A stretch of 32,264 bases of DNA from Octopus bimaculoides (Eukaryota). The stretch covers positions 18,629,314-18,661,577 of the forward strand of contig NC_068981.1 in the NCBI RefSeq assembly GCF_001194135.2, in the 5' to 3' direction. The position numbers were made by a program, and so were the translations under genes. Position 1 is the stretch's first letter. Every line of letters begins with the position of its first letter. The notes under the pieces were generated by a model. The model saw only the letters and a list, made by a program, of their open reading frames with translations. It did no database searches and was not told where the DNA came from. This document shows positions 1 to 32,264 of the stretch, piece by piece.

Positions 1-195
1 ACACACACACACACATATATATATACATATATACGACGGGCTTCTTTCAGTTTCCGTCTACCAAATCCACTCACAAGGCTTAGGTCGGCCCGAGGCTATA
101 GTTGAAGACACTTGCCCTAGGTGTCACGCAGTGGGACTGAACCCGGAACCATGTTGTTGGTAAGCAAGCTATTTACCACACAGCTACTCCTACGA
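1..195 (-). mobile_element. tRNA-derived SINE family A (CORE-like, octopus type), 5' half, cut by window edge
   Basis: The reverse strand reads AGGAGTAGCTGTGTGG (A-box-like), GGTTCAGTCCC (B-box-like), CCTAGGGCAAGTG, then GTGGATTTGGTAGACGGAAACTGAAAGAAGCCCGTCG and an internal TA/CA run. It matches the copy at 25895-26284. Confidence 0.9.
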
Positions 196-582
196 CTGAA
201 TTTCAATAAAATTTTAAATTTCCTATTGAAGCAACGAAGTAGCTCCTACATAAATAAAATACGTAAAAGTGACAGTATTTCTTATGTTAGACTAAACAAC
301 GCATCCACAAATTTACATGTACGTCTGTGATCTGAAGGACTGTTTGAATAGCATGCCAGCGAAAAGTTACCTTGAATTATTTTAGTATTTCGGCTCGCCT
401 GATGATTAGTCACGTCTTATGTGACCGCTTCTTGAAGAAGTTTGCCCATAGTTGCTCTACACAGTTACATGGCTTGCCCAAAACAGCCTCCAGAGCTCCT
501 TTAAATTATTTTCTGAAGCGCTGAAACTGTTAGGATTCATTGGATAACGTAGTTCAAGATAAGCGATGCTCGCGAAAAAACT

Positions 583-652
583 GAAATGGTCATTGTCGAA
601 TGCTCAGTCTGACCTGGCCGAAGGCTTAACAATAACAACAAACAATAACAAA
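583..652 (+). repeat. 3' end fragment of interspersed family D with (AAC)n tail
   Basis: ATGGTCATTGTCGAATGC...CTGACCTGG...CTTAACAATAACAAC resembles the reverse complement of 31645-31750. Confidence 0.4.
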
Positions 653-1845
653 AAGCTTACAATGACGAAGCGAGGTTACGTAGATCCCTTTGCTGTAGTT
701 ACAAAGATTGGCATCTTAAAACAATAAGACGTTACAGACATTTAAACTGGATAATCAATGACCCATAGAATTATTGTCGAATAAAAGACGAAAGAAATAA
801 AGAGACGGAAGACAATAGAAGTATTCATTATAAGTCAAGAATATCCAGCCAACATTATACTGCCAGTAAGAAGTAAGTGATTCGAGAGGTTTTGTAATAA
901 TAACTTCTGTGTATGCCCTGACTCTTACTACAAATCTTGTAGAAAGATAAAAGTCTTCTAATTACTTATTACTAGTTCAGGGAGTGCTAGGATATTTAAT
1001 GTGTAACTAATGTTTTAGTCCACCACATTATGTATATTTAGCACTCACTGAACAACAGTGTGCTTCGTGCAGATAACGTCGCTAAGTACATTCCCTAGCT
1101 TCATAAATTATGTTATGTTGTCACACCAAATTATTGTAGCTTTATGAATTGATTTGCAACCAGTGAGTAAATCTGGAAAGTACTGGAAAGAATGTATATC
1201 ACTGAGCAAATGTAACAGGATCGAAGTATTTAGTGAATTCCATCACAAGTTCCACTCCTTGTTACAACGTGGTAGCTTGTGTGCCTCAGTGATCCTGAGA
1301 GAGTTATGTCAGCGGAGCGCAAACTTTTTGAAGGGCCTCCCATTCTAAACAATTCAAAGGATACAGGTCAGACAAATACAAACCAGCTCTTCCTAGATAT
1401 AAAAATGGGTCTGCGTATGGCTAGCACCCCTTTCCTAGAATTAAAAAAAAAAGCAAAGTTAAAGAAACATCGATGACAGTTTAAAACCGGCAACAGCTGA
1501 GAGGGAAATACAACCCAGAGTAGAGAACAGTGGAGGTAAGTCATCGATGGATTGTACTTTATAGGGAGTGTATGACTTAAATAAAAAGTTCAAATGCACC
1601 GAATTATCATCGTAATTGCCAGAGCTCAGATTAAATTTAAATTAACCCTCGAGTTTATGCGTTTGTAATGATAATTCTAATATTAGTTTCATTAATATTT
1701 TCAGGGTTTGTTGCTCTTTTTCCTTCGCTTACGGTTCTTCCTTTCATCGATGCAAGGATAAAGCTTGATCAATAAAACTTTTCATGCTCCACAACATTAA
1801 AATTGTTAGTTCTTACTCAAACTATTACCACGTGCGGATTGCCCT

Positions 1846-1896
1846 CGCTTAGTACTTGCACTCGTTTAGTACTTGCACACGCTCGGTACTTGCTCT
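1846..1896. repeat. 17-bp tandem repeat x3
   Basis: CGCTTAGTACTTGCACT / CGTTTAGTACTTGCACA / CGCTCGGTACTTGCTCT. Confidence 0.85.
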
Positions 1897-1918
1897 CAGT
1901 CGTTATACCCACTATATA

Positions 1919-2212
1919 AAGGGCGGCGTGCTGGCAGAAACGTTAGCACGCTGGGCGAAATACCTAGCGGTATTTCATCTGCCGCTACGTTCTGAGTTCA
2001 AATTCCGCCGAAGTCGACTTTGCCTTTCATCCTTTCGGGGTCAATAAATTAAATACCAGTTACGCACTGGGTTCGATGTAAACGACTTAATAACTTTGTC
2101 TGTCCTTGTTTTTCCCCTCTATGTTTAGCCCCTTGTGGGCAATAAAGAAATAAGAAACGTCAGCACGCCGGGTGAAATGCTTAGCGGGTATTTCGTCTGC
2201 CGTTACGTTCTG
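1919..2212 (+). mobile_element. tRNA-derived SINE family B (Meta-domain-like core) followed by the start of a second tandem copy
   Basis: Head GGCGGCGTGCTGGCAGAAACGTTAGC, B-box-like GAGTTCAAATTCC, core GTCGACTTTGCCTTTCATCCTTTCGGGGTC, tail AATAAAGAAATAAG. A second head begins at AGAAACGT (2153) and runs into a gap. Confidence 0.9.
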
Positions 2213-3125
2213 NNNNNNNNNNNNNNNNNNNNNNNNNNNNNNNNNNNNNNNNNNNNNNNNNNNNNNNNNNNNNNNNNNNNNNNNNNNNNNNNNNNNNNNN
2301 NNNNNNNNNNNNNNNNNNNNNNNNNNNNNNNNNNNNNNNNNNNNNNNNNNNNNNNNNNNNNNNNNNNNNNNNNNNNNNNNNNNNNNNNNNNNNNNNNNNN
2401 NNNNNNNNNNNNNNNNNNNNNNNNNNNNNNNNNNNNNNNNNNNNNNNNNNNNNNNNNNNNNNNNNNNNNNNNNNNNNNNNNNNNNNNNNNNNNNNNNNNN
2501 NNNNNNNNNNNNNNNNNNNNNNNNNNNNNNNNNNNNNNNNNNNNNNNNNNNNNNNNNNNNNNNNNNNNNNNNNNNNNNNNNNNNNNNNNNNNNNNNNNNN
2601 NNNNNNNNNNNNNNNNNNNNNNNNNNNNNNNNNNNNNNNNNNNNNNNNNNNNNNNNNNNNNNNNNNNNNNNNNNNNNNNNNNNNNNNNNNNNNNNNNNNN
2701 NNNNNNNNNNNNNNNNNNNNNNNNNNNNNNNNNNNNNNNNNNNNNNNNNNNNNNNNNNNNNNNNNNNNNNNNNNNNNNNNNNNNNNNNNNNNNNNNNNNN
2801 NNNNNNNNNNNNNNNNNNNNNNNNNNNNNNNNNNNNNNNNNNNNNNNNNNNNNNNNNNNNNNNNNNNNNNNNNNNNNNNNNNNNNNNNNNNNNNNNNNNN
2901 NNNNNNNNNNNNNNNNNNNNNNNNNNNNNNNNNNNNNNNNNNNNNNNNNNNNNNNNNNNNNNNNNNNNNNNNNNNNNNNNNNNNNNNNNNNNNNNNNNNN
3001 NNNNNNNNNNNNNNNNNNNNNNNNNNNNNNNNNNNNNNNNNNNNNNNNNNNNNNNNNNNNNNNNNNNNNNNNNNNNNNNNNNNNNNNNNNNNNNNNNNNN
3101 NNNNNNNNNNNNNNNNNNNNNNNNN

Positions 3126-3174
<49 letters not shown>

Positions 3175-4093
3175 CATTTACAATGAAGAAAATTGGTATT
3201 AAAATAGCAGAGATTCTAAATAAATTCGCTATTCAGACAGACATATGACTTTCTTTTTAACTTGATAGATTTCAAAAACAAGCTAAAACATCATACACAC
3301 ACACACGCGAACACACACGCGCACACACACACGCACACACACACACATACATACACACACATATAAACAAGCACACACACAAATAAGCAAATACACACAC
3401 ACATACATACATACACAATCTCTCTTTATGTATGTGTGCGCTTGTGTATGTGTGTGTGTGTGAGTTATATGGTTAGATATTGGAGACAAACATTGTATCA
3501 GTAGATATTAAAATAAATTCTTAATAAACTTGCTCCAGGCATTAATTAATATTTTGTGCGTTTTATACTTAGTCATCAGCGAAGAAAAAGAAGAAAAATG
3601 TACGAACGTCGTACATTGTATTCAAAGAAGCTGCTAAAGCTACATACATACATACATACATACATACATACATACATACATACACACACACATACATACA
3701 TACATGCATACATTCATGCATTTATATAGTTTATATAGTCTTATATATTTATATATATATATATGTGTGTGCGCGCGTGTGTGTGTGTGTGTGTGTGTGT
3801 ATGAAAACAGGAAATGTGATGTCTTAATTCTGTAGTCAGACGGAATGAAATGGGCCGCAAATATAAACGATTGGATTGTACTTATGATTTCCCTTGTGGT
3901 AAATAATTGATGATGACTACCATATCAGAGTGCTCAACTTCCGTTAATGAGTTTGGTAAATAACATTCCAGTTATATCACGTAAAGCACACATTGCTCTA
4001 AGTTTTAGGTATGCAAAAATGGTTTTCCGAGAGTGTTCAATATTGCCACAAGTGACCTGTAAGAACGGCTGTTCCTATATATAAGAGCAACAA

Positions 4094-4142
4094 ATACTAG
4101 CTGATGAAGCTTAACGAGGGAGAAACATGTGCGTCCTACGAT
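4094..4142 (+). ncRNA. Minimal type I hammerhead ribozyme-like motif, canonical core, weakened stems
   Basis: CTGATGA 4101-4107, GAAAC 4122-4126, GTC 4133-4135. Stem I ATACTAG/CTACGAT has 5 of 7 pairs in register. Confidence 0.6.
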
Positions 4143-4904
4143 CCGATGCTGAAGAAGGGTTTAATCCTGTGACTGTGTCTACAACGAAAGGTATCTCACA
4201 TCCCAGTACACTTGAAGATATTAAATATGACTGTATACGCATATATTTCATTCAACGCTGCTTCGTCGGCCTCTAGTTATTTTGTTAATTTCCTGAGTTT
4301 TTATTCTTGTTTCCTCTCCCTTTCTTTATCTTTCTCGCTCTTTCGCTATTTCTGCTCCATCTATTCCTTGCCTCTCCTTTTCCCCATCTCTTTCCCCATC
4401 TCAACATTCCCAGCGTCCAGCTTCCGTTCTGATATTCCTTCCTTCTTTTCTCGCTGTGACTCACTTAGTGATAGCACGTATTCTATCTTCTTTTCGCTAT
4501 TCCGTTTCATTCGTCTAAATCTAACGTCTATATATTTTGTTAAATTATCATTTTTCCCCCCTTTTTTCCTTCCTGTGTTTATATTTTTTCCCTCTTTTTG
4601 TTTTGTTTCGAACAATTATATTTGTAAAAATCATGCAATTTTTATTTGTCTTAACCGCTAAGGCTTTTTTCTTCTGTATATTTTTGTGTTGCCTTCGCCA
4701 CTGTTGCGTTCGCTTAACTATTTATGACCTCAGGCCAAGATGTTCTCATCTGTCTAAACAGTCAAGAATAGCTCAACCTGGGGCGAAACAATGAAAAGAA
4801 TGTCAACTTTTGATATGATAAACATACCCACACATTTTATCAAGTATTAATTCCTTATCGGTTAAAATTTGCACGACACAAAATATGTTCGTAATACCGT
4901 TTAT

Positions 4905-5097
4905 CTTTTACTTGTTTCAATTACTGAACAGTGCCCATCGATTCGAAGGGTCTAATCGAAGAAATCAATCCCCGTTCTTATTTTAATGTTTCGTACTTGT
5001 TCTATCGGTATCTCTTGTCGAACCACTAAGTTAATAACACGTAAACAGCCCAACACTGTTTGTCAAGCGGTGGTGGAGGACAAACACAAACACAACG

Positions 5098-5100
<3 letters not shown>
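4905..5100 (-). mobile_element. Diverged 3' half of a family A-related SINE
   Basis: TTCTATCGGT...GTCGAACC.CTAAGTTA...CGTAAACA...GTCAAGCG aligns with 25950-26065. Confidence 0.7.
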
Positions 5101-5131
<31 letters not shown>

Positions 5132-5146
5132 ACCCACAAACACACA

Positions 5147-5186
<40 letters not shown>

Positions 5187-5292
5187 ACAACGCAAACATA
5201 TATCCTTTACATTTCTGACAATATCATAAATGTGCATCTCATTTCTTACACAGATGCATGAAGAATCGATTTATTTTCAACCTAGAAACTAA

Positions 5293-5600
5293 AAGTGGAG
5301 GCGCAATGGCCCAGTGGTTAGGGCAGCGGACTCGTGGTCATAGGATCGCGGTTTCGATTCCCAAACCGGGCGTTGTGAGTGTTTATTGAGTGAAAAACAC
5401 CTAAAGCTCCACGAGGCTCCGGCAGGGGATGGTGACAGTGTCACGCTGAATATCCCCGATAACTACATTAAGGGTACACGTGTCTGTGGAGTGCTCATCC
5501 ACTTGCACGTTCATTTCATGAGCGGGCTGTTCTGTTGATCGGATCAACTGGAACCTTCGACGTCGTAAGCAACGGAGTGCCAACAACAACAAAAAAAGAA
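5293..5600 (+). mobile_element. tRNA-derived SINE family C with ~95-bp internal deletion and 9-bp TSD
   Basis: Head GGAGGCGCAATGGCCCAGTGGTTAGGGCAGCGG...GGTTTCGATTCCC and (CAA)n tail. AGAAACTAA flanks it at 5284-5292 and 5601-5609. Compared with the full copy at 27979-28360. Confidence 0.92.
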
Positions 5601-5860
5601 AGAAACTAAGAAATGGATGTAAGCTTCAACTTCTTGTGGTTCCTCCCTCCTGTTGCGAAGCTCACCTCCAACAGACAGGTAATTTTCATTTAAGGACCTT
5701 CACATGCTCATAGGTCTTTTAAACTTGTCTTCTCCGTTGAATTATTCTACATCAGTTAGTTTAATTATGATTTCTACTGTGAAAGGGGACGTAACTCTAA
5801 TTTCTTTTTCCTTTCTTTTTCCGTTTTTATTCACCCTCTGTCTTCTCATTCCACTTGTAG

Positions 5861-5969
5861 CTTCAACCTTATTTTCGTTTGTTCTCTTGGTTTCTCATGT
5901 ACCAGTGCCTTATTTTCCAAATGGAACAAGCCTTCTCCCCGGAGCCTGTAAATTGCTTGGAGACCCAAG
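5861..5969 (+). other. Candidate 109-bp internal exon of an unknown host transcript
   Basis: ~55-nt polypyrimidine tract ending TTGTAG at 5860, branch-like CTAAT near 5800, and donor AAG|GTACGT at 5969/5970. Two frames are open. No recognisable homology. Confidence 0.25.
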
Positions 5970-6130
5970 GTACGTTATGAAAATCTGCATAACCACGTGT
6001 CTCAATGGTAAGAAACTATTAGTAGCTCTTATTTTAATACAGTCTACATTAAACGATATCCTTCTCTCACTGGATGGTGTATTTCTTCTTGTTGATCTTA
6101 CCTCAGCGAAACAGTTAATATGTACATATA

Positions 6131-6187
6131 TACAGGTCCTCGTCGACTTACGACATATCCGACTCCCGACCGATCGACTTTACGACG
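6131..6187 (+). mobile_element. Possible solitary pogo/Tigger-like terminal inverted repeat
   Basis: TA|CAGGTCCTCGTCGACTTACGAC with a repeated CGACTT(T)ACGAC resembles pogo-type ends from memory. No partner TIR was found. Confidence 0.25.
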
Positions 6188-6444
6188 ATTAGCGTGCCAG
6201 CTTCCGGCAACAATAATAAAAAGTACAGTTCAAATTTAATAGGTTTAATTTCTTAGAAATGCCTACGGATGATGTCAGCTAGCAAACGCTTCCCCTAGAT
6301 TTGGTTAGCGATCGCCACTGTGTTGGATAACTATCCTGTCTCGGAGACATCGAGGCAACTTCGTATTTGTTTATAAGACGACTGCTTGAGACACCGAAAT
6401 TTTTGACTAACGCCAATATAATTGTATATGTACATACTTACATC

Positions 6445-6490
<46 letters not shown>

Positions 6491-6794
6491 NNNNNNNNNN
6501 NNNNNNNNNNNNNNNNNNNNNNNNNNNNNNNNNNNNNNNNNNNNNNNNNNNNNNNNNNNNNNNNNNNNNNNNNNNNNNNNNNNNNNNNNNNNNNNNNNNN
6601 NNNNNNNNNNNNNNNNNNNNNNNNNNNNNNNNNNNNNNNNNNNNNNNNNNNNNNNNNNNNNNNNNNNNNNNNNNNNNNNNNNNNNNNNNNNNNNNNNNNN
6701 NNNNNNNNNNNNNNNNNNNNNNNNNNNNNNNNNNNNNNNNNNNNNNNNNNNNNNNNNNNNNNNNNNNATATATATATGCATATGTGCGCACAGG

Positions 6795-7270
6795 ACGTCA
6801 CGAAACGTGCACAACAAAAAATACGAAGCACGACTACATGGAACATGAACTATTCTTTAGAACAACGAAAGGCACAAATGGAAAACAAAACCAATAACAT
6901 AAAGAACGACCCTTCATCAGTTGCTGGCTGTTTTTCTAGTCCCATATTTGCGAGTTCGCCACCACAACCTCGTTTAGGTTTAGCAGCCCTTCCTATCTGT
7001 TTTCACTGTCCTGGTTGTGTTACCAATTTTTACCCTCCGCAAAATCCCAAATTTTATTTAATTTGCTTTGCGGGAGCAACTGTTTTATAGAAAGCATATA
7101 TTGTTGTTAAATGCTCGAAATAGAGACTATGAAACAACCAACAACTGATGAAGTGTCGTTCTTCATGTTGCTTGTTTTGTCTTCTATTTGTGTCCTTCGT
7201 TGTTCTAAAGAATAGTTCATGTTCCATGTACTCGTGCTTCGTATTTATCGGTGTACACGTTTCATGACGT
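6795..7270. repeat. Long inverted repeat (foldback)
   Basis: 6795-6923 versus the reverse complement of 7142-7270: about 15 mismatches in 129 bp by eye, including a perfect 35-mer. Weaker extension inward to about 6954/7114. Confidence 0.9.
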
Positions 7271-8360
7271 NNNNNNNNNNNNNNNNNNNNNNNNNNNNNN
7301 NNNNNNNNNNNNNNNNNNNNNNNNNNNNNNNNNNNNNNNNNNNNNNNNNNNNNNNNNNNNNNNNNNNNNNNNNNNNNNNNNNNNNNNNNNNNNNNNNNNN
7401 NNNNNNNNNNNNNNNNNNNNNNNNNNNNNNNNNNNNNNNNNNNNNNNNNNNNNNNNNNNNNNNNNNNNNNNNNNNNNNNNNNNNNNNNNNNNNNNNNNNN
7501 NNNNNNNNNNNNNNNNNNNNNNNNNNNNNNNNNNNNNNNNNNNNNNNNNNNNNNNNNNNNNNNNNNNNNNNNNNNNNNNNNNNNNNNNNNNNNNNNNNNN
7601 NNNNNNNNNNNNNNNNNNNNNNNNNNNNNNNNNNNNNNNNNNNNNNNNNNNNNNNNNNNNNNNNNNNNNNNNNNNNNNNNNNNNNNNNNNNNNNNNNNNN
7701 NNNNNNNNNNNNNNNNNNNNNNNNNNNNNNNNNNNNNNNNNNNNNNNNNNNNNNNNNNNNNNNNNNNNNNNNNNNNNNNNNNNNNNNNNNNNNNNNNNNN
7801 NNNNNNNNNNNNNNNNNNNNNNNNNNNNNNNNNNNNNNNNNNNNNNNNNNNNNNNNNNNNNNNNNNNNNNNNNNNNNNNNNNNNNNNNNNNNNNNNNNNN
7901 NNNNNNNNNNNNNNNNNNNNNNNNNNNNNNNNNNNNNNNNNNNNNNNNNNNNNNNNNNNNNNNNNNNNNNNNNNNNNNNNNNNNNNNNNNNNNNNNNNNN
8001 NNNNNNTATATATATTTGTATGAAATAGCAGTAATTATAACTGTATAGAACATGGAGACTTGTTCATTCTCAAAATTTATTTTCTTCTATTTTACAATTT
8101 TATCCAGCATATTTTTATGGTCATTATGACCTACACGTGTTTCTACTACACGAATTGCGGCCATTTGCAAATGCAACCTGGAACAATTTTCGGTACGGCT
8201 TCTTCAGGATCTGTCCACTTGGCAAGGAATTTACAGCGTGAATGACAGCTATTAGTAGTCATAGATGTTAAATACTAATCGATGCGCTTTGCCATAACCT
8301 GGACCATAACTGAGAGCCACTACGGTATCCGCTCAGGTGATATATCCCTCCACACTCACA

Positions 8361-8419
<59 letters not shown>

Positions 8420-8422
8420 ACA

Positions 8423-8508
<86 letters not shown>

Positions 8509-8516
8509 GGAGAGAA
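8361..8516. repeat. Compound microsatellite (TCTA)n(TACA)n(TA)n(TG)n(AG)n
   Basis: Read directly. Similar simple repeats occur at 3126-3166, 3290-3420, 3640-3800, 5095-5185, 9430-9480, 9888-10080, 13011-13210, 13375-13470, 16190-16660 and 22860-23143. Confidence 0.95.
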
Positions 8517-8633
8517 ATTAGTTCAAGAAGAGCAATTTGAACTTTTTGGAGGGTCCAAAAAGTTAGATTTCTTATAAAGATTCTTAATATCAAAATAGTA
8601 ACTTGCCATTGCAAATATTTAAAATATTTAAAA

Positions 8634-9132
8634 TCCTATATAAACCCAACTAACAGTTACAAAATGGAGAAGAGAAAATATTAAAAGTTTTTATAAATTC
8701 TTAATCCGTATGATCGTTTCGAACGATAATACTGACATGTAAAAAAACATGCAAAAAATTAAATTAATTATAATAATAATTAATATAATAATTAGGTTAA
8801 ATTAATTTAATTAGGTATCACCATTCTCTTCAGTGGAAAAAATTAATAAAACATCAAAAAATGTATTAGCAAAAGAATATTACAATAAGACTACAGAGAG
8901 TCTGTGTCGGATAAAGTTGATCGGATATTCATAACAAGAATGTGAAATTGGAAAAATGAAACATAGGAACATGTTAATGTAGTGTTGAGTCTATCTGTGT
9001 AATATAATTTTTTCCACGTTTTCTTACATGTCAGTATTATCATTCGAAACGATCGTATGGATTGAAATTTTATAAAAACTTTTAACATCTTCTCTTATCC
9101 ATTTTTTAACTGTTAGTTGGGTTTATATAGGA
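8634..9132. repeat. MITE-like foldback with 132-bp inverted arms
   Basis: 8634-8765 versus the reverse complement of 9001-9132: about 14 mismatches, outer 26 bp perfect, 235-bp AT-rich spacer. No clear TSD. Confidence 0.9.
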
Positions 9133-9168
9133 CTTTATCCTATAATACTCATAACTGGGTTCGGCTGC

Positions 9169-9211
9169 TCTATATTGATAAGGGGCAAACACCCTGAAAC
9201 TAGTCTGTAGA
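9169..9211 (+). ncRNA. Minimal type I hammerhead-like motif, U3-A8 core variant
   Basis: Stem I TCTATA/TGTAGA (6 bp, one G.U); core TTGATAA 9175-9181; stem II GGGG/CCCT; GAAAC-TA-GTC with palindrome ACTAGT. Confidence 0.7.
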
Positions 9212-9427
9212 TGCCAGACCAGCAAGGGGAAGCGGCTGGCCTCCACTGTTCGAAGGTTATAATGGACACGGGTCACATAGTGTTACATAGCTAGCTAGAG
9301 GCGATGGCCTCTTGGAGCTAATCAATGGCAACATTCGTCCTATTTTTTGAACTGCCATGTTGGCTTGGCGATAACTATTAATATCCAGTAGCGCTGCCGT
9401 AGTCTCCTTTATAGAGACTTAGAAATA

Positions 9428-9482
<55 letters not shown>

Positions 9483-9751
9483 TGGCCAACAACCTAGTTT
9501 AAAAACCAATCGCTGCTGAACTGTCACAAAGTATGTCGCAGGCAGTGTCAAGATATTTTGACATCTACTTGTAACGGAATGTTTGTGTTTTTAAATGATC
9601 ACAATGAGTCATGCACACTGTAATTGCTCTATATTCGAATGTTTGTGTTTGTGTGTGTGTGTGTATACACACATATATATCAGCCATGTAACAAGTGCTT
9701 TTATCAGACTATTCTTTTCCTTCTTAAAGGGTTTTTTCCCACTTTCTCTTT

Positions 9752-9778
9752 CGGAGGAAGAGCTATGCTGGAAACGTC
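9752..9778 (+). ncRNA. Degenerate hammerhead-like relic
   Basis: CGGAGGA-AG-AGC-TAT-GCT-G-GAAAC-GTC. U4 is substituted and stem I is absent. Confidence 0.3.
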
Positions 9779-9887
9779 ACACCCTCTCTTTTTTTTTCCA
9801 TCTTAAACTTTCTCTGAGAGTCAAATACATTCATTGTGTCTGTCCTCCTGACATTTGTTGCTTTTCTTGTTTTATTTTTTCATATGC

Positions 9888-9940
<53 letters not shown>

Positions 9941-10024
9941 NNNNNNNNNNNNNNNNNNNNNNNNNNNNNNNNNNNNNNNNNNNNNNNNNNNNNNNNNNNN
10001 NNNNNNNNNNNNNNNNNNNNNNNN

Positions 10025-10082
<58 letters not shown>

Positions 10083-10645
10083 CTGTCTATTTACTTAAAA
10101 ATATATGCGAGTGGAGGAATATAGAGGCATGTGTGCATGTGGATATGTGGATATATTATGTGGGTGGGCGTGTTCTTTAGGTTTCCATTGTAGCTGTATC
10201 TACTTATTTACTGCTACCGGCTAAATGTTTTGTTCATTCAAAATAAACATTATTCAATAGAATATTCTATATTCTATATTTATATTTAAAGAGTATATTT
10301 CTAGATGCGGTTACCGTTCCACCATATACCTTAAACTTAGCGTTACTCCTCTTTCTTGTCTTAAATTCTTGCCTTTTCTTTGAAACACTGTTTCTTTCTA
10401 GCATTTTTCTCCAATTATTTTCTCTTGTTCCTCCTTTCTTTTTCTTGTCCCTCGCACCCTAAAGTTTCGCCTCTTACGTAAACACTGCCCCTCTCTCTCC
10501 CCTCACTCTTTCTCTTTTCGCTCCCACCTTTACTCACTCATCAATATTTATACTTTAAAACTCTTCTTCAGTATAACTCATGTTCTAAACAACAACAGTA
10601 CTTTCTCACTCTCTGCTTATCAGTCTCCTCTATTTCTCTCTTTTC

Positions 10646-10702
10646 TGTCATTCACTGACGAAACCAACGCCCGAAACCTTATATTTTAACGTTCTCATGA
10701 CA
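10646..10702 (+). ncRNA. Degenerate type I hammerhead-like motif
   Basis: CTGACGA 10655-10661, GAAAC 10673-10677, GTT 10691-10693. TGTCAT/ATGACA pair in the correct stem I register. Stem II is lost. Confidence 0.4.
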
Positions 10703-12084
10703 ACTGAACTTAACTGAACTCTCCTCTGGAGTAATTGTAACGGGTGTAGATCATCAGAAGTTGATAGGAAGTTGATACCTAATTACATATGCATATACAA
10801 ACATAAATCTATACGAATGTATATAAGTGTGTGTATGGACATATGTATGCATCATATGTATGTATATATATATATATATATGTGTGTGTGTATGTATCAT
10901 ACATATATACATACATACATGTTTACATGCTTACATATTGGCTTACTATTGTACATATATTTTATTGTAAGACATTTATTTATGAAGATATATGATGATA
11001 ACTGTCCGCAACGTTGATGCCTCTGGTATTAGACTTGCTCTCAAGTAAATAGTTATTCTTTTAATCGTTCGAATCAAAGAAATATTTTTTCATTGAAGGT
11101 AACTAGCAATACTTCATAGAAGCTTCGTTTCATCAGTCAAGAAGATTGCCTTGCTACACGTAACATGGCTAGACGACCTAATAATAACACACAACAACGG
11201 CAACAGCAGCAGTAGCAAGCAGCAGCAACGACGAACGAAAATATATACTGAGCAGAAATAAAAAGAAAAAAAAAACATGTGTGTGTGTTAGTGTACGTGT
11301 CTGAAGTACATGCATACATACAATATATGTACGTATATGTGTTTATATATATGTGTATGTGTGTGTGCATATATATATATATATANNNNNNNNNNNNNNN
11401 NNNNNNNNNNNNNNNNNNNNNNNNNNNNNNNNNNNNNNNNNNNNNNNNNNNNNNNNNNNNNNNNNNNNNNNNNNNNNNNNNNNNNNNNNNNNNNNNNNNN
11501 NNNNNNNNNNNNNNNNNNNNNNNNNNNNNNNNNNNNNNNNNNNNNNNNNNNNNNNNNNNNNNNNNNNNNNNNNNNNNNNNNNNNNNNNNNNNNNNNNNNN
11601 NNNNNNNNNNNNNNNNNNNNNNNNNNNNNNNNNNNNNNNNNNNNNNNNNNNNNNNNNNNNNNNNNNNNNNNNNNNNNNNNNNNNNNNNNNNNNNNNNNNN
11701 NNNNNNNNNNNNNNNNNNNNNNNNNNNNNNNNNNNNNNNNNNNNNNNNNNNNNNNNNNNNNNNNNNNNNNNNNNNNNNNNNNNNNNNNNNNNNNNNNNNN
11801 NNNNNNNNNNNNNNNNNNNNNNNNNNNNNNNNNNNNNNNNNNNNNNNNNNNNNNNNNNNNNNNNNNNNNNNNNNNNNNNNNNNNNNNNNNNNNNNNNNNN
11901 NNNNNNNNNNNNNNNNNNNNNNNNNNNNNNNNNNNNNNNNNNNNNNNNNNNNNNNNNNNNNNNNNNNNNNNNNNNNNNNNNNNNNNNNNNNNNNNNNNNN
12001 NNNNNNNNNNNNNNNNNNNNNNNNNNNNNNNNNNNNNNNNNNNNNNNNNNNNNNNNNNNNNNNNNNNNNNNNNNNNNNNNNNNN

Positions 12085-12129
<45 letters not shown>

Positions 12130-12137
12130 CACATACA

Positions 12138-12487
12138 TGGTTGTGTGGTAAGAAGCTTGCTTACCAACCACATGGTCTTCTACTCTAGCCTCGAGCCAAC
12201 CAGAACTTTGTGAGTGGATTTGGTAGACGGAAACTGAAAGAAGTCCGTCGAATATGTACATATATATGTATATGTTTGTGTGTCTGTGTTTGCATCTCCC
12301 CTCCGCCACCACCATTGCTTGAAACCGATGTTGGTGTGTTTACGTCCCCATAAACTAGTGGCTCGGCTTAAGAGACCGATGGAATAAGTACTTGGCTTAC
12401 CAAGAATAGGTCCTGGGGTCAATTTGTTCGACTAAAGGTGGTGCTCTAGCATGGCCGCAGTCAAATGACTGAAACAAATAAAAGAAT
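12138..12487 (+). mobile_element. SINE family A copy with B-box region deleted
   Basis: TGGTTGTGTGGTAAG...CCACATGGT joined directly to CTTCTAC. Standard body and tail follow. Confidence 0.9.
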
Positions 12488-12706
12488 CTTTGCTACTCTA
12501 GGCACAAGAACCCGAAAATTTTGGGGAAGTGGGGGCGCAGTCGATTAGATCGACCACAGTACGCAACTGGTACTTAATTTATCGACCCCGAAAGGATGAA
12601 AAGCAAAGTCGACCTCGGCAAAATTTGAACTCAGAACTTAAAGACAGAAGAAATACCGCAAAGCATTTCGCTCGGAGTGCTAACGTCTCTGCCAGTTCAC
12701 CGCCTT
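12488..12706 (-). mobile_element. SINE family B (variant tail) inserted in the tail of a family A SINE, 17-bp TSD
   Basis: The reverse strand has the family B head and core. Flanks are GAAACAAATAAAAGAAT (12471-12487) and GAAATAAATAAAAGAAT (12707-12723). Confidence 0.88.
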
Positions 12707-12734
12707 GAAATAAATAAAAGAATAAAAGAAAGAT

Positions 12735-12769
<35 letters not shown>

Positions 12770-13009
12770 TGTATACACATGCACTAAATACGTATATGCA
12801 TGGCGAGGATTATCAAGCGAATGCGTATCGGTATGTTAAGTATAAATTCCTCAAACCGATTTTCAAGAATTATAACGAAACCAATAACGCAATTACAGAC
12901 GAGGAAATGGTTGGTATAGTTACGAATACATTGGATTGTTTGAGAAGTTCACTTGCCATGAGAGATGTTGCACCCGACATTTCGAACTTTGTTCTACGTC
13001 GTCAGAAAG

Positions 13010-13058
<49 letters not shown>

Positions 13059-13134
13059 TAGATAGAGAGAGCGAAGGAGGGGAGAGAGTGATAGAGAGGA
13101 AGGGAGAGAGATAGAGATAGATAGATAGATAGAA

Positions 13135-13189
<55 letters not shown>

Positions 13190-13395
13190 CAGAGAGACAG
13201 ACAGACAGAATGGCATAGCTAAATAGTGTGCTGCTTGTCAAAGCTTTTGAGTTTGCCGTGCCTCGCCAACTTGAACCCTGCAGAGCTTTATAAAGCAGAC
13301 GAAATAGTGTCGCCCTATAAAAGTACCACCTGGGATAGACCTACCACAGTCCCCTATCTACGCAGCTGGGGATAGAGAGACAGATAGATAGACAG

Positions 13396-13464
<69 letters not shown>

Positions 13465-13696
13465 CAGCTAGACAGATAAAGAAAGAGAGAGGCATATTGT
13501 TTGTCAGTCAGAATTCCGTGGCATGGGTTCAAGGAATTGAGATGAAACTAAGTAATGGAAAGCGAAATTGTAAAAGTCAATCCCTGAAACATGACAAGGA
13601 GAAACGGCGACGAATTCAAATATACAAGAAACATGGGAAATCAAAAGAATTGCGAAGCAAAAGCAATTGCAAATATAAAAAGCAATCTATTCAAAT

Positions 13697-13867
13697 AATT
13701 GCAGCGTGGAAGGTGTTTAGAAGCCATTTATAAACATTTTGTCAGTGAACAGATCGCGGTCTCAAAGCGACGAAAATATTTTGGCAAATTAAATTTAAAT
13801 GTTGAAGTGAATCTAACGGTTTTGGTGTGTTTTTAAATGGCTTACAAACACCTTCAACGCTGCAATT
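13697..13867. repeat. Hairpin element with 40-bp inverted arms and 91-nt loop
   Basis: 13697-13736 versus the reverse complement of 13828-13867: 36 of 40 match. Confidence 0.92.
13738..13788 (+). ncRNA. Minimal type I hammerhead-like motif, G3-C8 core variant
   Basis: Stem I TTTGTCA/TGGCAAA (7 bp); core GTGAACA 13745-13751; stem II TCGC/GCGA plus G-C closure with one bulged A; GAAA 13772-13775; palindrome AATATT 13775-13780; H17=U. Confidence 0.72.
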
Positions 13868-14218
13868 GTGTTTGTTTCAGTACACGATCTCAGATCAGGT
13901 CACTTGCTATGCAAGTACATCTCCTTAAATCTATTAAAATATTTAAGAGCTAATAAGGGACCCTCTACTCGATTCGATCGCTCAGCTTACAAGGAACTGT
14001 AGCAAAGTGATCCTCAAACGCTACCTTGGAAATGGTTAAATATACGGGATAGAATAATATTACGTATAGTTTGTCAGAAAAGAAGACAGGGTAATTACGG
14101 GTAGAAAGGCAGGCGGGACGATTTTTACGCGGCACTCAGAAATAATTTTTACATGTGCGAACGTTGTCAGGGAAGGACTTTAGCTACAAATCTACGAAAT
14201 GTCGATTCTAAAACATCT

Positions 14219-14721
14219 TATTCAGATACATTTCACTGGCCACTGAGTTACTTTCCTTTAATTTATTTTTGTTTAAATTATGCAAATTACCTTGCCATAA
14301 ACGTTTTTGACTTCTTTATTTTGTATGTATAAGTATTAGTCCCTTGGCTACTGGAGACAAGGTTGGACAACAATCGTGCTAATGACGGCTATTGAGTCAG
14401 AAACGCGCGCTTGTGATAGTCCTTTTATCCCCAGACAATAAACCTGTCCTTTTATTTAAGGGCATGTCAACTTTAGTGAATACTTAATTCTTGAGATTAT
14501 CGACCCTTGTCTTGTGAAGCTGGTCTTAATTGCCGTTTGGTAATTATAAAACATCCTTTCGAAGCGAAGATAATTTTAATAAATCATGTATTCATGTTGG
14601 ATAGGTATTTGATATACCTGTGTTTATCTATGTTATTCAAATACATGCCACTGGCCACTGAGTTATTTCTTTATTTCTCTTAGCTAATTTTGTTTAAATT
14701 ATATAAAACCAAATATCTTGC
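14219..14721 (+). repeat. Diverged direct repeats (~80 bp) at ~415-bp period
   Basis: CACTGGCCACTGAGTTA at 14234-14250 and 14649-14665; TTTTGTTTAAATTAT at 14267-14281 and 14688-14702. Confidence 0.85.
14370..14420 (+). ncRNA. Inactivated minimal type I hammerhead relic
   Basis: CTAATGA (G5A), stem II GGCT-ATTG-AGTC, GAAAC-GCGC-GCT (U16.1C). Stem I ACAATCGTG/TGTGATAGT has 8 of 9 pairs including G.U. Confidence 0.6.
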
Positions 14722-15107
14722 TAAATCTTTAAGATACTTCCACGTTGTCACCAAACATCAACATTTACGAATACATAATTATTCTTAAATAATGTAGCAT
14801 TGGCATTAATAATGAGGAAAATTGGAAGTGCCATTGTCATCTCCATTCCTACCATCACAAATGTGCACAGAATATATTTGAAAGTAAACACATCACTAAC
14901 TATATTTGTTCTTGCATTTGTTACGTTCGACAATGTTTTGTTTTGTTATATTCATACACGCGTTTACGCACTGTCAGGTTTGCCTGTTTTCCTTTAGAAT
15001 CAGTTGCAAAGTGACAATTTTAGCAGCGTCAGTGATGCCACAGAAAAATGAAAGTCTCATGATATGTATACATTTCCATCTAGTTTACACTAAGATACGG
15101 GTAGAAT

Positions 15108-16025
15108 GATCTCTTGAATATTGTGAAAACCCAAATGGTTTATGATACCCGTTACGTCCTCAACAAGTCGCCCCCTTGCATAGAAAACAACAAATGCATC
15201 AGACACTTTCCAAAACCATTTGTCAACTGAGGGTTATCTCTCTTATAGAAAAAAAAGGTATTGAGTGGACAACATCAAATTAATCACAACTGAATAGTCC
15301 CCTAATTTCTACTGATCGGAACACACCAATTGTTCTTCAATACAGTCCATTAAATACATATTTGAAAATATATCATCAAGGAATCTAACACTGCGACATG
15401 CTCTGACGTAACAAAACTGCAACAATAAAATTACTCAGTCCCAACAAAGACAATGCATCCGGAGTAATGAGGTTTTCTGGCACCTTTTAGTCTTTTCTAT
15501 TTATGAACATATCATAGCATTCAGCAATCTGCTGTCCTCTTGGAAAATGGTCAGCGGTTTAGTTCCAATCTGTCAACTGTTACACAGCAAGCACAAAGTC
15601 CAAGGGACACGACACATTTTCCAAGCTGAGCTAGTATGAACCCTTTGCAAAAATTTGCTGCACTGTCAGGTTCCGTCTTGCTATACATGGGACGAACCAC
15701 AATGGAGACAAAAGAATACAAGTTACTCATGTCGATGTCCAGCCTGACATTAGTTTTGACTGGGCAACTGGAAGAGTCACATCTACAAATCAATAAATAT
15801 TGTGGTGGGTCAAAAAATGTTCACTGTCTTGCAGAATTTTAAAATTCTGGAACCTCCAAGTCTACCATCATTAGACAAAGTCTGAAAAAGGAATCCTCAA
15901 TAATGATAATGCGTAATTTAGATCAGGGTGGCTATGCAATAACACAAACTAAATGGTTAAGATACTCCATGCTATCGAAACAACTATTCTCGCCAATTGA
16001 AATGGTGAAATCATGCCCAGACTCC
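15108..16025 (+). pseudogene. Helitron RepHel relic: Rep C-terminal region fused by deletion to PIF1-like helicase C-terminal region
   Basis: Translated patches: DLLNIVKTQMVYDTRYVLNKSPPCIENNKCIRHFPKPFVN, KYIIKESN, SNEVFWHLLVFSIYE, LENGQR, VPSCYTW, then LEPPSLP, IMIMRNLD, LCNNT, IETTIL. Many stops and frameshifts. Confidence 0.85.
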
Positions 16026-17386
16026 AACAAGTATAAACCAGATGTACTCTCTCGATTTAGAAGATTTCATTCAATTATAAGCTTTGCACACACATGTATG
16101 TACGCGTAGGCATGTGTTTGCGTGTTTATGCAAAGATGTCAAATTTTCCTGAACTAAGGGCTTTTTTCTCGTGAGAGCTATAATCTAAATATATGTATGT
16201 ATATATATATATATATATATATATACGCACACCCACACACACGAAATAACCCACGTGCGATCCACAAAGCAAATCGCACGCATATACACACACACGTACA
16301 CACACATATATATACACATACACACACGTACACAAAAATACAGGCAAACACTGCGAGGAAATCACACCCACACAATACAAACACACACGCACACACACAT
16401 ACTCAAAAACTGCCTGCTTACCTTCCACTGACCATTGTCCACAGGCACTCCCTAACTATTCCTGCTACTAATTCCTTCCACCACGTCACACAAACACACA
16501 CACACACAAACACACACATAGACACTAACAGATAAACAACCAAACCACGCACACACACACACACACATACGCACACACACACACACACACACACATACGC
16601 ACACACACGTTCTGTTATTACACACACACTTGCAGACCCTCGCGCACGCACACATATTCACCTCCCTTTTTCACTCTCCTGTCTTAGAAAGANNNNNNNN
16701 NNNNNNNNNNNNNNNNNNNNNNNNNNNNNNNNNNNNNNNNNNNNNNNNNNNNNNNNNNNNNNNNNNNNNNNNNNNNNNNNNNNNNNNNNNNNNNNNNNNN
16801 NNNNNNNNNNNNNNNNNNNNNNNNNNNNNNNNNNNNNNNNNNNNNNNNNNNNNNNNNNNNNNNNNNNNNNNNNNNNNNNNNNNNNNNNNNNNNNNNNNNN
16901 NNNNNNNNNNNNNNNNNNNNNNNNNNNNNNNNNNNNNNNNNNNNNNNNNNNNNNNNNNNNNNNNNNNNNNNNNNNNNNNNNNNNNNNNNNNNNNNNNNNN
17001 NNNNNNNNNNNNNNNNNNNNNNNNNNNNNNNNNNNNNNNNNNNNNNNNNNNNNNNNNNNNNNNNNNNNNNNNNNNNNNNNNNNNNNNNNNNNNNNNNNNN
17101 NNNNNNNNNNNNNNNNNNNNNNNNNNNNNNNNNNNNNNNNNNNNNNNNNNNNNNNNNNNNNNNNNNNNNNNNNNNNNNNNNNNNNNNNNNNNNNNNNNNN
17201 NNNNNNNNNNNNNNNNNNNNNNNNNNNNNNNNNNNNNNNNNNNNNNNNNNNNNNNNNNNNNNNNNNNNNNNNNNNNNNNNNNNNNNNNNNNNNNNNNNNN
17301 NNNNNNNNNNNNNNNNNNNNNNNNNNNNNNNNNNNNNNNNNNNNNNNNNNNNNNNNNNNNNNNNNNNNNNNNNNNNNNNNNNNNNN

Positions 17387-17720
17387 GGTTCAGTCCCACT
17401 GCGTGGCACCTTCTACTATAGCCTCGAGCCGACCAAAGCCTTGAGAGTGGATTTGGTAGACAGAAACTAAAAGAAGCCCGTCATATATATGTATATGTAT
17501 ATATATGTGTGTTTGTGTGTCTGTGTTTGACTCCCAGCATCCCTTGAAAACCGATGCTGGTGTGCTTACGTCCCCGTAACATAGCGGTTCAGCAAAAGAA
17601 CCCGATAGAATAAGTACTAGGTTTACAAAGAATAAGTCCTGGGGTCGATTTGCTCGACTAAAGTCGGTGCTCCAGCATAGCCGCAGTCAAATAGCTGAAA
17701 CAAGTAAAAGAGTAAAAGAG
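17387..17720 (+). mobile_element. SINE family A copy, 5' end in gap, short internal deletion
   Basis: GGTTCAGTCCCACTGCGTGGCACCTTCTACTATAGCC...AAGTAAAAGAGTAAAAGAG. Confidence 0.9.
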
Positions 17721-18070
17721 AATAATGTTATTGCTGTTCTTTCTATGCCATTTACTGTTTTAAAGTGCATATTTAGGGACTCCAAATCAGTTTCTAAATT
17801 GGTAGATTAGTAAGAAAGTCAGAGTAAATGTTTTGCTGTACCTAGTTGTTGGCTTTTATGTCTTAAGTTCAAATCCTGACAACGTTAACATTGCTTCTAG
17901 CATCGCTAGAGGAAGCTGGCAATCAAGTAATGGCGTCCAAATATATTTCTTTAAGGCATACGAGATGTGAATGGAATTACAATAGAAGACTACGACATTT
18001 TGAGTCCTCATTCAAGCTAGAGAAGAAGGATATTCTTACGATATTTCCCTGTGAGTTCAAACTGTGCGGA

Positions 18071-18470
18071 AGGAGGAGGAGAAGAAGAAGAAGAAGAAAT
18101 AGAAGAAGAAGAAGACGAAGAAGACGAAGAAGAAGAAGAGCAACAACAACAACAACAACAACATNNNNNNNNNNNNNNNNNNNNNNNNNNNNNNNNNNNN
18201 NNNNNNNNNNNNNNNNNNNNNNNNNNNNNNNNNNNNNNNNNNNNNNNNNNNNNNNNNNNNNNNNNNNNNNNNNNNNNNNNNNNNNNNNNNNNNNNNNNNN
18301 NNNNNNNNNNNNNNNNNNNNNNNNNNNNNNNNNNNNNNNNNNNNNNNNNNNNNNNNNNNNNNNNNNNNNNNNNNNNNNNNNNNNNNNNNNNNNNNNNNNN
18401 NNNNNNNNNNNNNNNNNNAAGACGAAGAAGACGAAGAAGAAGAAGAGCAACAACAACAACAACAACAACA
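18071..18470. repeat. (GGA/GAA/GAC)n(CAA)n microsatellite spanning an N gap
   Basis: Read directly. The same ~53-nt sequence lies on both sides of the gap. Confidence 0.95.
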
Positions 18471-18984
18471 TCAACAGGGATCGGTTACGGATCTCATAGT
18501 TCAGGATGGGTTCGAAAAGTTTCGAACAGGAAATAAATCTTCTTTTGATGAAGACAAATTAAGCGAAGCAGTTGAGAAAGATCCCTGCATAGCAGTAGGT
18601 AAGCTGACGGAATAAATGGGGCACAAGGAAATCAATCATTGTCAACTACTTATGTGTGCAGTTGAGAAGAAGAAGAAGAAAAAAAAGATGAACAAATGGA
18701 TTCCGCATGATGTAACTGGGAAACATCAATATCAGCGTTAACAAATTCGCTTTACACTACTTGTATGGAATCCAAATGATCAATTTCTTCAACAGATTGT
18801 CACGTGATAAAAATTCGATTCTTTTCGAAAATCTGCAATGCTTGATCGTGATAAAGTCTCAAAGTATTTATCAAAACGTAAGTTTCAGCAAAGAAAGCTG
18901 ATGATGATATTGTATGGCGGAGTGAAGCAAGCCTCATCCTCTACAACTTCCTTAGTGTCAGACAATCAATCACCGAAAGGAATT

Positions 18985-20350
18985 AACTGTTTACGGTTTA
19001 GTCAAGTGGAAGGGATTGACACCAAAGACTTCTGAGATCGGTGAGATTAGTGCGGTTGATGTTCAGTTTAAACAACTGAAATTTGACAACTGCAGGAGAA
19101 GTAACATAGCAGATCGGGAGAGGAAAATTGAGAGGATAGGTGTTTTGAGAAGGAAAAAATACTGAGCGAAGTAGTCAATACGAATCATAAGGCGAGTAGA
19201 GACAACGTGAGTGACAAGAGGAAAGACAAGTGTATGGAGATTGATAGAATAATACAACTTGGGAAGCAACTGGTTAGCTCAGACGAACGGAGGGAGGGGT
19301 GCATTGTAATTATTCACTGGAAAAGCCGAGTGAGAACATAATGTTTTTGTGGCTCGAGATCGGAGTAGGTTGGAAAGTAACTCCTTGCTAATCAATCGGG
19401 TGGCAATTTTTTTTGTTATCGTCTAGGTTGTTCGTTCGAGTTGCAAAAATACCGTCCCATATGTGGGATCAGCGTTTCAGTTTGGGTCTCATTTAAGCTT
19501 TGTCGAGAGTTAGCAGTAATTGGGGGTTGAAGTATTTCCTGGCTCTAAAGAGGACAGCTAGTCTTTCGGGTCAAAGTTTTGGTACGTTATAAATGTGATA
19601 TCAACAGGTGAGATTATCAGTGATTAATGAGCCTAGCATCAATAGAAACTTTCCGGGTTATAGTTAGATGTCTTCTATGATTAGGGAGGTAGGGCATAAT
19701 GTTGTTTCCTTGATATGCACAATGATTGTCTTTGTTTCATTGGAGACAGAATTGACTTGTTCCGATTGGTGACGGTTTTCGAGATCCTTGTTCATGGAGA
19801 CAAGGTTTAGTGCGAGTGTGTAAGTTGCACGTGGATCACACTTATACGAAGAAGGTTAGGGAAGAGTGAACGGCAGTATCAACTGTATAGGAGTGGGCGT
19901 TATTAGGAATGACAGCAAGTAGATCTTTAAGCTGTGAGATTGGTGACGGTTTTCGAGATCCTTGTTCATGGAGACAAGGTTTAGTGCGAGTGTGTAAGTT
20001 GCACGTGGATCACACTTATACGAAGAAGGTTAGGGAAGAGTGAACGGCAGTATCAACTGTATAGGAGTGGGCGTTATTAGGAATGACAGCAAGTAGATCT
20101 TTAAGCTGCGAGATGGGAGATTATACTTTGTGAAAGTTTGGCGTTGGAGGTGAGAGATAAATCAAGGGATTTGGAATGTCGTGTCGTTCAGAAATACGCT
20201 TTGCAAGGGCAACTAGTTGTTATACAGAACTAATGATAGCAAAATAAATCGCTCCCTTACACGTAGTCACACGAAAGTGTGAGAGAAGTCTGAGCCAAGA
20301 GGAAAGGTGGATACTGAGATCGTCAAGAAAGATAATTTCAGTGGCACCGA
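18985..20350 (-). pseudogene. 5'-truncated LINE (CR1/Jockey-like) reverse transcriptase and C-terminal relic
   Basis: Minus strand: HSYTVDT (YADD decayed), SMNKDLEN, ETKTIIV, RLAVLFRARKYFNPQLLLTLDKA*MRPKL, SHIWDG, IRIDYFAQYFF. Confidence 0.85.
19764..20111. repeat. 174-bp near-perfect tandem duplication
   Basis: 19764-19937 versus 19938-20111 with one mismatch (19935/20109). GAT microhomology at the junctions. Confidence 0.97.
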
Positions 20351-20889
20351 ATTTAGAAATTCAACGAAATACATGGAAATTGTGAAATACAAAGAGTTTC
20401 TGTCAGTGGACAGCGGCCTATTTTTCTCAATAACATATTCATCTACATATGTCAAGGATGGTATTTCAGAAATTAAATGAATTGAAAAATCAAGGCGTTG
20501 CTTTTACCTTTTCTCCAGGAACTTTCTCTTCACTTTTATTTTTGCTGTTCAAGAACACTGATAATATTTTGTTCAATAAACATTTCAAAACCAGACAACT
20601 ACAGAAGAATATTTTCAAAGAATTCATTGACTCTAAACAGACTGATTTCTACAAGACAGTATTCTAAACCTCGATACATATTGATAAAATGCTATTTCAT
20701 CAAATGGAGCATACATTGATTAAAAGAGGGTTTAATCAATTATATCTGATTATATTTTTCCAAGCCTGGCGCTTCAAAACCGATACGATTATTCCGAACA
20801 ATATTTATAATATATGAATACCACAGTAAAACAACATAAAACACCTATGAAGATCAACATGTGACTCTGCCAGGTTATCGATGAGGCAT

Positions 20890-21070
20890 TGAGAGAAACT
20901 GAAGGTGGTCGCTCAGCCTGCTTGAAATAACAGCCAAATCACCCTAAAAAAGTACCTTACCTTCTAAAATAAGCAAAGAAACCTCGTATTAAATAAGGTA
21001 GTCTTACATATTACTAAATAAATAAATAAAAACGGGATGATTACAACAAGAATGCCTTTGATTACAGATC
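20890..21070 (+). repeat. Diverged family D interspersed repeat fragment
   Basis: CGCTCAGCCTGCTTGAAATAACAGCCAAATC and GAATGCCTTTGATTA resemble the reverse complement of 31645-31905. Confidence 0.45.
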
Positions 21071-21479
21071 TAAATCAGGTTTATTCTGACATTAAATAAA
21101 CTGTAACAAGAGCGGCAACTGAACAACCAGGTTGATGTCTAAATTTCAATGAAGAAAACTTACTTCTAAGTGGGAGATTAGCCCCTTCATTATGAGAAAA
21201 ATCTTTTAAATAAAACTAGCAGAATATGCATATAAACTTACGCATACACAAATGCCTGCTGATATATACTCATATACAAATATGGTCGTTATCCACACAT
21301 ACAAGGAAGTAGCTTTGTGTTTTGGTAAGAAGTTATCAAATGACGAATAGATTGTGAGTGACTAATAAGAAGTAGAATGTAAGTAAATGGAAGGTGGAGA
21401 TATTTCTCAGTCACTTTTGACTGGAGTAGCAAACAAAGAAAGTGTGTGAGTAAAAGAAATTAAAACCTTAACAGGCTAC

Positions 21480-21888
21480 TTACTTCATCGACCACAACTG
21501 CTTACCTTCCCAAGCTAACCTGTTATATCTATCGACTTTTCTTTCTTCCTTATCGCATACCTTGTTGTCAGCTGGGCACGCTATATCTATGATCCAGCAT
21601 AGTTTGTTTTCTTTCTCAATTAAGACTATGTCTGGCTTCCTATTCTCAATCTCATGGTCGCACTGAATCATAAAATCCCATAGGATCTTTGCATTTCTAT
21701 TTTCGACAATACCTTCAAGTTTGTGGTCGTACCAATTTTCTTCTCTGTCAAGTCCACACTTGTTGCAAAGTGTCCAATGGACAAGCCTAGCGTCCATTGT
21801 GATATCTCTTATATTCCTTCTGGGCTAGTGGCGTACACTGACTGGTAATATGCCATACAGTATCACCGTTTTGTCATCAGATGCTGCA
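21480..21888 (-). pseudogene. R4/Dong-like non-LTR retrotransposon C-terminal fragment (CCHC knuckle plus restriction-like endonuclease)
   Basis: C..**...TVWHITSQCTPLAQKEYKR, frameshift, then ARLVHW...ILWDFMIQCDHEIENRKPDIVLIEKENKLCWIIDIACP...LWSMK (PD...D motif). Confidence 0.9.
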
Positions 21889-21913
21889 CTTATTCTGATT
21901 CTATTATTATAGT

Positions 21914-22077
21914 GGCATTTCGTCCGTCTTTACCTCCTGAGTTCAAATTCCACCGAAGTTTATTTTGCCTTTCATCTTTTCAGGGTCGATAAAATAAATA
22001 TCAGTTGAACACTGGGGTCGAAGTAATCGACCTATCTCCTCCCTGGAAATTGCTGGTTTCGTACCAAAATTTGAAAT
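21914..22077 (+). mobile_element. 5'-truncated SINE family B variant
   Basis: GAGTTCAAATTCC, TTGCCTTTCATC...GGGTCGATAAA, CACTGGGGTCGA. Confidence 0.8.
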
Positions 22078-22249
22078 CATTATTATCATATTGAGTAAAT
22101 TACATTATTCAAAGAGGTAATATGACTTAACTTCCTCATGGATGTATTCTTTCGTTTGTTTATTATTTATTATAACTTTTCACTGAATGAGGAAACTGCT
22201 TTCTAACAAAGAAAACAAAAGCTCAATCGCTAGAATTTGGCGTACAGTA

Positions 22250-22590
22250 TAATTCTTACACATCGAACTTTAGGAAAACCATTCATACCTTTGCTGTTCC
22301 ACTTACAGATTGTCTGGAAAATTGCGTGTTGGCCGGTCTATTTCTTTCTTTTTTTCGCTTGAAAACATTAAATTTTGCACATTGTTGTTTAGATTGTCGT
22401 TTAGAATTTACCAACACAAGCAAATCTCCCGGTGATTTTTGTTATAATTGCGAATTCATAATCAGGTTAGAGAAGCTGCAAGATTCGAAGCAGATATCCA
22501 CAGATTTTCTGCTTATCGCTGGTTTTCGAAGAGATTTTCACAGGTGTAGGGCAGCTTACCTCTGATTTTGTACATGACTTTTTCTGTTCC
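22250..22590 (-). pseudogene. Possible highly decayed mariner transposase fragment
   Basis: Frameshifted patches VDIC, KITG, NSKRQSKQ, RQSVSG.AKV resemble the region around the first catalytic D. Confidence 0.3.
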
Positions 22591-23101
22591 AAATAACTAT
22601 CTCAGGTGTGTTATGTTTTCACAACGAGAAGTTTTAATGGGATGAGAATGTTCCACCAATATCCCTGGTGTTGATATGTATACATATATTTAGTAGTAGA
22701 GAGGTGTTGTTTATATTCATTCCATGGTAGCCTTTTCCTGAGGTTGTCATTGTATATTGTTTTAGTAACGTCAGATCACAGTGAGAGGCAGTACGACGAT
22801 GATATTTTTGGGCAGCTGCCGATTCTGTGTGCTGTGTATGTAGGTATGCATTCACACATACATGCATACATACATACATACATACATACATACATACGTG
22901 TGTGTGTGTATCTTTGCATATGTGCATGTGTGTATATGACTTTGCATTTGTGCATATGTCTGTGCATGTATATATATCTGTATGTACTGTCATAACTATA
23001 TGTATTTATCTACACCTACACTTATTCATTATTTATGCATACACTCCGAGACACACGCGTACACACACACACGCACGCACGCGCGCACGCGCACGCGCAC
23101 G

Positions 23102-23145
<44 letters not shown>

Positions 23146-23619
23146 ATTGTTGTTTCGCTAAGGCATGGCGATACTAATAACCAGATGTTAGAACTCAATC
23201 ATTCAACTACGGTAGGGGTTGAATAATATTCTTAAGGCCGCAATTTACTCACACGCAGCATCTTCAGAGCTTTGTCGTTAATTCAGTTCTGAACGAAATT
23301 GAAATCTGTTAACATTTTTGAAAAGGGTTAGTCTCTAGTTATATTTTGGCATTAAAAAATTGAGATTCGGTCTGGTAGAAAAAAGTTTACATCAAAATTT
23401 GTAGCAACGTTAAAAGAGAGTAAGTAACGCCTCTAATCAAGTTTAGATCTAAATAACTTTTCTTTTATTTTAAAAACAAAATATATTTATCTTTGTTTCA
23501 ATAATAGAAGAAAGCATGAGGAATTTCACAGTTTTGGTCCCATTCAACAAAAGTTTGTATCAAAAAAGTTGAGGTAAAACATCATGAAAAAATATAAGGT
23601 AAAAAATTGGATTTAAGTA

Positions 23620-23870
23620 CTCTTTTATTCTTTTATTCGTTTCAGTCATTTTGACTGCGGCCATGCTGGAGTACCGCCTTTAGTCGAGAAAATCGACCCC
23701 AGGACTTATTCTTTGTAAGCCTAATACTTCTTCTATCGGTCTCTTATGCTGAACCGGTCTCTTATGTAAACACACCAGCATCGATGTCAAGCGATGTTGG
23801 GGTGGGGACACACACAAACATATACACACACACATACATATATACATATATACGACGGGCTTCTTTCAGT
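23620..23870 (-). mobile_element. 5'-truncated SINE family A
   Basis: TTTCAGTCATTTTGACTGCGGCCATGCTGGAG...ACGACGGGCTTCTTTCAGT. Confidence 0.9.
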
Positions 23871-23911
23871 TAATTAGCATAATAGCATAGCCTGGAAAAA
23901 AACATGGATTA

Positions 23912-24830
23912 CATGGAAAATGCAAGCAAGAGAAATAATATTCTTAACATTATAAACCTGGAGAAGTACAGGACAAGTTATTATATCTGGTAAAGTGCAG
24001 AACAAGAAAATCTTTACTTAAAATATTGCAGCTCGACTAAAGGCGGTACTCCAGCATAGCCGCAGTCAAATGACTGAAATAAGTAAAAGAGTAAAAGAGT
24101 AAAGAACTAAGGATAAAATCTGAATATTAAAAATTAATTGATCTTAATTTACAAAGTAACAATATAATTAAAATGAGTACCATCATTTTGTTAAAATATT
24201 GACACGCTAGAATACTTAAAAAATGAAAGCCAGAAGTATCAGTATAGCTAAAGTTTTATGCAAAGTAGAATAGTATGTATGGTAGGCAAATACATTATGT
24301 AAAAAATAGGCAGGCATTGGGTCAAGACTAAAAATGTGAAGACTTGGCAATAACTTAGGCAATAAGTCAAGCAAATTTTACTGCGAATTTGTTGTTATAG
24401 ATAGATTTTACTATAATATATAACTATTTTTTTGTATTATTCTATTTATTGTCATAACTAATTATGTACTACTATCATTTTTTATAACATATTTTCAAAT
24501 TTCTAATTATTAATTAATAATTAAAAAAATGAATTTTTTTAAAGTCCAAAAATATTTTAATTGATTTATTTTAAGTTTTAACAGAAGTAATAACAAATAG
24601 AAGTAATAACTTGTAATAAAATTTTTAGTTTTAATAAAAGCTAACATTTTCTGAATATTTTATTTGAAATTTTATCCGTAACTGCAATATTTTAAGTAAA
24701 ATTTTCTTGTTCTATATTTTACCAGATATAATAAGTTGTCCTGAACTTGTCCAAGTGTAATAACCTGTCCTGTAATTTTCCAGTTATATAATCTTATGAA
24801 TATTATTTCTCTTGCTCGCATTTTTCCATG
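23912..24830. mobile_element. AT-rich foldback/MITE-like element with ~150-160-bp TIRs containing sub-repeats
   Basis: 23912-24031 plus 24107-24119 versus the reverse complement of 24669-24830. The right arm carries an extra ~27-bp CAGGACA.GTTATTA unit. Confidence 0.8.
24032..24103 (+). mobile_element. 3' fragment of SINE family A inserted in the left TIR
   Basis: CTCGACTAAAGGCGGTACTCCAGCATAGCCGCAGTCAAATGACTGAAATAAGTAAAAGAGTAAAAGAG. Confidence 0.9.
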
Positions 24831-24840
24831 TTATACTTAA

Positions 24841-25497
24841 ACGTGGCACCTTGAGCAAATATCGTCTACTATAGCCTCGGGCCAAGGAAAACCATGTGAG
24901 TGGATTTGGTAGACAGAAATTGAGAGAAGCTCACGAAGGCGGCGAGCTGGCAGAAACGTTAGCACGCCGGGCAAAATGCTTGGCGGTATTCCGTCTACCG
25001 TTGCATTCTGAGTTCAAATTCCGCCGAGGTCGACTTTGCCTTTCATTCTTTCGAGGTCGATAAATTAAGTACCAGTTAAGCACTGGGGTCGATGTAATCG
25101 ACTTAATTCGTTTGTCTGTCCTTGTTTGTCCCCTCCATGTTTAGCCCCTTGTGGGCAATAAAGAAATTGAGAGAAGCTCCTCGTATATATTTATATATAT
25201 ATGTGCGCGCGCACCCGCGTGTCTGTCTGTCTGTATGTGTGTGTGTGTGTGTGCGCGCGCGCGCGTATCTATGTGTATATGTGTCTGTGTTTGTTCCCCC
25301 GCCATCGCTTGTTGACAACTGATGCTGATGTGCTTATGTCTCCGTAACTTAACGGTTCGGTGAATGAGACCGATAGAATATGTACTAGGCTTACGAAAAA
25401 TAGGTCCTGCGGTCGATTTCTTCGACTAAAATCCTTTAAGATGGTGCTCCAGCATGGCCGCCGTCAAATAGCTGAAACACGTAAAAGGTTAAAAGAA
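24841..25497 (+). mobile_element. 5'-truncated SINE family A interrupted by a family B copy
   Basis: The family A body is collinear on both sides of the 24933-25161 insert. Confidence 0.9.
24933..25161 (+). mobile_element. Full SINE family B with perfect 18-bp flanking duplication
   Basis: AGAAATTGAGAGAAGCTC at 24915-24932 and 25162-25179. Confidence 0.93.
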
Positions 25498-25511
25498 TGC
25501 ATTTTAACAAT

Positions 25512-25752
25512 AAGGCGGTGAACTGGCAGAGACGTTAGCACGCTGGGCGAAATGCTTAGCGGTATTTCGTCTGCCGCTACGTTCTGAGTTCAAATTCCAC
25601 CGAGGTCGACTTTGCCTTTTATCCTTTCGGGGTCGATTAAATAAGTACCAGTTACGCACTGGGGCCGATATAATCGACTTAATCCGTTTGTCTGTCCTTG
25701 TTTGTTTGTCCCCTCTGTGTGTAGTCCCTTGTGGGCAGTAAAGAAATAAGAA
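25512..25752 (+). mobile_element. Full SINE family B
   Basis: Head, core and AAAGAAATAAGAA tail as at 1919-2156. Confidence 0.92.
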
Positions 25753-25894
25753 TACGTCTTAACAACAGAATTTGATTCAGAGCCCGGTTGAGAACCACTG
25801 CTTTCGAGTAAAGCGATAGAAGAATACAGAACATAACATCAATGAATAAACGGCAGAAGTGCAGTAGTTACACTCGTATTTTGAACAAGTTTTA

Positions 25895-26284
25895 GTCATT
25901 TGACTGTGGCCATGCTGGAGCACTACCTTTAGTCGAGCAAATCGACCCCAGGACTTATTCTTTGTAAGCCAAGTACTTATTCTACCAGTCTCTTTTGTCG
26001 AACCGCTAAGTTACGGGGACGTAAACACACCAGCATCGGTTGTCAAGCGATGTTGGGGGGACAAACACAGACACACGAACATACACACACGCTCACACAT
26101 ATACATATATATATATACATACGACGGACTTCTTTCAGTTTCCGTCTACCAAATCCACTCACAAGGCTTTGGTCGGCCCGAGGCTATAGTAGAAGACACA
26201 TGCCCAAGATGCCACGCAGTGGGACTGAACCCGGAACCGCGTGGTTCGTAAGCAAGCTACTTACCACACAGCCACTCCTACGTC
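25895..26284 (-). mobile_element. Near full-length SINE family A with perfect 18-bp TSD
   Basis: TATTTTGAACAAGTTTTA at 25877-25894 and 26285-26302. A- and B-box-like motifs are intact. Confidence 0.95.
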
Positions 26285-27042
26285 TATTTTGAACAAGTTT
26301 TACTGACAAAAATTTTTCGTAATCCTTTCTGCTCATGAAACGCCATGATCATTATAATACAATGATATTCACTTTCTAATCTGTGAACTAATGAAATACA
26401 CTCAGTGCTATTGCATTTGTTACAACAAACTAAACTGTTGCTCTGGTGCCATGTTTCATCTCATGAGACTTATAATAATGTAACTCCACAAATTTCCCCA
26501 CATTTAATTCTCTTCATTAACCTATCCCAGTCCTCAACGGGGAAAAATCACTTTTATCATATTCTGCTGCCAAGGAGTCTTTGGTGCATTTCTGTGTCCA
26601 CAAGTTCACCTAGTGAGATAAAATGCAGTTTGTGCTTCACTTTTGTTTTGTTGGTTTTTGATTTTTTTTTTTGGTATCTTTATATTTTCATATTTTGCAA
26701 TCAGGGTTGACTAGACAGATTACAAAAATTAGAAGCAAATATAAAACAAACGAATAAATGAACGAAAAAAAAAAGAAAGAAAACGAGCAGCCACAATAAA
26801 CAAGGGGGAGGGGAATGAAGGATGGAATAATTATCGTACTTGAAGGAAACAATCCTGCTTGAAGGAAAGAAGAATAACGAACTTCTTGCAAACTGATCGA
26901 CNNNNNNNNNNNNNNNNNNNNNNNNNNNNNNNNNNNNNNNNNNNNNNNNNNNNNNNNNNNNNNNNNNNNNNNNNNNNNNNNNNNNNNNNNNNNNNNNNNN
27001 NCCAGTCTTATTACTAATACTGTGCTCACACATAACGTATCT

Positions 27043-27667
27043 GTTCATTCTAAAGACGTTCCGGTAGATTCGAACGTCAGTATCCGATCACGACAGCGGA
27101 GGGTACCTTCTCTTTTTAAACGATGCATATTCATAACACGTGATTCACAAGTGTAAGGGGACTTTGAGGTGCCGCTGTGTTTCGACTTCATTGTGTGCCT
27201 TTTCAGACAAAGCTACCCCCGTCCGACCACTGAATCGTCGGACCCCGTCTGACAAAAGCACCAACTCTTGTTTATAGGAATTAACAAACAAATTATTTCA
27301 TGTTGCGTGCTGATGTCTGCCAACGCATTGAGATTAAATTGATACATTATTGTTTGGATTCTCGTTGATTCTCTGTGCACCACATGAATTATTATCTGTT
27401 TGGCAGACATCAACACGCATCAGCAAATAATTTGCCGATTCTTATAAACAAGAGCTCGTGTTCTTGTCAGATTCATTGGTCCGGCGGGGTAGTTTTTAAC
27501 GGGGAGTACGCAATGCGGTCGAAACACCGCAGTGTCTCGAAGTCTTATATCGGTGAATCAGAGTGATTCGAGCACACATCGTCCATAGGGAGGTATTCTT
27601 CATTGACGAAAAACACCAGCGATCAGATATTTACGCTCGAATCTGCCAGAGTGTATTAAGAATTAAT
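27043..27667. repeat. Old long inverted repeat (~270-280-bp arms), each arm with a decayed hammerhead-like motif
   Basis: 27043-27323 aligns with the reverse complement of 27400-27667 (roughly 70-75% by eye, with indels). Motifs at 27161-27213 (-) and 27491-27543 (+). Confidence 0.8.
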
Positions 27668-27978
27668 TATTTACTCACTTTTTAAATTTTACTAGTTTCT
27701 GCTCGAGGCCTGCGGCCATACGGGGGCATCACCGTTTGGGCCATTGTTATTTGGAATATCGCTGTTAGATACTTATTGCTTGACGTTTGCTCTGTTGCAA
27801 GCAAAACAGGCCTTTCTTTGGTTTGAGAATCATCAGAAGCACTCCAAACCCCACCATCCTCCACATTTCCCTATGAATCAACAAATACAAACAAACCTCC
27901 TCAACAAATATCCTGTTTTCGAAAATCTGAGGATTTCTATCTTATCTAGTACCCATATCCATAACCTATCTCCGCGGT

Positions 27979-28360
27979 GGTGGAGGCGCAATGGCCCAGT
28001 GGTTAGGGCAGCGGACTCGCGGTCGTAGGATTGCGGTTTCGATTGCCCGACCGGGTATTGTGAGTGTTTATTGAGCGAAAACACCTAAAGTTCCACGAGG
28101 CTCCGGCAGGGGATGGTGGCGAACCCTGCTGTACTCTTTCACCACAACTTTCTCTCACTCTTACTTTCTGTTTCTGTTGTGCCTGTAATTCAAAGGGCCA
28201 GCCTTGTCACACTGTGTCACGCTGAATATCCCCGAGAACTACGTTAAGGGTACACGTGTCTGTGGAGTGCTCATCCACTTGCACGTTAATTTCACGAGCA
28301 GGCTGTTCTGTTGATCGGATCAACTGGAACCCTCGTCGTCGTAACCGACGGAGTGCCAAC
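27979..28360 (+). mobile_element. Full SINE family C with 11-bp TSD
   Basis: ATCTCCGCGGT at 27968-27978 and 28361-28371; tRNA-like head. Confidence 0.95.
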
Positions 28361-28379
28361 ATCTCCGCGGTCTAGGATA

Positions 28380-29150
28380 CACTCCATACTCAAATTTCAC
28401 TTCAAAATTTAGTGGTTGGCATACATAGACTCCAATCTCATTGTCTCTGAGCTCTCTCAAATGTATATCAGTAATGACAACTTCCAGCAAATTTAACTGA
28501 AAACTTTCCTCCCTCATTCTCCTGACTGCGACCCTCAATGGTTCACCGAAACCTCAAACCACTAACATCACTTTAACTATATTTCCTGTATTGGTAAAAT
28601 CTTCCTCACATCTCCTATCTCCAAAGTCATCGTCCCTGAGGACGTTTTCACAAATTGTCATGGCTCTTATATTCATCACAAACTGATGGTTCTTCATTTA
28701 CATATATTCAAGACAAATCTCCAAACACACATAGGACCTCCAAACACATACAGACTCTCCAAACATATCTCTTTCTCACCTTAAAACTTAAGCGCTACGA
28801 AACGCCAATGTCTCTAATAACAACGCGTCATCTGATTATTGCCTCATTGCAACTGCACAACACACAATTACGGCACAGCGCTTCTTTCAAGGTAGCTGAC
28901 TGGCTCCAGCCTCGCTAGCTTTATTACGATAATTATCCTTGACGGCACAATATTTCAAGTCTGAAGCATTAGACACAGTTGCGCTGAAACCATCCTTTTA
29001 GGTCTGCCCCTTTACATTCCAGATACAACAATATATCACAAATCTTCAAGCGGTCTACATGTGGTTGCGTTGCCGGTGCTCAGGTATATAACGCGCGCTC
29101 CCCATACGACTCCGAGAAAGCTATATGCACAAACACGCAGCTTCAAATAG
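28380..29150 (+). pseudogene. Decayed LINE apurinic endonuclease/linker region
   Basis: Patches SKVIV...NCH (GDFN-like), SSDYCLI (SDH-like), FKVADW, ILLGLPLYIP in shifting frames. Confidence 0.45.
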
Positions 29151-29887
29151 CAAAAACATAATGAAAGTAATTGCATGGCTCCTATTCTAGTGTCATTAAT
29201 TAATTAATCTAGTCTAGCAGTTGAGTACCGTTTGGCATGTTCTTTGGATGTTAACCCCTCTAGCACTCTCTGTATATGATCTGGGAGTGTCCATATAACC
29301 CCCCTGTCCATATCCTCCCCCTGCTGCCGTTAAGTTGATTACTGGAGCTTCAGCTATCATGACTAGACCTGAGAAGAATACTGGATTGCTTTCCCGGTGC
29401 CTTCCCCATGGAAACGGATTATAACTCAGAATCNNNNNNNNNNNNNNNNNNNNNNNNNNNNNNNNNNNNNNNNNNNNNNNNNNNNNNNNNNNNNNNNNNN
29501 NNNNNNNNNNNNNNNNNNNNNNNNNNNNNNNNNNNNNNNNNNNNNNNNNNNNNNNNNNNNNNNNNNNNNNNNNNNNNNNNNNNNNNNNNNNNNNNNNNNN
29601 NNNNNNNNNNNNNNNNNNNNNNNNNNNNNNNNNNNNNNNNNNNNNNNNNNNNNNNNNNNNNNNNNNNNNNNNNNNNNNNNNNNNNNNNNNNNNNNNNNNN
29701 NNNNNNNNNNNNNNNNNNNNNNNNNNNNNNNNNNNNNNNNNNNNNNNNNNNNNNNNNNNNNNNNNNNNNNNNNNNNNNNNNNNNNNNNNNNNNNNNNNNN
29801 NNNNNNNNNNNNNNNNNNNNNNNNNNNNNNNNNNNNNNNNNNNNNNNNNNNNNNNNNNNNNNNNNNNNNNNNNNNNNNNNNNNNNNN

Positions 29888-29920
<33 letters not shown>

Positions 29921-29945
29921 CATACATGCATACATACACACTCAC

Positions 29946-30825
29946 ATAGGGTTCAGTGAATAAACTGTCATCTAAATTACACAACAATGAAAATGACGCT
30001 GACATTACATTTTAACAGATATATTTACCAGACTTACAGAAAAATATCTTGAAATACTAAAGAGTAAATTTATTCAATAAAAGTGCCATTGGCCTCAACC
30101 TCAACCTCCAGACAACTTCAGAATTTTTTCCAACTTTTCTGGATGATCTTGTTTAAGTTGGTGAATGCTGCCATAATCCTTGCCTTGGGTTCTTCTTTGG
30201 TGTTACAAGGAGTTTTGTTGGTCTCTCGTTCAACTGCAGCCCACACATAATAATCAAAAGGTTTGCAGTTTTGGGAGATAGGTGACCAGATGTTAGGGGT
30301 GATGTGGTCGCAGAAATTGTCTGACAGCCATGACTGGGTTCTCCTGCTTGTGTGGCATGTTGCAGAGTCCTGTTGTCAGACATAGGGTTTTTCAGCAGCC
30401 ACCCTGTTGACCCAGGGTAGCACTACCCTCCTCCAGGCACTTGATGTAGGCCTCCGTGTTGAGTGTGAAGCCGTGTGGGAAGATGAATGGCGGCATAACG
30501 TCGCTATCACTAATGATAACACCAAACACCATGATGTTGACTGGATGTTTGCTTTTTATCACTCTCGGTACATGTCCTCATATTGCACTGTCTTCAGATT
30601 GACATCCAAATACTCTGAAATGTTCGTATTGAAACTTCCGGCGCGAGCGTCAAGCATGTCGTTACCAAATTTCTGGCAGAATGAATTGCGTCATGGTGTT
30701 GTTTTTCTTACAGATGGTGCCCAACTGGCCCTACTATACTGTGTAGTCGACAAAACCAAAACCAAACAATGCACATGCATGAAATTGAAAATATAAAATG
30801 GTGGTAATTTACCCAACGCACCCAG
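29946..30825 (-). mobile_element. Internally deleted DD37D (maT-type) Tc1/mariner element
   Basis: Minus strand: IMVFGVI, NTEAYIKCLEEVVLPWV, QQDSA...37 aa...PFDYYVW, VEANGTFIE* (stop 30070-30072). The N-terminal HTH stub is joined by a deletion near 30575. Imperfect GGGT-starting TIRs, TA at 30826. Confidence 0.88.
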
Positions 30826-31032
30826 TATATATATATATATTTACACATATTTTTATGGAATATAATATATATTTATCACTTCGGTTTTGTGTTTGGTTCG
30901 AAAAATTCTTGATGTGAATATAATTATCCCTGACACACACGCATGCGCACGCATGCATGCATGCATGTATGTATATATATGTATGTATATAATAATGGAT
31001 GGAAGGATGGATGGATGGATGGATGGTTGGAT

Positions 31033-31196
31033 GGGTTTCCGCACACTTTTCGTTTAGTAAATTGCACTTATAAGGTTATGTTTGACCAGAGGCTCTTCGT
31101 ATGATGTACCCCTTCAAGATGTGCATCGTACGTATGTGGTGAAATCGAACCGGAAACTCCGTGCATGCGAAGCGAGGTTTTTAATCAACAACAGCT
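31033..31196 (-). mobile_element. Old diverged SINE family A-related 5' half
   Basis: Collinear but highly mutated relative to 26125-26284. Confidence 0.55.
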
Positions 31197-31644
31197 GACG
31201 AAATTGAATCGAGTTAAGCAAGAGAGGAAGTTCAACTGCTCAAGCATTTCAATTCATCATATCCATGCTATTATCATTAACCTATCGGCCCTTTAAGGAA
31301 AGCTGCCGTAAATTAATCCCCATGCTCCTATCGTATTCACGTCACCTCTACCTTCCACTCTCTAATTTTTACACGAGACACATAGCTTGCAGCAGACGAA
31401 TGCATTCAACACTAATTGCAACAAAACTGCATGTTTGTCAGAAAGACTATGAATTAACGGAAGTGCATAGCTGATAGCGGTGTCAGTGGTGAGGGCTTTG
31501 GTGTTGGTGGTTTCTGTGGTGGCGGTGGGACGCTGTAGTATTAATCTTCGTGACGCTGTTGGAGTTAGTGGAAGGTGTTTATCATGTATAGGGGAGATGG
31601 TGGTGGTTGTTAGTCTTATTGGTGCTGGTTTCGAATTTGCCTTC

Positions 31645-31905
31645 GTTGTTGTTGTTGTTGTTGTTGTTGTCACTGTCGCCGTTTAGCACCAGGTCAGCAC
31701 TGATCCAGGAGATAAATGATCAAAGCCATTCCACTTGTGACCACCCCGTCATATCCCTGTGTACAAGGAACCAAGGAACACAACACTGTTCAATGTGATC
31801 GTTTCTAAGACGGTGGCGGAACGAAGAATGGTTGTGGTTAGGGGTGGGTCGGGTGGGAGACATGGGGCAGCTTTGGCTGCTATTTCTAGCACGTCGAACG
31901 ATGAC
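31645..31905 (-). repeat. Family D interspersed repeat with (AAC)n tail
   Basis: The reverse strand has GCTAGAAATAGCAGCCAAAG, then GGAATGGCTTTGATCA...CTGACCTGGTGCTAAAC, then (AAC)n. Confidence 0.5.
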
Positions 31906-31949
31906 GTAGGTACCACTGGTTGGCTCTAGCTCCTACGGGTGGTGGTAAC

Positions 31950-32264
31950 GTTGGTGGTGGTGGTATGGAATGGAGGTGGTGATGTCGCTGGTATGGTGGT
32001 AGTATTGGCAATAATGGTGTTGCTGTTGTTGTTGTTGTTATTGGTGATATAGTAGTGTTTGTGCTGGCGGTAGTGGTGGTGGTAGTTGCGGTAGTGGTGG
32101 CGGTAATAGTTGTGGTAGTGGTGGTGGTAATAGTTGTCGTAGTGATAGCGGTAGTGATTATAGTGTGATGGTGGTTGTGGTGGTGGTGTTGGTAGTGGTG
32201 GTAGTGGTGGTGGTGGTGGCAGTTGTGGTGGTGGTGGTAGTGGTGGTGGTAGTGGTGGTGGTAG
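31950..32264. repeat. Degenerate (GGT/AGT/GTT)n trinucleotide tract
   Basis: Read directly; runs to the window end. Confidence 0.95.

Follow-up and report, generated by a model that had tools for sequence, protein, structure and literature searches.

The stretch between positions 13697 and 13867 of the window, by which we mean the whole 32,264-nt piece of Octopus bimaculoides DNA that was analysed, raises the question of whether a hammerhead-like string with a deviating catalytic core, placed inside a long inverted repeat, is a genuine motif of the ribozyme type and, if so, what kind of element left it there. The window is a draft scaffold containing nine N runs, abundant microsatellites and several interspersed-repeat families. 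Of the assembly gaps that these runs represent (2213-3125, 6491-6767, 7271-8006, 9941-10024, 11386-12084, 16693-17386, 18165-18418, 26902-27001 and 29434-29887), most are directly bordered by microsatellites, and nearby repeat structure, including a tandem or inverted arrangement like that of Penelope-like elements (PLE), may be incompletely assembled.

The 171-bp unit is delimited by an inverted repeat whose left arm (13697-13736) and right arm (13828-13867), each 40 nt long and separated by 91 nt, are 90% complementary. When a 20-mer of the arm was searched with up to 3 mismatches, 2 occurrences were found in the window compared to 0.00 expected from shuffled sequences. The outermost 11 nt are identical between both arms, while 4 of the 40 positions are mismatched (G.A, A.C, G.A and U.U), none of them as G.U. 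A self-BLAST of the window returned, for the 171-bp unit, no other copy and no direct or tandem repeat. Some 240 bp separate the unit from microsatellite tracts upstream of it, which fall within 13004-13460. No unambiguous target-site duplication was detected around 13697-13867; such a duplication is not discernible because the palindromic AATT present at both ends is indistinguishable from an extension of the repeat itself.

One nucleotide past the end of the left arm, a 51-nt sequence on the forward strand (13738-13788) begins which has the layout of a type-I hammerhead with the core GUGAACA, the core being surrounded by three helices. Helix I has 7 bp, one of them G.U, formed between the 5' strand TTTGTCA (13738-13744) and the 3' strand TGGCAAA (13782-13788). 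The 5' half of the catalytic core (13745-13751) reads G3 U4 G5 A6 A7 C8 A9 as compared to the consensus CUGANGA, matching it at U4, G5, A6 and A9. In detail, G13745 and C13750 occupy core positions 3 and 8, and their identities are swapped relative to the consensus C3-G8 with Watson-Crick pairing kept. Helix II (13752-13771) comprises 5 bp and a bulge: it starts with the usually conserved G10.1-C11.1 pair (G13752-C13771), is followed by the bulged A13753 and the TCGC/GCGA stem, and is capped by the 9-nt loop 2, GGTCTCAAA (13758-13766). One T is missing opposite A13753; if it were present, the stem would form 6 perfect base pairs (GAUCGC/GCGAUC). Behind G12 A13 A14 (GAA, 13772-13774) lies helix III (13775-13780), in which A15.1 (13775) pairs with U16.1 (13780) and closes the palindromic tetraloop AUAU. 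As it consists of 1 bp plus a palindromic tetraloop, this helix would be stable only as a dimer, in which it would amount to six A-U pairs. H17 is U13781, and the predicted scissile bond is located between 13781 and 13782.

Thus U4, G5, A6, A9, G12, A13, A14, the A15.1-U16.1 pair and an H17 that is not G, i.e. the hammerhead consensus positions at 13746-13748, 13751, 13772-13775, 13780 and 13781, are all present. A spacer of 39 nt without notable structure (13789-13827; z about 0 to +1) connects the motif with the right arm, which ends 86 nt downstream of the predicted cut. An earlier note on this DNA had described a 40-bp hairpin, a 7-bp stem I starting 1 nt after the left arm, the core GTGAACA, a stem II with one bulge, GAAA and the stem III palindrome AATATT, and our analysis confirmed each of these elements at its place.

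Folding predictions separate the contribution of the arms from that of the motif. The 171-nt unit shows strong self-pairing (z = -7.4), whereas the 91-nt interior between the arms has no excess stability (z = +1.07) and its 3' part a z of about 0; the stability of the unit therefore stems entirely from the inverted repeat. For the isolated 51-nt motif the hammerhead fold was calculated at -7.4 kcal/mol against a minimum free energy (MFE) of -9.2 kcal/mol, and within the 171-nt unit a hammerhead-compatible fold reached -60.0 as compared to -61.7 kcal/mol, i.e. within 1.7 kcal/mol of the minimum. According to these predictions, the hammerhead secondary structure is energetically accessible. The earlier note had also proposed a role for the hairpin as RNA, which did not find support: as no mismatch between the arms is a G.U wobble, there is no sign of selection on an RNA stem, and the interior contributes no stability of its own.

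To identify hammerhead-like motifs in the window, both strands were scanned with a descriptor of minimal type-I hammerheads. In detail, a match had to show the core N-UGA-N-N-A and 4 bp or more in each of helices I and II, with no more than a single bulge or a single extra nucleotide allowed in helix II. Helix II had to be followed by GAAA, 0-6 nt of palindromic insert, U and a nucleotide other than G. Its tolerances (one bulge, a loop of up to 20 nt) were partly fixed post hoc, after the motif had been seen. Exactly 2 matches were obtained, namely the motif at 13738-13788 and another one at 9169-9211. In a looser scan just two more weak matches appeared, both of them with a 3-bp helix I and non-pairing 3/8 positions.

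The expected number of matches was taken from a 200-Mb null sequence generated by a third-order Markov model trained on the window. This sequence contained 101 matches over all sixteen 3/8 combinations, 28 with a Watson-Crick combination and 3 with G3-C8, which corresponds to 0.028, 0.0079 and 0.00084 matches, respectively, per window-equivalent of 56,106 non-N bases. If helix I must have 6 bp or more and positions 3/8 must be Watson-Crick paired, 0.0011 matches are expected and 2 were observed. The reversed sequence of the real window gave 0 matches, as did each of 23 composition-matched decoy descriptors, in which the UGA and GAAA letters were permuted, on the real window.

The other match (9169-9211) is a second minimal type-I hammerhead-like motif on the same strand, 4.5 kb upstream of the first and unrelated to it in sequence. 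It reads TCTATA TTGATAA GGGG CAAACA CCCT GAAA CTAG T C TGTAGA, with a helix I of 6 bp, a helix II of 4 bp (G10.1.U11.1), a palindromic CUAG tetraloop, C as H17 and a U3-A8 core. This combination is a natural covariant of the hammerhead core (PMC3088659; Cercyon PLE, PMC4209133). A 138-bp inverted repeat (8629-8766 / 9000-9137, 89%) ends 32 nt upstream of this motif and a (TA)n microsatellite (9432-9481) follows about 220 nt downstream, so that both motifs of the window share a context of inverted repeat and microsatellite.

As a positive control, other invertebrate-like contigs totalling 122 kb were scanned with the descriptor, which found a single motif, present in two duplicated loci (L010 and L011). 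In L011, on a contig of ENA assembly ERZ25066843, it occupies 3528-3568 of the minus strand, and it is identical in L010. Its sequence, TTTGA CTGATGA A GATCTA CGT TAGATC GAAA AT T T TCAAA, is that of a textbook PLE-type minimal hammerhead with the canonical CUGAUGA core and a palindromic helix III; it has an extra A after A9 and a 6-bp helix II that begins with GAUC (GAUCUA/UAGAUC), which may be compared with the GAUCGC/GCGAUC of 13752-13771 when the bulge is mended. An (ATT)n tract lies 30 nt downstream, and reverse-transcriptase ORFs downstream of the motif gave a zf-RVT match and no GIY-YIG match. Neither this canonical match nor the one at 9169-9211 had been used for tuning the descriptor. 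The three hammerhead motifs yielded no structural alignment with MAFFT.

These results bear on the possibility that the inverted repeat is a MITE, a foldback or another palindrome at the DNA level and that the hammerhead-like string inside it is a coincidence. Just one copy of the unit was found, its core departs from the consensus at two invariant positions, helix II is bulged and helix III consists of A-U only. The motif was picked by eye, with windows screened beforehand uncounted, and the palindromic AATT at both ends could mask a 4-bp target-site duplication. The hammerhead models of Rfam gave no match to 13738-13788 at gathering or permissive thresholds, nor at E <= 10 in a 71-nt search. 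They missed the 9169-9211 motif as well, but this negative result is uninformative, because the fully canonical minimal hammerhead of L011, used as a control, was also missed.

However, a chance origin is at odds with an expectation of 0.0008 G3-C8 matches per window (0.008 for any Watson-Crick 3/8 combination), with the absence of matches from the decoys and the reversed sequence, and with an independent second hammerhead-like motif in the same window. Moreover, the G10.1-C11.1 pair and a near-perfect 6-bp helix II go beyond what the descriptor demanded, and the deviation at positions 3/8 is precisely compensatory. The sequence at 13738-13788 is thus supported as a motif of the hammerhead type that is statistically non-random and in which the G3-C8 swap keeps Watson-Crick pairing; given the decoys and controls, a purely accidental origin of the motif is unlikely, and we consider the coincidental reading of the whole unit unlikely as well.

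Which family the motif resembles can be judged from its architecture. In metazoan type-I hammerheads helix III is reduced to 1-2 bp with a small palindromic loop, which forces a dimeric action (Cervera & de la Pena 2014, PMC4209133), and a dimeric mode of action is assumed for minimal hammerheads of PLEs and other metazoan elements with such a helix III (PMC4209133, PMC7229834). The earlier note had given this type of stem III as typical of PLE minimal hammerheads, in agreement with these reports. In PLE minimal hammerheads, furthermore, the G10.1-C11.1 pair is highly conserved, helix II is enlarged and contains an unpaired nucleotide, positions 15.2-16.2 are palindromic and the sequence varies extremely; a variant from D. 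virilis has a bulge in the middle of the helix. Most of them stand alone, derived from truncated PLEs, and pairs of them, spaced by 100-700 bp on opposite strands, are sometimes seen (PMC4209133).

The motif at 13738-13788 matches this architecture in its type-I layout, its one-pair helix III with palindromic loop, its G10.1-C11.1 pair, its enlarged helix II with an unpaired nucleotide and the covariation of core positions 3 and 8, and it is likewise a solo motif with inverted repeats and microsatellites nearby. It differs in several respects. The core pair is G3-C8, whereas C3-G8 and U3-A8 are the only pairs found in the literature examined; the unpaired A13753 follows position 10.1, while theirs precedes it; helix I, with 7 bp, exceeds the 4-5 bp that Schistosoma families usually have; and no PLE gene or pLTR adjoins 13738-13788.

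The explanation that we prefer, at about even confidence, is that a PLE, or a short element mobilised by PLE machinery, left the 171-bp unit behind as a dead fragment whose hammerhead has a naturally swapped core pair. PLE insertions are heavily 5'-truncated and favour microsatellites, and an adjacent inverted 5'-truncated copy is frequent in them and gives rise to inverted repeats (PMC8557442). In addition, the purified PLE protein of Anolis (PAc) nicks and extends both DNA strands (PMC11167929). Two 5'-truncated PLE 3' ends joined head to head would, by analogy with these reports (PMC8557442, PMC11167929), explain the inverted repeat without any role for it as RNA. In detail, a minimal type-I hammerhead of the PLE type would have been located in the source RNA at a distance of about 50-130 nt from the 3' end. 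Upon integration, two cDNA copies, both of them 5'-truncated, would have ended up head to head, one of 40 nt in inverted orientation (13697-13736) and one of 131 nt (13737-13867). The outer ends of both arms would then represent the 3' terminus of the element, and the 40-bp hairpin stem would be only a by-product.

A basis for comparison is the PAc (Poseidon) PLE of Anolis carolinensis, in which the hammerhead cuts at +26 and reverse transcription starts internally at +111-118 (PMC11167929), which places the 3' ends of insertions 85-92 nt past the cut. The 86 nt between the predicted cut and the end of the right arm fall within this range, although this is an analogy with a single example, and in L011 the motif is just 30 nt away from its microsatellite. 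The ability of the PAc protein to extend both strands could yield head-to-head copies. The PAc hammerhead also provides the precedent for a G3-C8 core, since its engineered C3G/G8C double mutant partly restores cleavage (PMC11167929); the statement of the earlier note that a swapped 3/8 pair can retain activity is consistent with this. There G3-C8 is a laboratory mutant, however, and not a natural sequence, and the PAc hammerhead overlaps the start of an ORF, whereas no ORF follows here.

Even under the PLE-fragment explanation the motif itself is probably an inactive relic, as judged from its sequence, because helix III is a single A-U pair, no second copy is nearby and no PLE reading frame lies downstream. 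The earlier note had expected cleavage as a dimer. With no tandem partner at the locus a dimeric helix III would not form, which again makes the motif probably inactive, and the sole other motif is 4.5 kb away and carries a helix III palindrome that is not complementary (CUAG versus AUAU), so that this expectation is not supported at the locus.

Searches for coding sequence and for relatives were negative within their scope. Pfam detected neither reverse transcriptase nor GIY-YIG downstream of the two motifs of the window, where the three forward frames were scanned, nor in ten larger ORFs. No homologue of either window element was present in six loci of 20 kb each from other ENA assemblies of invertebrate-like character, which were reached via a shared retroelement ORF with 74-80% nucleotide identity. 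With the arm 20-mer, 5 matches were obtained in JGI metagenome contigs, all of about 20-33 nt and attributable to chance. Six-frame ORF probes covering the unit, its unique flanks and the 9169-9211 region found nothing among 5.8 billion predicted proteins; this collection does not include the source genome (8 ORFs of the window were absent from it by exact look-up), so that the lack of matches there is a poor guide to copy number.

Relatives in the protein collection were found for one part of the window alone, a retroelement-derived ORF fragment of 105-114 aa on the minus strand (21480-21870), which has no Pfam match and shows 73-83% protein identity to ORFs in RVT_1-rich contigs of ENA ERZ25066843 and ERZ25066847. 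Another ORF fragment on the minus strand (30121-30375) has no Pfam match either; we take it to resemble the C-terminal part of a Tc1/mariner-type transposase. Among the non-coding repeats, a SINE-like interspersed repeat of about 300 bp is present in at least 6 copies (1-197, 12171-12487, 17387-17720, 23620-23871, 25265-25496 and 25889-26285), which are 72-89% identical and occur in both orientations. A second repeat family is found at 1922-2161, 12539-12706, 21910-22034, 24936-25167 and 25512-25758. Finally, 19764-20120 is a local tandem duplication, in which a stretch of 183 bp recurs 174 bp further on, its two occurrences (19764-19946 and 19938-20120) being 98% identical.

A retrozyme-like origin, as the earlier note had proposed, would make the unit a small non-autonomous and self-paired element whose transcript is cleaved by the hammerhead it carries and closed into a circle, the 40-bp stem forming part of a rod-like RNA. 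The length of 171 nt together with z = -7.4 resembles self-paired circular RNAs of 170-400 nt, and helix III is of the type found in the retrozyme hammerheads of amphibians (PMC7229834); a hammerhead-compatible fold at most 1.7 kcal/mol from the minimum also fits. Likewise, the non-LTR retrozymes and the satellite hammerheads of newt and axolotl share with the unit the type-I layout, the single-pair helix III with palindromic tetraloop, a size near 170 nt and a strong self-pairing (PMC7229834).

What defines metazoan retrozymes, however, is a tandem arrangement of units of about 170-400 bp that each contain a type-I hammerhead (PMC7229834), and the window contains neither a tandem repeat nor a second copy of the unit. 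The non-LTR retrozymes form tandem arrays with tertiary contacts between loop 1 and loop 2 and a canonical core, whereas the unit at 13697-13867 stands alone, its core pair is swapped and loops suited to tertiary contacts are not evident. A monomer with a helix III of 1 bp is moreover expected to cleave poorly, the stability of the unit comes from the inverted repeat with an interior of z = +1.07, and the mismatches of the hairpin are not of the wobble type. In addition, the hammerhead is whole and in the middle of the unit, whereas a monomer that had been cut and reverse-transcribed would have it split at its ends. We therefore regard a retrozyme-like origin as distinctly improbable.

The swapped pair itself might have arisen by decay of a canonical motif, the source having had C3-G8 and both substitutions having occurred after insertion, without any functional G3-C8 lineage. 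The arms differ at 4 of 40 positions, so that the insertion is old enough for substitutions, and helix II has an apparent deletion of 1 nt. This would nevertheless require two independent transversions on both of the paired positions, with complementarity restored and the other core consensus positions intact, for which we roughly estimate a probability of about 1e-4 per decaying copy. Natural U3-A8 cores (Perreault et al. 2011, PMC3088659; PMC4209133) are likewise a Watson-Crick-preserving change of C3-G8, but there a wobble intermediate is possible, whereas G3-C8 needs two transversions via non-pairing intermediates.

As both transversions fall exactly on the paired positions and the rest of the core is intact, random decay is improbable, and an origin of the swap before insertion is favoured, though not proven. 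Because pairing is preserved, the G3-C8 swap was most likely already present in the source lineage of the proposed PLE-type fragment, and we rate the decay of a canonical source as no more than a slim prospect. In targeted searches of the accessible literature, G3-C8 was not encountered as the core of any natural hammerhead.

That the locus encodes a hairpin RNA or a microRNA-like transcript, with the 40-bp stem as small-RNA precursor, is very improbable, since a 91-nt loop is atypical of animal microRNA precursors and the generic matches to MIR8562 (24.9 bits, gathering threshold 211) and MIR9481 (23.1 bits, gathering threshold 130) were weak; the reading was discarded on account of these scores, which fall far short of the gathering thresholds and do not differ between the strands, as would be seen with any inverted repeat.

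Beyond a dead PLE-type fragment at this locus, the genome might harbour a living or recently active lineage of the PLE or retrozyme type with a naturally inverted G3-C8 pair, which we consider a minor possibility. If true, this would be the first natural transversion covariant of the hammerhead C3-G8 pair, the nucleotide providing the general-acid 2'-OH would not need to be a guanosine in vivo, and searches based on CUGANGA would systematically miss a class of self-cleaving RNAs. Even if confirmed, the finding would be an incremental point in a well-studied family. Confirmation by other copies would nonetheless establish G3-C8, beside U3-A8, as the second natural covariant of the only Watson-Crick pair of the core; annotation pipelines for hammerheads and PLEs that are keyed to CUGANGA would then need a relaxed core, and there would be in-vivo support for the view that pairing between positions 3 and 8 matters more than the identity of the bases.
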